Assembly: GCA_038874595.1 (NCBI GenBank)
Contig: JAVZCB010000003.1
Coordinates: forward strand, 1 to 64,000
Source: Candidatus Micrarchaeia archaeon
Lineage (GTDB): Archaea > Micrarchaeota > Micrarchaeia > CAILAH01
DNA: 64,000 nucleotides
Direction of reading: 5' to 3'
This document shows, piece by piece, positions 1-64,000 of this stretch (the stretch's first letter is position 1; each line of letters starts with the position of its first letter). The notes beneath the pieces were generated by a model. The model was not told where the DNA came from and ran no database searches. It saw nothing but the letters and a program-made list of their open reading frames with translations. Made by a program: the position numbers and the translations under genes.

Positions 1-207
1 TACGCCTGTTTTTTCAAGCGCACTAAGTGATTTTTTTGGGAGCGTGCGCGCGATGTTTTTACTTATGATGATTTTTTTCACACGTGTTGCTTCAAGAAGG
101 AGGTACAGGATTTTTTTGCTGACCTTGCGCCTGATTATAAACTCCTCAGAAGCCCTATTATTATAAATTGTAGAAATTACTTCAGAGTTTTTGCCGTAAA
201 GCTCCAC
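1..207 (-). CDS. Partial small protein, possibly DUF1699-like (runs off the window start)
   Basis: Open frame read by hand from GTG at 207, just after the stop of the 434-aa gene: MELYGKNSEVISTIYNNRASEEFIIRRKVSKKILYLLLEATRVKKIIISKNIARTLPKKSLSALEKTGV; not in the ORF track because it is truncated. Confidence 0.55.
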   Translation of the reverse strand, partial: MELYGKNSEVISTIYNNRASEEFIIRRKVSKKILYLLLEATRVKKIIISKNIARTLPKKSLSALEKTGV

Positions 208-211
208 AGGA

Positions 212-1516
212 TTACTCTTTGAGATGCTCAAGGAACTCGCCACCTCTTCCGCTGCCTCCTTTTAGATAGGTATCAACAATACGGTAATCCTCCTCTATAT
301 CCTTGAAGTCAACACCAAAAACTTCCTTGAGTTTTCTTTTACCCTGATAGTGCGCAAACACAGCCAGCCCGATTTTCTTGCGCCCTGTGCCAAACGCATC
401 TTCAATCCTAAGTTTATTGTTGACCATTTCACTGGCTTTGATAATTCCTGCAAGACCGGATTTTTCAACAAGAGGCTGAAGCAGGGATGTGTCATCATCA
501 AAAGAGAACACACCCATCTCCCTTCTAGTTTCACGCGTGGTTAGCATAAGGAGCCTTATTAGGTCTATTGACATCTTTGAATAGGCATCTTTTGCATATT
601 CCCAGTAGCGCTTGCTTATTATCTCGTTAAGCTTTATGCTGAGGTCATCATCAAGGTACATTGTCCCTTTCTGGTCAAAATAAACGAGCATCTCTTTTTG
701 GAGCTCATCAATCATATCTTCACGTATATCCTGGTATGTATCAATCCTGACAATTTCTTTTATTCCGTATTTCCTAAGCACGCGCAGATATTTTTGCAGT
801 AGCTCGTGTTTCTCATCACCTTTATCTTCTGGAACAGAAACAGATGATGCCGAGTTGACCGCATACGCACAGGCAAGGACCTTCCTGTACGTTTTTGATG
901 AGAGAATACTCCTGTGCCGTGTTATGATTTTAGTTTTCACTATCTCTGCCTCTTTGCCATAATTCTCTGCGATGTAATCATCCAAGTCATTAACTTTGTA
1001 CAGCTGGAGCCGTTCGTACTTAACACCTTCTTCTGAAGGAAGCGCCACATCAACAGAAATCCCAAGCTGCTCAAGCTCTCCACTCAACAGTTCGTAAATA
1101 TCAAAGTATAGCCGCGCCGCAATTGCACCAACACGTGATATTCTCCACACAAGGTTCCCGTCATATGGCAGATAGCGGTATGCGTTACCAAGCGCCCCGC
1201 TCTTATAATGAATCAAAGCAACTTTGTACGAGGCCATCGCATTATCAACACGCCGCAGTGTGCTTTTTTTTAGGTATGCAACATATCTCATTTCCTTGAT
1301 TTGACGCTTTATTTCACTAATCTCACTGCGCGGTAGGTCCTGAATGTTCTGGGGCATACGCGGCATAAAGGACCTGTTGAACCCCTCTTCTATGAGGCGT
1401 TCCCTTATTTCAGAAAGCTCCTCAATCTTGCTTTCACAGTCATCCTCACCGCTAGGCAGCTCGTAATTTCCTAGAATGTTATTAACCAGCTTCACTTCTG
1501 CAAGCACTGAGCGCAT
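212..1516 (-). CDS. Conserved archaeal protein, DUF530-like
   Basis: 434-aa ORF; N-terminal helical region with GF..P, YLKK..L.RV..A and YLPYDG motifs recalled from DUF530. Confidence 0.6.
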   Translation of the reverse strand: MRSVLAEVKLVNNILGNYELPSGEDDCESKIEELSEIRERLIEEGFNRSFMPRMPQNIQDLPRSEISEIKRQIKEMRYVAYLKKSTLRRVDNAMASYKVALIHYKSGALGNAYRYLPYDGNLVWRISRVGAIAARLYFDIYELLSGELEQLGISVDVALPSEEGVKYERLQLYKVNDLDDYIAENYGKEAEIVKTKIITRHRSILSSKTYRKVLACAYAVNSASSVSVPEDKGDEKHELLQKYLRVLRKYGIKEIVRIDTYQDIREDMIDELQKEMLVYFDQKGTMYLDDDLSIKLNEIISKRYWEYAKDAYSKMSIDLIRLLMLTTRETRREMGVFSFDDDTSLLQPLVEKSGLAGIIKASEMVNNKLRIEDAFGTGRKKIGLAVFAHYQGKRKLKEVFGVDFKDIEEDYRIVDTYLKGGSGRGGEFLEHLKE

Positions 1517-1517
1517 T

Positions 1518-2429
1518 TTAACCGAGCATCATTTTATCCATATAACTTTTTATTACCTTTGTTTCAGCATTCTTGTTTTCTTTCTTGTGCCCGCTTCTCA
1601 GCGCACTCCACAAAAAGTATAGCGCAATCGCCCACAATGGGAATACAAAAAAGCTCTCAATGAATATTGCAGCAATCAGTGAGACTGCGAGAAGAGGGCT
1701 TGTTGAGTACAGCAATTTTGTGAAAATCAGTATACACCATACAGCAATGAACAGCAACCCAAAGCCAAACGTCTCTGTTTTATGTTTCATTGCAATACTG
1801 AAAGAATTGTTAATTGCATCACGCACACGCGCACCCAGGACGAGCACCTCATACTCCACATATTGGAAAACCGGATAAAGGAGTATCCATAGTGCAAATC
1901 CAAGAAACAGAGTCAGCGGCAGGAATATAAGCGGCCATGTAAGCAGCTTTTCCACAGTAAGCCTGCCTGTATCTGTAATTCTCTCCTTTATTATGTCCCC
2001 TCCAACGGCAATGAATACGATAAACGGCAGGAATAGGACGATTACCAGGCAAAACCTAAATACTATAATCTTGGCAATTCCAGGGATGCTTTCCCTTATA
2101 GATCCAAGGATACTTTGCTCATCATTGTTAACTATCTTGTGCACAAGGTATATCAGTGCAGCAAGTGGTATTATAGAGAATGAGCTCACAACAACAGCAA
2201 TAATCTCTTTCCCAAGGGCTCCAAGGTATAGCCTGCAGAATAGCAGCGAGAGTATGTAATTGTCACTCAGGCATGCCACATCCTTGTATATATCAAGTGC
2301 ATACCAGCAGATGCTGTATGTTATCACTGCAATGAAAAACAGCACGCAGAACGGGAGCACCTGCATCAAGTGGCTATTGATAAAATTCACAGCATTTTGC
2401 AGGCACCTTCCAACCAGCTCCAAACCCAT
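1518..2429 (-). CDS. Hypothetical integral membrane protein (about 6 TM)
   Basis: 303-aa ORF with multiple hydrophobic segments; stop abuts the start of the next gene. Confidence 0.7.
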   Translation of the reverse strand: MGLELVGRCLQNAVNFINSHLMQVLPFCVLFFIAVITYSICWYALDIYKDVACLSDNYILSLLFCRLYLGALGKEIIAVVVSSFSIIPLAALIYLVHKIVNNDEQSILGSIRESIPGIAKIIVFRFCLVIVLFLPFIVFIAVGGDIIKERITDTGRLTVEKLLTWPLIFLPLTLFLGFALWILLYPVFQYVEYEVLVLGARVRDAINNSFSIAMKHKTETFGFGLLFIAVWCILIFTKLLYSTSPLLAVSLIAAIFIESFFVFPLWAIALYFLWSALRSGHKKENKNAETKVIKSYMDKMMLG

Positions 2430-2481
2430 AATATACCTTTACGTGTAAAGGTTTTATTAGTTATGTGTCCCAATTCAGAAT

Positions 2482-2709
2482 ATGAGTTATAAGTGCACGA
2501 TTGAGATTACACCGGCAGACCCGGAGGCGGTGGCGCGCGCACTGTCAACAGGTGAATCTTACGACAGGAGTTCCATCACTGTTGATGTGGAAGGGGAGAA
2601 GGTTTTTATTAGAATCATTGCTAAGGATATAACAGCACTGCGGGCAGCAGTGAATGATTACCTCCGGCTTGCCCGCGTGTGCGAATCCTTGCCGGGAGCT
2701 GACTCCTGA
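2482..2709 (+). CDS. pcc1: KEOPS complex subunit Pcc1
   Basis: 75 aa with I.AKDITALRAAVNDYLRL motif; typical position upstream of prefoldin beta. Confidence 0.9.
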   Translation: MSYKCTIEITPADPEAVARALSTGESYDRSSITVDVEGEKVFIRIIAKDITALRAAVNDYLRLARVCESLPGADS

Positions 2710-2738
2710 GCATTGTATCATACTTAAAGGTGTTATTG

Positions 2739-3086
2739 ATGAGCAACGAAATGAGTTCTTCGCTGGCTGAGCTCCAGGAGCTCCAGTCCAAGATACAGGC
2801 TACTATGATTGAGAAGCAGCAGCTGATGATACAGCAGAGTGATATCGACCGCGCGCTGCAATCCCTGAAAGAAGTACAGGGCAAGACTTACGAGATGATA
2901 GGGACAATCCTGGTTGAAAGAAGCAAGGAAGACATTGAAAAAGGGCTGCTTGACAGGAAACAGCTTATAGATTTAAGGCTTGAGAGCCTTGACAAGAATG
3001 AGAGGATGTTCCGTTCCAGGATGAAGGCAATCGCAGAGAAGTTCGAAGGCATGCAAAAGTCCCAGCAAGGTAATGAACGAAGATAG
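2739..3086 (+). CDS. pfdB: Prefoldin subunit beta
   Basis: Coiled coil, TYEMIGTILVE hairpin, coiled coil; follows pcc1. Confidence 0.9.
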   Translation: MSNEMSSSLAELQELQSKIQATMIEKQQLMIQQSDIDRALQSLKEVQGKTYEMIGTILVERSKEDIEKGLLDRKQLIDLRLESLDKNERMFRSRMKAIAEKFEGMQKSQQGNERR

Positions 3087-3088
3087 GT

Positions 3089-4075
3089 GTGGCTGTGGTT
3101 GCCGCTCAGCCCCAACCATCAATAGGCTTAAGGCAGCTTTATGATTTTCTATTGCAGCAGGGCCAATTTACTGTAACTTCCCATTTTCTTGCAGATGTAG
3201 ATGGTGCATGCAGCGCGTTTCTGCTGAAATCGCTTTTCCCACAGGCGCAGGTTGTTTTCTTTGATAGGCCCTCCCGGGAGGCGCGAAAGGTCTGTGATGC
3301 ATATGGCCTAGAGTATAAGGTATCTCTGCTTATCGACCCCCAACACACTGTTCTTGTTGATGTTGATGACCCTCTTCTTATCCCACCATTGCACCACAAG
3401 AAATACCTGGCATTAATTGACCATCACTATTCAAAGAAATTAAATGCGGAATTCCGGCTCAGTGACCATACGGCACCATCAACAACATACCTGATATATC
3501 TAATGATGAAGGCGGCAGGTGTGGCGCCATCAAGGAAGCAGGCCGAGATGATACTGCTAGGTATACTTGCAGATACAAACAGGTTCAAAAGTGTTGAGAA
3601 CACAGGCATTTTTGCGGATGTTGCGGTATTGTTTGATACTGCAGGTAAAAGCTATGACTCATTATTATCTTTGCTCACGACCACTTCAATGTCGTCATCG
3701 GAACGGCTTGTGTTTGTGCGCTCGTTCAAGGATTTTCGAATTCTCCGCTCTGCAAGGGATGACCTCTTGTTTATAATAACAGACTGTGCATCTTTCCAGT
3801 CTCTCGTTGCAGACCGCCTTATTGAGTGTATGGAGGTAGATTTCGGGCTTGCATATGCGCGTGTAGGGAACGAGGTCCGTGTTTCGCTTCGCTCATCCCC
3901 GCGCCTTGCGCTTCATCTAGGAACATTTGCATCGGCACTTGCATCGCGGCTCGGCGGCTCAGGTGGAGGGCATAAGCACGCAGCCGGCTTGAATCTTCCT
4001 CCTATTTCAGGCAAGAAAATTGAAGAAGAAGCAATACGTCTCCTTAAGGAAACGTTCCCGCTCAAGGAGCACTAA
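3089..4075 (+). CDS. DHH/DHHA1 family phosphoesterase
   Basis: H..ADVDG, LVD, IDHH, GILADT and SGGGH..AAG motifs. Confidence 0.9.
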   Translation: MAVVAAQPQPSIGLRQLYDFLLQQGQFTVTSHFLADVDGACSAFLLKSLFPQAQVVFFDRPSREARKVCDAYGLEYKVSLLIDPQHTVLVDVDDPLLIPPLHHKKYLALIDHHYSKKLNAEFRLSDHTAPSTTYLIYLMMKAAGVAPSRKQAEMILLGILADTNRFKSVENTGIFADVAVLFDTAGKSYDSLLSLLTTTSMSSSERLVFVRSFKDFRILRSARDDLLFIITDCASFQSLVADRLIECMEVDFGLAYARVGNEVRVSLRSSPRLALHLGTFASALASRLGGSGGGHKHAAGLNLPPISGKKIEEEAIRLLKETFPLKEH

Positions 4076-4199
4076 AATTCTAGCTGAAGGATTTTCCGGC
4101 ACAGCTTGTGTCTGCACAGGAGCGTTTACTGTTTTTTCCCTATTTGAACGTTTTGTTTCATAATTAACTTGTATAAACATTATTTTCCTGAACTCAACT

Positions 4200-5411
4200 A
4201 TGATGACCAAGAAGCTTATTGTGTGTGCAACCCCGAGCGGTGAAAAGCTCGGAGAGAAGGTGTGCAGCGAGCTTACAAAAATAGCCCGCCGTGAGTTTGA
4301 AAGGTACAAGGACGCAGATGCCAACAGTATTGAGCGCCAGGTTTCAACAATAATCTCCCACCTGTTTCAGTACAATTCCAAGGTTTTTAAGAGAGATGAT
4401 TTTTCGCTTTGGCCGGTTGAAGCGAATTATTTCAAAAGCGGTGAGATGAAGCCCGTAATAAAGGAGAGTGTGCGCGGTGCGGAGGTTTTCCTGATACATT
4501 GTTCCTATGTTCCGCGGACACCTCTTGAAACAAAAGTGAAGATGCTCGAAGCAGCAGCCACATCAGAAGAAAGGATGGCCCTGCTCAAAGCGTTTGAGAA
4601 TGAGAAAACCGTGCTTGAGAATGACCATATAGCAGAGTTTTATATTGATGCACTCAAGGTGGACGGTGGTGCCGACCGTGTATGCCTGATTTCACCATTT
4701 TATGGTAATGCACGGCAGGACCATCGCAGGACGCGTGAGGGGCTCACCGCGCGTACCCAAATTACACTGTTTGAGGCAGTGGGTGCTGACTCATTCTTTT
4801 TTGTTGACTTGCACTCCCAGAGCATTGTGGGCTTCACGCGCAAGCACGCAGATAATGTCTATCCAACTTCAGAGCTTGTTGATGAGTTCAAGAGGCAGTT
4901 TCCGGAATATATGAATAATTTCGTTATGATACCACCGGATGCGGGTGCGTTCAAGCGTTCAGAGCACATTAGCAAGAAATACACACACCTACGGCTCAGC
5001 CCGGCACTTAAAGTGCGTGATTATTCAACAAGCAACAAGGTCGATATGATCATTGTTACAGAGCCTTCCCTTGTTGCAGGCAAGAACGTTGTTATTTTTG
5101 AAGATATTGTTGACACTGCCGGCACGGTAACAAAACTGATAACCGAGCTGTGCGAGAAGTACCACTGTAGGGGCGTTGTAGTGGTTGCACCACACCTGCT
5201 GTTAAGCGATAAAGGGCTTGAGAACATAGATTTAGTTTACGATAAGGGATATCTTCTGAAGCTGATAACCACGGACTCGGTACCGCGTCCTCCTGGATTT
5301 GAAAACGAGCACAAATGGTACTCCCAGATATCCATGGCACCGAAACTTGCGAGCATTATATATAATATGTATATGAAGCAGGGCATCGGGGATGTGCATA
5401 TGCAGGATTAG
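4200..5411 (+). CDS. prs: Ribose-phosphate pyrophosphokinase with insertions
   Basis: F.SGE, ESVRG, PFYGNARQD, DLHS, PDAGA and EDIVDTAGT motifs. Confidence 0.9.
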   Translation: MMTKKLIVCATPSGEKLGEKVCSELTKIARREFERYKDADANSIERQVSTIISHLFQYNSKVFKRDDFSLWPVEANYFKSGEMKPVIKESVRGAEVFLIHCSYVPRTPLETKVKMLEAAATSEERMALLKAFENEKTVLENDHIAEFYIDALKVDGGADRVCLISPFYGNARQDHRRTREGLTARTQITLFEAVGADSFFFVDLHSQSIVGFTRKHADNVYPTSELVDEFKRQFPEYMNNFVMIPPDAGAFKRSEHISKKYTHLRLSPALKVRDYSTSNKVDMIIVTEPSLVAGKNVVIFEDIVDTAGTVTKLITELCEKYHCRGVVVVAPHLLLSDKGLENIDLVYDKGYLLKLITTDSVPRPPGFENEHKWYSQISMAPKLASIIYNMYMKQGIGDVHMQD

Positions 5412-5479
5412 GTGGATGGATATACTATAAGGTAAGGCGAGAGTAGCTCATGTTGGGAATGTGCATATGCAGGATTAGG
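5388..5479 (+). repeat. Direct repeat duplicating the prs 3' end
   Basis: ATGTGCATATGCAGGATTAGG at 5392-5412 and 5459-5479 (25 bp with one mismatch when extended), 67-bp period. Confidence 0.9.
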
Positions 5480-5574
5480 CAGTGCCTCTCAGTAAGAGCA
5501 TAAATCTGGTCATTAAGGCAATTGACGAATAGAGTTTCGATATGTTTTTAAATGTTAAGTGGGTGAATAGCCCC

Positions 5575-6273
5575 ATGGAGAAGCGTTACGAGCAGCTGGC
5601 GCACAACATAGCCAGTGAGATAGTGTTCTCAAATTCCCCTGGAAAAACAATGAAAAAATGGAGAGAGCTCTTTGGGGTATCACAGATAGAGCTGAGCGCT
5701 TTTCTTGGGATAAGCTCCTCAACAATAAGCGACTATGAGGGGGAGCGCAGAAAAAACCCTGGAATCTCCGTTATCAAGCGGTTTGTAACTGCGCTTGTGG
5801 AGATTGACCTATCAAAAGGCGGCTCGGTTGTAAGCAGGTATGCGCGCGAGATGCCTGAGAGCGATTTCTTTTATGTGCACGAGTTTGCGAGCTCACTGAG
5901 CGGTGTTGATTTCATGAAGCTCGTGGGTGGCAAGGCAATTGCAAACGAGGAGATGCTTGAGCGCACTCGCGTTTACGGATATACCTTCATAAAATCAATC
6001 CATGCGATTATGGAGATGCAGGCATCGGATTTCCCAAAGCTGTTTGGGAATGCAAAGGAGAGGGCGTTCATATTCACGGATGTGAGCACGGGCCGCTCAC
6101 CTATGGTTGTTATTAGGGTGCACCCTATAAAGCCATCGCTTGTTGTCCTGCATAACCTTGATGAGAGCAAGGTTGACAAGCTTGCAGTGGCGCTTGCACA
6201 GAAAGAGCGTATCCCTCTTATACTAACAAGCGCGCCCATTGATGAGATTGAGGCCGCGCTCAAGAAATTATAG
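5575..6273 (+). CDS. XRE-family HTH transcriptional regulator (COG1709-like)
   Basis: [37 protein letters not shown] and [13 protein letters not shown] motif; heads the HMG-CoA synthase operon. Confidence 0.85.
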
Positions 6274-6295
6274 TAGGCCGGAAGGTGTTTATAGT

Positions 6296-7339
6296 ATGGC
6301 AGGCTCGATTGGAATTGTAGGTTATGGTGTTGATGTCCCGCGCTATCGCATCAAGGCGGGCGAGATTGCGCGTGTGTGGGGTGAGGAGGAGAGCAGGATA
6401 GTAAACGGTCTCGGCCTTTCTGAGAAATCCGTCCCAGCGCTCGACCAGGATGCTGCAACACTCGCTGTTGAGGCTGCTAGGCGCGCCGTGCAGCACGCAG
6501 GGATAAACCCGCAATTGATTAATTCAATCTTTGTAGGGTCTGAATCCCATCCTTATGCAGTAAAGCCGACAGCAACAATCGTTGCTGAGGCGATAAACGC
6601 GGCGCCAATCTTATTCGCTGCAGACCACGAGTTTGCATGCAAGGCAGGCACCGCTTCACTTATCAACTCGTACGCATTATTGAAAGCCGGAGAGATTGAA
6701 TATGGCCTTGGGATTGGCACAGACACTTCACAGGGCAGGCCCGGTGATGCGCTTGAGTACAGCGCAGGTGCAGGTGCAGGCGCATTCATTGTGGGCAAGA
6801 AGGATGTGATTGCTGAGATTAGCGGCATTTATGCATACACAACTGACACGCCAGACTTCTGGAGGCGTGAGCATGCGATATACCCATCACACGGCGGCAG
6901 GTTTACGGGTGTCCCCGGGTATTTCAGGCACGTGCAGAACGGTGCAAAAGGGATAATGGAGAAGATGGGCACCAAGCCATCTGATTATACGTATGCAGTG
7001 TTCCACCAGCCGAACGGCAAGTTCCCGCGTGCAGTTGCCAAACAGCTCGGGTTTACGCATGAGCAGATTGCACCCGGCCTTGTAACGCCGCTGATTGGCA
7101 ACACGTATTCAGCCGCCTCAATGATAGGCCTGGCAGCAACGCTTGATGTTGCAAAACCCGGTGACAAAATCCTTGTCACTTCGTTCGGTTCAGGGGCTGG
7201 CAGTGATGCGCTCCATATAGAGGTAACCGACAAGATTCTTGAGAAAAGGAACCCCGTTCCGGTGCATGAAGTGATAAAGCACAAGATTTACATTGATTAT
7301 GGCACGTATGCAAAGCACAGGAAAAAGCTCATAATGTAA
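6296..7339 (+). CDS. Hydroxymethylglutaryl-CoA synthase (archaeal type)
   Basis: [27 protein letters not shown] and SFGSGAG motifs. Confidence 0.95.
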
Positions 7340-7348
7340 AGAGGTGTT

Positions 7349-8518
7349 ATGATTATGCGTAAAGTTGCAGTTGTTGGAGTAGGCATGAGCAAGTTTGGCG
7401 AGCTGTGGGACGTTAGCCTCCGTGACCTAGTCGTGCAGGCGGGTGTTGAAGCAATACGTGATGCAAACCTGGAAGGGTCTGAGATACAGGCACTCTACGG
7501 TGGCACGATGGCATCAGGCAGGCTGATAGGGCAGGAGCACGTTGCCGCACTCATTGCAGATGCGATGGGTCTGAACCCGCTTCCCGCAACGCGTGTTGAG
7601 GGCGCGTGCGCATCAGGGAGCCTGGCATTTCGTAATGCATATTTTGCTGTTGCGTCAGGTGCATATAACGTTGTAGTGGTTGGCGGTGTTGAGAAGATGA
7701 CTGATGCAACCACTGCAGAGGCGGTTACTGCACTTGGAGGTGCAGGTGACCAGGAATGGGAGCTCTTGCAGGGTGCAACGTTTCCTGGGTTGTATGCACT
7801 TATGGCTCGCCGGCATATGACTGAGTACGGCACGACCGAGGAGATGATGGCTGCTGCAGCGGTGAAAAACCACCACAACGCAACGTTTAACAAGTATGCG
7901 CAGTTCAAGGAAAAGATTACCATTGAGGATGTGCTGAAATCAAAGAAGGTTGCTGACCCACTCAAGGTGCTTGACTGCTCCCCAATCACTGATGGCGCAG
8001 CTGCAGTTGTGCTGATGGATATTGATACTGCAAAAAAGCACACAGATAATTATGTTGAGGTAGCTGCAAGTGCACAGGCAAGCGATACACTTGCGCTGCA
8101 CGATAGGAAATCTCTCACAGAGTTGCGTGCAGCACAGATTGCCGCAAAAGAGGCATATGCACAGGCAGGCATAACACCTGACAAGATAGATGTTGCTGAA
8201 GTGCACGACTGCTTTACGATTGCAGAGATAATGGCAATTGAAGACCTCGGCTTCTTCCCGAAGGGCAAGGGCGGGCCTGCAACGCTCAACGGCGAGACGT
8301 CGCTTACAGGTACAATACCAGTGAACACCTCGGGAGGGCTGAAAGCGTGCGGTCACCCTGTAGGGGCAACAGGCGTAAAGCAGATTGTTGAGGTTACATG
8401 GCAGCTGCGTGGGCAGGCTGAGGGCCGGCAGGTGAAGGATGCGCAGTATGGGCTCACACACAATGTTGGTGGTTCGGGTGCAACGTGTGTAGTGCACATA
8501 CTCAAGAAGCCGAATTAG
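7349..8518 (+). CDS. Acetyl-CoA C-acetyltransferase (thiolase)
   Basis: EGACASG, EVHDCF, SGGLKACGHPVGATG and HNVGG motifs. Confidence 0.95.
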   Translation: MIMRKVAVVGVGMSKFGELWDVSLRDLVVQAGVEAIRDANLEGSEIQALYGGTMASGRLIGQEHVAALIADAMGLNPLPATRVEGACASGSLAFRNAYFAVASGAYNVVVVGGVEKMTDATTAEAVTALGGAGDQEWELLQGATFPGLYALMARRHMTEYGTTEEMMAAAAVKNHHNATFNKYAQFKEKITIEDVLKSKKVADPLKVLDCSPITDGAAAVVLMDIDTAKKHTDNYVEVAASAQASDTLALHDRKSLTELRAAQIAAKEAYAQAGITPDKIDVAEVHDCFTIAEIMAIEDLGFFPKGKGGPATLNGETSLTGTIPVNTSGGLKACGHPVGATGVKQIVEVTWQLRGQAEGRQVKDAQYGLTHNVGGSGATCVVHILKKPN

Positions 8519-8532
8519 AAGGGGATGATATT

Positions 8533-8937
8533 ATGAAGCCAGGATTACCATTGCTTTGGAGAAAGACAAGAGAGAGGTATAACCTTGTTGGCACCAAATG
8601 TGAAGTGTGCGGCACATACTATATGCCCGAGAGGAAGATCTGCGCAAAGTGCAGGAGGAAAGGAAAGATTGTGCCGTATACGTTTAGCGGCAGGGGTAAG
8701 ATATTCACATACACCGTTATACGCGTTGCACCGGAGAATTATGAGTTTTTTGTCCCGTACGTGCTTGCAATAATCGACCTTGAAGAGGGTGTCCGCATAA
8801 CTGGGCAGGTAGTTGATGTCAATCCTGATGAAGTAAAGGTAGGCCAGCCAGTTGAGATGGTGTTCAGGAAAATCCACGAGGATAATCCTGAAGGCCTAAT
8901 CACATACGGGTTCAAGTTTAGGCCGGTCCAGCCCTGA
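8533..8937 (+). CDS. DUF35 Zn-ribbon/OB-fold scaffold of the thiolase/HMGS complex
   Basis: C..CG......R.IC..C zinc ribbon plus OB fold, ends YGFKFRP; follows thiolase. Confidence 0.92.
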   Translation: MKPGLPLLWRKTRERYNLVGTKCEVCGTYYMPERKICAKCRRKGKIVPYTFSGRGKIFTYTVIRVAPENYEFFVPYVLAIIDLEEGVRITGQVVDVNPDEVKVGQPVEMVFRKIHEDNPEGLITYGFKFRPVQP

Positions 8938-8983
8938 TTTTGTTTTCTTGCTTTTCATTAAAATTGGGAGAAGAAAGGAATAT

Positions 8984-9928
8984 TCAAATCATAGCAACGG
9001 TGATTAGGAGCAGCAGCCACCATCCGATGAAAGATAGCAGTATGAGTGGGCCGTGCATCTTAACCTTGCTCCTCTCGGTTTTCTCATCAGGCTTTGGGTT
9101 TACCAATAATACCAGCCCAAGTGCAAGCACCACGAGCACTCCAAGCAATACTGATTTCATTGTGCCCATTATGCTTGCAGGGTTCTGTGAGTATATCAGC
9201 AGCCAGGTTGCTACTGTGATGATAACACCTGCAATGAGTACTGGCCTGGTTGCATAGTAAATGCTAACCGCTTTTGGGCTTGTTTTTCCAGGGCGTGATA
9301 GCACAGCACCGCTCAAGAACGTTACTGAAACTGCACCAAGCGCGAGCACAATCCCTGCAATGTGCAGGAACACCATCACAATATCCTTTCCAAAAAAGAC
9401 CTGTTTCATAGGGGGTATTAGCAGTACTGCGTTGATAACTTCATTTGGCGGGAATTCCTCTTTCTCACCTATAATAAGCGTATACTTTCCGATGTTTTCC
9501 CCGTTATACACTTTTACATAATATATGCCAGGTTGCAGGTATGCCTTGTAGCTTGGCCCTGAGAGGTACCAGTCACCCCCAAACGGCTCAAACCACTGGC
9601 CCCATCCGGATTGGTTCTCATATGCAAATGCAAACGGCTGTTTTGATGAGTTGAGGATTTCAATTGAGAACCTTTTTGCCTCATTGGGTGCAAGCGGCGA
9701 GTTTACCTGTACGAATAGCTCAAAAGGGTCTTTTGCCACAATAATGTAATAATCAGGCTTGCCAGATAGCTCACCATAGTATGCCTTTGAAACTTCAGGC
9801 GCAATAACATTGTATGGGTTCTCAAGCGTAAGGTTGTACCCTATCACAAAACGGGGCTGATGGGCAAAAGCCGTTGCAAAAAGCAGCAATGCAATAATTG
9901 GGATGTACCATATCTTCATATAGCTCAC
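8984..9928 (-). CDS. Exported-domain membrane protein
   Basis: Signal peptide (..ATAFA/HQP), beta-rich domain (WFEPFGG, PGIYYVKVY..GKYTL.IG..E.F), about 4 C-terminal TM helices. Confidence 0.7.
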   Translation of the reverse strand: MSYMKIWYIPIIALLLFATAFAHQPRFVIGYNLTLENPYNVIAPEVSKAYYGELSGKPDYYIIVAKDPFELFVQVNSPLAPNEAKRFSIEILNSSKQPFAFAYENQSGWGQWFEPFGGDWYLSGPSYKAYLQPGIYYVKVYNGENIGKYTLIIGEKEEFPPNEVINAVLLIPPMKQVFFGKDIVMVFLHIAGIVLALGAVSVTFLSGAVLSRPGKTSPKAVSIYYATRPVLIAGVIITVATWLLIYSQNPASIMGTMKSVLLGVLVVLALGLVLLVNPKPDEKTERSKVKMHGPLILLSFIGWWLLLLITVAMI

Positions 9929-10046
9929 TCCAGAATTAATTTAGCCATAATACTTAAAATACTTAAATAAGTTGGTAGAAAGCACCTGGTGCCGAAGATA
10001 GATTTATTTAATTTAATTGCAAAGGGTACTAATTGGAGTGGTTGCT

Positions 10047-10610
10047 ATGTACAAGCAGGCAAACGGGCCTAAAATGCACTTTAGGCGTTCAAGTGACGTG
10101 TGTTCGTGCAAACAGCAGGATGAGCGGATTGAGTTTAAGAAGTTCTTCTCGGATGAGAAGATGATTTCAGGCCTTGTATCTGAAGACAGAATTACTGTGC
10201 TCACCTCGTGCAGCAGCCTTCTGAAACAGATAAAACTTGAGCATCAACTATCCTCTTGCGAAAGGGCTCTCTTTTGTGAAATTGATAAAATACTTTTTGA
10301 AGAGCAGGCACTTTCTTCGAGAGATTTTATAGGGTCTTCCAATGCAAATGGGGGGGAGTTAACCAAGGAGAGTAAGCTTATACTTCTTAACTTTATTGCG
10401 GATTTTAGCAAAAAAAGGGATATTCTCAGAGAAACGGCAGCAAACTCTCTTGATAATGAGATTGCGAGTGCAGCGGTGTGGGGGCTTTATCGTATGAATG
10501 ACATTGAAGGCCTTTATTTTATATCGGAGAACGCCGTACTTGACATAACAAAAAAATATGCACAGATAGCAATTTACAAATTTGAGCAAAAAAATAAGCG
10601 CCATGCTTAA
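10047..10610 (+). CDS. Hypothetical protein, helical C-terminus
   Basis: ORF with SD-like GGAGTGG upstream; no recognised family. Confidence 0.5.
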   Translation: MYKQANGPKMHFRRSSDVCSCKQQDERIEFKKFFSDEKMISGLVSEDRITVLTSCSSLLKQIKLEHQLSSCERALFCEIDKILFEEQALSSRDFIGSSNANGGELTKESKLILLNFIADFSKKRDILRETAANSLDNEIASAAVWGLYRMNDIEGLYFISENAVLDITKKYAQIAIYKFEQKNKRHA

Positions 10611-10687
10611 ATTGCATTACTTTTTTGATAGTGTGGTTTTTTTTGGTTTTTATATCTTTTTAGCCTAATTATCTTGGTGAAATTTGA

Positions 10688-11017
10688 ATGAGCGGTGAAG
10701 TGCTTTCGTTTGAAGAATTCTGGAACTCCCAGCAGAAGAAGCCTAAAGGGATAGGCTTTACAAAAGGCGAGATGAAGAGCCCTGAATGTGTTGATTTCAA
10801 GTACTTGCGCCGTGCACGCAAGCTTGTCCGCGATTACAGGGATATACTAAATCAAAACATATCTGGAAGGAAATGGAAGCTCGGCTCTGAAAGGCTATAC
10901 AGAGGGCACGGGATGTATGTCCTTGTTTACACATTGGTTATCAAGGACGGCAGGAACGTGCTTGACAAGAAGGTTATTGAGTTCATTGCACCCCCGCTTA
11001 TCCCCAAGCAGGATTAA
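10688..11017 (+). CDS. Hypothetical protein
   Basis: 109-aa ORF preceded by a GGTGA SD. Confidence 0.55.
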   Translation: MSGEVLSFEEFWNSQQKKPKGIGFTKGEMKSPECVDFKYLRRARKLVRDYRDILNQNISGRKWKLGSERLYRGHGMYVLVYTLVIKDGRNVLDKKVIEFIAPPLIPKQD

Positions 11018-11108
11018 TATTTCCTCTTATTTTGCTTTTCAATGATTTTTACTACGATTGACGAAGCGATTTTGCTACATTTTATAAATTATCACCCTAA
11101 ATTTATCC

Positions 11109-12923
11109 ATGGCTGACTTTGTATGGAAAATAGGTGGGGAGGCCGGCTTTGGGATTATGGGCTCAGGCCTTCTCTTTGGGAAGGTTTTCACCAGGACAGG
11201 GTATTATGCGCATATCTATGCTGAGTACCCTTCTCTGATTAAGGGCGGGCACAACACAACGCTCGTGCGCATTTCTGATAAGCATACTGCAACACCGGTT
11301 CTCACGAACGATCTTGTTGTTGCACTCAACAGATTTGCAGTTGAGGCGCACGCGCCCCATATGTCAAAACAAGGTGGCATCATATATGACCCCAAAGATA
11401 TCGATGATATCTCTAAAATAGAAATACCTGATGGCGTTCAACTTTATAGTGTGCCTCTTCTTGAGCTTGCACAGAAGGCAGGTGGCGATATGCTGATGCG
11501 CAATACAGTAGCGATGGGCGCATCGCTTGCGCTGCTTGGCTACCCGCTTGATTACTTTAATGAGATAATAAAAGAGATGTTTGGCAGGAAAGGCGGGGAG
11601 ATTGTTGATATTAACATCAACGCGGCGAAGAACGGGTATGATTACATTATGCAGAACTATGATATATCAAAATTCCCATTCAAGTTTTCCCCCAAGAAAG
11701 GTGTGGCGCGTAAGCTTGTTATGACCGGTAATGAGGCGATAAGTGCAGGTGCAATCCAGGCAGGTGTAAAATTCTTTGCGGCATATCCGATGACTCCAGC
11801 ATCATCCATACTCCATTATATGGCAGCAAAGGAGCTTGAGCATAATATAGTTGTGAAGCACTGCGAGGATGAGATTGCTGCGATGAATATGGCGATAGGT
11901 GCAGCGTTTGCAGGTGTGCGCTCAATGACATCAACATCAGGTGGCGGGTTCTCACTTAAAGTTGAAGCTATCGGTATGGCTGCAATGTCTGAGACGCCTG
12001 TAGTGGTTGTCCTCTCACAAAGGACCGGGCCGAGCACGGGGATGCCCACCTGGACAGAGCAGGCAGACTTGAGGTTTGCAATACACGCATCGCAGGGTGA
12101 TTTTCTGCGTGTGGTGCTCGCGCCAGGTGATATTGCAGAGGCCTATAACCTTACGCAGAAGGCGTTCAACATTGCCGAGAAATACCAAATTCCCGTGATA
12201 ATCCTGAGTGATAAGTTCCTTTCTGAGAGTTATAGCACCGTTGACCGCGATGAGCTTGAGGTAGTCCCGGTTGAGCGTGGTAAAATGATAACCGAGAATA
12301 TGCAACCGCTGCCACCGCAGGTGAAGTTCAAGAGATATGAGTTCACGCAGGATGGTGTTTCGCCGCGGCCAATCCCTGGCGTTGTGGGGGGAGAGCACGT
12401 ATCCTCTTCTTATGAGCACTGGGAGAATACGTTTTCAACTGAGCATTTTGAAACGCGCAAGAAAATGGTTGACAAGCGCGCCAGTAAGATTGCACTTCTC
12501 GAGGAAGAGCTTGGTATGCCAACACAGCACGGCCCTTCAGATGCAGAATTGACCCTCGTATGCTGGGGCTCGCAGAAACATGTCGTTTTTGAGGCGGTTG
12601 ACAGGCTTAGCGCAGATGGTGTGAAGGTGAATGCACTTCATTTTGCGTATGTGCATCCCATTCCCCAGAAAGCAATTGAAACGCTCAGGAAAGCGCGTAA
12701 GCTTGTGATTGTTGAGAACAATAGCACTGCACAGTTCGGTGGCTACCTTAAAGAGCACGCGGGAGTTGTGTTTGCTGGCAGCATCCTGAGGTATGATGGG
12801 AGGCAGCTGTTCCCTGAAAATGTATATTCTGGTACAAAGGCAATACTTGATGGGAAGGAAAAGGATGTGCGGGTGGCAGATAACGAGCCCGTTGAGTTTT
12901 ACACAGCATCCTTTGTTAAATAG
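11109..12923 (+). CDS. korA: 2-oxoacid:ferredoxin oxidoreductase, fused gamma/alpha subunit
   Basis: GGEAG.G, IKGGHN, AYPMTPAS, EDEIAA and R.GPSTGMPT motifs. Confidence 0.95.
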   Translation: MADFVWKIGGEAGFGIMGSGLLFGKVFTRTGYYAHIYAEYPSLIKGGHNTTLVRISDKHTATPVLTNDLVVALNRFAVEAHAPHMSKQGGIIYDPKDIDDISKIEIPDGVQLYSVPLLELAQKAGGDMLMRNTVAMGASLALLGYPLDYFNEIIKEMFGRKGGEIVDININAAKNGYDYIMQNYDISKFPFKFSPKKGVARKLVMTGNEAISAGAIQAGVKFFAAYPMTPASSILHYMAAKELEHNIVVKHCEDEIAAMNMAIGAAFAGVRSMTSTSGGGFSLKVEAIGMAAMSETPVVVVLSQRTGPSTGMPTWTEQADLRFAIHASQGDFLRVVLAPGDIAEAYNLTQKAFNIAEKYQIPVIILSDKFLSESYSTVDRDELEVVPVERGKMITENMQPLPPQVKFKRYEFTQDGVSPRPIPGVVGGEHVSSSYEHWENTFSTEHFETRKKMVDKRASKIALLEEELGMPTQHGPSDAELTLVCWGSQKHVVFEAVDRLSADGVKVNALHFAYVHPIPQKAIETLRKARKLVIVENNSTAQFGGYLKEHAGVVFAGSILRYDGRQLFPENVYSGTKAILDGKEKDVRVADNEPVEFYTASFVK

Positions 12924-12929
12924 GTGGTT

Positions 12930-13802
12930 ATGATGGCAACTATCGCAGACCTTACAACAAAAGAAATCCCACAGTGGTGCCCGGGGTGCGGCAACTTTAA
13001 CATAATTTCTGCAGTAAAGGCCGCACTTGCAAAGGTAGGTGTGGGGACTCATGAGACAGTAATTGTCTCTGGGATTGGGTGTGCAAGCAAGAGCCCGCAT
13101 TATGTGCGCACGTATGGGTTTGAGTCCTTGCACGGCCGCGTGCTTCCTGTTGCTACGGGTATTAAGCTCTCCAATCGCAAGCTTACTGTTATAGGCATGG
13201 CAGGTGATGGTGACGCTTACGGAATAGGATTAAATCATCTTATCCACACGTGCCGCAGGAACATAAACATGACTTATATAGTCCATAACAACTCGGTTTA
13301 CGGCCTTACAACAGGGCAGACTTCACCCACATCAATGAAAGGCATGAAGACAAAGTCAACACCGCACGGTGTTATAGAGCTGCCAATCCATCCTCTTGCA
13401 CTGGCAATCACGAGCGATGCCACCTTTGTTGCGCGTACTTATAGTGGGAATTTACCTCATCTTGTAAGCACAATAACCGAGGCGATACAGCACAGGGGGT
13501 TTGCGCTTGTTGATGTGCTGCAGCTGTGCCCATCATGGAATAAGGTAAACACCCCAGAGTGGTACAAGCAGCGCATTTATGACTTGAACAAGGAGGGCCA
13601 CGATACAACAAACAAGATTAAGGCATATGAGAAGGCGCTTGAGGACCTCCACACAAACTATGAAAAAGTCCCGATAGGCATATTTTATAAGGTGCAGCGG
13701 CCGACGTATGATGATGAGCTGCCCCAGGTTAAGGAGAAAGAGCTTGTTGAGCAGGCCATATCAAATGTCAGGATGGATGCCACGCTTAAGGAGTTTGAGT
13801 GA
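12930..13802 (+). CDS. korB: 2-oxoacid:ferredoxin oxidoreductase beta subunit
   Basis: WCPGCG, SGIGC, GDGD and N.VYGLT.GQ.SPT TPP-binding motifs. Confidence 0.95.
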   Translation: MMATIADLTTKEIPQWCPGCGNFNIISAVKAALAKVGVGTHETVIVSGIGCASKSPHYVRTYGFESLHGRVLPVATGIKLSNRKLTVIGMAGDGDAYGIGLNHLIHTCRRNINMTYIVHNNSVYGLTTGQTSPTSMKGMKTKSTPHGVIELPIHPLALAITSDATFVARTYSGNLPHLVSTITEAIQHRGFALVDVLQLCPSWNKVNTPEWYKQRIYDLNKEGHDTTNKIKAYEKALEDLHTNYEKVPIGIFYKVQRPTYDDELPQVKEKELVEQAISNVRMDATLKEFE

Positions 13803-13820
13803 GTAAGTTATGGTGGTTGC

Positions 13821-14297
13821 TTGCGTGTGAGAAGGGCAAAGCGCGTGGCAGGGGTGGCACAAAAAGACAGTTCAAGTGTTGCTGTTGTGCGCGCAAGTAA
13901 AATAGCGGCCTGTCCGTTTTGCAATAATCCTGATGAGGTTATTGCATCTAACCGGTATGCATATGTGATACACGACAAGCATCCATATGTTGAGGGCCAT
14001 TTGCTTGTGATACCAAAGAAGCATTATGAAAACATAATGGAAATGGACGCAAAATCCCTCTGCGGCACGATTGAGCTTGCAAAAGAGATGGAAAAACGCC
14101 TTGTTGAGCGTCTGCACGTAAAGGGTATCACCATACGGCAGAACTGGGCACCGTTTCTTGAAGAGAGCCATCTCGTGGTAAGGCATGTGCACTTCCACTT
14201 AATCCCTCGCTCCCTGGATGATGGGCTTTATTATAAAGTAGGCCGCATATCTATTCCCCCCGAAAGAAGAAAGGAGATAATAAGGTCCTTAAAATAG
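13821..14297 (+). CDS. HIT family nucleotide hydrolase
   Basis: CPFC, GHLLVIPKKH and HVHFHLIPR histidine triad. Confidence 0.9.
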   Translation: MRVRRAKRVAGVAQKDSSSVAVVRASKIAACPFCNNPDEVIASNRYAYVIHDKHPYVEGHLLVIPKKHYENIMEMDAKSLCGTIELAKEMEKRLVERLHVKGITIRQNWAPFLEESHLVVRHVHFHLIPRSLDDGLYYKVGRISIPPERRKEIIRSLK

Positions 14298-14331
14298 AAA
14301 AGTATTTATATAACGAAATCCCTAAATAGGT

Positions 14332-14898
14332 ATGCTGCTTAGGAAGAATTTAAATAATACAAATTCTCTGCCTTCCAGGAAGGATTTTTTCTCCGTAAAG
14401 GGAAAGGCAGAGCAGCTTATGGCGCTCAAAAAGGATGAGATTGCCCTCTACCTTGATGCGTGCTATCTTTTGAGTGCAATAAGTGCCGGTATTAAGCCAA
14501 CTGAACTGGTTGAAAGGCTCTCAGAAAAGGCCACAGTCGTGCTCATTAAAAGTGTAATTGATGAAGTGCAGGGAAACCTTGCAAAGGCAGAATTCAGCCA
14601 TGTTAACAGGAGCGCGGCACTTGCAGACATACAAGCCCTTTATTCGCTTTCTAATATGAACCCTTACGTTGTTTTTGATAGCGTTGAGGTGTCAGATAAG
14701 GATTTTGCGGAGCTTAGTGCAAAGATGAAATCAGTAAACCCATCTGGCAACTGCAGGGTTGGGCTCGGTGAGGCGTCAATATACAAGCATTTTATGGCTG
14801 TAAAGGACCTTTTCAAGGCAGTGTTTATTGCCTCAAACGATGCTGATGTTGGCTATATTTTTGAAGGCATAGAGAATGTTTACGTTTTTGGTGCTTAG
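14332..14898 (+). CDS. PIN-domain-like putative ribonuclease
   Basis: Acidic tetrad pattern: LYLDAC, VIDEV, GLGEASI, IASND. Confidence 0.6.
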   Translation: MLLRKNLNNTNSLPSRKDFFSVKGKAEQLMALKKDEIALYLDACYLLSAISAGIKPTELVERLSEKATVVLIKSVIDEVQGNLAKAEFSHVNRSAALADIQALYSLSNMNPYVVFDSVEVSDKDFAELSAKMKSVNPSGNCRVGLGEASIYKHFMAVKDLFKAVFIASNDADVGYIFEGIENVYVFGA

Positions 14899-15020
14899 GC
14901 TTTATTTTTACAGGGTGTAGAAATCCTATCAGATGGTATATGTAAAGTGATGTGGTGTAGATGATTTCTGCGGAGCCTACTTTTAGAAACATTTTTATAT
15001 TAAAAATCCCTCATTAAGCC

Positions 15021-15671
15021 ATGATTAATGAGTTTCACTATCCTAAGCCAAAACGGCTTCCAATAGGCCCAAGAATAAAAGGCAAGGAATATATGTCCCC
15101 AAAGGATGTAGATTGGCTGTTTAAGTCGCGCCTTTTAATTGAGGAAAAAATGGATGGGAAGCAAGTATTTTTTGAAGCAGGCAATTATATTTTGTGGTGT
15201 GAAGACCTGCTCAGGAAACACTCAATAAAATACCGCGTCCCCGGAAGGTACGCGCTTTTTGATGTGTATGACAGAAACAAGAAGCAATTTTTGGATTGGG
15301 CGCATAAGATTGAGGTCTGGGAGGATATTAGGCGCGGGAAAATCCTTATAAAAGATAGGTCTATGCAAAATTCATCCCTGCTTATATTTCCTGTGCCGAA
15401 GGTTGCAGTGGTGAGGGGCAAAACCCCTCTTGAAATTGCAAACCTGATCACCTTTTCTGTATACGCCAAAGATGGAAAGCTTAACCCGGCTATGATGGAA
15501 GGTGTAGTTATAAAGCAGGATAGAATCCAATTCTATATTGAGTTTATTACAGGTAAACTCGTAAGGGAGGAATTTGAGAAAGGGATTACGACAAATTACC
15601 TAAACCTTCCTAAGGAAAACAATATTATCGACCCCTCAATTCCTGTTGTGCTTGAGTATAATCATATTTAA
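15021..15671 (+). CDS. Stand-alone ATP-dependent RNA ligase family nucleotidyltransferase
   Basis: Motif I EEKMDG, WCE, LFDVY, motif IV EGVVIK, motif V GKLVREEF. Confidence 0.8.
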   Translation: MINEFHYPKPKRLPIGPRIKGKEYMSPKDVDWLFKSRLLIEEKMDGKQVFFEAGNYILWCEDLLRKHSIKYRVPGRYALFDVYDRNKKQFLDWAHKIEVWEDIRRGKILIKDRSMQNSSLLIFPVPKVAVVRGKTPLEIANLITFSVYAKDGKLNPAMMEGVVIKQDRIQFYIEFITGKLVREEFEKGITTNYLNLPKENNIIDPSIPVVLEYNHI

Positions 15672-15729
15672 ACATTACCCTTTTACCTTAGTAATAAAAT
15701 ATTAATATAACTTATACATCAAACCAATT

Positions 15730-17094
15730 ATGGCTAACGGTTTTCTCCAGCGATTGCGTGAAGCATACAAACGGCGTAAGGAAGAAAGGAGGCACCGCAA
15801 AGAGGCGCTGAAGGCATTCAGGAAAATGTCTAATGTTCCTCAAGTTACAAATGGCACGACCTCACTCAATGAAAGCCGCAGAATAAGTTATGAGCTGAAC
15901 AAACAGCAGCTTGCATATGCTATTCAGGCACACAACAAAAATGAAATAATAGCGACACTCAAAGATATCGGAGAATTGGCATCACGCGACCCAGAAATTG
16001 CAAAAGACTGGGAGGTCCTCATAACTGAAAGGGAGAAATCTCTTATTAAATCTGAGATCATAAGGTACTCTTTGCCGCGTTTTATTCGCCACCCAATCCT
16101 ATCAACTTCAGAGTTTATCTCAAGCATAGGCAGCAGGCTGAACAATGGCATAACCCGTTTGTATCTTTGGCTTTTCTCCCTTACCTCCATTCCATCTTGG
16201 GTTGAGGCGCACGCCAAGATGCAGGATGCTTACAAGATGCCTTCTGAAGAAAACATACGGAAGGCCGGCATTCAGAATATTGTTGCTGTATTTGATACAG
16301 CAACAGCTATGCTTCTCTGCTACTTTTCATATGATTTTATGCGCGACCTTAACCACGACATATTTGCCCTTAAGGCGGCAGGCGCGCTCACGATGCGTGC
16401 AGTGATTCATAAGGCGGCGCTTGCGCTGTTCGCAAAATCTCTTGTTTTTATCTCGGTTGATGCATTCAAGAGCTCAGAGCGCAGGCGCATAGAGAACGAG
16501 CTTATCGGGATGCGCGCAGTTGAAGTCTCATTGCAGGCGCTCGGCCAGAAAGATGAGTACACACTTGGCCATACCGAGCGCGTTTCAGAATACTCTGAAT
16601 GGATTGCACGCGACCTTGGCCTTCCAGAGCGGGAGGTTATCATTGTAAAGCATGCTGCAAAGCTGCACGACCTTGGAAAGCTTGGAATGCCTGATGCAAT
16701 CCTGCTTAAGAATGGGAAGCTGACAAATGAGGAGTTTGAGCAGGTGAAGATGCACCCGCTCCGTGGCTACACGCTTGCCCTGAATTTCACAAAAATTGAC
16801 GAGGTGCTATTGGGGATACTGATGCACCACGAGAAGCTCAACGGCAAAGGATACTATGGTGTGAAAGGTGATGAGATACCTCTCAGCGCACGCATAATCT
16901 CTGTTGCTGATATTTATGATGCCCTAAGGACCAACCGCCCATACCAGAAAGGCAGGACGCACGAAGAAGCAGTATCAATGCTTAGGAATTTTGCAGAAAA
17001 AGGTGAGATAGATTCTGCACTTGTTGATGTGTTTGTAAAGGCATATGAGCGCAGGATGGGCGCAACAGGCAAAAATACTTTATTAATTTATTAA
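15730..17094 (+). CDS. Membrane-associated HD-GYP phosphodiesterase
   Basis: D.YT.GH..RV, LHDLGK, HHEKLNGKGYYG and VAD.YDAL...RPY motifs; hydrophobic segments in the N-terminal half. Confidence 0.88.
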   Translation: MANGFLQRLREAYKRRKEERRHRKEALKAFRKMSNVPQVTNGTTSLNESRRISYELNKQQLAYAIQAHNKNEIIATLKDIGELASRDPEIAKDWEVLITEREKSLIKSEIIRYSLPRFIRHPILSTSEFISSIGSRLNNGITRLYLWLFSLTSIPSWVEAHAKMQDAYKMPSEENIRKAGIQNIVAVFDTATAMLLCYFSYDFMRDLNHDIFALKAAGALTMRAVIHKAALALFAKSLVFISVDAFKSSERRRIENELIGMRAVEVSLQALGQKDEYTLGHTERVSEYSEWIARDLGLPEREVIIVKHAAKLHDLGKLGMPDAILLKNGKLTNEEFEQVKMHPLRGYTLALNFTKIDEVLLGILMHHEKLNGKGYYGVKGDEIPLSARIISVADIYDALRTNRPYQKGRTHEEAVSMLRNFAEKGEIDSALVDVFVKAYERRMGATGKNTLLIY

Positions 17095-17125
17095 TAATGG
17101 GCACGGCCCTGATTTTCAGGTGTGC

Positions 17126-17560
17126 CTATTTTTCTTCAATGATGAGCATTAGTTCTTGGCACATGTCATCTTTTTTCTTCTCGAAGATGGCACAATCCGG
17201 CCTTTTCTGAAAAACTCCACTGCAATTTTTTCGTATGCACAGTTTTTTCATTATGTTAATCATCTCATCGTCCGCGTTTTTAATCTCACCTGTGGCCCAG
17301 GCACAATAAATTTTTCCGTCCCTCTCAACCTTTTCAAAAGCTTCGCAGAACTCTTTTTCTCTTGCAAAATCCCCGCTGCATTTCCTTGCCTTGCATACTT
17401 CGGGCATAACGTTTTTCATTGTTAAAGGGTCGGTACTCCCCTCTTTATATACACAGTGAATTCTTACGTTTTTCACAACTTCACCCACACACGTGCTCAG
17501 CACGGAACCCTTAAAGGCTTTTTTCCTATATCGCTCCTTACACCCAACAGTTTCATACAA
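17126..17560 (-). CDS. Cys-rich hypothetical protein with internal repeat
   Basis: 11 Cys; two copies of C-x4-CSG-x-F-x5/6-C-x2-FEK. Confidence 0.6.
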   Translation of the reverse strand: MYETVGCKERYRKKAFKGSVLSTCVGEVVKNVRIHCVYKEGSTDPLTMKNVMPEVCKARKCSGDFAREKEFCEAFEKVERDGKIYCAWATGEIKNADDEMINIMKKLCIRKNCSGVFQKRPDCAIFEKKKDDMCQELMLIIEEK

Positions 17561-17573
17561 TACACCCCTCTAC

Positions 17574-17984
17574 TCATTCAGTAAGCGTTTCAACGATATC
17601 ATATTTCATTAACTTAAGTGCAAGCTCCAGTGCAGCGTTCATTTCTGTACAGCCGCTTTGCTTAAGCAGCCTTACAAGATTAACATTACCAGTAAAAACA
17701 GCATACATCATTAGGTCTCCCTCATACTTTGCCTTTACGTTCACATCTGCATTCTGGCTTATGAGGAATTCAGCAATATCATAATTTCCTTTTATCACCG
17801 CATAAAACAAAGGTGTGAACCCTTTTTCATCCCTGAAATTTGGGTCCGCCCCTTTCTTAATGAGATTTTTTACCTTTTTCAGGTTGTTGCTTGCAACAGC
17901 ATCCATCAGTCTTTCGGATAGTATATCCACCTCTCCAAAATTTCTTTCATGTGCCGGATGCGGGCTTTGGATTGTTTTATGCAT
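17574..17984 (-). CDS. Ankyrin repeat protein
   Basis: GADPN..D..GFTPLFYAV..GN..IAEFLI...ADVN ankyrin consensus. Confidence 0.9.
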   Translation of the reverse strand: MHKTIQSPHPAHERNFGEVDILSERLMDAVASNNLKKVKNLIKKGADPNFRDEKGFTPLFYAVIKGNYDIAEFLISQNADVNVKAKYEGDLMMYAVFTGNVNLVRLLKQSGCTEMNAALELALKLMKYDIVETLTE

Positions 17985-18112
17985 GTTTAACACGTAATTA
18001 CTAGAAACAAACCTATATATATAGGTTATCATATCCAAAAAGCAAACTAACCTTATTAAATATGGGTGGCCTAAAAAGTATCGGCCTTATATAGGCTAAG
18101 GATGTGACTGTA

Positions 18113-18364
18113 ATGGAAGAAGGCAGTTTTGAAGAGAGGGGAGAAAGAAGAGGTCCCCCAAGAGGATTTGCACCCAAGCCAGTAAAGCTTGGTGAGAAGG
18201 TGAAGGTCCATGTGGACAATATGGGCAAGGAAGGTGACGGTGTTGCCAAGGTCCAGGGCTTTGTTGTATTTGTAAAAGGTGCAACAGAGGCCGATGTTGG
18301 GCAGGATGTGGATGTAAACATTACTTTTATAGGCAGAAAATTTGCAATTGGTGAAAAGGCGTAA
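18113..18364 (+). CDS. Stand-alone TRAM domain RNA-binding protein
   Basis: PVKLGE...V.V..MGKEGDGVAKVQGFVVFVKG...G..V.V.IT..G.KFAIG. Confidence 0.92.
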   Translation: MEEGSFEERGERRGPPRGFAPKPVKLGEKVKVHVDNMGKEGDGVAKVQGFVVFVKGATEADVGQDVDVNITFIGRKFAIGEKA

Positions 18365-18407
18365 TTTTGCGCTTTGCTCTTCTTACTACAAGTAGTTTTT
18401 GCTTTTT

Positions 18408-19346
18408 TTATTTTAATACCCGTATTACAAAAGGCACTATCATGCTATATGATACGTAAAACATAACGAGCGTGGAAATAATGAGCGGAAGGAAATACTT
18501 AAACCCCTCAATCCTGTTTCCTGCCCTTATTATTCCTATGAGAATGCTAGCAGTAAACGATGAGCCTGCTAGCACAACTACAGAGATAATCGTCAAGAAC
18601 TCCTTACTTATGTGTGGAAACCCGAAGCTCATATATGATGCAACATAGGAGAGCTGCTGTGACGTCTCAATGTTTGACATGAGTTCCATTACGTTTATGC
18701 TCACCGCAAGCAGGAACGGCATAGTAATGATAATCCCAAACAGCACAAACGTGGTATACATAGAAGTTTGTGCAACGAGTGAATCGTGCAGTTCGTTAAG
18801 GCGTTGTATATCTGAAGCGCTCGTCTCAAGCGCTTTCACCACGTCACCCCCCGATCTGAGCGATGTTGTAAACATAAGCAAGACCCTGTCCAGCAAATCC
18901 GACCTGATGCGTTTTTTGATTTCATCAGCTATCTCTTCCATCGAATTGGTTCCCATTGAGCGGGCAGTGAGGTATTTCAGCTCTTTTGATATTACCCCAA
19001 ACTCCGGCCGTGCAGCCGCACGGACCGCAACGATGGGTGTCAGGCCGGCACTAATATTAGCAGCTATTACCCTGAGCAAGTCCGGAAGCATACGCTCAAC
19101 TTCGGCCCTTCTGTCTTCTATACACATCTCTAACTGCACATATCTTACTATTGGCATAACTGCAAGCATAATCAGGAACATTCCTATTGCTGGAATAACA
19201 CCAAACAGTATGAGTGCAGGCGCAGATACTACGATTGCAGCGGCAATAGCATAAATAGCTGTCCTTCTTATCCACTCTTCAGGCTGCAACCTGCTTCCAG
19301 CGTAACGTAACTTCTCCTCTAACACGGAAAACAACTCTGCAATCAT
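18408..19346 (-). CDS. Type II secretion F / TadC-FlaJ-like pilus platform protein
   Basis: LPD.LR.IA.NI.AG, FG.IS.E, SGG motifs; TM helices. Confidence 0.88.
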   Translation of the reverse strand: MIAELFSVLEEKLRYAGSRLQPEEWIRRTAIYAIAAAIVVSAPALILFGVIPAIGMFLIMLAVMPIVRYVQLEMCIEDRRAEVERMLPDLLRVIAANISAGLTPIVAVRAAARPEFGVISKELKYLTARSMGTNSMEEIADEIKKRIRSDLLDRVLLMFTTSLRSGGDVVKALETSASDIQRLNELHDSLVAQTSMYTTFVLFGIIITMPFLLAVSINVMELMSNIETSQQLSYVASYMSFGFPHISKEFLTIISVVVLAGSSFTASILIGIIRAGNRIEGFKYFLPLIISTLVMFYVSYSMIVPFVIRVLK

Positions 19347-20254
19347 AACAGTGGCCTCCTGACACGTATATATTCAACAATCGCAACCTGGCAGGCTATG
19401 AACGTGAGCACTGACATAATCATAACCTGCTCAATAGACAGCGAAATCCTTCCTATACTCACCGTACCGCCATGTGACAGGAATACGGATACTGTGGTAA
19501 GCAGAAGCATAGCAAGTGATGGCACAACTACAGCGGCCATTAGGTAAAGCAATATGTAGAAGTTTAAGTTTTGCGAGTACTGCTTTATCCTGTTATCCTG
19601 ATAATTTCTTATTGCGCTAATAAGGTCTTTCATCGCAACGTCCAGGCTTGCACCTGTGTACAGCACAGTTGATAACTGCCATAGTACGCGCCGCATAAAT
19701 TCAGATTTATTCTTCTCTGCAACATTTGCGAGTGCTTCTTCCTGGCTCTCACCGCTCATCATCCTCTCCATAACTTCACGGAACTGCTCAGACACTTTTC
19801 CATATCTGCCCTGCGCAACACGCCTCATCGCCTCAGTAAGTGAAGTGCCTGCTGAAACCTGCATTACCAAATCATTCAGTGCATATGTAAGGTGCGAATC
19901 AATTTCTTCTGCCTCTTTTTTGAGAAGTATGCTGGGGTACGCAGCAAACACAATCATAAACATTGCAGTTACAGCCACAAGCGCGGCTGCGGTGGGAATG
20001 AGCGCGTGTTCCGTGCTCTTTTCAAACACAATCGTCAATGCAAACACGAGAATTGCAAACAACAACCCCCACAGTATGGCGTTCACGGCAGATGCTATCA
20101 AGTATTCCCCGCTCTTAATATCAGCATCAAGAAGCTCAAGGTCCGTATTCAGTGCCTGAAACTTATCAGTAAGCATCTCTGCTAGTGCAGGTACTGCCTG
20201 CACGGCCTTTTCTCCGAGGCCAGTTGAGATAAACAAAGGTATTCTTATTTTCAT
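19343..20254 (-). CDS. Type II secretion F / TadC-FlaJ-like pilus platform protein
   Basis: ID..L.YAL.DL..QV.AG.SL..A and YG.VS..F motifs; between the ATPase and the second F protein. Confidence 0.88.
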   Translation of the reverse strand: MKIRIPLFISTGLGEKAVQAVPALAEMLTDKFQALNTDLELLDADIKSGEYLIASAVNAILWGLLFAILVFALTIVFEKSTEHALIPTAAALVAVTAMFMIVFAAYPSILLKKEAEEIDSHLTYALNDLVMQVSAGTSLTEAMRRVAQGRYGKVSEQFREVMERMMSGESQEEALANVAEKNKSEFMRRVLWQLSTVLYTGASLDVAMKDLISAIRNYQDNRIKQYSQNLNFYILLYLMAAVVVPSLAMLLLTTVSVFLSHGGTVSIGRISLSIEQVMIMSVLTFIACQVAIVEYIRVRRPLL

Positions 20255-20267
20255 TTTAGATAGCCAC

Positions 20268-22004
20268 CTATAGTATGCTCTCAGGCTTTGCATTCTTCTC
20301 AGCAGCCTGTATTACCTTCTGTGGGTCTTTATAGAACGCCGCCATAATGCTCCCAATCTTATCAATCGACCTCGCATTATTCTTTCTCATCCAGTCAAGG
20401 ACTTTCCCTTTATTCTCTATATCCTCAACAATCTCATCGATGCTCATCCCGGCGTGGAGGCTAAGCTCTCCAAACACGCGTGTGCTCTCCCCAATTTTTT
20501 CAAACTCATCAGTTCTCACACGCCACCTATAAATCCTATTTAGGTTAATCTCACCGCCAACACCCAGGTTAACTTCATCAATCTCGTAAACCCTCCTTCT
20601 CCCGGTTTTCCTGTCCCTGTACATCACAACAATCAAATGCAGGGATTCAAGCTCCGTGTTTGGTATTGCAAAAGGCGGGTTTGTAAGCCGCCTCATAACC
20701 TGGTCGCCAGTATCCGCGTGTATTGTTGAATATACGGCATGGCCAGTATGCATCGCCTCAAACAGGACCTCTGCCTCTTCACGCCTTCTTACTTCACCCA
20801 CAATTACCCTGTCAGGCCTCATCCTAAGTGATGATACCATTAGGTCGAGCATATCCACCTTTCCTTTTCCTTCGACACTTGCACCGCGTGTTACCATCGG
20901 CACCCAGTTATATTTAAGGTACTGTGGCAGGCTTATCTCACGCGTATCCTCAATAGTTATTATGCGGTTTGCAGGTGGTATAAGTGCACACAGCGTATTG
21001 AGTGTGCTCGTCTTCCCGCTTGCCGTCCCGCCGACAACAAGTATATTCATCTCATATTGCATGGCCTCCCATAAGAACGCTGCCATATCTACACTCATCG
21101 TTTTAAGTGATTCATCAATGAAATCAACAATAGTCCACGGCTCGCGCACAAACCTTCTTATTGTTATTGTATCGCCGTATGCAGAGATAGGGAACAAGGT
21201 TGCATTTACACGGTCACCGGTTGGCAGATGTGCATCCATAATCGGGTTGAGAACATTAATCTCCTTACCGGATTTTCTTCCAATCTGTGTTGCAATATTG
21301 TATATTTCCTCCTCATTCTTGAACAGCATATTAGTTTTCAGCCAACCGTGTTTCTTATGGTAAACTACGATTGGCTCATAAGAACCATTAATTACAATCT
21401 CTTCCAGCAGGTCATCACTCATCAGCATCTCAATCTTGCCGAGCCCATATACTTCGTGGAGCAGCATACCTCCCATTACCTTTACTAACCGCTCATCAAA
21501 CTTCGGGAAAGATTCATTCACAAGCTTGAGGCACGCCCTGTAAAACCTGTCTTCAAGCAGGGTCGCCTTTCTATGGTCTATAATTTCACTTGGCTCGAGC
21601 GCAACCCTATGCGCAATGACACTTTTAAGGTAATTTAAGTACTCGCCAGTGTATGGCCCTAGCGAGACTCCCCTAATCTCATAAATTGGCAATGGATCTT
21701 CTTTAACATCAAGTATCCTTACGCTTGCAGGCACACCGTTAAGCTCAAGCTCATACTTATCAATCGCTTTCCCTTCTATCCTTGGCTGGAATTCCTCAGC
21801 AACCTGCTTCTTGAGTGACAGGGCAATCTTTCCGAGGCCTTTCTTCACATCTATAATCCCGGCATTTTCAAGTGATTCAGAAATTCTCATAATCTCCTGC
21901 GGCGTAAGCTTTGTGAGCCTGGCAATTTCCTCAACAGGAACATCCTGCTTCCCTTCAAGCGCCCTACAGATAATATCAACATTAGTGGAAATATCAAGTT
22001 CCAT
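20268..22004 (-). CDS. Type IV pilus/secretion ATPase (FlaI/TadA-like) with N-terminal winged-helix domain
   Basis: Walker A GGTASGKT, IEDTRE, LRMRPDR.IVGEVR, TGH...STIHA. Confidence 0.95.
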   Translation of the reverse strand: MELDISTNVDIICRALEGKQDVPVEEIARLTKLTPQEIMRISESLENAGIIDVKKGLGKIALSLKKQVAEEFQPRIEGKAIDKYELELNGVPASVRILDVKEDPLPIYEIRGVSLGPYTGEYLNYLKSVIAHRVALEPSEIIDHRKATLLEDRFYRACLKLVNESFPKFDERLVKVMGGMLLHEVYGLGKIEMLMSDDLLEEIVINGSYEPIVVYHKKHGWLKTNMLFKNEEEIYNIATQIGRKSGKEINVLNPIMDAHLPTGDRVNATLFPISAYGDTITIRRFVREPWTIVDFIDESLKTMSVDMAAFLWEAMQYEMNILVVGGTASGKTSTLNTLCALIPPANRIITIEDTREISLPQYLKYNWVPMVTRGASVEGKGKVDMLDLMVSSLRMRPDRVIVGEVRRREEAEVLFEAMHTGHAVYSTIHADTGDQVMRRLTNPPFAIPNTELESLHLIVVMYRDRKTGRRRVYEIDEVNLGVGGEINLNRIYRWRVRTDEFEKIGESTRVFGELSLHAGMSIDEIVEDIENKGKVLDWMRKNNARSIDKIGSIMAAFYKDPQKVIQAAEKNAKPESIL

Positions 22005-22055
22005 AACCCTAATTCTCGCGTAAAGCTTTTATTCTATCCCTGCCCTTGTATTAAA

Positions 22056-22121
22056 GAGATGATGAGTCTAGACAATTGCTGACCGGCTCTGGCCTATGAT
22101 GACATTGACTTGACTCTGATC
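22056..22121 (+). ncRNA. Box C/D guide sRNA (dual guide)
   Basis: C ATGATGA 22059-65, 13-nt guide, D' CTGA 22079-82, small hairpin, C' ATGATGA 22096-102, 13-nt guide, D CTGA 22116-19; intergenic. Confidence 0.88.
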
Positions 22122-22192
22122 AACTATTAATAACCTTGCAGAAATATTTCTGAATACTTGTGTGCTTACGCGAGTTGTATTCAACCAATAAC

Positions 22193-22627
22193 TTATTTTT
22201 TGCTGAACCTAAACCTATATCTATTTGGCCCACTCATTAACTTATGCAATTTGCTAACGTTTTTAATTGGGATTGCCCCTATTTTCCTAATCGTTGTTAC
22301 TGGTTTTTTTATTACCGTTTGTGCGAGGCTCTCATAATTTCTTGAATATCTCTCAAAGTAATTATCTGCAAGTAGCGACAGCGCATACAACGTCGTTGAT
22401 ACTCCCAATATGATATAAATAACAACAAATATTTTTCCATTACTTGTTTTTGGGAATAGGTCACCGTACCCTATCGTTGCAAGCGTTACAACCGAGAAGT
22501 ATACTGAATCAACAATATCCCACCCTTCAAGATAATGCATTGCAATTGTTCCTATAATGATATTGATTAAGACTAGCAAGACCGCCGTTGTAACCTTATG
22601 GTTACTAACAAATCCCATTTGCTCCAC
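22193..22627 (-). CDS. Minimal 2-TM potassium channel (no RCK domain)
   Basis: DSVYFSVVTLATIGYGD selectivity filter between two TM helices. Confidence 0.9.
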   Translation of the reverse strand: MEQMGFVSNHKVTTAVLLVLINIIIGTIAMHYLEGWDIVDSVYFSVVTLATIGYGDLFPKTSNGKIFVVIYIILGVSTTLYALSLLADNYFERYSRNYESLAQTVIKKPVTTIRKIGAIPIKNVSKLHKLMSGPNRYRFRFSKK

Positions 22628-22642
22628 ACCTTCACTTAAGAA

Positions 22643-22716
22643 TGGGGCTGCCCAGATTTGAACTGGGATCGCCTGCTCCCAAAGCAGGTAGCATAACCAG
22701 GTTGGCCCACAGCCCC
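22643..22716 (-). tRNA. tRNA-Pro(TGG)
   Basis: Cloverleaf GGGGCTG...CAGCCCC-A; anticodon arm CCTGC-TTTGGGA-GCAGG; TTCAAAT loop. Confidence 0.95.
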
Positions 22717-22750
22717 GCTGGATGAGATTAAGCCATGATAATTTAAAAAA

Positions 22751-23635
22751 TCAGATGTTAATTTCTAGCCCGTCCTCAGCAACAGTAGTATTCTTAAAAA
22801 TCCCTATTGCCTCTTCAAGGTGCGCCTTAACATCAGTATACCTATTGCTTATATGGGTGAGCACGAGCCGCTTGCACCCCGCCTTCTTTGCAATCTCCGC
22901 TGCATCCTTAGCAGTGGCATGCATCTTCTCATCCGCATCTTTCCTATCCTTCTCAATAAAAGTGGCATCCATAATCAGAAGGTCCGCATTCTTTGCGTTA
23001 ACCACAATATTTTCATCGTAAACAGCATCACCGCTGTATACAATCCTTTTCCCAGCTTTTTTCCACGTTACATCCTCCAGTGTAATCTCTTTTCCATTCA
23101 CTCTTATTTTACCCTCCCTTTCTATCTCCCTGAACATAGGCCCTTTTATCCCAAGCGATTTTGCCTTCTCCTCGTAAAATTTAAGCGAGTCGCTTTCCTG
23201 CAGCACAAACCCGTATGATTGCCTGCTATGTCTCACCCTGAACGTGCTGATGCTGAACTCATCACATTCATACACAACTTCTTCCCCACCAAACTCCTTT
23301 ACTTTTATAAACGGTGGCACATTACCAAGCAACAGGTTTTCAACAATTTCTTTTATCCCGACAGGGCCAATTATTTGAAGCTCACCATTATAATCCGAGA
23401 GCTGAAGTGTATACACAAGCCCAGGGATACCAAGAAAATGGTCCGGGTGCAGATGGCTTACAAGCACAGCAGCAGTCTTGAAATAGCTGAGCTTATGCTT
23501 CATCATCTGCCGCTGTACGCCTTCACACGCATCAAACAGGAACACCTTCCCTTCACTGCGTATCCCCAAACAGCTTACATTACGTGTGGGAGATGGGATT
23601 GACCCGCCACTGCCAAGCATAACTATCCTGAACAT
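22751..23635 (-). CDS. rnz: Ribonuclease Z
   Basis: LGSGGSIP, SHLHPDH, YSGD, THISNRY motifs and exosite arm. Confidence 0.93.
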   Translation of the reverse strand: MFRIVMLGSGGSIPSPTRNVSCLGIRSEGKVFLFDACEGVQRQMMKHKLSYFKTAAVLVSHLHPDHFLGIPGLVYTLQLSDYNGELQIIGPVGIKEIVENLLLGNVPPFIKVKEFGGEEVVYECDEFSISTFRVRHSRQSYGFVLQESDSLKFYEEKAKSLGIKGPMFREIEREGKIRVNGKEITLEDVTWKKAGKRIVYSGDAVYDENIVVNAKNADLLIMDATFIEKDRKDADEKMHATAKDAAEIAKKAGCKRLVLTHISNRYTDVKAHLEEAIGIFKNTTVAEDGLEINI

Positions 23636-23718
23636 ATACCTCGCTAAGATGAGATGCATAAATAATTAAAAGTATGAGAGGGTATGCATACCCCCAACTG
23701 CACCAAAAGCACGATCAG

Positions 23719-25113
23719 CTACTCTTCTGCACCCTTACGTGTATTCTTATTCAGGTATTTCTCTATGAACTCTCTCTTCACCCTCTTTAATTCCGTTTCA
23801 GGCACGATGCTCAATAGGTCCCAGGCAATCCCGAGCGTCTCCTCAATATGCCTATTTTCATCAAGGCCCTGCTGGATAAACCTCTTCTCATACTCATCAG
23901 CAAACTTTAGGTATTTCTTATCCCTCTCACTCAGCGCCTCCTCACCGACAACAGCGCTTAGTGCCCTAAGGTCCTTACCCTCAGCATACGCGGCATACAG
24001 CTGGTCCGCCACGCCCCTATGGTCTTCACGCGTCTTTCCTTTACCAATACCAAGGTTCATCAGCCTTGATAGTGACTGCAGCACATCAAACGGCGGGTAG
24101 ATGCCTTTCCTGTGGAGGCCCCTATCAAGTATGAGCTGGCCCTCCGTAATATATCCTGTCAGGTCAGGGATCGGATGTGTCTTATCATCACCAGGCATTG
24201 ACAGGATTGGGAACTGCGTCACACTGCCTTTTCTTCCCTTTATCATGCCAGCCCTCTCATAAATGGTAGATAAGTCCGTATACATATACCCAGGATATCC
24301 TCTTCTTCCCGGCACTTCATTACGCGCACTTGCAATTTCACGAAGTGCTTCAGCATAATTTGTCATATCTGTGAGTATTACAAGCACGTGCATATCCTTC
24401 TCAAATGCAAGATACTCCGCAGTGGTCAGCGCCATACGCGGTGTAATAATCCTTTCAACAGACGGGTCATCTGCAAGGTTAAGGAATAGTACTGTCCTGT
24501 CAAGTGCACCGCTCTTCTCAAAGCTCTTCATGAAAAAGTGCGCCTCCTCATAAGTGATACCCATAGCTGCGAACACCACTGCGAACGCGCTCTCCTGCCC
24601 AGGCACAGTAGCCTGCCTTGCAATCTGCACTGCAAGCTCATTATGCGGTAATCCTGCACCCGAGAAAATAGGCAGCTTCTGCCCCCTTACAAGCGTGTTC
24701 ATCCCGTCTATAACAGACACACCGGTCTGGATAAACTCGCTTGGCTGTGCACGCGAGTATGGATTGATTGCCTGCCCAGTAATATCTATCTTATCTTCTG
24801 CAACAACTGCGGGCCCGTTATCGCGCGGCTCGCCAAGCCCGTTAAACACCCTTCCAAGCATATCCTCGCTCACACCGAGCCGCATCGTTTCTCCAAGGAA
24901 CCTTACGCGTGTTGTTGGCACATCAATCCCGGTGGTTGCACCGAATATCTGGACAACCGCAAGGCCTCTTGATGTGTCAAGCACCTGCCCCTTAACGCGC
25001 TCACCGTTTGGCAGGATAATCTCAACAAGCTCGTTGTAAGCCGAGTTCGGCACATCTTTCACGAACAGCAACGGCCCAGCAACCTGGTCAACTGTCTGGT
25101 ATTCCTTAATCAT
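23719..25113 (-). CDS. atpB: A/V-type ATP synthase subunit B
   Basis: [44 protein letters not shown]. Confidence 0.97.
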
Positions 25114-25114
25114 C

Positions 25115-26875
25115 TTATACACCCCTCCTGAGGTCAGCCATCTCTTCATCAATCTCCTTATGGATCTGGCTGAACGCCGCCTCCATCTTATCATTCGGCG
25201 GTATCTCTTTCATGCGTGCAATCTTTTCTAATATTTTCTGCCTCTTCACAATCTCCTTGTAAGGCACACCTGCCTTGATTGTATCGACAATCCTGTTATG
25301 CATATGCAGAATCGTTTTCAGCATCAAATACTGCTTTGTGATTGGCGTGTACATATCATAATCAACATATGCACTCTGCTGCAGAAAATCTTCCCTCAGC
25401 ATCCTAGCAGTCCCAAGCACGGCCTGCTCGGTATCCGGCAACGCGTCTGCACCAACAAGCTGGACAACTTCCTGCAGCTCGGCCTCTTTCTGGAGCAGTT
25501 TCATTGCCTCGTTCCTGTTAGCAACGAAATCCTGTGCCGCTTCCTTCCCGTACCATTCTTTCAATGAATCAAGGTACAACGAATAGCTCCTGAGCCAGTG
25601 TATCGCAGGGAAGTGCCTCCTGTATGCGAGCGGTGCATCAAGCGCAAGGAACGCTTTTGTGACCCTGAGCGTATTCTGGGATACCGGCTCTGATATATCA
25701 CCACCCGGCGGTGATACTGCCCCAATCATTGTTACCGAGCCGTGCCTCTTATCCTGGCCAAGGCATACAACCCTTCCAGCCCTTTCATAGAACTCTGCAA
25801 GCCTCCTCCCGAGATATGCTGGGTATCCTTCCTCACCAGGCATCTCTTCAAGCCTGCCTCCTATTTCCCTCATCGCCTCTGCCCATCGCGATGTCGAGTC
25901 TGCCATGAGCGCTACATCATACCCCATATCCCTGTAATACTCGGCAATCGTAACCCCTGTATAAATACTCGCTTCACGTGCGGCCACAGGCATGTTTGAT
26001 GTGTTTGCAATCAGCACAGTCCTTTCCATAAGCGGCTTCTTTGTCCTCGGGTCTTCAAGGTGCGGGAACTCGCTTAGCACCTCAGTCATCTCATTGCCGC
26101 GCTCACCACAGCCAATATAAACTACGATCTGCGCATCACTCCATTTTGCAAGCGATTGCTGTGTCACCGTCTTGCCGGAACCGAACGGCCCCGGAATACA
26201 TGCAGTACCTCCCTTTGCAATCGGGAAGAACGTATCAACAACACGCTGGCCGGTCATAAGCAAGACGTTCGGTGGCAGCTTTTCTGCATAGGGTCTCCTT
26301 CTTCTTACCTCCCATTTCTGCATAAGCTTTATCTCGTGCTCGTTTCCACCCTCCTTCACCACCGCCACAACCTCATCAACAGTAAACTTGCCACTTTTGA
26401 TTGATTCAATCTTTCCTGAAATGTTTGGGGGGACCATAACTTTGTGCACAATCGTATCGGTTTCCTGCACTGTACCAATCACATCCCCGCCATACACCGT
26501 TTCGCCTTTCTTTGCGGTTGCCTCAAACTCCCATTTCTTATCCCTATCAAGCGTGTTCACTGTAAGCCCTCTCCCAATGAACGAGCCGGACTTCTCCTCA
26601 ATCTTATCAAGCGGCCGTGCAATCCCATCCATAATGGATTTGAGCAAGCCCGGCCCGAGCTCCACTGAAAGTGCCATTCCAGTATTCTCAACAGGCTCGC
26701 CTGGCCGTATGCCAGATGTATCCTCATACACCTGGATAAATGCTGAATCGCCGTTAAGGCGTATAATCTCACCAATAAGCCCGGCCTCACCAACCCTGAC
26801 CAGGTCATACATCTTAGCACCGCTCATGCCTACAGCGGTAACAACCGGTCCAGAAATCCTATGTATTGTCCCCAT
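25115..26875 (-). CDS. atpA: A/V-type ATP synthase subunit A
   Basis: [27 protein letters not shown]; no intein. Confidence 0.97.
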
Positions 26876-26879
26876 ATTA

Positions 26880-27197
26880 TCAACCCTTTTTCAAGTCAAA
26901 CCCAAGAGCGCGCTTGACAAGCGCCTCCAGGCTCTCGCTCTCAACTGTCTTGCTGCCGAAATCCGGCACCGTGACAACGCTGGGCTTTGCAATCGTTTCA
27001 ATTTTCTTTTTCAGCGCCCAGCTGAGCATTGAATATGACCCATCATCCAATATAATGACACCTACATCATCACGCTTAAGCAGCCCCTCTATAAGTGTAC
27101 TCATATCCTTGACATCCTCCCTGTGATAACACTCCTTGACACCTGCAAGGCGCAGCCCATTGCACATCTCTTTTGAGCCAACCGCAACAATTTTCAT
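26880..27197 (-). CDS. atpF: A/V-type ATP synthase subunit F
   Basis: MKIVAVG....GLRLAGV and LVKRALGFD; operon position. Confidence 0.93.
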
Positions 27198-27210
27198 CTG
27201 GCATTCACCC

Positions 27211-28194
27211 TCAAATCATTATCAGTCGCGGCTTAATCTCCTCAGGTTTGAGGACACCCTTCGATACTGCTATGCTCCTCAGGTTTCTTCTTTCGATATC
27301 AAGCCGATTTATGAACCCAATAATACCAGCCATTGAGAATGGGTTTGAATTACCAGCTTTCATAATCCAGAGCATAAGCTTTCTTTCGTACAACTCTTCC
27401 ATCCACGACAGGTCACCTTTGCTCTTATCGTAAATGTCACCAACCCCGAACAACCTCACAATCGCATCGATACCTTCACTGGAGGCCTTCTTTACCTTAT
27501 CAAGCGGTACACTACCGCCGCTTATGTAGGTGACATTCCAGCCAAACTTGTGCGCGCGCAGTGCAAGGTCAAAATTCTTGTAATCGATTATTTTCTCGAT
27601 ATATATGCGAACCTCTGGCTCATCTTCGCATAATCTCTTGAGCTCTGCAATCCTCCTATAATATGCCCTCTCAATATCATCAACAATATGTGCGTACTCC
27701 TGCGAATTGCTGCTTATTGTATACCCCATCTCTGTCACAATCCTTTTCAGAAGCTCAATGTCCTTAACCGCGCGCAGCCTCTCAAGCCGCCTTCCGCTTA
27801 TTGCACCCGCAGGCACATAATCATATGTAAAGTCCCCGCCTTTCATAGCCTCAAGGAAGAGCAGCTTGAGATTGTACACTTCAATCTTGCCAATTGCAAC
27901 ATACAGCAAAGGAAGCTTTCTCTTATTGTGTACCATCCCCTCAATCTGTGCGATTTTTCTACCCATTCGCTCCATAAGTGCGCGTGCAACAAGCATCGTA
28001 CCACCATATCTTGTGCGTAGCGCCTCAATATGCTCTGCATATGCAGTGTTAAGCATAAGCTCAAGCATCGCATCAACAGTGGCAACATCGCACATAGCAT
28101 TCATAGTGGCACTATCAACGAACTGTGTACGCGCAGCACGTAGCCTCGCATTGGCATACCCAAACTCCCGTGCACGTATATTTATGTCCTCCAT
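27211..28194 (-). CDS. atpC: A/V-type ATP synthase subunit C
   Basis: GYANARLRA, D..N and E..NLR.I motifs; operon position. Confidence 0.88.
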   Translation of the reverse strand: MEDINIRAREFGYANARLRAARTQFVDSATMNAMCDVATVDAMLELMLNTAYAEHIEALRTRYGGTMLVARALMERMGRKIAQIEGMVHNKRKLPLLYVAIGKIEVYNLKLLFLEAMKGGDFTYDYVPAGAISGRRLERLRAVKDIELLKRIVTEMGYTISSNSQEYAHIVDDIERAYYRRIAELKRLCEDEPEVRIYIEKIIDYKNFDLALRAHKFGWNVTYISGGSVPLDKVKKASSEGIDAIVRLFGVGDIYDKSKGDLSWMEELYERKLMLWIMKAGNSNPFSMAGIIGFINRLDIERRNLRSIAVSKGVLKPEEIKPRLIMI

Positions 28195-28205
28195 TCCACA
28201 CCACA

Positions 28206-28781
28206 CTATTTAAAGAGCTTCTTGTACACGTAAGCTTTGATATCAGCTTCCTTATCGCGTATGAGTGTTGCAAAGGTAAGGTCTATGAGCACACCCTTCT
28301 CAGGGTTGCGCACTATAATCCCACCGTTGATATCCTGGTTAGTTTTAATCTTATCATTCTTTCCAATAACCTCCTTTACAACCGCAGCATCCGCTTTCGC
28401 ACACTCAATCTCAAGAGGGGCATCTCCAAGACCTTCCTTGGCGCGCTTGTACAACTTTTCAATGACTTTTTTGTAGTCTCCTTTCTTACCCCTGATCTCC
28501 TGCAACCTCTCAACCACGTTTTCCATAACTTTCATTGCGATTGCATCTTTTGACATCTGGAGCTCCTTCTTCGCTTCAAGCCGTGCAGCAGCAACGCGTT
28601 CCTCCATAGCTTTTGCGGCCTCTTTCTCATACGCTGCGAGCTCCTCTTTTCTTACAGATTCAAGGCGCTCGCGCTCCCTCTTCAGCATTTCGCGGACTTC
28701 AATCTCGGCCGCACGCCTAATGCCATCCGCCTCTCTCTCGGCTTCCTTGATGATGGCGTCTGCAACCGCCTCTATCTTCAT
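28206..28781 (-). CDS. atpE: A/V-type ATP synthase subunit E
   Basis: N-terminal coiled coil and GGIIV.....V.ID.TF motif. Confidence 0.9.
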   Translation of the reverse strand: MKIEAVADAIIKEAEREADGIRRAAEIEVREMLKRERERLESVRKEELAAYEKEAAKAMEERVAAARLEAKKELQMSKDAIAMKVMENVVERLQEIRGKKGDYKKVIEKLYKRAKEGLGDAPLEIECAKADAAVVKEVIGKNDKIKTNQDINGGIIVRNPEKGVLIDLTFATLIRDKEADIKAYVYKKLFK

Positions 28782-28791
28782 CTAAACCACT

Positions 28792-29088
28792 TTAGTGTGC
28801 AGTAGCCCCACCACTGATTGCACCAATGAGTGGCTGCCCTATCAGCACGATGAGCAATGCGGATATTGCAAGTGCAAGTATTGCAGTCGTTTCAGGAAGT
28901 GCAACGTAAATCAGCATGTTTCCTGACAGCTCTGGCCTTTCAGCAATTGCACCTACAGCAGAGCTCCCGATTGCAGCCTGCGCATTTCCGGTAGCAATCG
29001 CACCAAGCCCCATGCTTATCCCTGCACCAATTGCAGCAAGGCCGATTGCCCAGCCATAATCCACAACCTTCAACACTTCTTCCACCAT
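28792..29088 (-). CDS. atpK: A/V-type ATP synthase proteolipid subunit K (c)
   Basis: Single hairpin; AQ..IG...VGA.AE.PE and ALPET. Confidence 0.93.
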   Translation of the reverse strand: MVEEVLKVVDYGWAIGLAAIGAGISMGLGAIATGNAQAAIGSSAVGAIAERPELSGNMLIYVALPETTAILALAISALLIVLIGQPLIGAISGGATAH

Positions 29089-29093
29089 AGATT

Positions 29094-30905
29094 TCACCTC
29101 TTTTCTCGGGGTTCAACCCCGTGAGTATCAACCATCCTGAACGGGCTGAACGGCACGCCACCTCCCTTGAAGAATTTTGAGAAGAACTCAACTGCGTGCA
29201 GCCTGCCTCCTTGTATAAGTGATTCAAAAGCCGCCAGCCCAATTGCAACAAGATGCGCTACAGAGAACATAACAATCGTAACAACCATCAATATACCCTG
29301 GCTCGGGTCCGGCCTCATCATATTTATGAGGAGCGCAAGTATAACCCCGGACAGCCCCACCGCTGCCAGCCTTGCATAAGACATTATATTAGCAACCATC
29401 CCAGGTATTTCAATTAGGCCTATCACACCTTCAGTTATCACGATTCCGATCACTGCAAGCACTGCTGCGGCAGCACCCATGCCCAAATCAACAGCCATAA
29501 CCACAAGCCCTATCTCAAGAACAACCCAGCACGCCTTTGCAATTGCATGTTTCCATTCCTTATGCATAACCCCCTCAATCATGCCGAGCAGGTTGCCGAG
29601 CATTATGTGCAAAGCACCTATCCCGATTGTAAGCAGAAGGAGCGATACAACCCCGTGTAGCCTGTTGATTAGCGGGAACTGCGTGCCAAACAGCGTAAAT
29701 TCAAACTCAAACCCGAAGAACTCACAGAACACTATCCCCCACAGCACACCCCAGAAAGATGATATGAATATAACCTTCATCAAGTCGCCTAATATCCCTC
29801 TCATCTTGTTCATGTAATATGCTGATAGCAGCAGGAGGACGAGCGAATACCCAACATCACCGACGATTATCCCAAACATTATCGGGAGCGTGATTGCAAT
29901 AAGGTTTGTAGGGTCAATCTCATCACTCCTTGGTGTTGATATAAACCTCAACAGCGATTCGAACGGCTTCAATGGTGCAGGTGTCTTCAGTGCGGTTGGT
30001 GGCAGCTCACCATGGTGCGGCTTCTCAATCGACATCCCTGTATAATCCCTGTGTGCGGCCATCACGCGCTCAAGCTGCTCCTTATCCCTTTCGCGTATCC
30101 ATCCCCTGATGAAATAAAGGCGCTCACTCTCACCAAACTTAAGCACCGCGTTTGCGCGCTCGATCTCAACCTGCAACCTGGCATAATCCCTGGTTATACT
30201 GCCCATAATGAGTGCAAGCTTTTTTCGTATTTTCTCTTTTGCATCGGCAGCGCGCCTTTCAGCAGCTCTCCGGGCATCACCTATTTTCCTTATCTCCTCC
30301 TTGACATTTGCTATGCCCTCATTTATCTTGATAGGCAGGAGCCCAAACTCCTTTGCAATCTCCCTTATACTTTCCTTATCCGCAGAGCTCCCTGCAATTA
30401 TTATGTATGCCTCTTTCTCACCTTTGCTGTACTCAAAATCCAATCCCTTTCTCTCGCACGCAATCACAACGTGCGACACCTTTGCAGGCGCACATTCAAA
30501 AATTTCATAGTGGACTTTCTGTGATGACGGCAGCCTGTTTATTCTAAGTTTTCTCAGTATTTCTACACTCTCCATCTTCTTTGATAATTCCTCAACAATC
30601 CTCTGTGCATCATTTATCTCTCCATAAAGCCCAACTATTTCCTGCAAATCAGCACGCGAATATTTCCCTTCCTTACCGCTCCAGACGCCAATCTTCTTTC
30701 CGATACTTATAACATCCCTGAGGAGAGATGCATCCTGTGACAGCATATCCATCTTCCTAAGTGGTGATGCACCTTTCACCCATTCCCCGCTTTCCTTATC
30801 AACTACAAGATGCACAAGGCCAGCTTCGTGCAGTGTCCTGACTACCTGCTCCACCTGGCTCTTTAGCGTTACTACCTCAACCTTAAGCATCTTTTCAGGC
30901 AGCAT
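29094..30905 (-). CDS. atpI: A/V-type ATP synthase subunit I (a)
   Basis: P...EIDPT, GDVGY, SYARL.A, RLH.VEFFSKF. Confidence 0.95.
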   Translation of the reverse strand: MLPEKMLKVEVVTLKSQVEQVVRTLHEAGLVHLVVDKESGEWVKGASPLRKMDMLSQDASLLRDVISIGKKIGVWSGKEGKYSRADLQEIVGLYGEINDAQRIVEELSKKMESVEILRKLRINRLPSSQKVHYEIFECAPAKVSHVVIACERKGLDFEYSKGEKEAYIIIAGSSADKESIREIAKEFGLLPIKINEGIANVKEEIRKIGDARRAAERRAADAKEKIRKKLALIMGSITRDYARLQVEIERANAVLKFGESERLYFIRGWIRERDKEQLERVMAAHRDYTGMSIEKPHHGELPPTALKTPAPLKPFESLLRFISTPRSDEIDPTNLIAITLPIMFGIIVGDVGYSLVLLLLSAYYMNKMRGILGDLMKVIFISSFWGVLWGIVFCEFFGFEFEFTLFGTQFPLINRLHGVVSLLLLTIGIGALHIMLGNLLGMIEGVMHKEWKHAIAKACWVVLEIGLVVMAVDLGMGAAAAVLAVIGIVITEGVIGLIEIPGMVANIMSYARLAAVGLSGVILALLINMMRPDPSQGILMVVTIVMFSVAHLVAIGLAAFESLIQGGRLHAVEFFSKFFKGGGVPFSPFRMVDTHGVEPREKR

Positions 30906-30921
30906 CAAAACCAAACCTCAT

Positions 30922-31233
30922 CTATTCAAGCACAATTTCAAGAACATCCTCAGCAACTTTGCTGATTGCACTTTTTTTTACATCAGAAATGTTTTCCATC
31001 TCCTTTTCTTTCTGCTCCTCAATCTTTGCAATCTTTTTCTCTCCCGCAGCCTCAAACTTTTTGTACAGCAATTCCTTCTCCTTCCTAAGCTCGGCCTCCC
31101 ATTGCTCTCTCTCCTCAACCAGCCGCTTATTTCCCTCTTTCCTGATTTTCTCGGCGTCAGCCTTCGCTTTCTCAATAATCTTGCGCGCCTCCATCTCATT
31201 TTTCCTCAGGAGCTCAAACTTATCATCAATCAT
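30922..31233 (-). CDS. atpH: A/V-type ATP synthase subunit H (peripheral stalk)
   Basis: Highly charged helix E.EA..IIE.A...A; GGAGG SD; first gene of the operon. Confidence 0.8.
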   Translation of the reverse strand: MIDDKFELLRKNEMEARKIIEKAKADAEKIRKEGNKRLVEEREQWEAELRKEKELLYKKFEAAGEKKIAKIEEQKEKEMENISDVKKSAISKVAEDVLEIVLE

Positions 31234-31443
31234 ATTAACATCCTCCATAAAGCCAGTGCTGCGCATCCCAATGCGAAAACAAGCATAATGCAATTATGCA
31301 ATGATGTGCAACACATATGATATTTCCTAACATACCTGCCTATGTTAAACTGGTGCAACTTTAAAATAGTAATCCCGCTTTCTCTCATCGTGCGCGTTCC
31401 AGGGCAGGCATACATTTATAAAAAAGGAGCTAGAAACCAGATT

Positions 31444-31998
31444 ATGGGCAGAACGCTCCCTGTCCTTCTCCTAATGGTGGCCGGTCTTGCCGGCTGTATT
31501 GATTTGGGAGAGACGGGGGGCAGCACGCCCGGAGCAGGTGATGAGATGACCGAGCTCACTGTAAAATCAGCATTTGCACCGTTTGCGCAAATCCCAATCA
31601 GGTACACATGTGATGGTGACGATTTTATCCCTCCTTTTGAGATAACGGGGATACCTCCACGCACAAAATCAATCGCAGTTATCGTTGAGGACCCAGATGC
31701 ACCGCGCGGTTTGTTTGTGCATTGGGTTGCGTGGAACCTCCCGCCATCTGGTAAGTATCCAGAAAGTGTGGATGTTGCATCTCTTGGTGGCAAGGAAGGC
31801 ATAAACAGTGCGAACAGGTATGGGTATATGGGACCTTGCCCACCGCCCGGGCCAGCACACCGTTATTTCTTCAAGTTTTATGCACTTGACACAATGCTCG
31901 ACCTTGACACTGGCACAAAGCGCGAAGGGCTCCTTAATGCAATGAAAGGGCACGTGTTAGCACAAGGCGAAATAGTGGGAAAATACGGCAGGCATTAG
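31444..31998 (+). CDS. YbhB/YbcL (PEBP) family lipoprotein
   Basis: Lipobox LAGC; DPDAP, FVHWV, GPCPP and HRYFF motifs. Confidence 0.92.
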   Translation: MGRTLPVLLLMVAGLAGCIDLGETGGSTPGAGDEMTELTVKSAFAPFAQIPIRYTCDGDDFIPPFEITGIPPRTKSIAVIVEDPDAPRGLFVHWVAWNLPPSGKYPESVDVASLGGKEGINSANRYGYMGPCPPPGPAHRYFFKFYALDTMLDLDTGTKREGLLNAMKGHVLAQGEIVGKYGRH

Positions 31999-32006
31999 GC
32001 AATTTA

Positions 32007-32585
32007 TTATTCGCTCTTATTTTCATCTTTCCTTTTACCTACATTTTTGGTCTTATCATATATCTTCCAAAGAAGCCCGCTAATTTTGCCCCAGGCTCCC
32101 TGAGCAGCATTCCTTATTATGCCAAATATCGAGAGTGACGTTTCTCCCTTTATCGCTTGGACAACATAAATAATCACGGCAACCGTCCCTGCAAATTTTA
32201 GTATGTCTACCCAAGTATTTTCCTTATTCCTTTTTGGCAGGTCAATCCTGGCGCCCCTCCTAGGGTCAAGCTTTTCATTACTGCCCTGGATACAGTTGAG
32301 TGGTGCAGAAAACCCCCCACTTCTAATAAGGTCCTTTCTTGCAGTTTCTACCTCCTTTTTCTCCTGGCCCCCATTAGTTTTAAGAAAAGCCTTCTTAGCA
32401 TCAATATATTTCCTGCACAGTTCCGTGTCAACAGAAGTATTCCTCTCTTCTGCAAATGAAGGTGGGCATGCAAGCGAAGCCCCAACCATCAGCATAGCTA
32501 TGAACTCCTTTGCCCTTTTCATTTTTGTATGGCTATTCTCCTGCGAATGTGTGCGTGTATCCTTCTTGGTGGTTGTTGCCATCAT
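32007..32585 (-). CDS. Hypothetical exported, membrane-anchored protein
   Basis: Signal-like hydrophobic segment and one C-terminal TM helix. Confidence 0.5.
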   Translation of the reverse strand: MMATTTKKDTRTHSQENSHTKMKRAKEFIAMLMVGASLACPPSFAEERNTSVDTELCRKYIDAKKAFLKTNGGQEKKEVETARKDLIRSGGFSAPLNCIQGSNEKLDPRRGARIDLPKRNKENTWVDILKFAGTVAVIIYVVQAIKGETSLSIFGIIRNAAQGAWGKISGLLWKIYDKTKNVGKRKDENKSE

Positions 32586-32640
32586 TAGCTTAAGGGGGTA
32601 TTCCAATTATAAACATTTCCCAGCACCAGAAAAACAAGAG

Positions 32641-32932
32641 TCCCGCCGGGCGGATTTTCAGGTTTGCAACTCACTTGCAGTGTGCTGCAAAGGGCAATGC
32701 AATTGCCCTTCATTTGAACCGTCAACCTGCCGGTCACCGCGGAAGGGGTAACTACCCCAGCACATTCGCATGAGCGAATGGTGCATCGTTTGGCTTCACC
32801 AAACGCTATCCGTTCTGTGGCCTAACATAGCCTACTATGAGGCTTAGCAGGCCACACAACCCTAACATCGTTTTTAGTTTCCCAAAAACGATCCAACTAC
32901 AGCCGGCCGCTCTACCGTTGAGCTACAGCGGG
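32641..32932 (-). tRNA. tRNA-Tyr(GTA) with two introns (37/38: 32735-32896; 59/60: 32655-32712)
   Basis: Exons join to CCCGCTGTAGCTCAACGGTAGAGCGGCCGGCTGTAG|ACCGGCAGGTTGACGGTTCAAA|TCCGCCCGGCGGGA; C1-G72 Tyr identity; BHB-like junctions. Confidence 0.9.
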
Positions 32933-32991
32933 ACTTTCTATTTTACACCTGACAAACTTTTTAAACCTCTGCTTTTCTAACTCTTGCTTGT

Positions 32992-33735
32992 ATGATTGAC
33001 CGCATCGAAATAAGCTCAGGCGGAAGGAGGATTGTGGGGAACCTGTTTACTCATAATGGCAGGCGCAATTCAATCGTTATACTCCTGCACGGGTTTCTCT
33101 CATCAAAAGAGGACCTGTTTTTTGTTGCTGAAGCACTGCAGAAGCAGGGCATAGACTCTCTTGCAATAGATATGAATGGCCATGGTGAAAGTGATGGCAA
33201 TTTCTCAGATTTTACAATATCAGGGGCAGTTGATGATTGCAGGGCTGCAATTGATTATGCAATTTCTCAGGGGTTCTCTAATATAGGCATATTTGGATTC
33301 AGCATTGGAGGCTTTGTGGCACTTAATATTGCAAAACAACTCCAGCATAAAGGACACTTAAAAGCACTCGTGCTTGGTGCACCAGTCTCAAGCTTCTCAG
33401 ATACATTCAGCTGGGCTGACCTGCAGGCCTGGAAATCAACAGGCATATTCCGCTCCGACAAGCTTGGAATAAGCATAAAGATGGGCTATAAATTTTACGA
33501 AGATGGCATCGCACTTGATGGTTATAAAAAGTTCTCTTCAATTGAGACCCCAACACTAATCCTGCACGGCACTAAGGATAACATTGTCCCATTAAGGCAG
33601 AGTGAAGAGCTGGCGCGCTACCTCAGGAACGTGCATCTTATACGTGTAAATGGCGCATCACACAGCCTCTTTACCTTAAAAGGGGGCGATGAGGCGCTTG
33701 ATTCGCTTATAAAATGGTTTAAGGCTTATCTGTGA
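32992..33735 (+). CDS. Alpha/beta hydrolase
   Basis: LLHGF, GHGES, GFSIGG nucleophile elbow, HG..D..VP, GASH. Confidence 0.92.
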   Translation: MIDRIEISSGGRRIVGNLFTHNGRRNSIVILLHGFLSSKEDLFFVAEALQKQGIDSLAIDMNGHGESDGNFSDFTISGAVDDCRAAIDYAISQGFSNIGIFGFSIGGFVALNIAKQLQHKGHLKALVLGAPVSSFSDTFSWADLQAWKSTGIFRSDKLGISIKMGYKFYEDGIALDGYKKFSSIETPTLILHGTKDNIVPLRQSEELARYLRNVHLIRVNGASHSLFTLKGGDEALDSLIKWFKAYL

Positions 33736-33742
33736 GAGGGCC

Positions 33743-34069
33743 CTACCGTATACTCTCAACTTCAAAAATAATACGTTTCCCAAGAGTTTCCTTCTCTATT
33801 GTTATGATATGCTTGCCTTCCTTGTGTATGTAAGATATGCTCCATCCAGGCAAGTGTCTATTAACATATGTGAAAATGTCATGCAGGCTCTTATTTTCTG
33901 TGAGGATTGTTTCTATATCTTTGATATCATCTTCGCTGATTCCCATTAACTCGGGCTTATCATCCTTCTTCCATCCAAGAAACCCCTTCCTTTCTGTTTT
34001 TAATGTAATTTTGCGCTTCAGCATGACCCTCAATAACAAAGGGTACTCATCGTTTAAAAACTTTGCCAT
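33743..34069 (-). CDS. Hypothetical protein
   Basis: ORF directly downstream of leuS on the same strand. Confidence 0.5.
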   Translation of the reverse strand: MAKFLNDEYPLLLRVMLKRKITLKTERKGFLGWKKDDKPELMGISEDDIKDIETILTENKSLHDIFTYVNRHLPGWSISYIHKEGKHIITIEKETLGKRIIFEVESIR

Positions 34070-34108
34070 CAGTGAAACCAAGGCCTAATCTGCAAATGAT
34101 TATTGCTT

Positions 34109-36838
34109 TTATTCAAGGTATATGCTCGGCTTGCCAGGCAGCGCTTTTGCAGCCTTATCACCGACAGCAGTACCTGCTTCTGTCTCGTGGACAACCTTAA
34201 TCCTTAATCCAGTCTCTTCGCCTATGAACCCAGCCGCTTCTGCAAACGCCCTGTATTCCTCTTCTTCATCGAGCACAATATCAGATTTCCATTTCATCGC
34301 GCTTTTTATAATAGCCATTGCTTCCTTCCCGCGCCCTCTTATCTCCTCATCAGCCATCGCGTTTTTTATTGCTTCATTTAAGTTCTTTGTATTGCCTACT
34401 GATTTGAACACTTTTCTCTTGAAAGCACTTGCAACAATCAATGTTGCCTCCCTCTTCTCCTCACTAATCAACTTCTTTATCTCTTTTATATCTGATATTG
34501 TACCCTCTATTATTTTCTCACGCTCATCCAGTTTCCTGTCAATTGCCTCATCAAAAAGCTTCTCATCTATCTGTTGTGTAGTTGCAAATCCTTTACCGCC
34601 CAACCGCTCCCACATCTCATCACACAGATGCGGCGCAACGGGAGCCATAAGCAGTACCCATCTTTCAATTGCACCACGCGTCGGTTTGCCACCGCGTTTG
34701 ATGCACCATTTAATATCATTGATAAACCTGTAAACAAGGTCATTGATTAATTCCCGCAGGTTCAGTTTTGGGTAGTACTCATTGATTGCTTTTTTACCGT
34801 ATTCAGCAAGCCGCATCTCAAGCCATCTTTCAACATCCCTGGTTGCATTATCACTGAGGTTGCCGCACATCTCAAGCATGAACCTTAACCTGCTCATAAT
34901 CCCCTCAACAGTTGCCTTATTGAAATCAGTATCCTCACCAAGCTCAGCGCCACTCAGTACAGATATCCTTACCGGGTCGGCACCATATTGTGCCACAGCC
35001 TTTCTCAAGGGCAGGATATTGCCGAGCGATTTGCTCATCTTCTGACCATCCATAAGCACGAACCCATTAACAACAATCCCACGCGGCCATTTCTCTTTCG
35101 GGAATATCGCGGTATGGTTAAATATGAAGAAAGGCAGGTGGTTATACACAAGGTCCGCACCCGAATGCCTTGCATCTAAGGGGTACCAATACTCAAAGCT
35201 TTCCCTGAGCTCAACAAGCTCAGGTGGCGCGCTCCCTTTCCCAAGCATTACATAATCCCACTCGCTTGTACTGAGCGGTCTCTTAAGCTTGTGCTTCACA
35301 GTGTAGAATGCCATATATATTGTAGAATCTGAAAGTGCCTCAATCATCTTGCTCTCATCAAACGGAAACCTAGTGCCCAGGCCAGTTGCGCGTGTGCATG
35401 CTTTCTCGTGTAGCCAATTGATTGCATACTCGAAATCCAACCTCCTCCCTTCAGGCACAATAGACATTTCTGCTAGGCACTCACGCGCCTTTTCCTTCCA
35501 CTTTTCATCGCCGTAATTTATGAACCACTGGTCTTCAAACACCTTAACCTCAACAGAACCACCGCACCTGCATTTTACCGGCCTATTGATAATCTCCCAC
35601 AGTATACCTCCTTCACCATTCATGATAAGCCCATCGCGCACATAATCGCGCGCTTTCTCAACTTTCATTCCTTTTAGGTCACCAATACCCATTATTCCAT
35701 AATGCAGCTCTTTCCTGTAAACTGTTTTTGTTGCTTCCTCAAGCTTAGGGTCATCAAGCGAGCGTATCCCCATTTTTTCAACAATGTTTTTTGCAGGCAC
35801 CTCACCAAGCTCTTTGTCATCCACTTCGATGATCTTGATAAGCATCTTATCCGCCTTTTCCTTTCCGACCGCCTCAACCAGCGCCTCGTAATCGTAAGGC
35901 GCGTGCGCGGGAACGCTCATCACAACTCCAGTTGCATTTGCAGGGTCAACAAACGATGCAACCATTATGGGCACTTCAGTACCAGTCAGTGGCGCACGGC
36001 ACGTCTTGCCAGCCAGGGCCTTTCCTTTAATCTCCTCAATAACCTCCACTTTATGGTCCTGCAACTTGAACTTTTCAGCAGCCTCTTTCGACACAATGTA
36101 CTGCTCACCATCTATTTTCGCCTTTACATAATCAGCATCTGCATTGACCCATACATTTGTAACCCCATAAACAGTTTCAGGACGTAGCGTCGCCGCAAGC
36201 AGGAATGCATCATCAATTGCAAATTTCAGTGTTACGAACTCACCAAGCTCCGGGTCAACATCTCCCTTTGTATCGTGGCCGCCAACTGCATTACCGCATT
36301 TGGGGCAGTAAGGCACAGGATGTTTCCCCTTTGTTATGAGCCCGGCATCCTTAAGCTTGTGGAACTGCCACGTAATAAATGAGTTGAATTCCTTATCAAA
36401 TGTATAAAACTTCCTTCTCCAATCTATGGAAAATCCCATCTCACGCATCCCCTGCTCAATCTCCTTGCTGAATGCCATTACAAGGTCGCGCGGGTTTGTA
36501 AGCGATTGTGCATACTCTTTATCCATCCCATAAATATTGGTGAATATATCCATAAGCTCCTGGTCTTTTTCCTCAATCCTCTTGGCCATTGCCATAATAG
36601 GTGTACCGGTTACATGAAACCCCATCGGGAAAAGGACATTCTTGCCACGCATTCGTGCATACCGTGCGCATACATCGGTAATTGTATATGTTCTTGCATG
36701 CCCAATATGTTGTGGGCTGTTTGGGTACGGAAATGCCGCAGTAATATAAAACTTCTGGCGTGAATCAGGCTCGCTTTCGAACAGCTTGGCGTTCGCCCAC
36801 CTTTCCTGCCATTTTCTTGACATTTCAGCGAATTCCAT
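34109..36838 (-). CDS. leuS: Leucyl-tRNA synthetase (archaeal type)
   Basis: AFPYPN..QHIGH, ATLRPET editing domain, KMSKS, KALPGKPSI; true start MEFAEM at 36838. Confidence 0.96.
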   Translation of the reverse strand: MEFAEMSRKWQERWANAKLFESEPDSRQKFYITAAFPYPNSPQHIGHARTYTITDVCARYARMRGKNVLFPMGFHVTGTPIMAMAKRIEEKDQELMDIFTNIYGMDKEYAQSLTNPRDLVMAFSKEIEQGMREMGFSIDWRRKFYTFDKEFNSFITWQFHKLKDAGLITKGKHPVPYCPKCGNAVGGHDTKGDVDPELGEFVTLKFAIDDAFLLAATLRPETVYGVTNVWVNADADYVKAKIDGEQYIVSKEAAEKFKLQDHKVEVIEEIKGKALAGKTCRAPLTGTEVPIMVASFVDPANATGVVMSVPAHAPYDYEALVEAVGKEKADKMLIKIIEVDDKELGEVPAKNIVEKMGIRSLDDPKLEEATKTVYRKELHYGIMGIGDLKGMKVEKARDYVRDGLIMNGEGGILWEIINRPVKCRCGGSVEVKVFEDQWFINYGDEKWKEKARECLAEMSIVPEGRRLDFEYAINWLHEKACTRATGLGTRFPFDESKMIEALSDSTIYMAFYTVKHKLKRPLSTSEWDYVMLGKGSAPPELVELRESFEYWYPLDARHSGADLVYNHLPFFIFNHTAIFPKEKWPRGIVVNGFVLMDGQKMSKSLGNILPLRKAVAQYGADPVRISVLSGAELGEDTDFNKATVEGIMSRLRFMLEMCGNLSDNATRDVERWLEMRLAEYGKKAINEYYPKLNLRELINDLVYRFINDIKWCIKRGGKPTRGAIERWVLLMAPVAPHLCDEMWERLGGKGFATTQQIDEKLFDEAIDRKLDEREKIIEGTISDIKEIKKLISEEKREATLIVASAFKRKVFKSVGNTKNLNEAIKNAMADEEIRGRGKEAMAIIKSAMKWKSDIVLDEEEEYRAFAEAAGFIGEETGLRIKVVHETEAGTAVGDKAAKALPGKPSIYLE

Positions 36839-36875
36839 GAAAGGTTTAAAATAAAAGTAGTTATAAGTTTTATTG

Positions 36876-38972
36876 ATGGGCTTGCAAAAGCCAGGCATAA
36901 CCATTGCATTGGTGCTATTCTTATTGCTTGTGCCGAACATAGCACATGCAGCCACGCTTGGTGATATCCTATCTGCGAGCGCAGTTGGTGTTGCGATAGG
37001 TTTTGTGATTGCAGGGTTAGGATACATGGTTGCCGGCTTTATAGGCACACCGCAGGCGCAGGGCTGGGCAAAGAATGAGGTGTTTGAGAACTTATTTACG
37101 CTGTTTTTGGTAGCTAACATAGGCCTGCTTGCGGTGGCATCGCTAATCTTCTTTGCAGCGTTCCCATCATCAACAGCCACTCCCCCGCAGTTTGGCCTTG
37201 ACCTGAACTCACTAATTAACGCCCAGGTAATGACAAATGATGCAATCAGGCAGGTTGATATTGCAATTGAAGGCATACCTGCATCGCAGGCCACAAACCC
37301 GGGCAGCACTTATATAAGCACGAGCGACTGGGGGCTAAAGCAGGTGTTTATGGCATCATATGTGATTGAAACATTCATAGGCGAGTGGACATACATCGGG
37401 CAGATACATTTCAACACTCTAGGTGCTGGCAGCACTGTGGGAGGCTCTGGCGGAGGGATTGGTGCGGTTGATTCGCTTTCTCTTAAAGCACCTCTCTTCC
37501 CAGGCTTATCAAAGGTTACTGATATCATTGAGCAGATGAACGAGCTGATAATACTTATGATATTTATGCTGCTGGCGCACAAGGGAATCCTCATATTCAT
37601 ATCCGCTGTGGGACCGCAGCTTCTTCTTATAGGCATATTCTTCCGCTCGCTCCCGTTCACGCGTCGGCTTGGCTCAACTCTTATGGCTTTGTTCATCACG
37701 CTCCAGTTTGTATACCCAGCTTTTATCCTTGCATCCTTTTCCGATGATTTCTATGGTAAGATAGTGAAAGAATTCAGTGGTGTTTATGTAAGTACAGATT
37801 GGATGACCGCTTTGCCAGGCGCAGATGGTACCCAGATAATATTCCTTTCACCAAAAGATATTGTACAAGTGGATGAAAGCACAAAAGAGATAAATTTCAC
37901 GTTCACTGCGCGTGCCGGCATATACAATTTTACAGTGAAAGACCAAACAGGCGGGCTGCTTTGTAAAGGAACAGCAATAACAACCCAGGAGATAGTATGT
38001 CCTATCAGCATAAGCAAGCTGAAGCCACTTGACCTTATCAAAGATGCGGATAAGCTTGATCAAGCAGTATATTTCTATAACATATCTATAGACTTTTATG
38101 GCACGGCATTTGACTCGCAGACGCAACAGTATATCTTAGAAAATTACCCATACAAGGAATCCCTCTCAGTACCCATCTTTATAATCCAGAAGTGCACAAC
38201 AACAGAGTGCGAGCAAAAATACCAGATAAGAAACGCAGAATTCAATGAAATAAGGGATGGATATATTGCAGACCAGAAGAATCCTGAGTACTTTTTGGAT
38301 AATGCGGCACAAAAGACTGCGAACATGTTTGTTCTCGCTCAGAAGTTTTCACTTCATTATATGAGTGAAAAAGCAATGAAACAGGTTTCCGGTACGGTTG
38401 TCAAGCAGGTCGCTAAGGAAGGCACAAAAAAGACAATCTCCGCAATGCTTAAGAGAGGTGCTGGCGCTGTTGCTGGCGGTGTAAGTGCCATAGTTACATT
38501 TGCACTTTCCAGTGCACTCATCAAGAGCGATATTGCAACCGCAATGTTTGATGAGGTGGCATGTGATGCATACAGCGGGTATATGGCACAGAAGTATATA
38601 GACCCGCCTTCAAATGCCCCTTCTATCGATACGAGCCAGCTTGATTTTTGGAAAGCGGCGTGGTACCGTGCACAGCAGGCAGGGGATTTCATAGCTGAAG
38701 TTAGCTTAGATATGCTGCGCAGCTATGGTAGTATGTATGATGTATCAGATTACAAATCCTGTGCAGCATCAACAGGCGCTTTTGATTGGCTTGCAGGTAA
38801 GGCGTTAGGGTACTCACCACGTGAGTTTAATGTAACAGTGCTGATGACCCGTGTCGTTGTTGCATTTATGATATCTTTGTTCTCAATTATCATAGTTGTA
38901 ACCTTCTACCGCTCAATAGCTGAAAGTATAGGTGGTGACTCGTCACTTATGGGGCTTGGAAAAGTAATTTGA
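36876..38972 (+). CDS. CedA/VirB6-like polytopic membrane protein 1, large extracellular insert
   Basis: GYMVAG....Q.WAKNE; GIFFRSLPFTRRLGSTLMA.....FVYP; C-terminus IGGD..L.GLGKVI. Confidence 0.65.
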   Translation: MGLQKPGITIALVLFLLLVPNIAHAATLGDILSASAVGVAIGFVIAGLGYMVAGFIGTPQAQGWAKNEVFENLFTLFLVANIGLLAVASLIFFAAFPSSTATPPQFGLDLNSLINAQVMTNDAIRQVDIAIEGIPASQATNPGSTYISTSDWGLKQVFMASYVIETFIGEWTYIGQIHFNTLGAGSTVGGSGGGIGAVDSLSLKAPLFPGLSKVTDIIEQMNELIILMIFMLLAHKGILIFISAVGPQLLLIGIFFRSLPFTRRLGSTLMALFITLQFVYPAFILASFSDDFYGKIVKEFSGVYVSTDWMTALPGADGTQIIFLSPKDIVQVDESTKEINFTFTARAGIYNFTVKDQTGGLLCKGTAITTQEIVCPISISKLKPLDLIKDADKLDQAVYFYNISIDFYGTAFDSQTQQYILENYPYKESLSVPIFIIQKCTTTECEQKYQIRNAEFNEIRDGYIADQKNPEYFLDNAAQKTANMFVLAQKFSLHYMSEKAMKQVSGTVVKQVAKEGTKKTISAMLKRGAGAVAGGVSAIVTFALSSALIKSDIATAMFDEVACDAYSGYMAQKYIDPPSNAPSIDTSQLDFWKAAWYRAQQAGDFIAEVSLDMLRSYGSMYDVSDYKSCAASTGAFDWLAGKALGYSPREFNVTVLMTRVVVAFMISLFSIIIVVTFYRSIAESIGGDSSLMGLGKVI

Positions 38973-38983
38973 GGTTGTATAAG

Positions 38984-39910
38984 ATGATTGACCCTGCAGG
39001 CAGTTGTGCATTGGTGTTCATTGACGGCATATGGGCGAACATATTTATAGCCCTCACGATATCCATACTCATCTCCGCACTTGCATATATGCTCGGCAAC
39101 CTGCTTAAGCGCGAGGATTATGTTGAGTTCGGAAAGACCGAGCTGTATAACTTTGTTGTAACGTTTGCGATTGTATTCTCTTTCACAACAATAGTGGTTT
39201 TTGCAACAGAGTTATCGTGCTCGCAGGCTAACGGCCAAAATGTGGACCTGTTCCAGCAGGTGCTTGAAAAAATGAATAACATACTTTATGGAAGTGTTTA
39301 TGCAACCCTTAGAAACTTATTCCAGATTATGCTTGAGATAAGCGTATTCTCAAACATGAGCCTGTCATTTTCAGGTGTAAAGATAATGCCACTGGCCGGA
39401 TTAAAGAATATTTACACAAGCCTTAATGTTATCTCATTTATTATGGAGAGCGTTTTTGCAAGCCTCTACTTGCAATCAATCCTCCTGATGATACTCAGGG
39501 AAACGGCATTCACATTCATATTTCCAGTTGGAATATTCCTGCGTGCACTTCCAATAACACGGGATGCGGGCACATTCCTTATGGCAGTCTCATTTTCATT
39601 CTTTACGATGTACCCCTACATTTATGTAATATCGCTTGATGCATATTCGCATGTGCAACAGCAGATACAATATGAGCAGGTAATCTCTTCTATTCACCAC
39701 ACACCAGACAAGGCATACTCATTTTTCAAGTCTGTTGAAGATAACACATTCTATGCACTTACAGCATTTAATTACAAGAGCTTGCGCGATATGTTCCTTG
39801 TGCTCGGCGGGCATTTGTTTTTAGCACTTGTTGTGCCAGCCATCGCAATAGTAATGTCCACTGCAATGGCAAGCTCAATCATAAAATTCCTTAAGGAGGT
39901 TGGTGCCTGA
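38984..39910 (+). CDS. CedA/VirB6-like polytopic membrane protein 2
   Basis: ALAYMLG......FGKTE; GIFLRALPITRDAGTFLMA......MYP. Confidence 0.65.
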   Translation: MIDPAGSCALVFIDGIWANIFIALTISILISALAYMLGNLLKREDYVEFGKTELYNFVVTFAIVFSFTTIVVFATELSCSQANGQNVDLFQQVLEKMNNILYGSVYATLRNLFQIMLEISVFSNMSLSFSGVKIMPLAGLKNIYTSLNVISFIMESVFASLYLQSILLMILRETAFTFIFPVGIFLRALPITRDAGTFLMAVSFSFFTMYPYIYVISLDAYSHVQQQIQYEQVISSIHHTPDKAYSFFKSVEDNTFYALTAFNYKSLRDMFLVLGGHLFLALVVPAIAIVMSTAMASSIIKFLKEVGA

Positions 39911-41139
39911 TGATGGAGCTGCTCCCAGTAATTTTATCCAACGGACTTGCATCTGGCGGTTCAATACAATTTACAGAGTTCTTTTATGCTCTCTTCCCGG
40001 TGGCAATACTGGTAGTAGTAATCCATCTCCTGTTCGTAGCGCTTATTTTTATGGCGGGGAAGATATTCTCAAATGAGAACCTCATAGGGTTTTCAAAGCA
40101 CGAGTTTGGGCAAGCTATGTTCTCGCTCATAATAGTAGGCTCCCTGCTTACAGTAATACCTCTAGTTAACCTAATCTTCTGCACAGCACTTGTTGATGTT
40201 GGATTTATAACAGATGGCTCGTGTTCACCACAAAACCTTTTCATAACCGCCCACCTTAAGGTTGCACGTGACCACCTCGCAGAAGCATACAATAACATAC
40301 GCGTCCTTGCAAAAGGCACGCTTCGGGCATTTGACTGGGCAGCCACATGTGCAGGTATGAGCGCTTCTGGAGGGCTTTTGCAGTTATCATCAATGAAATA
40401 TAATTCCATCCATGCATTCGTATACGGGGAATCATTCACTATGCTTTACAGGGTGCTTTTATTCCTCAAATTCCAGGAGCTTTTCATGATAATTAATGCA
40501 ATATACTTTTTCCCATTCTTGTTTAATATCGGCCTCGTTTTGCGCATACTACCATTCACGCGCAAGGTAGGTGGCCTTTTGATGGGGATAACCCTAGGCC
40601 TATTTTTCGTGCTCCCCTACATGTATATATTCTCACAAACTGTGGTTGAATCGGCAGAGCATTTCAGCACAAAGTTTGTGCTTGATACTTCAAAGTATAT
40701 GTTCTTCTGCATCACGTTCAGCGACCTTGTCGACCCAAGCGGGAGTTCCACATCATTTGATGAAATCATAGAGCAGAAGCGGGCAGAAAACGCCAGGGCA
40801 GGTGGCGACCCATCAAAGAATATCGCCGGCCAGGCAGCTGCAGAGCTGCTTGCCAAGATAAATAATAATCCACAGATAGGGTTTGGGTACTCTATTGGAA
40901 GAAATGGCAATATCCCAAACCCACAGGATAACCGCGCATTTGGCACAGGCAAAGATTATTATGACCCGAGCAATCCTCAAAATCATAAGTATTCGCTTGT
41001 AGAGGCAATAGCCAGGGCTATCCTGATGGCAACGTTCACATCAATATTTGCAATTGCTGGTACAATTTCGGCAATCAGGGAAATATCGATATTGTTCGGA
41101 GGCGATGTGGAGATAGCAGGCCTTACGAAGATTATATGA
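39910..41139 (+). CDS. CedA/VirB6-like polytopic membrane protein 3
   Basis: ALIFMAG......FSKHE; GLVLRILPFTRKVGGLLMG......VLP; FGGDVEIAGLTKII. Confidence 0.65.
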   Translation: MMELLPVILSNGLASGGSIQFTEFFYALFPVAILVVVIHLLFVALIFMAGKIFSNENLIGFSKHEFGQAMFSLIIVGSLLTVIPLVNLIFCTALVDVGFITDGSCSPQNLFITAHLKVARDHLAEAYNNIRVLAKGTLRAFDWAATCAGMSASGGLLQLSSMKYNSIHAFVYGESFTMLYRVLLFLKFQELFMIINAIYFFPFLFNIGLVLRILPFTRKVGGLLMGITLGLFFVLPYMYIFSQTVVESAEHFSTKFVLDTSKYMFFCITFSDLVDPSGSSTSFDEIIEQKRAENARAGGDPSKNIAGQAAAELLAKINNNPQIGFGYSIGRNGNIPNPQDNRAFGTGKDYYDPSNPQNHKYSLVEAIARAILMATFTSIFAIAGTISAIREISILFGGDVEIAGLTKII

Positions 41140-42602
41140 GGAGGATGGTGCAGGTGCAACAAAAACAACACAGAGAAACAAAAACCGCAAAGCATTTTGC
41201 ATTGGTAGTAACCATACTGTTTCTCTTTTTTGTTGATAGTGCATACTCACTTGCACCCAGTGATTTGGATAACCGTGCAAAAGATATGGAAGATATACTG
41301 CAGAAGAGTTCGCTTGCATATATTACAGTAACAATTGCTATCCTCATTGCCGCTCTTATGTATATGGGCTCATCCATATTCAATGATGCAAAGCTTCTTG
41401 CGTACTCAAAAGAGACCTTCTACCAGTCAATAATCACACTCGTTCTTATTGCCTCTTTCCCGGTAATATATGTATTTATCTCACAGCTTTGCATTGAGCT
41501 TTTCCTTGGCGGGATGCCAGTCAACGGTGGCATGTTTGATGTTGCATCTGCATATCTTGCCTGGAATAATGTATACTTCTTCACACATCTCCTGATAATC
41601 ACAATCTTGAACGTAGGCATTGCAAGCCTCATAAACCAGCAGTATTCAGTGCCCATAATGGGTGTTTTTGCCACAGTTAACCTGGTTTCATTTGCTAAAC
41701 CGCTTATGTTTGCAGTCTCGACGGGAGTAACAATCCTATCAACGTCTCTGTTCATAAACTCGTTCCAGATAATGCTTCTTGACCTCATTAAAAACAGCCT
41801 TCTCCCAATATTCCTCCCTTTGGGCGCTTTGCTGCGCGCGTTCCCGCCAACACTTAACGCAGGCAACGTGCTTCTTGCAATAACTATCGGGGCATATATA
41901 ATAGCACCAATAATCTATGCATTTGATATATATCTAATCACACAGATTGTTGACCCCACGCAAGGGCAGAAGAGTTATTCGGACCAGCTTGGGCTTATGA
42001 GGTTCTTTTATACAAAAACGGTCTTTGAAACTATACTAACAAAAAACACCTGCCCATACGTGAAAAAGTTTGTAGGCATATTCACACCTTCAAGCGATTA
42101 CGCCGTGTTTGTAACACCATATGACAAAATTGATAAGAACCTGCAGGATTGCGGTGTTTATACAGGCGTAGGTGGCATATTTAGGGAAACAGCTGATATG
42201 CTGGGGAGGTTACCAACATGGGGAAAGATTGTCCTTGGTGTTGACCTGACGGCCCGTGGTGTTTCTGCAGCGGTTACTGCCACATCTTCCTTAAAATCAG
42301 TCCTGAAGCAAACAACATGGGATAAGCTGTGCAGCGGCAAAGTAATGGGCAAAGTGTGCAAAAGCCTGGGGCTTATAGGATTTGTGAGCTCAACCATCTC
42401 AAGCGCCTCAACAGCAGTCCTTGCGATATCCCTATTTTATTATTCTTTTGATCTTGTAGTGGGCACAGCAGTCTCTTTTGTAATCCTCTCTGCAATAATA
42501 CCCTTCCTAAACTTCACAATTATGGTCATATTTATCCGTGATTTCTCACAGTATGTTCTTGGCACGCCCATAAGCCTTGGGCACCTGGTGAGGCTAATAT
42601 GA
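41136..42602 (+). CDS. CedA/VirB6-like polytopic membrane protein 4
   Basis: ALMYMGS......YSKE; GALLRAFPPTLNAGNVLLA......IAP; LGTPISLGHLVRLI. Confidence 0.65.
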   Translation: MRRMVQVQQKQHRETKTAKHFALVVTILFLFFVDSAYSLAPSDLDNRAKDMEDILQKSSLAYITVTIAILIAALMYMGSSIFNDAKLLAYSKETFYQSIITLVLIASFPVIYVFISQLCIELFLGGMPVNGGMFDVASAYLAWNNVYFFTHLLIITILNVGIASLINQQYSVPIMGVFATVNLVSFAKPLMFAVSTGVTILSTSLFINSFQIMLLDLIKNSLLPIFLPLGALLRAFPPTLNAGNVLLAITIGAYIIAPIIYAFDIYLITQIVDPTQGQKSYSDQLGLMRFFYTKTVFETILTKNTCPYVKKFVGIFTPSSDYAVFVTPYDKIDKNLQDCGVYTGVGGIFRETADMLGRLPTWGKIVLGVDLTARGVSAAVTATSSLKSVLKQTTWDKLCSGKVMGKVCKSLGLIGFVSSTISSASTAVLAISLFYYSFDLVVGTAVSFVILSAIIPFLNFTIMVIFIRDFSQYVLGTPISLGHLVRLI

Positions 42603-44053
42603 TGGAGGCAAACATCATAAAGTTCAATGTTAGAAGTGTAAGGGCCGCAAGTGTAATGCTAATTATCCTTTTTGCCTTTTCAGCTGTGCGTGCACAGCAA
42701 TCCAACGTGTGTGCTTCCGTGTTCAGTGGGGATTGGGTTATCTTCTCGTCGGCAGCAATTGCAATAGGTATTATAGTATACGCATTGATGTATATGATAG
42801 GAAGCATACTTAACAGACAGCAGGTAAAGGGACTTGTGCGTACCGGGCTGGCAGACATTGCAGGGCTTCTGATAGTCATAATGATGGTTGTTGCATTTGG
42901 TAATATTATGTGCACTGCAACCTTTAGCACTATAGGAATTGATACAAGAACGTTTGTGAGTTATGATTATCTTGTATCAAGCGGTGTTGACCCCGCCAAC
43001 ACGCCTCTTCTTGATTTGAGTGAGGCATACCTTACCCTTCTCTATTACCTGGGCGAGAAGCTCTATAAGTCACTTATAATACAGCTTGTATATGCCAGTG
43101 CAATCACATCAACAAAAGTTTCTGCAGGTGCAATGATTGGGGAGCTGCAGCCGCTCTCAGGGTTGGAGCCAATACTTAACATGGGAAATATGTTTTTTGC
43201 ATCCCTTGCCCTGGCCTTGATGAGTGTTTCTACACAGATGTACCTGCTAAAATTCTTTGCACTCACAGGCATCCCAACATTTCTCCCACTAGGCGTCCTG
43301 ATGCGTGCCATCCCTGCAACCCGAACCTTTGGTGCTGCATTGATAGGCCTTGCGATATCCATGTCGTTTTTCTACCCGCTTATACTCTCGTATAATTTCA
43401 TAATACTAGTGACTGCGGTAAAGCCGGATGATGCAATGCTAAACTCATTGCTTTACAACTCGCCATTATGTAATGACCCTCAGGATTGTATCAGCTCATG
43501 CAATTCAGAAGCATATGAAATAGATACAAGCGGAGGAAATATGCGCTATTTCTGTGCTCCGTGCATTCTTGTTGGGACACCCCCAAATAATGACGGCTCG
43601 TTGTGCTGCAAAAAGACCTCTATATATAAGGATGGCCAGTGCGAAATGCAGGATATCGAGCCAGAAAAAATGGGGTCTGGAGGTATTATTGCAAAAGGTG
43701 CCAAGCCGGAGGGATACGGCCTGACCTATTTCATAGGCGCATCTCTAATATTCACTATCGGGACGAAGCTGCTAAATAACGTCCCACTGGTTAGCAAATT
43801 GACAAATGCAATTTCAGGAGCTCTGATTGTGTTAATGCAAACAGGTATGGTGGTTGCGTATAAGTTTGGGCTTGGCATTATAATGAACCCGATTGCAATA
43901 ATGGCTATTCTTCTCGCCTTAAACACAAACTTTTTCTTCCTTGGGTTTATACTACCTATGATTGAGTTTGTTATAGTTATAGAATTTGTAAGAACGCTTA
44001 CAGGGTCTCTCGGCGAGCCCATTGATGTAATACAGCTCTTGAAGGTGATATGA
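42599..44053 (+). CDS. CedA/VirB6-like polytopic membrane protein 5, Cys-rich insert
   Basis: ALMYMIG; GVLMRAIPATRTFGAALIG......FYP; LGEPIDVIQLLKVI. Confidence 0.65.
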   Translation: MMEANIIKFNVRSVRAASVMLIILFAFSAVRAQQSNVCASVFSGDWVIFSSAAIAIGIIVYALMYMIGSILNRQQVKGLVRTGLADIAGLLIVIMMVVAFGNIMCTATFSTIGIDTRTFVSYDYLVSSGVDPANTPLLDLSEAYLTLLYYLGEKLYKSLIIQLVYASAITSTKVSAGAMIGELQPLSGLEPILNMGNMFFASLALALMSVSTQMYLLKFFALTGIPTFLPLGVLMRAIPATRTFGAALIGLAISMSFFYPLILSYNFIILVTAVKPDDAMLNSLLYNSPLCNDPQDCISSCNSEAYEIDTSGGNMRYFCAPCILVGTPPNNDGSLCCKKTSIYKDGQCEMQDIEPEKMGSGGIIAKGAKPEGYGLTYFIGASLIFTIGTKLLNNVPLVSKLTNAISGALIVLMQTGMVVAYKFGLGIIMNPIAIMAILLALNTNFFFLGFILPMIEFVIVIEFVRTLTGSLGEPIDVIQLLKVI

Positions 44054-44087
44054 GTTGTTGGAGCAGTCAACTATGAGGTGATATTGA

Positions 44088-45146
44088 ATGGCTTTCACGT
44101 GCCCGCAGGTTTTAAATCAAACACCAGCCTCTATAAGTGTGCTGCAAGCAGTATTGGCAAATGGTGCATATACAAACGCAGGCATACTGCTGGTTGCTAC
44201 AGCAACACTTTTGGCAATAGTATACATGGCATCAAAATTCATACAATCAAAGAAGGTTGAAAGCTGGGTTTCAAACGAAGCGTTCCAGTGCCTTGCAACC
44301 GCAGGCATATTATATTTTAGTGTGGGGATAATGCTGGCTGCAAGCCAGGTTATTGGTGTATTTCTTGTACAGCTTGCAGATTTAAACAACCTACAAGATG
44401 TTGCAATCATTATGTGCAATGCAAATGAGCCGCATATGTTTGGTGCAAAGGCATATCTTCTTACACGTCTGGACCGATTAAATTCTATATACGATTGGAT
44501 GTTCTACACCTATGCAGGCGCTGGTGCAGTAGGTGGGATAGGCGCATTTTTCCCGCAGCAAGGTACTATAAGTTTCATGCTTGGCCTGCCTATGAGAATA
44601 ATTGAAAATATAGAATCACTAATCCAATATATCTATTATGGATTCCTGTTTGTATATATCCAATTAGGATTGCTTGAATTAATCCAGGTGTATTTCGCGT
44701 ATGCGTTTGCAGCGGGTGTGGCGCTGCGTGCTGTGCCATTTACGCATTCACTGGGCTCATTCCTTATCGCCTCTGCAATCGGTCTCTACTTTGTTTATCC
44801 GGTATTTCTTACTATAATGCTACTTGCAAACCAGGATACTGCACTTAACGTTACGCAAAATGAGTTTGCAGCAATTGCAAAATCAGAATTCCCTGGAGTG
44901 TATCTCTCATATTATATAAGCAAGCAGCTCGCACACCAAGCGTACTTTTCAGGAAACCCAGAGAGCATTACAGGCTTCACAACTGCATATGAAACGCTAA
45001 AATCCCCTGTCCAGTTCCTTCTTCTTTCGATGATACTTTACCCGCTTGTTGCATTTGTGGCTACATATACATTCATCCACCAGTTTGCGGAATTAATGGA
45101 AGCTAACATATCTGATTTGGGAAGAGGGCTCGTCAGGCTTATTTAA
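44088..45146 (+). CDS. CedA/VirB6-like polytopic membrane protein 6
   Basis: AIVYMAS......WVSNE; GVALRAVPFTHSLGSFLIA......VYP; GRGLVRLI. Confidence 0.65.
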   Translation: MAFTCPQVLNQTPASISVLQAVLANGAYTNAGILLVATATLLAIVYMASKFIQSKKVESWVSNEAFQCLATAGILYFSVGIMLAASQVIGVFLVQLADLNNLQDVAIIMCNANEPHMFGAKAYLLTRLDRLNSIYDWMFYTYAGAGAVGGIGAFFPQQGTISFMLGLPMRIIENIESLIQYIYYGFLFVYIQLGLLELIQVYFAYAFAAGVALRAVPFTHSLGSFLIASAIGLYFVYPVFLTIMLLANQDTALNVTQNEFAAIAKSEFPGVYLSYYISKQLAHQAYFSGNPESITGFTTAYETLKSPVQFLLLSMILYPLVAFVATYTFIHQFAELMEANISDLGRGLVRLI

Positions 45147-45562
45147 AGGTTATATCCAATTACTTGTTTTTATATATAAACTCTTCGTTTTGTGCCTTTC
45201 AGCAGAACTTAATTTTTTGTACGCTAATAGCTGATTTTAATCTTTTTTTTCGCTTTTTAATGCTCCTATAATTATTTTTACAGCATTTTTACTTATTTAA
45301 CTTACGATATATCTCATAGCGTTTTTTAAATGCTCATTTTTGCTTATTTCGTTAATTTTAATCAATTTTTATTGAGAATTTTTCCCAAAAAATTGAATTC
45401 ACACCTATTTATTGTTAACCATAATCGCCCGATTAAAACTATCAGTCTTATTTCTTTTCTTTATAAGTTTTTCGTTAATTTAATTTATGATTTTGCATAA
45501 TTAAGCACTTTAATTATTTTTCTCTTGCACGAATTTCATATTTAAGCTTATGCTCCTATAAT
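45147..45562. promoter_or_regulatory. Long T-rich intergenic region upstream of the ftsZ pair
   Basis: About 415 bp without an ORF, strongly AT-rich; ATGCTCCTATAAT at 45260-45272 and 45550-45562. Confidence 0.5.
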
Positions 45563-45589
45563 ATGACAAACTATTTTAAGAGGGAGAAA

Positions 45590-46666
45590 ATGGAAAGCAT
45601 AATAAGATCTGCCTTGGGCAACCGCGAAAGCGAGACCGCAGCAACGAGTGCGAGCGATGCAATGGACAATGAGTCCATTAAAATCGCCGTTATCGGTGTG
45701 GGCGGTGGTGGAAACAACACACTTAACAGGCTGCTTGCAGCAGGTGTTAAGGGTGCAGAGCTGATTGCTGTTAACACAGACAAGCAGCACCTGAATGTGA
45801 TAGACCCCCGCGCAAAGAAGATTCTCATCGGGAAGAGCATAACGAGAGGTCTTGGTGCAGGCGGTTATCCAGAGGTTGGTGCAAAGGCCGCAGAGGTTGA
45901 GAGGCCAACCCTTGAGAGGGAGCTTGCTAACACACACCTTGTATTCATTTGTGCAGGTATGGGTGGTGGAACCGGTACTGGCGCAGCACCGGTAATTGCA
46001 GAGATTGCTAAGAACCAGGGTGCAATCACAGTTGCAATGGTCACATACCCATTTGCACTTGAGAGGTCAAGGAGAATGAAAGCTGATGAGGGTATTGCAA
46101 AGCTCAGGAAGGTTACAGATTCAGTGATTATCCTTGACAACAACAGGCTCGTCGAGCTCGTTCCAAACCTCCCAATTAACGATGCGTTCGCAGTTGCAGA
46201 TGAAATCCTTGCAAAGGCAATTAGCGGTCTTGTATGGACAATTACTCAGCCATCCCTGATTAACATCGACTTTGCGGATGTCCGTGCAATTATGGCTGAC
46301 GGTGGCGTTGGCTTCATTGCAGTCGGTGAAGGAAAAGGCCCGGACCGTGTCCGCGGTGCAGCTGAGTCCGTACTTAAGAACAGGCTGCTTGATGTCGACT
46401 TTGCAGGTGCAAAGGGTGCACTCATCCACATTTCAGGTGGGCGTGACCTGACACTTGGTGATGCAATCAAGGCAGGTGAGTTCATCTCTGAGAAGATGGA
46501 TGACGAGGCAAATGTGAAGTGGGGTGCAAGGCTGTTGCCAAATTACGATGGCAAGCTTGAGATAGTTGCAATTGTTACTGGTGTAACTGGTGCAAGCATA
46601 ATGGGCAAGTTTGGCAACTACGAAGAAGAGAAAGGTGCAGTCACTGACATAGAAGTTATCGGCTAA
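45590..46666 (+). CDS. ftsZ: Cell division protein FtsZ (FtsZ2-like N-terminus)
   Basis: GVGGGG.N, NTD, GLGAGG.PE, GMGGGTGTG, INIDFADV. Confidence 0.96.
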   Translation: MESIIRSALGNRESETAATSASDAMDNESIKIAVIGVGGGGNNTLNRLLAAGVKGAELIAVNTDKQHLNVIDPRAKKILIGKSITRGLGAGGYPEVGAKAAEVERPTLERELANTHLVFICAGMGGGTGTGAAPVIAEIAKNQGAITVAMVTYPFALERSRRMKADEGIAKLRKVTDSVIILDNNRLVELVPNLPINDAFAVADEILAKAISGLVWTITQPSLINIDFADVRAIMADGGVGFIAVGEGKGPDRVRGAAESVLKNRLLDVDFAGAKGALIHISGGRDLTLGDAIKAGEFISEKMDDEANVKWGARLLPNYDGKLEIVAIVTGVTGASIMGKFGNYEEEKGAVTDIEVIG

Positions 46667-46679
46667 GAGCGGTGGTAGA

Positions 46680-47723
46680 GTGGACGACTCCGAACACGTA
46701 ATAGGGGAAAAGATTACCGTAATTGGGCTCGGTGGTGCAGGATGCAACACCGTGTCCCGCATTACGGACCTTGGAATCAAGAGCGCCGAGACTATCGCGA
46801 TGAATTCTGACAAGCTACACCTGGGCATTACCCGTGCACATAAGAAGCACGTGCTCGGGTATTCGCTCACCCGCGGTCTTGGGTGCGGTGGCTTCCCGGA
46901 GCTTGGGGCGCGCGCAGCTGAGGCAGATAAAGCGATAATCCAGGACATGCTCAAAGATTCAGAATTAGTGTTCGTGTGTGCAGGCATGGGTGGCGGGACA
47001 GGTGGTGGTGCCGCACCCGTTGTCTCGAAAATAGCGAAGGAGCAGGGAGCCACAGTTGTTGCGATGGTAACCTTCCCCTTTGCGCTTGAGCGTGCCCGCT
47101 TGAAGAAAGCCATTGCAGGTATACAGCAACTCAGGCAGAACGCCGACACAGTAGTGCTAATAGACAACAACAAACTTGCATCCTACGTACCCAACCTTCC
47201 TCTTGACAAGGCATTCTCACTTGCTGATGAGATTGTAGCAAACGCTGTGATGGGTATCTCCGACACAATTAAGCTACCAAGCCTTCTCAATGTTGACTTT
47301 GCTGATGTCAAGAACCTTATGACCAATAAGGGCTTGGCAATGATTTCCGTCGGTGAGGGTAAGGGGGCCGACCGTGTGCAGGGTGCAATCGATAGCACTT
47401 TGGCCAACCCGCTGCTAGATGTTGAAGTAGCGGGTGCGAACGGTGCACTCATTCACATAGCGGGCGGTAAGTCCCTTACGCTCGGCGACGCGGTGAAAAT
47501 CGGAGAAGGCATAAGCGCAACGCTTGCTGAGACTGCAGATGTCAAGATGGGTGCGCGCGTGGTTGACAGCCTCGGCGACACATATCTTGTCACATCTATC
47601 GTAACCGGTGTTAAGAGCAGGATCCTTGACTATAATTTCACACCCACAATGCAGTACTCAGACAAGGAGAAGCAGGAGATGGCAGAGCGCGAGGCACAGC
47701 TTATCAGCTTAGAATCGCTCTAA
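46680..47723 (+). CDS. ftsZ: Second, divergent FtsZ paralog
   Basis: GLGGAG.N, GLGCGG.PE, GMGGGTGGG, LNVDFADV. Confidence 0.93.
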   Translation: MDDSEHVIGEKITVIGLGGAGCNTVSRITDLGIKSAETIAMNSDKLHLGITRAHKKHVLGYSLTRGLGCGGFPELGARAAEADKAIIQDMLKDSELVFVCAGMGGGTGGGAAPVVSKIAKEQGATVVAMVTFPFALERARLKKAIAGIQQLRQNADTVVLIDNNKLASYVPNLPLDKAFSLADEIVANAVMGISDTIKLPSLLNVDFADVKNLMTNKGLAMISVGEGKGADRVQGAIDSTLANPLLDVEVAGANGALIHIAGGKSLTLGDAVKIGEGISATLAETADVKMGARVVDSLGDTYLVTSIVTGVKSRILDYNFTPTMQYSDKEKQEMAEREAQLISLESL

Positions 47724-47768
47724 GCAGTTTTTTATTTACTTTTAAGCTTTCTCTCTTTTTATTAACAT

Positions 47769-49556
47769 ATGTCTCTTCAGCACAACAAAGGAGAGGGCCA
47801 ATCAAAAGTTAGTAGTGATATATCCAAAGCTGTTCGCCTTACAAGCCTACTAATAAAGCTGCCCGGCGCCACCTCACAGCTTCTCCTCCTGGTTGCATTC
47901 TCAATTATATTTGCAGCAATCCTCTCGTATATAGAGAGCACAAACGTATTCCAGGCTTTTCTCACATCTTTCTTAATAATTGCAGTGCCTGCAGCATTAT
48001 CCGCACTTATCTTCCGCATACTGCGCGGTGTTCTCCTGAAACGCTCGCTGTTCCTGATGCTTATTGTATCACTACTTTATATGCTCATTTACATCGCGTA
48101 TTTTACAACCTATAACATTAATATTTTAGTGCTTGGATTCTCAGCAATTGCACTAATAATATTCTTATGCTCTTATTACATATTCAGGCTCCGTTATTCC
48201 GCAGTTTTACTCTCCATAACCCAGCTGTTCTTCTTCTCAGTGATGCTTTACTACACAGAATATATTACAACCTCACCTGACAGTTTGCTCCTCAAGCTTG
48301 CAATTACCTCAGCAATCTTTGCAGTGTTCGCCTATATCTTGATTTATTTCATTAATGCACCAATAAAAAAGGCATTCTCAGTCTCAGGCACAAAGGCATT
48401 CTCAATGTTCATGTCACAGTGGCTTTATGAATCCAAAGACCTGGATGCGGAGTTTGACCGGATAGGTGTATATGCTGACACGTATATTGACACCCTTCTC
48501 ATAAAGAATGCTACAGGTACTTGCCTGGTAACCTCACCCCAAGTCCATTTTGGGCCGTTTGGAAATCTTGGCGGAAGTGATTTTCCTGCACTCATCTCCA
48601 GGGAGATGGAAAAAGAAGTAGACTGCTCAATAGTAATGCACGGTGCGTGCACTCACGATTATAATCCAGCAACAACCGAGCAGCTCACAAACATTGTAGG
48701 ACCACTTACATCATTTGTGCACAAGTCAGTGAAACAACTAAAACCAGCAAGATTTTCGTTTCTAAGGACAAAATTTCAGAGCGCTACCGCATCACATCTA
48801 ATTCTTAATGACACGGTGCTCTCATCATTCAGCAGGCACCCTCTCACAACAGAGGATATGGATTACGGCCTGGGCTTGCTCTTGCGCGAGATTGGTGCCA
48901 AGGATTTCAGCACCGTGCTGATCGCAGATGAGCATAACGCTGAGACAGGCGAGATTACACAATTCCTTCTTGGATCCCCTGAAGCTTCCGAATATATAGG
49001 TGCAATGCGTGCTCTGCATAACTCGCTCAAGAATGTAAAAGGCGAGCGTGCAAAGTTTGCGTTTGTGAAGTTCAACAGGCCTGAGTATAAGGAGCATGGC
49101 ATAAGTGGCAACGGCATATCTATGTTTTGTTTTGTCTCAAAGTCTAACTCTGTTGTGTACGTAGTGTTTGACTCTAACGGTGTAACGGTAGATGTAAAAT
49201 CACGGCTTGAGAAAACACTCAAGAGATATTTCAAGAACGCAGTAATAATGAGCACAGATACGCATTTCCTCAATAAAGTTAGTGGTGTTATCAATCCAAT
49301 GGGGGCTTCACCAGGTAATACAATAACCCTCTTGGAACGCGATATTACAGAAAATGCAGAGCGCCTACTTGCAGAAGCGTCGCCTTTTGCTTTTGCATCC
49401 GCTACACTACCAGTACGTATAAAGATATTTGGGCCCCAGCAATCCCTCAAGCTGATTGGAACAGTAAACGCAATCATCTCTGTCACAAAAATAGTATTGC
49501 CACTCATACTTATCTTAGGCACGCTCTTTGCACTGTGGGCACTCTCTCTTATATAA
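47769..49556 (+). CDS. DUF2070 family membrane protein
   Basis: N-terminal TM bundle; VHFGPFG..GGS, HG..THD.N, D.HN, D.N and TDTH motifs. Confidence 0.8.
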   Translation: MSLQHNKGEGQSKVSSDISKAVRLTSLLIKLPGATSQLLLLVAFSIIFAAILSYIESTNVFQAFLTSFLIIAVPAALSALIFRILRGVLLKRSLFLMLIVSLLYMLIYIAYFTTYNINILVLGFSAIALIIFLCSYYIFRLRYSAVLLSITQLFFFSVMLYYTEYITTSPDSLLLKLAITSAIFAVFAYILIYFINAPIKKAFSVSGTKAFSMFMSQWLYESKDLDAEFDRIGVYADTYIDTLLIKNATGTCLVTSPQVHFGPFGNLGGSDFPALISREMEKEVDCSIVMHGACTHDYNPATTEQLTNIVGPLTSFVHKSVKQLKPARFSFLRTKFQSATASHLILNDTVLSSFSRHPLTTEDMDYGLGLLLREIGAKDFSTVLIADEHNAETGEITQFLLGSPEASEYIGAMRALHNSLKNVKGERAKFAFVKFNRPEYKEHGISGNGISMFCFVSKSNSVVYVVFDSNGVTVDVKSRLEKTLKRYFKNAVIMSTDTHFLNKVSGVINPMGASPGNTITLLERDITENAERLLAEASPFAFASATLPVRIKIFGPQQSLKLIGTVNAIISVTKIVLPLILILGTLFALWALSLI

Positions 49557-49581
49557 GATAAATAAATCAAATAAAATTAGA

Positions 49582-50265
49582 TTATTCCTCTTTCTTTTTC
49601 TTACTTGTTTTTTTCAGTTCTTCTTTCTTTTCAGCAGCAGCCTTACTCTCAATTTTCTCTGCGATCTCTTCACTGCTCTCCTCACTTTCAACCTCTTCTT
49701 CAAACATCTTCTTTGCTTTCGCTGCACCTTCCTTATCACCACGCAATGTTAGTACAGTAACTGCAAGGAGTTTGTAAACAAGGTTGAGTGATTTCTTACC
49801 TTTATTATTGCACGGGATAACCAAATCAATATATCTTGCTGAGTTATCAGTATCAACCAAACCGATTGTGGGGATACCTCTGTATGCAGCCTCCTTAAGC
49901 GCCTGAATCTCAGTTCTTGGGTCAGACACTATAAGCAGGTCCGGCTCAATGAAATGTTTGCTTTTAGGATTGGTAAGTGTTCCAGGCTGGAACCTGCCCT
50001 GGACAAATTTACATCCAACCACATCACAGAATTTCTTTGCCGCATCGATCGCATAAAGCCTGGATGCAACCACGAGCACCTTATCAGGATCATACCTAGC
50101 AATAAGCTCAGCAGCCGCCTGGATTCTCTCATCTATCCCCTCAAGGTTCATAACAAACAGCTTGTCTGGCCTGATTCTGTATATGAACATGCTCATATAC
50201 GGCGTCTTAAGCCGGGTACCGATATGTATACCGGATTCCATATACTCTTCTTGTGTTGTCAGCAT
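49582..50265 (-). CDS. rps2: 30S ribosomal protein uS2
   Basis: GIHIGT, GRF.PGTLTN, IPCNNKG. Confidence 0.96.
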   Translation of the reverse strand: MLTTQEEYMESGIHIGTRLKTPYMSMFIYRIRPDKLFVMNLEGIDERIQAAAELIARYDPDKVLVVASRLYAIDAAKKFCDVVGCKFVQGRFQPGTLTNPKSKHFIEPDLLIVSDPRTEIQALKEAAYRGIPTIGLVDTDNSARYIDLVIPCNNKGKKSLNLVYKLLAVTVLTLRGDKEGAAKAKKMFEEEVESEESSEEIAEKIESKAAAEKKEELKKTSKKKKEE

Positions 50266-50299
50266 TTTTACACCTCATTTGAATATCATTTTCTTATGA

Positions 50300-50373
50300 T
50301 GGGGCTGCCCAGATTTGAACTGGGATCACCGCCACCCCAAGGCGATAGCATAGCCAGGTTAGCCCACAGCCCC
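50300..50373 (-). tRNA. tRNA-Pro(GGG)
   Basis: Cloverleaf; anticodon arm TCGCC-TTGGGGT-GGCGG. Confidence 0.95.
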
Positions 50374-50524
50374 TTACGGGCGTATTCGCCCTCTATCACC
50401 CCAGGTAGTTTTTGAGCAAGCTCAAAAACGTGAGAATGATGGGCGCATCCGCCGCACTTACCCACAGTTTCGCTTGCATCCCTTATATATTACGTTGGCA
50501 GTGCAGATTCGTCCCGAGCTCAGC

Positions 50525-50722
50525 TCAGAACCTTGAGAACCTCACGATGTCCTTCACGTTATCAACGTGGCCAAGGAACATCCTGCGGCAGCAGTACCTG
50601 TCGATACCGAGCGCATCCAGCACTTCTTTTGGGCTCTCACCGTTTGCAGTCCTTTTCTTATACTCCTCATACTTATCTGCAACGACTGCACCACACGTAA
50701 AGCATCTCATCGGGAACATCAT
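50525..50722 (-). CDS. rpoN: RNA polymerase subunit Rpo10 (N)
   Basis: P.RCFTCG and RYCCRRM. Confidence 0.97.
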   Translation of the reverse strand: MMFPMRCFTCGAVVADKYEEYKKRTANGESPKEVLDALGIDRYCCRRMFLGHVDNVKDIVRFSRF

Positions 50723-50808
50723 ATTCGAAAACCTCCTGCGGGTTTTCGACCCTCTCCAGCATTCTCACTGGTTAGGGTCAACCCACCTACATTTTTTCAT
50801 AACCTCCT

Positions 50809-51321
50809 TTACCTATACGATTTCTGGAACCTCGCCCTTGCCTTCGGACCCTTATACTTCTTAGGTTCAACCCTGCGCGAGTCCTCAACAAGGAAGAACT
50901 TATCCCTCTTGTTAAATTCCTCCCGCAAAGATGGGTCTTTTGAATATTCAACAAGCGCCCGCGCAATTGCACACCTGACAGCCTGTGCCTGCCCCATCGG
51001 TCCTCCACCGTATACATTCACATCAATGTCAACGTTCTTAACAATCTTATCATCGGCAATAGTGAGCGGTTGGCTCATAATACTCCTAGCATAAGGATTT
51101 TGCACGGCACTGAGCAGTACTTTGTTCACGCGCACTACACCCCTACCTTTTCGGATGTATGCACGCGCCACTGCTTCTTTTCGTTTACCCCTTACAGTAA
51201 TCGCACTTGATTTTACAGGCATTTTCTTAGCAGGTGCAGCCGCCTTGGCTTTTGTATCTTTCGGCTTTGTGGCTTTCTGCACAGTTGTTTTCTCTTTTGG
51301 TTTTTCAACATTAGCCATCAT
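50809..51321 (-). CDS. rps9: 30S ribosomal protein uS9 with Lys/Ala-rich N-terminal extension
   Basis: GKRK.AVARA, GGG..GQA.A, ARARFQKSYR. Confidence 0.96.
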   Translation of the reverse strand: MMANVEKPKEKTTVQKATKPKDTKAKAAAPAKKMPVKSSAITVRGKRKEAVARAYIRKGRGVVRVNKVLLSAVQNPYARSIMSQPLTIADDKIVKNVDIDVNVYGGGPMGQAQAVRCAIARALVEYSKDPSLREEFNKRDKFFLVEDSRRVEPKKYKGPKARARFQKSYR

Positions 51322-51323
51322 AA

Positions 51324-51752
51324 TCACCTTGTCTTGTATGCGAGCGCTTCGCACAACTCCATTATTGTAATATACTTGTCCAGCTTATCCTTCCTGAAAG
51401 AATCGTTAAACTTGACTTTCTCACCTTTCAGGTTATCCTCAGAGCCGATATATACCCTTATTTTCTTGTATGCCATCTTCCCTTTTGGTTTATCATATGG
51501 CAACATACCGCGTATGATCCTCTTAACAAGCAGGTCGGGCCTCTTAGGCCATTTTGGTGAGTGCTCAGGATTTGCCCTATCCTTAACGCTTCTTCTATCC
51601 ACATATTTCTGTACAATGTAATTCCTATCCCCGCTCATTACCATCTTTTCAGCATTAAGTATGTGCACTTCCTCACCGCTCAGTGCAGTATGCGCCACGT
51701 ATGTGGCAACCCTTCCAACTATAAGCCCATCACCATCAATAATCTTAACCAT
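51324..51752 (-). CDS. rpl13: 50S ribosomal protein uL13
   Basis: IDG...IVGRVA, NAEK, IRGMLP. Confidence 0.96.
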   Translation of the reverse strand: MVKIIDGDGLIVGRVATYVAHTALSGEEVHILNAEKMVMSGDRNYIVQKYVDRRSVKDRANPEHSPKWPKRPDLLVKRIIRGMLPYDKPKGKMAYKKIRVYIGSEDNLKGEKVKFNDSFRKDKLDKYITIMELCEALAYKTR

Positions 51753-51756
51753 ACAT

Positions 51757-52110
51757 TCACCTCAGTATCCTCACACCCGTACCTTTGGGATTCTCCTTTA
51801 TGAGCTCTTCAATGGCCATCACCTTACCACCTGCACCCTCAATCCTCTTTTTTGCCGTATCAGTCCACGCATATGCAGCAACAATTATCTTGGTCTCAAT
51901 CAGACCGTCACCGAGCAGTTTCCCAGGTACAAGTGCAACCTCGCCGTCTTTTATGTTTTCTGCAACCTTTGAAATGTTTACAACAACCTGCCTCCTGCGC
52001 GGCAGTTGCAGCATCTCAGCTGTCGTTTTCCATACCGCGTTATTTTTGCCAAGCTTCTTGAGCTTAACTATAAGCTGTTTCAAATCTTCCTTTTCTGTTC
52101 CGCGAATCAT
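51757..52110 (-). CDS. rpl18e: 50S ribosomal protein eL18
   Basis: P.RR...VN.SK, VPGKLLG.G, NPKG. Confidence 0.95.
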   Translation of the reverse strand: MIRGTEKEDLKQLIVKLKKLGKNNAVWKTTAEMLQLPRRRQVVVNISKVAENIKDGEVALVPGKLLGDGLIETKIIVAAYAWTDTAKKRIEGAGGKVMAIEELIKENPKGTGVRILR

Positions 52111-52165
52111 ACTCACACCTTTTTTTTTCGTTCAGGCACGTTATATGTACCTCATACCAATATCA

Positions 52166-52251
52166 TGCAGGGGGAGCGATTTGAACGCTCGCAGGCGCTA
52201 GGCCATACGGCCCTCAACCGTACGCGTTTGACCAGGCTCCGCCACCCCTGC
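52166..52251 (-). tRNA. tRNA-Leu(GAG)
   Basis: GCAGGGG/CCCCTGC acceptor; TACGG-TTGAGGG-CCGTA; long variable arm. Confidence 0.95.
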
Positions 52252-52327
52252 TGAAAGGACGCATCCGCCCACTTCCACCCCCGGTATTTTCCATTCAGGA
52301 AAACCGAAGGTGTATCTTGCTCCCGTG

Positions 52328-52894
52328 TCAGAGCTCTTTCTCTATCTCCTTGCACCTCTCGATGAGCACGTTAAGTGCACGTTTCAACATATCCTTGGGT
52401 GGGATCTGGCCAAAGCTCTCTACAAAGAACTGGTACTCACCCACATCCTCATAGCTGTATGACACGATACCTGCCTGGAACTTTGCATGGTCCCTCCCCT
52501 TGCCTTTCCTTGCAACGCCTTCAAGGCGTAACACCTGCTTGTTGCCAAGCTCAATAACAGGCAGGTGCTTGTTTGCAACAGATACTTTAGGGGATGAGCT
52601 TTCCAAAGAAGAGGAAAGCACAAGCGCCGGCCCTTCAGCATTCAGGCTGAACATCACTTCATCATTTATCTTATCCGGTGTTGAAATAGGTATCTGGCCA
52701 ATCCTGTTTGCAATATACTCATCAAAGAAGGCAGAGCTGTTCTCGTAAATCGTAACCTTATCAATCGCATAGACAGGTAGCTGCCCCATGGTATACCTTC
52801 TGATTGCATTTGCAAAAGGCACCGAGACACCCTTGAGCTTGAATGTGAGCCTGTTTTCACTTTCCTTTAGCTCAGTAATCCCAATCTTGCTCAT
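52328..52894 (-). CDS. rpoD: RNA polymerase subunit Rpo3 (D), short form without the Fe-S domain
   Basis: FANAIRR, N.S...DE.IA.R.G.IP, G.G..HAKF, F.VES.G. Confidence 0.95.
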
Positions 52895-53283
52895 ACTCTT
52901 CTACCTCTCCTTCCACCAGGCCTCTTTGTTGTATCCGTAGGTATCGGCGTCACATCATCTATCCTAAGTATCTTTAAGCCTGACCTTGCCAACGCCCTCA
53001 CAACTGCCTGTGCACCCGGCCCAGGTGTTTTTGAGTGGTGCCCGCCTTTTGCACGAATACGTATGTAAATTGCACTAATCCCCTTCTCTTTTGCAATATC
53101 AGCTGTCTTAAACGCAGCCTGCATTGCTGCATATGGTGACCCTTTAGACCTATCACTTTTTACTATCATACCACCTGTGCATTTAGCAAGCGTTTCAGCA
53201 CCGCTTAAATCAGTGAGCGTGATCACCGTGTTATTCTTTGAAGAGTGGACGTGTGCCACCGCAGTCTTCCTTTCACCTGCCAT
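52891..53283 (-). CDS. rps11: 30S ribosomal protein uS11
   Basis: [27 protein letters not shown]. Confidence 0.97.
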
Positions 53284-53284
53284 T

Positions 53285-53848
53285 TCACTCACCATCCTTT
53301 ACAGCTGGCACCTTATCTTTTTCATTTACAGGTGCAGCATTCTCAGCCATTTTAGGCTGGATATCTATTTTCCTATAATAGCTGATTGAATCCTCCTCGC
53401 TTAAGGACACTAGGTAACTTGGCACTGTTATTCTTTTACCACCAACGGCTATGTACCCGTGCGTGATAAGCTGTCTCGCTTGCTTTGGCGTTCTTGCGAG
53501 CCCTTTCTTGAACACGCGGGTCTGTAAGCGCCTCTCAAGCAGGTCCCTCACATTAAGAACCAGAAGATCATCAAGCGTGTACTCCTTGCCGTCAACTTGC
53601 TTCAGAAAACCATACTTCTTTACCCTGTCAAGGATTTCCTTTGCCTTCTCTTTCCCACTATCACCTGCAGCGAGCAGTTTTCTTGCGTTTGCCCTTATTC
53701 TCCTGAGCTCAGCACGCGCTTTCCAAACTTCCCTTGTGCTTTTGAGACCAAATTCAAGCTTGAGCTCGTTCTCCTCTGCAATACGCTCAGCATTCCATTC
53801 AGTTGGGGGCCTCTCAAATTTCTTTTTTGGTTTAATCGGGTCTCCCAT
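53285..53848 (-). CDS. rps4: 30S ribosomal protein uS4
   Basis: [19 protein letters not shown]. Confidence 0.97.
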
Positions 53849-53858
53849 AAAACATCAC

Positions 53859-54482
53859 CTACTTCTTCTCCTCCTTCTTGGCAGGTGCCTTTCCAGGCAT
53901 CTCTTTCTTTTTCACGACGCCAACGGAGCCGCCTTTCCTACCACGTGTCCTTGTCCTCTGGCCACGTACCTTCTTCCTGTACATATGACTGATGCCTCTC
54001 CAAGTTTTGCTCTTCATCTCCCTGTCAACATCCTGCTTGACTGCATAATCAAGGTCATTGCTAATCAGATGCATATCTTTCCCAGTAGTAAACTCTTTCC
54101 TTCTGTTCAGCATATACAATGGCAAACCGTTTTCTTGCGGGCTCGTGATTATAGACTCGATCTCTTCAAGCTGCGCATCACTCAGCTTACCGATAGGTAT
54201 ATTCTCATTCACCTTAAGTTTTTCAGCTGCTATTTCACTGCATACTTCCGCATATCTCCTTCCAACGCCTTTTACGTGGGATAATGCTTTTTTCATTGGC
54301 ACGTGCCCTTTTACATCCTTACCAGCGACACGTACGATACCCCGTATATCCTCTGCAGCGGGTTTCTCCCTGCTTTCGCTTTTCTTCTCTGAAGCAGCCT
54401 CCTTCTTATCCTTTGTGACATTCTTAGGTGGCACTTCAGAGGCTTTAATATTTGCCTTTTCAGCTTTTTCCTTGTCTGCCAA
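53859..54482 (-). CDS. rps13: 30S ribosomal protein uS13 with charged N-terminal extension (TTG start)
   Basis: IVRVAG.D, GVG, NRRK...G, VRGQRTR; AGGTGA SD. Confidence 0.96.
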   Translation of the reverse strand: MADKEKAEKANIKASEVPPKNVTKDKKEAASEKKSESREKPAAEDIRGIVRVAGKDVKGHVPMKKALSHVKGVGRRYAEVCSEIAAEKLKVNENIPIGKLSDAQLEEIESIITSPQENGLPLYMLNRRKEFTTGKDMHLISNDLDYAVKQDVDREMKSKTWRGISHMYRKKVRGQRTRTRGRKGGSVGVVKKKEMPGKAPAKKEEKK

Positions 54483-54625
54483 TTTATCACCTTAATCTAG
54501 TCTAGCCCGGCAGGTGCAGTGCACCATACAATACAAGGTACCACCCAGTATTGCGCCAGGGTCACCAACTCTCTCAGAACGAGAAAGCTATTTGTGCTAT
54601 TTTAGAAGGGGTTTATTTTTTAAAC

Positions 54626-54761
54626 CTTTCACTGATGGAGGGGGCACATCCCCCTCCCTCGTGTGTTCTACACCCACCCCCTGTTGATTAGTTTAAGGTG
54701 ATCTTTCACTGATGGAGGGGGCACATCCCCCTCCCTCGTGTGTTCTACACCCACCCCCTGT
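54626..54761. repeat. 59-bp exact direct repeat x2 (77-bp period) containing a hairpin
   Basis: Copies at 54626-54684 and 54703-54761; GGAGGGGG-CACAT-CCCCCTCC stem-loop. Confidence 0.93.
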
Positions 54762-54789
54762 AAATGTATAATATATTGTTTTTTAAAAG

Positions 54790-54987
54790 AGCGCCGAGGA
54801 GGAGACCTGGAGCTGTGCTGCAGGGTTTTTACCGGAGGTAAAACTCTGAGGCGCTCACCTATATATTTATCCATAAAAAAAGCGCCGAGGAGGAGACCTG
54901 GAGCTGTGCTGCAGGGTTTTTACCGGAGGTAAAACTCTGAAGCGCTCACCTATATATTTATCCATAAAAAAAGCGCCGAGGAGGAGA
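54790..54987 (-). repeat. 91-bp tandem repeat x2, each unit ending in the tRNA-Ser 3' exon
   Basis: GCGCCGAGGAGGAGA at 54791, 54882 and 54973 (the last is the tRNA itself); units nearly identical. Confidence 0.93.
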
Positions 54988-55243
54988 TTTCCATTGCAGC
55001 CAGCACTAAAGACAGCCGGCGATGCAATTTGAACTCCTAACCCCGTTAGGGGATACGCTGTCCTTTTTCTTTCGGTTTTTCGCCTTCGGCGAAAATCCTA
55101 AAGAAAACCGAAACTAAAAGAAAGAGACAAATCTCTTTCTTTGGTCTCGGGTTCCCTTTCTTAGGGAATGGGATTATAGGAGAAGATATACATCCTCACC
55201 TATACTCCAGGCGTACGCGTTAACCGGGTTCCGCCACCTCGGC
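54974..55243 (-). tRNA. tRNA-Ser(GGA) with two introns (37/38: 55060-55204; 59/60: 54988-55027)
   Basis: Exons join to GCCGAGGTGGCGGAACCCGGTTAACGCGTACGCCTGGAG|AGCGTATCCCCTAACGGGGTTAGGAGTTCAAA|TCTCCTCCTCGGCG; long variable arm, G73; usual position upstream of rps13. Confidence 0.88.
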
Positions 55244-55342
55244 GTAGGGAGCCGGCGCCCCCTACCACCCCGGCAACCGAAGCTGTAGGGAGCCGGCGCC
55301 CCCTACCACCCCGGCAACCGAAGCTGTAGGGAGCCGGCGCCC
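55244..55342. repeat. 41-bp GC-rich tandem repeat x2.4 abutting the tRNA-Ser 5' end
   Basis: GTAGGGAGCCGGCGCCCCCTACCACCCCGGCAACCGAAGCT at 55244 and 55285, partial copy at 55326; GTAGGG/CCCTAC stem. Confidence 0.93.
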
Positions 55343-55484
55343 ACACTTTTGCGCCTGCAAAAGGTGCCCGCAAACCACTCGGTTTGCTTGGCTTACATCT
55401 CTCTTGAAGATGCCTGTTGCGCTTATATGGCGATAATTGGATTTAATAAAGCTTAAATTAGTTGCAATGCTCTTTTGTGCTTAT

Positions 55485-56267
55485 ATGGCCACCCTCCCAA
55501 ACCTTTTCGTTTATATACCAACATACAATGTTTCGCGCCAGATATCCTCACTTATCACAGATTTAGAGTCGACACTTTCATCACTCAGGCGCTCTGGCCA
55601 TATAAGGGGCTATAAGATAATCTGTGTAAATGACGGCAGCACAGATGATACTTCTAAAATATTAGCCTCTCTCAAAAGAAAAGTTCGTTCGCTCGAGGTT
55701 ATCAGCTTCAGGAAGAATAAAGGTGTTGTGGACGCAACACTTGCAGGCATGTCGCGTGTAGCAAAGCTTTCAAAACCAGACGATATCGCTATACGAATGG
55801 ATTCGGATTATGAGCATAATCCAGACGATATTCCACGCCTTATTTCAGCTATTAAGGATACTTCTGTGCAGATGTGCTTTGCATACACACCGCTTGAAAT
55901 GAAATTAGGGTACCGTTTCTTCATGCTCAACTTTCTTATTGGTGGCTATGAGAACAAAAAACTGTTTGGTGTGTGGGCACCACAGTTCTGCCCCGGCTTT
56001 TTTGCAGCGCGCGCATCCTTGCTGAAATCCGTACTCACAGAAGTAAAAGCTGCTGTGAAGGAGTATGCACAGCGTTATTCATCGCAGATGATACATCTTG
56101 ACCTTTACATTGCGTACTTGGCATCCAGAAATGGAAAAGTGCGGTTTATCAAAGCGAGCCCAATCAAGCCAGAATGGATAATCAGGAAACCTCTTACAAA
56201 GGTATACAGGTATCTTGAAGCGCATAATAACTTTATGGAGTTCATCGCAGGGCGGAAGCCCCGTTGA
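55485..56267 (+). CDS. Glycosyltransferase family 2
   Basis: IPTYN, VNDGSTD, NKG, MDSD.EH.P. Confidence 0.9.
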   Translation: MATLPNLFVYIPTYNVSRQISSLITDLESTLSSLRRSGHIRGYKIICVNDGSTDDTSKILASLKRKVRSLEVISFRKNKGVVDATLAGMSRVAKLSKPDDIAIRMDSDYEHNPDDIPRLISAIKDTSVQMCFAYTPLEMKLGYRFFMLNFLIGGYENKKLFGVWAPQFCPGFFAARASLLKSVLTEVKAAVKEYAQRYSSQMIHLDLYIAYLASRNGKVRFIKASPIKPEWIIRKPLTKVYRYLEAHNNFMEFIAGRKPR

Positions 56268-56315
56268 GCTCTTTGTTCAAGCCAAAGCACACAACTTTAT
56301 AGAGTTCATCGCAGG
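56229..56315 (+). repeat. 23-bp direct repeat duplicating the GT2 3' region
   Basis: AACTTTAT(G/A)GAGTTCATCGCAGG at 56229-56251 and 56293-56315. Confidence 0.85.
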
Positions 56316-56387
56316 TTGCTAAGGTTTAAAAGGTTAAGTTGCTTATATTTGCGCGTCTCCGTCTTTGGTCAATAATAGGTGAAATTT

Positions 56388-56921
56388 ATGGGTTTAAGGC
56401 CGGCAAGAACTGTTAGGAGTGTAAGAGGTCCCCCGTGGACTAGGTATTCAAAGAAGAAGCCCCGCAAGTCATATGTTAAGTCAATGCCTCACAAGAATCT
56501 CAACACGTTTGAAACAGGCGAGCTTAAGCCAGACTATGATTTGTGTGCGTTCCTGGTTGCAAAAGAAGCTGTTCGTGTACGGGATAATGCGATTGAGGCT
56601 GCAAGGCAGATGGCCAACCGCCACCTTGAAAAGGCAATCTCAGGCAACTACAAGTTTTATGTGCGCAAGTACCCGCATGAAGTACTTCGTGAGAATAGGA
56701 TGCTTTCAGGTGCAGGTGCGGACCGTCTTTCAAAAGGGATGCGAAAGTCGTTTGGCAAGCCAAGTGACCTGGCAGCAAGGTTCAAAGCGGGTGATGTGGT
56801 TTTTGAAGTACGCACGTATTCCGCGAACGCTCCCCTTATAGCACAAGCATTTAGGAAAGCAAGCCAGAAAATGTCTGGCACATATACAGTTAAGTTAAGC
56901 ACAGTCAAGAAAGCAGCATAA
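56388..56921 (+). CDS. rpl10e: 50S ribosomal protein uL16 (L10e)
   Basis: LRPAR, A.EAAR, YPH.VLREN..GAGADR..GMR.SFGKP. Confidence 0.96.
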   Translation: MGLRPARTVRSVRGPPWTRYSKKKPRKSYVKSMPHKNLNTFETGELKPDYDLCAFLVAKEAVRVRDNAIEAARQMANRHLEKAISGNYKFYVRKYPHEVLRENRMLSGAGADRLSKGMRKSFGKPSDLAARFKAGDVVFEVRTYSANAPLIAQAFRKASQKMSGTYTVKLSTVKKAA

Positions 56922-57008
56922 TTTCTCCTTTTGCTTTTCACTTTCCATTTTTACCAATTCATAATATTTATATATTCGATATTCTCCAAACTCTCTATTG
57001 GTGTTCTG

Positions 57009-58622
57009 ATGGCGTATGTTTCAACAGATGTTGACCGTATACTTGAGTATGTAAAATCACGAAACAAGGCCGAATTAATAGAAGTTGCGAGGGCACTTGG
57101 CATGCGCGCCATGGAGGTTGACAAGTGGGCAAAGATACTTGAAAAACAGGGGCTCATTTCAATCCAATATGATATTACCAAGATGTACCTCGTCTGGAAA
57201 TCACAACCAGAAGAGCAGGAGTCTATAGATAAGTATATACACGAAGTAGGCCTTGCACATAACAGGGAGAAGGAAAGAGACCCTCCCGCACCTAAACCAT
57301 TAAACGCAAATGATATACATTCAAAACCAATCCTCGCACAGCCGTCACCCAAACATTCAAGTGGTAATTCTCCAGCAGTTACACCCAAGAAAACCCTAAA
57401 GAAGGATTCAGGGTTTCTGCACGGTGGTGCTTTCAATCTTTTTATATTAGGCAGAAAGGCAGATGTGGCGGTGCAAAAAGATAGCCAAGAACCATCTACT
57501 TCGCTTAAGCAGGCGACAAAGGAATATGTAAAAGAGAAGCCAGCTGAAAAAGTTCTTAAGAATGATAGCGGACAAACGAGAGAGCAAGCACATACAAAAA
57601 CAGGCCAGATACATGAAACCTCGCAGGCACTCCAAACCTCAAAATCAACAGCACGGTTTTTATTACCCTTCCTTTCTAGAAATACTTCAGAGAGACAGAA
57701 GGAAGATTCTGTGCCCTTGAAGCATCGTATTGATGCGGTTAACGAGGCCATCTCAGAAATTGCTGATATTAAGGCCGAGCGGGAGAAGCTGTACGCGCAG
57801 GAATACCTGCCGCTCATCGCAAGGCTTGATGCGCAAGTTTCGCAGCTTAATTCAAAAATTTCAGAGAGTGAATTCTCCCTATCCTCTATCAAGGGCAGGA
57901 TAGCCTCGCTACCAGATGCAGTTGCCTCAATTGATAGCGAGCTCAGGAAATCCGCAGAGGAAGCACGAAGGATAGAGAAGGAATACCTCGATAAATCAAG
58001 CTCAATCTCAAAGATGCAGGCCGACCTCTCAAAATTGCGTGAGGAGATACAGGCCGACCTCTCAAAATCAAAATCTGCGCTGAAATATTCTATGGATATG
58101 CTTGCATCTCTTGATGCTCAGATGTCTAAAGCGTCTTCGGTGCACCAGCAGGCGCTTGCGAGGATCAAAGAGGCAAAACAAAAGATTGAGGATGAGCAGG
58201 AGGTTATAGAGAAGATGGCAGCGCTTGTTGACGGCTCACAGATACAGGCCGAAGAGCTGCAGGCACAGATTTCAGATATAAAAAAGAAGGTTGAGCGTGC
58301 TAATGAAGATATCAAAAGCCTTGAATTGGCAAGCCAGAAAATCCAGGAGATAGAGCAGAAGCTAAGCACGCTCAAATCTGCTTACGATATGAAGGTTGGA
58401 GAGCTTAAAAGGCATGTCTCAATGCAGGAGTCGGAGATTAAGTCAATACGTGCTGTACTTGAAAAAGCGTACATCAGCAAATACCTGGAAGAGCTCAGGA
58501 AAATCAGTGCCGAGCAGGAGAAATCTGCACTTGAGGTAATGAGGAGAGACCAGGAGCTTGAGGACCGCCTGAACGCTGCACGCGAAAGGCTACAGAAGCT
58601 GCTGAAGGAAAGCGGGGAATAG
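57009..58622 (+). CDS. Winged-helix plus long coiled-coil protein
   Basis: N-terminal STDVD.IL...A..L......W..ILE..GLI.I.Y domain, low-complexity linker, about 300-aa heptad region. Confidence 0.75.
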   Translation: MAYVSTDVDRILEYVKSRNKAELIEVARALGMRAMEVDKWAKILEKQGLISIQYDITKMYLVWKSQPEEQESIDKYIHEVGLAHNREKERDPPAPKPLNANDIHSKPILAQPSPKHSSGNSPAVTPKKTLKKDSGFLHGGAFNLFILGRKADVAVQKDSQEPSTSLKQATKEYVKEKPAEKVLKNDSGQTREQAHTKTGQIHETSQALQTSKSTARFLLPFLSRNTSERQKEDSVPLKHRIDAVNEAISEIADIKAEREKLYAQEYLPLIARLDAQVSQLNSKISESEFSLSSIKGRIASLPDAVASIDSELRKSAEEARRIEKEYLDKSSSISKMQADLSKLREEIQADLSKSKSALKYSMDMLASLDAQMSKASSVHQQALARIKEAKQKIEDEQEVIEKMAALVDGSQIQAEELQAQISDIKKKVERANEDIKSLELASQKIQEIEQKLSTLKSAYDMKVGELKRHVSMQESEIKSIRAVLEKAYISKYLEELRKISAEQEKSALEVMRRDQELEDRLNAARERLQKLLKESGE

Positions 58623-58645
58623 CGGCAAGAAATGATGCGTATATA

Positions 58646-59497
58646 TCATATCATCTCTTTTAATCCCTCTTCTAATCGAATTATTTTAACACCGATTTTT
58701 CTTAACTTTTCCGGATTTCCGACAGATTTGTATATGTCACCCTCTCTTTTTTCTCTATAAACTATTTTTGAATTACTTTTTGTTAGCTTTATAATTACTT
58801 TTGCAAGAGTGTTTATGGATGTTTCCCTACCGGTACACACATTGTAAATTTCACTCTTACTTAATTTTTCAATGGCAATCCTGTTTGCCTCAATTATTTG
58901 TCTCACATTTACAAAATCTCTAGTTTGAGTTCCATCCCCAAATATAGGTATATCGCAATTATTTTTTGCATAATCTAAAAATTTAGATATCACACCGGAG
59001 TAAGGGTTTTTTGGGTTTTGATATTTTCCATACACATTAAAATACCTAAGTATAATAGTTGTTATTCCATAAAGCTTAGAATATTCTAGCGCATTTATCT
59101 CATTTATCACTTTTGAGGTACCGTAAGGATTTGATGGATTTAGTTTATCAGATTCCTTAGCTTTCTTCTGTGTATTACCATAAACTGCTGCTGATGATGC
59201 TATAATTACTTTTGGAATATCTTTTTTTCTGGCAATTTCAAGCACATTGAGCGTTCCAACAATGTTAGTGTTCAGTGTATCAAGTGGATTAATAACAGAT
59301 TCTTCTGCAGATATTTTTGCGGCGTGATGCAGAATTGCAGAACAAGTTTTATCAATTTTTGAGTCTAATCTTTTAATATTCAAAATATCTATTCCATTCT
59401 TTTTATCAATTTTAATAAGGTCGTACTTTTGCTCAAGGTAATTACACAAATTATGACCGATAAAACCTTCTGAACCAGTTATTGCAATTTTTAGCAT
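58646..59497 (-). CDS. NAD-dependent epimerase/dehydratase (GalE-like)
   Basis: TGSEGFIG, SSAAVYG, YGTSK, RYFNVYG, GDGTQTRDF. Confidence 0.93.
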   Translation of the reverse strand: MLKIAITGSEGFIGHNLCNYLEQKYDLIKIDKKNGIDILNIKRLDSKIDKTCSAILHHAAKISAEESVINPLDTLNTNIVGTLNVLEIARKKDIPKVIIASSAAVYGNTQKKAKESDKLNPSNPYGTSKVINEINALEYSKLYGITTIILRYFNVYGKYQNPKNPYSGVISKFLDYAKNNCDIPIFGDGTQTRDFVNVRQIIEANRIAIEKLSKSEIYNVCTGRETSINTLAKVIIKLTKSNSKIVYREKREGDIYKSVGNPEKLRKIGVKIIRLEEGLKEMI

Positions 59498-59519
59498 ATT
59501 ATCCTTTGAGATATTATTT

Positions 59520-60404
59520 TTATAAATCTCTGCTTATCTCTCTTATACCAAAAATCCATTGCAAATAGCCTAATATAACACAGTAAGTAACAATAATTTC
59601 TAATAATCCTAAACCCAACGGAATATCCATACCGTCTTTTATATATCTTATACCGGTGAGCAATCCTTTTAAAAATGGAATAATCCATAAAACAGGAATG
59701 ATAGATATTACTGAAATAATGCTAGCAAGCAAAAGTTTGAAATCCTTGGTTTTTATTATATAATAAGGGATAGTTCTACCGTACCATACATATCTTCTGC
59801 AAAATTTATAAAAATTCATGTCTCCAATGGCGCGTGATACTCCAATATTCTTTGTTAATGAAATATATTTTTTATTATGATATAATTCCTTAGAAAATAG
59901 TTTATCCTCACCATACCCTAAAGATTCATCATATCTAGGGCAAATATTTTTTTTAATTATATGAAAACTAAACGGCTCATCTCTATAATAAATCAATTTT
60001 CTTAGATAAGAGAAATTTACCAACTTCTTAATAGGTCTATAAGATATACCTATGCCTATAAAATCCACTTTTGGGTTTGCCTTGATTATTTCATAAATTT
60101 TGTGCAATACACTTCTATCTAATAACCTCCAATCGGCGTCCATAAATATAACGTACTGACTTTTTGCTTTCTCTAAACCATAGTTTCTTGCAGCAGCAGG
60201 ACCTTTCTTTTTGCAATTATAAATTTTAATTTCAGGAAATGTCTTTTGGTTTTCTCTAAGATAGTTTATGCTATTGTCTTTTGATCCGCCATCTACAAAA
60301 ATCAATTCGTCTGCTTTTTTAGTTTGTGATTTATAATTTTCTAAGAAACAAGCTAGGTTTTTTTCTTCATTTAAAATAGGTATGATTATACTTAGAGTAA
60401 CCAT
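59520..60404 (-). CDS. Glycosyltransferase family 2 with C-terminal TM helices
   Basis: SIIIP.LNE, VDGGSKD, AARN.G, MDAD, GED. Confidence 0.92.
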   Translation of the reverse strand: MVTLSIIIPILNEEKNLACFLENYKSQTKKADELIFVDGGSKDNSINYLRENQKTFPEIKIYNCKKKGPAAARNYGLEKAKSQYVIFMDADWRLLDRSVLHKIYEIIKANPKVDFIGIGISYRPIKKLVNFSYLRKLIYYRDEPFSFHIIKKNICPRYDESLGYGEDKLFSKELYHNKKYISLTKNIGVSRAIGDMNFYKFCRRYVWYGRTIPYYIIKTKDFKLLLASIISVISIIPVLWIIPFLKGLLTGIRYIKDGMDIPLGLGLLEIIVTYCVILGYLQWIFGIREISRDL

Positions 60405-60481
60405 AATATCTCCTTTTATTTTTATAGATGTTGTATGCTAATTTTTATAAGCTAAATATATAGAATTATAATTGTGTAAAA

Positions 60482-61396
60482 ATGATCTGTGGGATATATA
60501 CAGGCAAACACCCGGTACATGAGGTCTTATTTGAAAGTGTTTGTGATAAGACAATTCAGTTTAGGAGGGAATTTCTTCCTTTATGGGTGTTAAAACAAAT
60601 TATGTACTGTCCAAAAGCAGACAAGTATATCACGGAAAACAACTTTTATGCACCTATTGCGAGAAAAATAAGGGATAGACATGTTTCAATAATAAATCTT
60701 CTTTCAAGTCCATATATTTTGAAGTATTCCGCTTTTTTCAAACCTTTTGTAAATTATATAGATAAACAGATTTGTTTGGGAAATTTATCAAAGGACTTGT
60801 TTTTAGCGATTTATCCAAACTATAAGAATGATGTTAATGTTATTTACCCATTTGTACTCGAGGAAGACTTAAAGTTAATAAAGGAAACAAAAAAGGAAAC
60901 AAAACAACATACATCATCAAAGAAATCTAATGTTTTCATAATAACCACAATTGCAAACGGTGATTATAAAATCAAAGGATTGGATTTGTTGGAGCAAGCA
61001 ATCTCTACACTCAAAATTCCTCTAGAAGTTAAGATAGTAGGGAATACAAATTTTATTCCGAAAGATTCACGCATTAAGTTGTTAGGTAAACTCGATAAAC
61101 GAACTTTGTATGGAATAGTTGCAAATTCTACTTTATATGTTCAATCTTCTAGATTGGATATATTCCCCGTATCTGTATTAGAAGCATTACATTTGGGAGT
61201 ACCTGTGTTGGTTTCTAATATGGTTGGATGTAAGGAATATTTATATGAAGAGAGCGTATTTCGCACTGAAGATGTTTTTGATTTACGTGAAAAATTACTG
61301 GCAAACTTAAGTTGCAGTACTTGTCATGTAAAGAAAAAGTTACCCTCCCAAAAAGTAGAGCTTATGAAGTTTTATGAGATGATAAATCATGCTTGA
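60482..61396 (+). CDS. Glycosyltransferase family 4 (GT-B)
   Basis: KG.D.L and S..D.FPVSVLEA..GVPV..S..G. Confidence 0.88.
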   Translation: MICGIYTGKHPVHEVLFESVCDKTIQFRREFLPLWVLKQIMYCPKADKYITENNFYAPIARKIRDRHVSIINLLSSPYILKYSAFFKPFVNYIDKQICLGNLSKDLFLAIYPNYKNDVNVIYPFVLEEDLKLIKETKKETKQHTSSKKSNVFIITTIANGDYKIKGLDLLEQAISTLKIPLEVKIVGNTNFIPKDSRIKLLGKLDKRTLYGIVANSTLYVQSSRLDIFPVSVLEALHLGVPVLVSNMVGCKEYLYEESVFRTEDVFDLREKLLANLSCSTCHVKKKLPSQKVELMKFYEMINHA

Positions 61397-62276
61397 AAGA
61401 TTTTGGTCTTTCATAGAAGATCACAGAAATCCTTTGTATATTTATAGATTGATGGATGATATCAGTCTAGTGAAACAACTAAATGAGTACGAACTTAAAA
61501 ACAGTAGGTTTGACCTCATAATTAGCGTTGACGTTGAGCAAGATTTTGGATCTGCATCTAATAAACCAAAAAATAATTATACAAAGAAATTCTTCAAAGA
61601 GGTGTTTCCTTTATTACAGTTTAATCAAGAATTGTTTATTCAAGCAAACATTCTTCCCGAAATTAGTTCTGATCTACCGAAAAAGATAGGTCTACATGGG
61701 TATACACATGATAATTGGAAGCTTGAATGGTTTTCAAGGGGTCATCAACTTTCTAGATTAGAAAAAGTTGATGCTATTACAAAATCTGTTGATTTGTTTT
61801 TAGAATATGGATTTGATAGACCTATCTCTTTTAGAGCGCCAAACCTCGCAATATATAATTCTGATTATGAAATTTTGGCAGATTTCGGTTTTAAATTTGA
61901 TTCTTCTTTTCCTTCTTTTAGAAAACCTGGCATTAGAATGGAAAAAAACTTTGGGGTTAAAATTATTCCAGTTTCATCAACTCCTTATTGTTATTTTAGT
62001 ATTCCTAGCAGGAAGCATATAATAGTTAATTTAGGATTTCTTAGTAAACTTGGTATAGATGAGTTTACTACGCATTGTACAAACATATTAAAATATCAGG
62101 AGATTATTGGTGAAAAGAAATATCTTTTGTTTTTTTATCATCCATGGGAGTTTTTTAAAAATAAAACATTTAGTTATTGTTCGAAAGAAAACGTTTCACG
62201 TTTACTAAATTTTATAGATTCCCTTAAGGATCAGTTAAATGTTAGGATATCTACTTTTCAGCAGTCTTTTGATTAA
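61389..62276 (+). CDS. Polysaccharide deacetylase family protein
   Basis: SVDVE, GLHGYTH, FRAP, DSS, YHPWE. Confidence 0.88.
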   Translation: MLERFWSFIEDHRNPLYIYRLMDDISLVKQLNEYELKNSRFDLIISVDVEQDFGSASNKPKNNYTKKFFKEVFPLLQFNQELFIQANILPEISSDLPKKIGLHGYTHDNWKLEWFSRGHQLSRLEKVDAITKSVDLFLEYGFDRPISFRAPNLAIYNSDYEILADFGFKFDSSFPSFRKPGIRMEKNFGVKIIPVSSTPYCYFSIPSRKHIIVNLGFLSKLGIDEFTTHCTNILKYQEIIGEKKYLLFFYHPWEFFKNKTFSYCSKENVSRLLNFIDSLKDQLNVRISTFQQSFD

Positions 62277-63371
62277 CCTAACTATGTTTCCGTTTTCAGG
62301 TACAGCAATCTCTTTTAGTCTATTTGGATTAAAATTAGTTGTTGGTTTATATTTTCTTATTAAATTTATTAGTTCTTTTTCATTCGAAAATGTTTTACAA
62401 AATTTTGCATAATCTTCAAGGATATCAAAAATGTACGTCTTTTTAGGTGCATATATAAAAACTTCTTTCCCAGCAAACATCGCTTCTAATATTACGTTTG
62501 ATCCTTCGCTGATTATAATATCATTTTCAGCCAACTGTTTTTGTAAATCAGAAGAGTTATCTATGATTATATTATTATTTTTAAAATTTTTATACAATGC
62601 TAAATCCTCTTCAGGATGTGGTCGTATAGTTATGTATACATCACACTGATTTGCAGTTTTGACTATGATATTAATAAATTCAAGCAATTGTTCCTTTTTC
62701 CAGTATCCAGCACCATACAAATTTGTAGTTGCTACAAGAATATGTATTCTTTCATTTAGCCTCCTAAGCGGTTTTTTAATAAAATTAAGTATAGGCCCTC
62801 CAGTTACATAGATATTTTCTTGGGGTATTCCTTTTGATACAAGGATATCCTTTGATTTTTTTCCCCACACGGCAATCTTATCCACGTTTCTGAAAAATTC
62901 CGGTTCTTCCTCTTTCTTTATTAAGTTTATTAATTTATACGCTGCTCGATCAAAAATATACCTTATTGAATACCTTCTAAATCCATCAATAATTTTTTTA
63001 AGCGTTATTTTTGCGCGATATTTTGCAGTTGATAAATTTAGGACCGGGCCTTCTGCTACCATAAGTGTAAGTATATTTTTTTCCTTTGCAATTCTCACAA
63101 ATCTGCTTTGAATTGGATCAGTGTCATTAAATACTATAACTAGCCTACAATTGTATTTAGACAATATGTCGTTTTCTTGACCAAGTTTATATTCTATGAG
63201 ATCCTCTTTTTTAATTTCTTTTTTTAGTAAAGAATTTCTTATCTCTTGAGACAACATTATGTCTTTTTCCTTACTTATATCTACAATTTTATAGGTAATT
63301 TTTTTGCCATTGATAATTTTTTTCGTGAGTTTTAAATTATATGAATTACCGGGAACAAACAAAACGCTCAT
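62235..63371 (-). CDS. GT-B fold surface-carbohydrate biosynthesis protein (glycerophosphotransferase/sialyltransferase-like)
   Basis: DKIAVWG, IYVTG.P, IRPHPEE, S.VILEAM..GK. Confidence 0.7.
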   Translation of the reverse strand: MSVLFVPGNSYNLKLTKKIINGKKITYKIVDISKEKDIMLSQEIRNSLLKKEIKKEDLIEYKLGQENDILSKYNCRLVIVFNDTDPIQSRFVRIAKEKNILTLMVAEGPVLNLSTAKYRAKITLKKIIDGFRRYSIRYIFDRAAYKLINLIKKEEEPEFFRNVDKIAVWGKKSKDILVSKGIPQENIYVTGGPILNFIKKPLRRLNERIHILVATTNLYGAGYWKKEQLLEFINIIVKTANQCDVYITIRPHPEEDLALYKNFKNNNIIIDNSSDLQKQLAENDIIISEGSNVILEAMFAGKEVFIYAPKKTYIFDILEDYAKFCKTFSNEKELINLIRKYKPTTNFNPNRLKEIAVPENGNIVRLIKRLLKSRYPNI

Positions 63372-63380
63372 TTTAAAACC

Positions 63381-64000
63381 TCATTTTTTCATATAAATAA
63401 CCAAAGGATCACCTAATTTTGTCTCTAGAAATATATGATTACCGAATATCTTATAAGTAAGTGGAACTCTTAATATTGGTTTTATAGAGAAAGAAGAAAA
63501 ATGAAATTCGCTAATGAGTCGTGTCCACCTTTCAATAGGCATTCTGTTTTTGTTTAATCTCAGTATTTTTACAATGAGATTGGGTCTTGACCCGTTGGGT
63601 GTGGTTATAAGTGCTATTCCATTAGAGTTTAAATGTGTATAAATTGCAGAAATGATCTTTCTATAATTTTTTTTATCTATAAGCCCAAAAGTGCCAAAAG
63701 AATAAATAACATCAAATTTTGTTTTAAATGGAATCCCCTTTGTTATATCCCATTTTTTTATAATGGCTTTTTTGTTTAAGTTTTTTTGTGATTCCTTCAC
63801 AGCTATGCTCGACTTATCTATGCCATATAATTTACATCCCTTAAATAGAGATAATGTGTATCCAAAACCGCAACCGATATCAAGTATGTGCTTTTTTCTT
63901 AAGTTTAATAACCCATACTTATCTAGGAGTGATTTATGATATGTAATTGTGTATATTTTTTTCCTCTCATATTCTTTGATTGCTTCTTTCGTAAAGTAAT
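63381..64000 (-). CDS. Class I SAM-dependent methyltransferase (5' truncated by the window)
   Basis: Frame is open to the window end and includes ILDIGCGFG, YGID.S, FDVI, LITTPN. Confidence 0.88.
   Translation of the reverse strand, partial: YFTKEAIKEYERKKIYTITYHKSLLDKYGLLNLRKKHILDIGCGFGYTLSLFKGCKLYGIDKSSIAVKESQKNLNKKAIIKKWDITKGIPFKTKFDVIYSFGTFGLIDKKNYRKIISAIYTHLNSNGIALITTPNGSRPNLIVKILRLNKNRMPIERWTRLISEFHFSSFSIKPILRVPLTYKIFGNHIFLETKLGDPLVIYMKK

Follow-up and report, generated by a model that had tools for sequence, protein, structure and literature searches.

Relaxed splice motif and repeated intron modules in a tRNA-Ser(GGA) gene of a Micrarchaeia archaeon

How can a tRNA intron be excised if half of the helix expected at its splice sites does not form? 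This question was raised by a gene in the window, a stretch of 64,000 nucleotides from a Candidatus Micrarchaeia archaeon whose genome (G000; 918 kb in 7 contigs) was assembled to 93.5% completeness. The minus strand at 55243-54974 encoded a class II tRNA-Ser(GGA) interrupted by two introns. The initial annotation had described a 145-nt intron at site 37/38 and a 40-nt intron at site 59/60, and both were confirmed at these coordinates. It had also pointed to the same insertion sites in tRNA-Tyr, and the Tyr gene at 32641-32932 did contain introns at both, with its helix (CUGU/GCGG) intact. Gene coordinates on the minus strand are labelled "pre" below (window position = 55244 - pre), and the gene was organized as follows.

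55205..55243 (pre 1-39), minus strand: exon 1, tRNA positions 1-37, 3' end ...CUGGAG
55060..55204 (pre 40-184), minus strand: intron 1, 145 nt at site 37/38, four hairpins in series
55028..55059 (pre 185-216), minus strand: exon 2, positions 38-59 including the long variable arm
54988..55027 (pre 217-256), minus strand: intron 2, 40 nt at site 59/60, hBH motif
54974..54987 (pre 257-270), minus strand: exon 3, positions 60-73, discriminator G73, without encoded CCA
54966..54973, minus strand: a C and a run of seven T directly 3' of G73, read from the sequence

The unspliced gene was missed both by ARAGORN with default settings and by Rfam at gathering thresholds. Once the two introns were removed by a script, the exons of 39, 32 and 14 nt were called by ARAGORN as an 85-nt tRNA-Ser(GGA) with a perfect 7-bp acceptor stem, a long variable arm, the T-loop UUCAAAU and G73. 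The cloverleaf was flawless and included U8 and G18G19. Judging by its sequence, the C and T run after G73 likely functions as an archaeal terminator. The gene also appeared to be the only one of its kind: the serine family of this genome consisted of GCU (C2:58873), UGA (C4:78948, with a T-loop intron only) and the present GGA gene, and our check for a second Ser(GGA) gene found none in the 93.5% complete assembly. The codons UCU and UCC made up 25% of the serine codons in 356 long reading frames of the genome.

The shorter intron was ordinary for this lineage. It formed an hBH motif with a complete central helix (UUCA/UGGA, 4/4 pairs), the 5-bp T-stem as the outer helix and the bulges AA|U. 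Its cuts could slide along an A-run, and the motif (H 4/4, h 5) was found only in the 59/60 register. The paralogous Ser(UGA) gene of the same genome had a T-loop intron of the same kind.

The long intron was a different matter. For a 37/38 intron, we took the last two intron bases and base 38 as the 3' bulge, and paired positions 32-35 with intron positions -3 to -6 as the central helix. Intron 1 then read uacgc CUGG [AG|U] ... AAGG [AC|A] gcgua, and its 3' end included the following feature.

55060..55065, minus strand: AAGG as 3' helix strand and AC as bases 1 and 2 of the 3' bulge, both contributed by the tip of the repeated element described below

The initial annotation had stated that this end (AAGG-AC|A) pairs with only two of the four anticodon-loop bases CUGG. 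This was correct in the canonical register, where C32-G and U33.G were paired and G34 and G35 both faced an unpaired A. The outer helix h, that is the anticodon stem, had the 6 bp that suit a strict hBHBh' motif. Lacking the 4-bp central helix, the intron nevertheless fell outside both the strict hBHBh' and the relaxed hBH (BHL) definitions. There was also no inner helix h' contiguous with AAGG, since the 3' strand of hairpin 1 lay about 110 nt before it. The bulges [AG|U] and [AC|A] were correctly placed only if the weak helix formed, and in the minimum-energy fold the 5' cut site sat in a 1x1 mismatch. No shifted pair of cuts yielded an identical mature sequence. The description of this intron as concatenated hairpins held in full, with every hairpin listed earlier present in the minimum-energy fold. 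The intron alone folded at -61.6 kcal/mol (z = -8.2), and none of 200 dinucleotide shuffles was as stable. Visual inspection of the long intron revealed no C/D boxes.

A trivial explanation would be that an error in sequencing or assembly masked a normal helix. We considered this extremely improbable because contigs from two sequencing runs of two studies covered 54958-55262 and 54958-55234 with zero differences, so that the gene was identical throughout, and a second genome of the same genus (G001) had the same AAGGAC|A end. An error of this kind, put forward earlier as a possible refutation, was therefore discarded. A single metatranscriptome of the same study (n=1) did not cover the gene, which says nothing about its expression.

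We then asked how the helix of intron 1 compared with the other anticodon-loop introns of the genome. Removal of candidate T-loop introns and a repeated ARAGORN run gave a larger tRNA catalogue, and 24 anticodon-loop introns were scored in a register fixed by the 5-bp anticodon stem, U33 and a purine at position 37. The anticodon names given by ARAGORN were often shifted for intron-bearing genes. Accordingly, the "Ser gga" call at C2:115085 was reassigned to Thr(GGU) and the "Cys gca" call at C3:128966 to Arg(GCG). Four central-helix pairs were found in 11 introns, three in 9 and two in 4. By position, the pair 32:-3 was present in 22 of the 24 introns, 33:-4 in all 24, 34:-5 in 20 and 35:-6 in 13. 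By chance, the last pair would be expected in about 9 of the 24. The inner helix h' was absent from 15 of the 24 in the strict register. Thus, the two proximal pairs were essentially invariant, and Ser(GGA) stood at the far end of a continuum, without one pair that was usually kept. The other two-pair introns belonged to Arg(GCG) (205 nt), a gene with the anticodon CGG (288 nt) and Thr(CGU) (38 nt). The first of these, in the tRNA-Arg(GCG) gene at C3:128966-129245, had internal duplications and ended in AAGG[AA|A].

The degenerate helix could also mean that the gene is decaying or already dead, in which case UCU and UCC would be decoded by tRNA-Ser(UGA) or by another Ser(GGA) gene that the assembly lacks. 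The incompleteness of the assembly (93.5%) would allow for the latter, and the orthologue in G001 had A8 and an A12.C23 mismatch. However, the exons of the present gene formed an intact cloverleaf (U8, G18G19, T-loop and G73), a T-run terminator followed directly, both predicted splice-site bulges and the strong helices flanking them were preserved, and the two codons were in common use. Moreover, three other tRNA genes of this genome had a two-pair helix, and therefore all of them would have to be dead as well. We regarded the loss of this gene as unlikely.

If the gene works, its splicing depends on the endonuclease. The single EndA gene of the genome was located at C7:1-733, where it ran off the start of the contig and was crossed by a 10-N gap; these two features made the N-terminal unit (residues 1-150 of PDB 4FZ2) unreadable. 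The remainder (C7:3-733) aligned to residues 151-262 and 264-387 of 4FZ2, the epsilon2 enzyme of ARMAN-2, with E values of 4e-44 and 3e-40. In the readable part, a beta-like unit came after an alpha catalytic unit within one polypeptide, and this enzyme type agreed with the placement in Micrarchaeia. In the epsilon2 enzyme, roles have been assigned to the catalytic triad Y236/H251/K282, Y160/K161 of the ARMAN-specific loop (ASL), the bulge clamps R275/W384 and K228, and these residues hold the bulge in the 2025 RNA complex (PMC12397907). In the alignment, the host enzyme was identical to 4FZ2 at all of them (Y160/K161, Y236/H251/K282, K228, R275 and W384). It has been reported that ARMAN-2 EndA cuts both the strict hBHBh' and the relaxed hBH motif in vitro, each substrate having a 4-bp helix (PMC3239211). 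The genome thus appears to encode an orthologue of this broad-specificity enzyme with its RNA-contacting residues kept.

The comparison with ARMAN-2 (Candidatus Micrarchaeum acidiphilum; Fujishima 2011, PMC3239211; Miyata 2025, PMC12397907) was close in several respects. The two organisms belonged to the same phylum-level lineage and shared the enzyme type with its catalytic and ASL residues, and both had tRNA genes with several introns, including some at 59/60. The T-loop intron of the present gene was of the hBH kind cut in vitro. On the other hand, the ARMAN-2 substrates had a 4-bp helix where the present long intron had two standard pairs, its inner hairpin lay 107 nt away from the helix strand, and the intron was 145 nt long and built of repeats in comparison to 13-25 nt in ARMAN-2. 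The initial annotation had proposed a very relaxed endonuclease, an alternative fold or a nested intron. Among these, a very relaxed endonuclease appeared to be the best supported, given the epsilon2 type of EndA and the three further two-pair introns.

Where did the mismatched helix strand come from? In a DNA search of 40 related genomes, pre 120-188 turned up as a repeat, and the last ~65 nt of intron 1 proved to be one copy of a repeated hairpin element.

55060..55127, minus strand: element copy, consensus start YCUUUCUUUUAG and end AAAGAAAAAGGAC; the 5' boundary is approximate

When a copy close to the consensus was used as the query, about 20 copies were recovered, distributed over 4 of the family's 9 genomes. 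Aligned copies started with YCUUUCUUUUAGUGUCGGUUUUCUUUAGGAU, continued with a variable GC hairpin and ended with AAACCGAAAGAAAAAGGAC. In G000 and G001, sense copies met the 3' splice site of Ser(GGA) with their GGAC tip; the same position was taken in Ser(UGA) of G002 and, in G006, in Ala(UGC), Thr(CGU) and Thr(UGU). The 3' element was therefore present in Ser, Thr and Ala introns, that is in non-orthologous hosts, with 75-100% identity to a G006 copy. Copies in antisense orientation bordered on either a tRNA 3' end or, in Arg(UCU), Ile(GAU) and Gly(UCC) genes, the 5' splice site; a small number of copies were intergenic. In the tRNA-Thr(UGU) intron of G006 (locus L147 on contig C42, ~170-315), two copies were arranged in tandem; only the last one ended in GGAC, at the splice site, and the inner copy ended in GGGC.

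All introns with a sense copy ended in AAGG[AC|A]. Since the AAGGAC tip was invariant at the 3' splice site, the helix strand was AAGG regardless of the anticodon. The GG of the tip paired with positions 32-33 (C/U32, U33) in all five host tRNAs examined, and base 34 alone decided the rest: the helix had three pairs with U34 and two with G34 or C34. Half of the helix was thus absent from intron 1 because the intron ended in the fixed tip of a repeated element. The helix strand was therefore a constant part of this element that was not matched to the anticodon.

We also considered an origin of the element in an intron of tRNA-Lys(UUU), whose anticodon loop resembles CUUUUA|G. No support for this was obtained, as Lys(UUU) in the host genome had a T-loop intron only. 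A wide regular-expression search for such an origin returned noise, and a scan of the genome contigs with a 15-base pattern gave only chance matches in bacteria. The conserved element ends offered another possibility, namely independent recognition of the two splice sites, with the 3' site relying on the element's own ends or an extra factor and the intron leaving in two pieces. Indeed, CUUU (pre 124-127) was able to form four pairs with AAGG (pre 179-182) beside the 3' bulge, and the 5' CUUUU and 3' AAAGG were present in nearly all copies, including a short version in G002. However, forcing the CUUU/AAGG helix cost +16.9 kcal/mol, both strands were invariant and left no covariation, and the matching inner helix was not conserved in consensus copies. 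The idea of a copied Lys(UUU) anticodon loop within the element was unsupported as well, that gene having no 37/38 intron in G000. Separate recognition of the two sites therefore seemed improbable to us.

The other end of intron 1 was also formed by a module.

55175..55204, minus strand: 5' module (hairpin 1, UAUAGG...CCUAUA), starting at the first intron base

Hairpin 1, with pair probabilities of 0.8-1.0, would act as the inner helix h' beside the 5' bulge [A36 G37|U]. In the host genome, introns of Thr(CGU) and Val(CAC) also began with this pattern, UAURGG...CCYAUA, directly at the 5' splice site, as did those of Ser(GGA) and Ser(UGA) in G001, where G:C took the place of one A:U pair. The module was thus common to Ser, Thr and Val introns. 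A regular-expression search for it gave three tRNA matches, the remainder being mostly noise. The tRNA-Thr(CGU) gene (C1:28894-29130) had a 38-nt intron that consisted of the 5' module followed by AAAG[AA|A], with two pairs and no insertion.

Given these two modules, we asked which folds were available to the precursor. In the free-energy ensemble, UCC at pre 71-73 was the partner of the anticodon GGA, and the two proximal pairs had a probability of only ~0.005. When the anticodon stem and the two proximal pairs were imposed with open bulges, the best fold added G34-C73 and G35-C72, which involved the following bases.

55171..55172 (pre 72-73), minus strand: CC after hairpin 1, able to pair with G35 and G34; candidate distal half of a two-part helix

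Such a two-part helix (CC plus GG, with C32-G182 and U33.G181) would have all four pairs, with pre 74-180 looped out between its segments, at a cost of +6.6 kcal/mol over the free minimum in a construct of pre 27-196. The alternative fold suggested by the initial annotation was thus feasible in the model as far as the helix was concerned. Its 5' side was less satisfactory, as the "bulge" lay opposite the unpaired A69 A70 U71 and formed a 3x3 internal loop with no true bulge. By eye, no equivalent of the two-part arrangement was found in the other introns bearing the element.

The segment between the two halves is also central to nested, two-step splicing, in which an inner intron leaves first and thereby rebuilds a 4-bp helix for the outer one.

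55064..55170 (pre 74-180), minus strand: segment of hairpins 2-4, 107 nt; its own score is H 2, h 0, h' 0

Deletion of this segment produced a strict hBHBh' motif with a 38-nt intron and the helix CUGG/CCGG (H 4, h 6, h' 2), in which the strand was the same as in the distant orthologue L178 described below. In addition, removal of either BHB-like inner candidate (pre 121-180 or 125-180) would place UCGG beside AC|A, and at least two such solutions occurred in only 1% of shuffles. At least one solution, however, occurred in 10.5% of mononucleotide shuffles. The candidates rested on pairing between the U-run and the A-run, the helix of one competed with the anticodon stem, and the flanking bases that they required were absent from the G001 and G006 copies. 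The ends of the 74-180 segment itself did not form a motif (H 2, h 0, h' 0). We also discarded pre 131-179, where a strict inner motif was present, as its removal would restore no helix and other copies of the element did not preserve it. A permissive BHB scan of the whole precursor, suggested as a check on internal motifs, returned more than 150 matches and was uninformative alone because of the U-run and A-run tracts. The earlier proposal of a nested intron was consequently correct in that removal of pre 74-180 would rebuild the helix, and failed in that the segment was motifless and the inner candidates were not conserved. We rated two-step splicing as unlikely.

On balance, we lean, if only slightly, towards a working Ser(GGA) gene whose patchwork long intron would be excised in one step by the epsilon2 endonuclease through a relaxed motif. 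At the 3' site, the enzyme would meet the 6-bp outer helix, the 3-nt bulge [AC|A38] and the two proximal pairs C32-G and U33.G. At the 5' site, it would find the bulge [A36 G37|U] directly before a stable hairpin. Epsilon2 EndA would have to accept this two-pair motif, and the distal half of the helix would be either dispensable or supplied by C72-C73 after hairpin 1. In the latter variant, the 3' strand of the helix would be interrupted by a 107-nt loop of hairpins. The intron might have arisen from a short canonical one, as in the sister genera, that was expanded or overwritten by insertion of the element. Ser(GGA) was an extreme case of the relaxed tRNA introns known in this lineage and did not represent a new kind of splicing.

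Relatives provided insights into this history. Exon 1 had an identical or near-identical counterpart in them, and orthologous Ser(GGA) genes from other genera had the following introns at the 37/38 site.

G007: intron 22 nt, strand CCAG, pairs 4/4
G008: intron 37 nt, strand CUGG, pairs 4/4
G006: intron 24 nt, strand CUUG, pairs 3/4
L178 (metagenome locus): intron 12 nt, strand CCGG, pairs 4/4

These genes shared the intron site and the bulge positions with the host gene; in contrast, their introns were only 12-37 nt long and lacked the element. Other organisms of the same springs also had introns of 12 and 21 nt at this site. A metagenome search with a pattern of exon 1 plus the intron start gave no match, and a pattern of exon 2 found one distant orthologue, L178 with its 12-nt intron. 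Since the introns of the orthologues from other genera were short and had matched strands, the long degenerate form appears to be derived, and among the genomes searched it was present only in the genus of the host. The 37-nt intron of G008 (L005 on contig C67, ~1540-1576) contained words resembling C/D boxes (UGAUGC, CUGA and UGAGGA), and it looks too short for a guide RNA.

Within the genus, the intron of the G001 Ser(GGA) gene measured 184 nt and shared both the 5' module and the AAGGAC|A end with the host intron. The exons of this gene were identical to those of the host gene at 81 of 85 positions, but it had A8 and the A12.C23 mismatch. Because of these two changes, its conservation was weak support for function, and the G001 gene may be less fit. 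This gene (L002 on contig C10, 77-345) had no T-loop intron and carried A8 in place of U8.

The distribution of the modules allowed a further hypothesis, which we put forward tentatively. The 3' element and the 5' UAURGG module might be self-contained mobile splice-site cassettes that can insert at the cut sites of tRNAs in both orientations. Each could bring half of the signal, namely GG for positions 32-33 and a hairpin from intron base +2. If so, such modules could introduce introns into any tRNA, or lengthen existing ones, whatever the anticodon, and epsilon2 EndA would need no more of its substrate than an outer helix, a bulge and two pairs.

Transposed tRNA introns are known from Thermoproteales (Fujishima 2010, as summarised in PMC4090602), where related intron sequence is found across tRNA genes. 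The present case was similar in that related intron sequence occurred in different tRNAs, implying that introns or their parts have moved. It differed from what that summary describes in that the unit was a module smaller than an intron, with a fixed tip, and was found in both orientations as well as in intergenic positions and at tRNA 3' ends. Again unlike the introns outlined there, the module brought a helix strand that was mismatched to the anticodon of its new host. What is new here is the cause: the intron is bounded on either side by a repeated module that lies precisely at the splice site, and the module at its 3' end overrides complementarity to the anticodon. Where a short canonical intron was replaced by a long one ending in such a module, the splice helix would therefore no longer be matched to the anticodon.

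A 2026 census of Asgard tRNA genes offered no general route by which introns arrive (bioRxiv 10.64898/2026.10.13.758758), and Ser(GGA) provides a concrete, testable case for the arrival and growth of archaeal tRNA introns. It also poses a biochemical question for the structurally characterised epsilon2 endonuclease, namely whether two proximal pairs are enough. If they are, tRNA finders that rely on the motif would systematically miss such genes.

Repeats were also present on both sides of the gene. Downstream (window 54790-54973), there were two tandem units of ~91 bp, each ending in a copy of exon 3 (TCTCCTCCTCGGCG) and a T-run. Each unit contained TATAGGTGAG, which is identical to the first 10 nt of intron 1. 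In G001, one extra exon-3 copy followed a hairpin spacer (L002, ~400-450), and at L178 (420-490) the tRNA 3' end was repeated downstream. Upstream (window 55244-55340), we found ~2.3 tandem units of 41 bp, each with a hairpin GUAGGG...CCCUAC, the last of which adjoined position +1 of the tRNA. At the same place, G001 (L002, 52-75) had a different hairpin with the same GUAGGG/CCCUAC base. The sole AT-rich, TATA-like stretch upstream was TTTATTAAAT (window 55441-55450, minus strand). It was located ~200 nt before +1, implying a long 5' leader filled with repeats.

Follow-up and report, generated by a model that had tools for sequence, protein, structure and literature searches.

tRNA-linked repeats and related systems

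The closest described systems are the tRNA-linked repeats of Escherichia coli, the 178-bp repeats of tyrT and tyrV. In strain K-12, tyrV shows three copies of the last 19 nt of the tRNA (nt 58–76), 178 bp apart from each other, which overlap the annotated RttR RNA and the tpr ORF. RttR is released from the transcript by tRNA end-processing. To our knowledge, the maker and the function of such repeats have stayed unexplained since 1978, and we know of no tRNA splicing in E. coli.

Two tandem 91-bp units of comparable architecture lie in the stretch of 64,000 nucleotides analysed here (the window), which comes from an archaeon of the Micrarchaeia. As in E. coli, they are located directly behind a tRNA gene, here tRNA-Ser(GGA), with further cases at tRNA-Ser(UGA), tRNA-Ala and tRNA-Asn, and they terminate in a copy of the tRNA 3′ end whose start falls in the T-loop, at nt 58 for tyrV and at nt 60 here. 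There is no sequence or Rfam similarity to RttR, which makes the units analogues and not homologues. They are half as long as those of E. coli, possess a conserved two-hairpin core and a 5′ strand rebuilding the acceptor stem, and do not encode CCA. A short ORF is annotated in E. coli (tpr), whereas the one found here is not conserved; the unit is an annotated small RNA there and a predicted fold here. The host also differs: it is an archaeon whose T-loop introns occupy the position at which the copy begins.

Archaeal bulge-helix-bulge (BHB) tRNA introns at position 59/60 are cut by the epsilon2 EndA of Micrarchaeia (PMC3239211, PMC4090602). The copy in the units starts exactly where the T-loop intron of this tRNA-Ser gene ends, and one of the two hairpins (hairpin 1) is common to the units and to a 59/60 intron of a sister genus. 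Unlike BHB introns, the units have no central helix with the T-loop and sit behind a terminator. Split or permuted tRNA genes are known from Nanoarchaeum, Caldivirga and Thermofilum pendens, with a junction at 59/60 in T. pendens (PMC3218864). The free-standing nt 60–73 segment corresponds to the piece displaced in the permuted tRNAs of T. pendens, but no orphan 5′ part, no complementary leader and no BHB accompany it. Three genes of this genome start with the tRNA-Ser acceptor strand, each with its own 3′ end. A split tRNA 3′ half gene was ruled out, as the orphan 5′ part and the complementary leader are both missing.

Integrase att duplications are likewise direct repeats of the 3′ part of a tRNA, starting in the T-loop and arranged in tandem; here, however, the assembly gave no integrase match, and the 41–91 bp insert is a conserved structure. 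The t-elements of Haloferax are tRNA-like processing signals located upstream of 5S rRNA, whose processing they direct. With these the units share a tRNA-like helix that, by analogy, might recruit tRNA end-processing enzymes, although they retain only the top of the acceptor stem.

What is new is the two-hairpin core with a basal stem made from both acceptor strands, its occurrence in four families of Micrarchaeia and with two class II tRNAs, the clean rejection of splicing and the occurrence of hairpin 1 as both a trailer and an intron element. The E. coli type of repeat architecture occurs in DPANN archaea as a conserved, covarying two-hairpin cassette, and its copy starts at the position where half of the tRNA genes of this lineage carry an intron. 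The gains are a searchable family definition and a clean negative test of the idea of spare exons. A hairpin that one genus has in a tRNA trailer and a second genus within a T-loop intron also bears on the origin of archaeal tRNA introns and of permuted tRNA genes.

Organization of the tRNA-Ser(GGA) locus

The genome under study (G000; 918 kb, 44% G+C) is represented by an assembly that is 93.5% complete, in which the window lies on contig 3. Relatives are labelled G001 (a congener), G007 (sister genus), G128 (family f3), G148 (f8) and G088 (f15).

The tRNA-Ser(GGA) gene (55243–54974, minus strand) consists of three exons interrupted by two introns (Table 1). The spliced sequence of 85 nt is called as tRNA-Ser(gga) by ARAGORN, and the unspliced gene is called neither by ARAGORN nor by Rfam. 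A scan of the window at Rfam gathering thresholds gave one tRNA only and no known RNA family at the units.

Table 1. Positions in the window of the parts of the tRNA-Ser(GGA) gene and of the two units behind it.
Feature	Position	Strand	Remarks
tRNA-Ser(GGA) exon 1, nt 1–37	55205–55243	−	
Intron 1, 145 nt, canonical 37/38	55060–55204	−	starts with the 10-mer common to the units
Exon 2, nt 38–59	55028–55059	−	long variable arm included
Intron 2, 40 nt, T-loop 59/60	54988–55027	−	end TGGA-AA pairs with T-loop nt 54–57
3′ exon, nt 60–73	54974–54987	−	first direct-repeat copy; then C + T7
Proximal 91-bp unit	54883–54973	−	opens with T-run and AT-rich spacer
Proximal unit, basal-stem 5′ strand	from 54947		
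Proximal unit, hairpin 1	54935–54916		
Proximal unit, hairpin 2	54915–54897		
Proximal unit, nt 60–73 copy	54896–54883		
Distal 91-bp unit	54792–54882	−	layout as in the proximal unit
Distal unit, basal-stem 5′ strand	from 54856		
Distal unit, hairpin 1	54844–54825		
Distal unit, hairpin 2	54824–54806		
Distal unit, nt 60–73 copy	54805–54792		
C + interrupted T-run past the last copy	54785–54791	−	right end of the third direct repeat

Both Tandem Repeats Finder (54785–54987, period 91, 2.2 copies, 98% matches) and the layout of the sequence confirm the two 91-bp units that a preliminary description of this DNA had placed behind tRNA-Ser. Each unit is composed of a 77-nt body and an exact 14-nt copy of nt 60–73 of the tRNA-Ser, followed by C and a T-run. 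The earlier statement that the unit end reproduces the tRNA from exactly the 59/60 junction to the discriminator is therefore correct, both copies being exact. Since the nt 60–73 segment with its C and T-run is present at the gene and at both units, a direct repeat of ~21 bp occurs three times, at a spacing of 91 bp, and alternates with two inserts. A single base separates the bodies of the proximal and distal units, a T/C difference on the 5′ side of the basal stem.

The identity of ten nucleotides between the units and the start of the 37/38 intron, also reported earlier, is present as well. This 10-mer has eight occurrences on the two strands of the 918-kb genome. It was not found in the homologous units at tRNA-Ser(UGA) or in the congener, and it is thus a local feature outside the conserved element. 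For the same reason, its absence from all homologous units, a role of the 10-mer as a splice signal was dropped.

The ATG with which each unit of the window opens starts a frame of 33 or 68 codons, rich in Arg and Pro (54874–54776 and 54965–54867, minus strand). A tpr-like protein-coding gene was rejected: the frame shifts in the unit on contig 4, where one loop base is extra, and the units of the congener have no ATG. An own promoter was discarded too, the TATA-like box being specific to the window and missing from the other units, with a start that would fall inside hairpin 1. Further upstream of the gene and of the leader repeats described below, an 18-nt box containing CCATATAAGC is found in two copies (55414–55431 and 55472–55489), 58 nt apart. 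These CCATATAAGC boxes may be promoter elements of the tRNA-Ser transcription unit.

Fold, covariation and distribution of the cassette

The unit is predicted to fold into a three-way junction made of a basal stem and two hairpins, in which the pyrimidine-rich middle of the nt 60–73 copy is left single-stranded. The hairpin of the preliminary description is real, but it is only one of two in this closed junction. On its 5′ side the basal stem carries the first 3–5 bases of the tRNA, and on its 3′ side it uses the end of the nt 60–73 copy. The copied segment begins with T60, continues through the 3′ halves of the T-stem and acceptor stem and includes the discriminator. With 4–7 bp followed by an internal loop and a further 3–5 bp, the basal stems are short. 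For five copies from three genomes, RNA fold z-scores range from -2.9 to -6.0.

A homologous unit, in one copy and with 44 nt identical, is located behind tRNA-Ser(UGA) on contig 4 of the same genome. The congener has one unit behind each of its two tRNA-Ser genes, neither of which contains a T-loop intron. These units and those of G000, five copies in all, share one predicted fold. A covariance model was built from the five copies at the tRNA-Ser loci of these two genomes and run over 151 genomes of the class. It revealed a unit behind tRNA-Leu(CAA) in G128 (45.7 bits), another behind tRNA-Ser(CGA) in G148 and an array of 3.5 units behind tRNA-Ser(GCU) in G088. Under strict filters, clear matches are present in only five of the 151 genomes, and the distribution is thus patchy. 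Lower-scoring matches in G053, G070, G075 and G096 were rejected as generic T-run/A-run hairpins, none of which lies beside a tRNA. For strain variation, unit patterns were run against metagenomes (two scans) and genomes (one scan), and the congener alone was returned.

In an alignment of nine units, which was fitted to the model, 97.5% of the pair cells are standard and both sides have changed in 10 of the 22 pairs. None of 500 shuffles attained this result, and slid controls pair at 35–55%. The basal stem reads CGCC/GGCG with tRNA-Ser, GCAG/CUGC with tRNA-Leu and GCU/AGC with tRNA-Ser(GCU). In G128, G148 and G088 the unit reproduces nt 60–73 of the local tRNA at its 3′ end and the first 3–5 tRNA bases in its basal-stem 5′ strand, which means that the basal stem switches with the tRNA.

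G148 also contains a cassette of two hairpins and a basal stem of its own (model R1, 23 bits), which lies right after the stop codon of a protein gene (contig 6, L045, 433–560, plus strand). It is flanked by a direct repeat of ~20 nt, whose copies are 110 nt apart. Its place behind a protein gene indicates that this type of cassette is not confined to tRNA genes.

Copies of the tRNA 3′ end at other loci

With a purpose-written finder based on the acceptor and T-arms, 40 tRNA genes were recognised in the genome, where standard tools found only ~20. Half of these (20/40) carry a T-loop intron at 59/60, of 26–236 nt. Downstream copies of nt 60–73 (at most two mismatches, within 500 nt) accompany four of the 40 genes, namely the two tRNA-Ser, tRNA-Ala(GGC) and tRNA-Asn, and no upstream copy of this segment was found at any of the 40. 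The preliminary description had pointed to other tRNA loci as a check on the architecture; copies of the same type occur at these four genes and in other genomes.

The tRNA-Ala(GGC) is followed by 2.3 units of 63 nt and the tRNA-Asn by ~5 copies with a 55-nt period, so that copy numbers of 1, 2, 2.3, 3.5 and ~5 are seen across loci. A T-run lies between tRNA-Ser and each unit, and no T-run intervenes in the trailers of Ala and Asn. The bodies of the Ala and Asn units are unlike the Ser cassette; by eye, the Asn hairpin resembles hairpin 2 of the Ser unit of G148. Both types are met again in further genera of the family: the Ala unit is present in G007 and G005, degenerate in G002 and missing in G001, and the Asn unit is present in G002 and G007 and missing in G008 and G003. 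Changes in the tRNA ends of G007 (Ala nt 66, Asn nt 65) are mirrored in the downstream copies, and in the Ala unit the spacer base that pairs with the changed one is altered too. Some copies are imperfect, with a 2-nt deletion in G148, one mismatch each in G128 and G002 and two mismatches in the Asn array of G000.

The copy boundary and tRNA splicing

All 20 T-loop introns of the genome end in YGRR-NN before T60, and four of the intron bases pair with T-loop nt 54–57. They thereby supply the four-base central helix of a BHB site, in which the pairing intron bases sit two positions ahead of the 3′ splice site and 3-nt bulges flank the helix. The units end in TCCAGG in the window, in TGCAGA in the congener, or in GTTCGC or GCTCGA, and none of these is able to pair with UUCA. 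No BHB signature was found ahead of the unit copies, versus 20 of 20 for real T-loop introns. As the YGRR-NN end is lacking in every unit, the units are very unlikely to be spliceable alternative exons.

This speaks against the earlier suggestion of alternative 3′ exons, according to which a read-through transcript would be spliced from nt 59 to a distal copy. The exactness of the copies of the window and their start at the splice junction speak for it, and the idea is nevertheless very unlikely. In addition to the missing intron end, strong T-runs intervene before each unit, hairpin 2 takes up the bases needed to pair with the T-loop, the copies of G148, G128, G002 and the Asn array are imperfect, and the tRNA-Ser gene already has a 3′ exon of its own.

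The copy boundary does coincide with the splice junction, as noted in the preliminary description, yet this coincidence is not peculiar to splicing. A start at 59/60 is shared by genes that have a T-loop intron (both tRNA-Ser of G000; Ala and Asn of G007) and by genes that lack such an intron (in G000, Ala and Asn; in G001, both tRNA-Ser; tRNA-Ser of G088; tRNA-Leu of G128). The right end of the repeat varies with the locus, from nt 73 to ~7 nt beyond. The start at nt 60 in intronless T-loops, together with the nt 58 start in E. coli tyrV, indicates that the boundary is set by the structure of the tRNA and not by splicing. Starts at nt 58 or 60 also imply that the copied piece is the whole 3′ strand of the stacked T-stem/acceptor helix. 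The splice-junction match is best read as two features fixed by one tRNA geometry, position 59/60 of the T-arm being the structural twin of 37/38 in the anticodon arm.

Relationship with T-loop introns

The orthologous tRNA-Ser(GGA) of the sister genus G007 has a 59/60 intron of 72 nt which contains hairpin 1. The unit and intron versions of hairpin 1 agree at 16 of 18 aligned bases (p ~0.0005) and lie at the same distance from the exon. A search with the hairpin-1 pattern gives this intron as the sole match in the whole G007 genome; in G000, the pattern is confined to the three Ser units.

Trailer units and T-loop introns might accordingly be regarded as two outcomes of one process at nt 59/60, either by duplication of a T-loop intron with the 3′ exon and terminator or by cassette insertion with duplication of the 3′ exon; a unit would become a new 59/60 intron once its proximal exon copy is lost. 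We consider such an intron-linked origin unlikely. It draws on the hairpin shared with the orthologous G007 intron, its only match in that genome, on the T-loop introns in 20 of 40 tRNA genes of G000, on the 59/60 introns in the Ser, Ala and Asn genes of relatives, and on the extension of the repeat from the 3′ splice site into the terminator. Yet the unit bodies do not resemble the present T-loop introns of their own genes, with p values of 0.3–0.9 in five local alignments (Ser of the window and of contig 4, Asn of G007 and of G008, Ala of G007). No relic of a 3′ exon was found inside the 20 T-loop introns of G000. The nt 60 start is also seen where the gene has no T-loop intron, and E. coli, with no known tRNA splicing, has copies from nt 58. 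For a route through RNA a reverse transcriptase is missing: no RVT_1 match was obtained in the assembly, and RNA-mediated copying was rejected on this ground. A by-product of intron gain, as proposed earlier, is conceivable though unlikely, with the hairpin in the G007 intron in its favour and the dissimilarity between each unit body and the intron of its own gene against it. A decayed tRNA copy was likewise rejected as the origin of the unit, alignments of the bodies with tRNA nt 1–59 giving p values of 0.4–1.0.

A bolder form of this idea, which in our view is rather unlikely, is that trailer units and T-loop introns represent two landing states of one family of hairpin cassettes targeting nt 59/60. 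Insertion with duplication of the 3′ exon would leave an intact tRNA and a unit; loss of the proximal exon copy, or insertion without duplication, would yield a new 59/60 intron, and the duplicated ends would be raw material for permuted tRNA genes. If true, this would offer a concrete route for the gain of archaeal tRNA introns and the first mechanistic handle on tRNA-linked repeats.

Origin and possible role of the units

We lean towards the view that the 91-bp units are archaeal tRNA-linked repeats, that is, non-coding two-hairpin cassettes whose basal stem comes from both acceptor strands of the neighbouring tRNA. A single ancestral unit, as still found at tRNA-Ser(UGA) and in the congener, would have become two in the window when the 21-bp repeats underwent slippage or unequal crossing-over. 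Expansion and contraction would keep the copies identical to the tRNA end, assuming concerted evolution between repeats of 14–21 bp. The cassette may have spread between the two tRNA-Ser genes by recombination through their shared ends of ~20 bp; at the Ser loci of G000, identical ends of this length flank the cassette on both sides. The units would take no part in splicing, and would be transcribed only by read-through of the T-runs, or as a plain trailer at tRNA-Ala and tRNA-Asn. By analogy with E. coli RttR, the transcript might form an acceptor-stem-closed three-way junction that serves as a substrate of RNase P/tRNase Z. We consider it more likely that the cassette persists as a structured selfish or neutral repeat than that it serves the host, though the compensatory changes and the retention over four families could reflect a host function and not mere persistence.

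The latter possibility would make the unit a mimic of the tRNA end useful to the host, a small RNA that is co-transcribed or released from the trailer and acts as putative substrate or decoy for enzymes of tRNA ends. Candidates are RNase P, tRNase Z, the CCA-adding enzyme, a synthetase or a tRNA-directed nuclease, and the mode of action might resemble that of the Haloferax t-elements or of RttR. The conserved and stable fold with 10 covarying pairs in four families, the basal stem that follows the cognate tRNA, and the Ala and Asn end copies that share the tRNA substitutions of another genus (with the Ala spacer partner changed too) all speak for it. We judge it somewhat unlikely all the same. 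The occurrence is patchy, as the Ala unit is missing in G001 and the Asn unit in G008 and G003; only four of 40 tRNA genes of G000 have units, and the number of copies is not stable. Between tRNA-Ser and its units there are T-run terminators; transcription from the TATA-like box of the window, which the other units do not conserve, would begin within hairpin 1; and selfish palindromic repeats keep their stems as well.

Two further origins are far less probable. Integrase att sites that survive at the tRNA 3′ end as scars or decoys, as considered in the preliminary description, agree with direct repeats that start in the T-loop, a classic mark of integration, and with the known tandem accretion of such sites. 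They are highly improbable here. The units are tiny (55–111 bp), and their body, which occurs with different tRNAs in four families, is conserved and covarying in structure and has a 5′ strand that is also tRNA-specific. The 6–7 nt ahead of each copy differ from the T-loop and do not reproduce an overlap region, identity beginning at T60 and in some copies at A59. The absence of an integrase, first noted for the surroundings of the locus, holds for the whole 93.5%-complete assembly, in which the Phage_integrase profile (PF00589) has no match; the same profile was positive in 14 of 14 reference genomes used as control. An assembly artefact that doubled one unit is hardly credible. Short tandem repeats are prone to mis-assembly, but a pure artefact is at odds with the one-base difference between the units and with comparable arrays at three further loci of the genome, some of them of 2.3 to ~5 units, and in independent assemblies of other genomes.

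Off-target insertion of CRISPR spacers (neo-CRISPR), with a 31-bp target duplication and an insert of ~36 bp, was rejected as well. The periods are 91, 111 and 76 bp with identical inserts, and the assembly gave no Cas1 match. Contig 6 ends in a CRISPR array (76862–77770; 31-nt repeat, period 66–69). The genome also contains more than 10 pairs of direct repeats of 17–26 nt, 65–71 nt apart, often at gene ends; this spacing is close to the CRISPR period.

Other repeats around tRNA genes

Several additional repeats adjoin tRNA genes in these genomes. In G088, three units are located upstream of tRNA-Ser(GCU) (contig 5, L046, ~1860–2010, minus strand), each of which starts with a copy of tRNA nt 1–10 and ends in part of the acceptor 3′ strand. 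They mirror the 3.5 downstream units, so that this tRNA lies inside arrays of both its ends.

The tRNA-Ser(GGA) of the window is preceded by a GC-rich leader unit of 41 nt (55244–55342, minus strand), repeated 2.4 times with 100% identity and ending exactly at position -1/+1 of the tRNA. Its 17-nt repeat and hairpin adjoin other tRNA genes on contig 2 (~43850–43986), contig 5 (~96600–96798) and contig 4 (~78831), and are found inverted inside a T-loop intron on contig 2 (11957–12200). A leader array of 80 nt, repeated 2.7 times, precedes tRNA-Leu on contig 1 (24517–24732).

A tRNA on contig 2 (43987–44348, L015) combines the acceptor 5′ strand of tRNA-Ser with a short variable region, a discriminator T and a long intron in the anticodon region, and is probably tRNA-Cys. 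It is followed by hairpin units of 64 nt (1.9 copies), which do not copy the tRNA end.

Downstream of the 91-bp units, the window contains two identical modules of 59 nt (54626–54684 and 54703–54761, minus strand), each formed by a G-rich arm, a 9-bp GC hairpin and a CATCAGTGA tail. Relatives of this module are present inside tRNA introns, namely the 37/38 intron of tRNA-Ser(UGA) in the congener (L011, ~600–650) and an intron on contig 3 (129032–129206), and in the trailer of tRNA-Asn on contig 6 (~28560).
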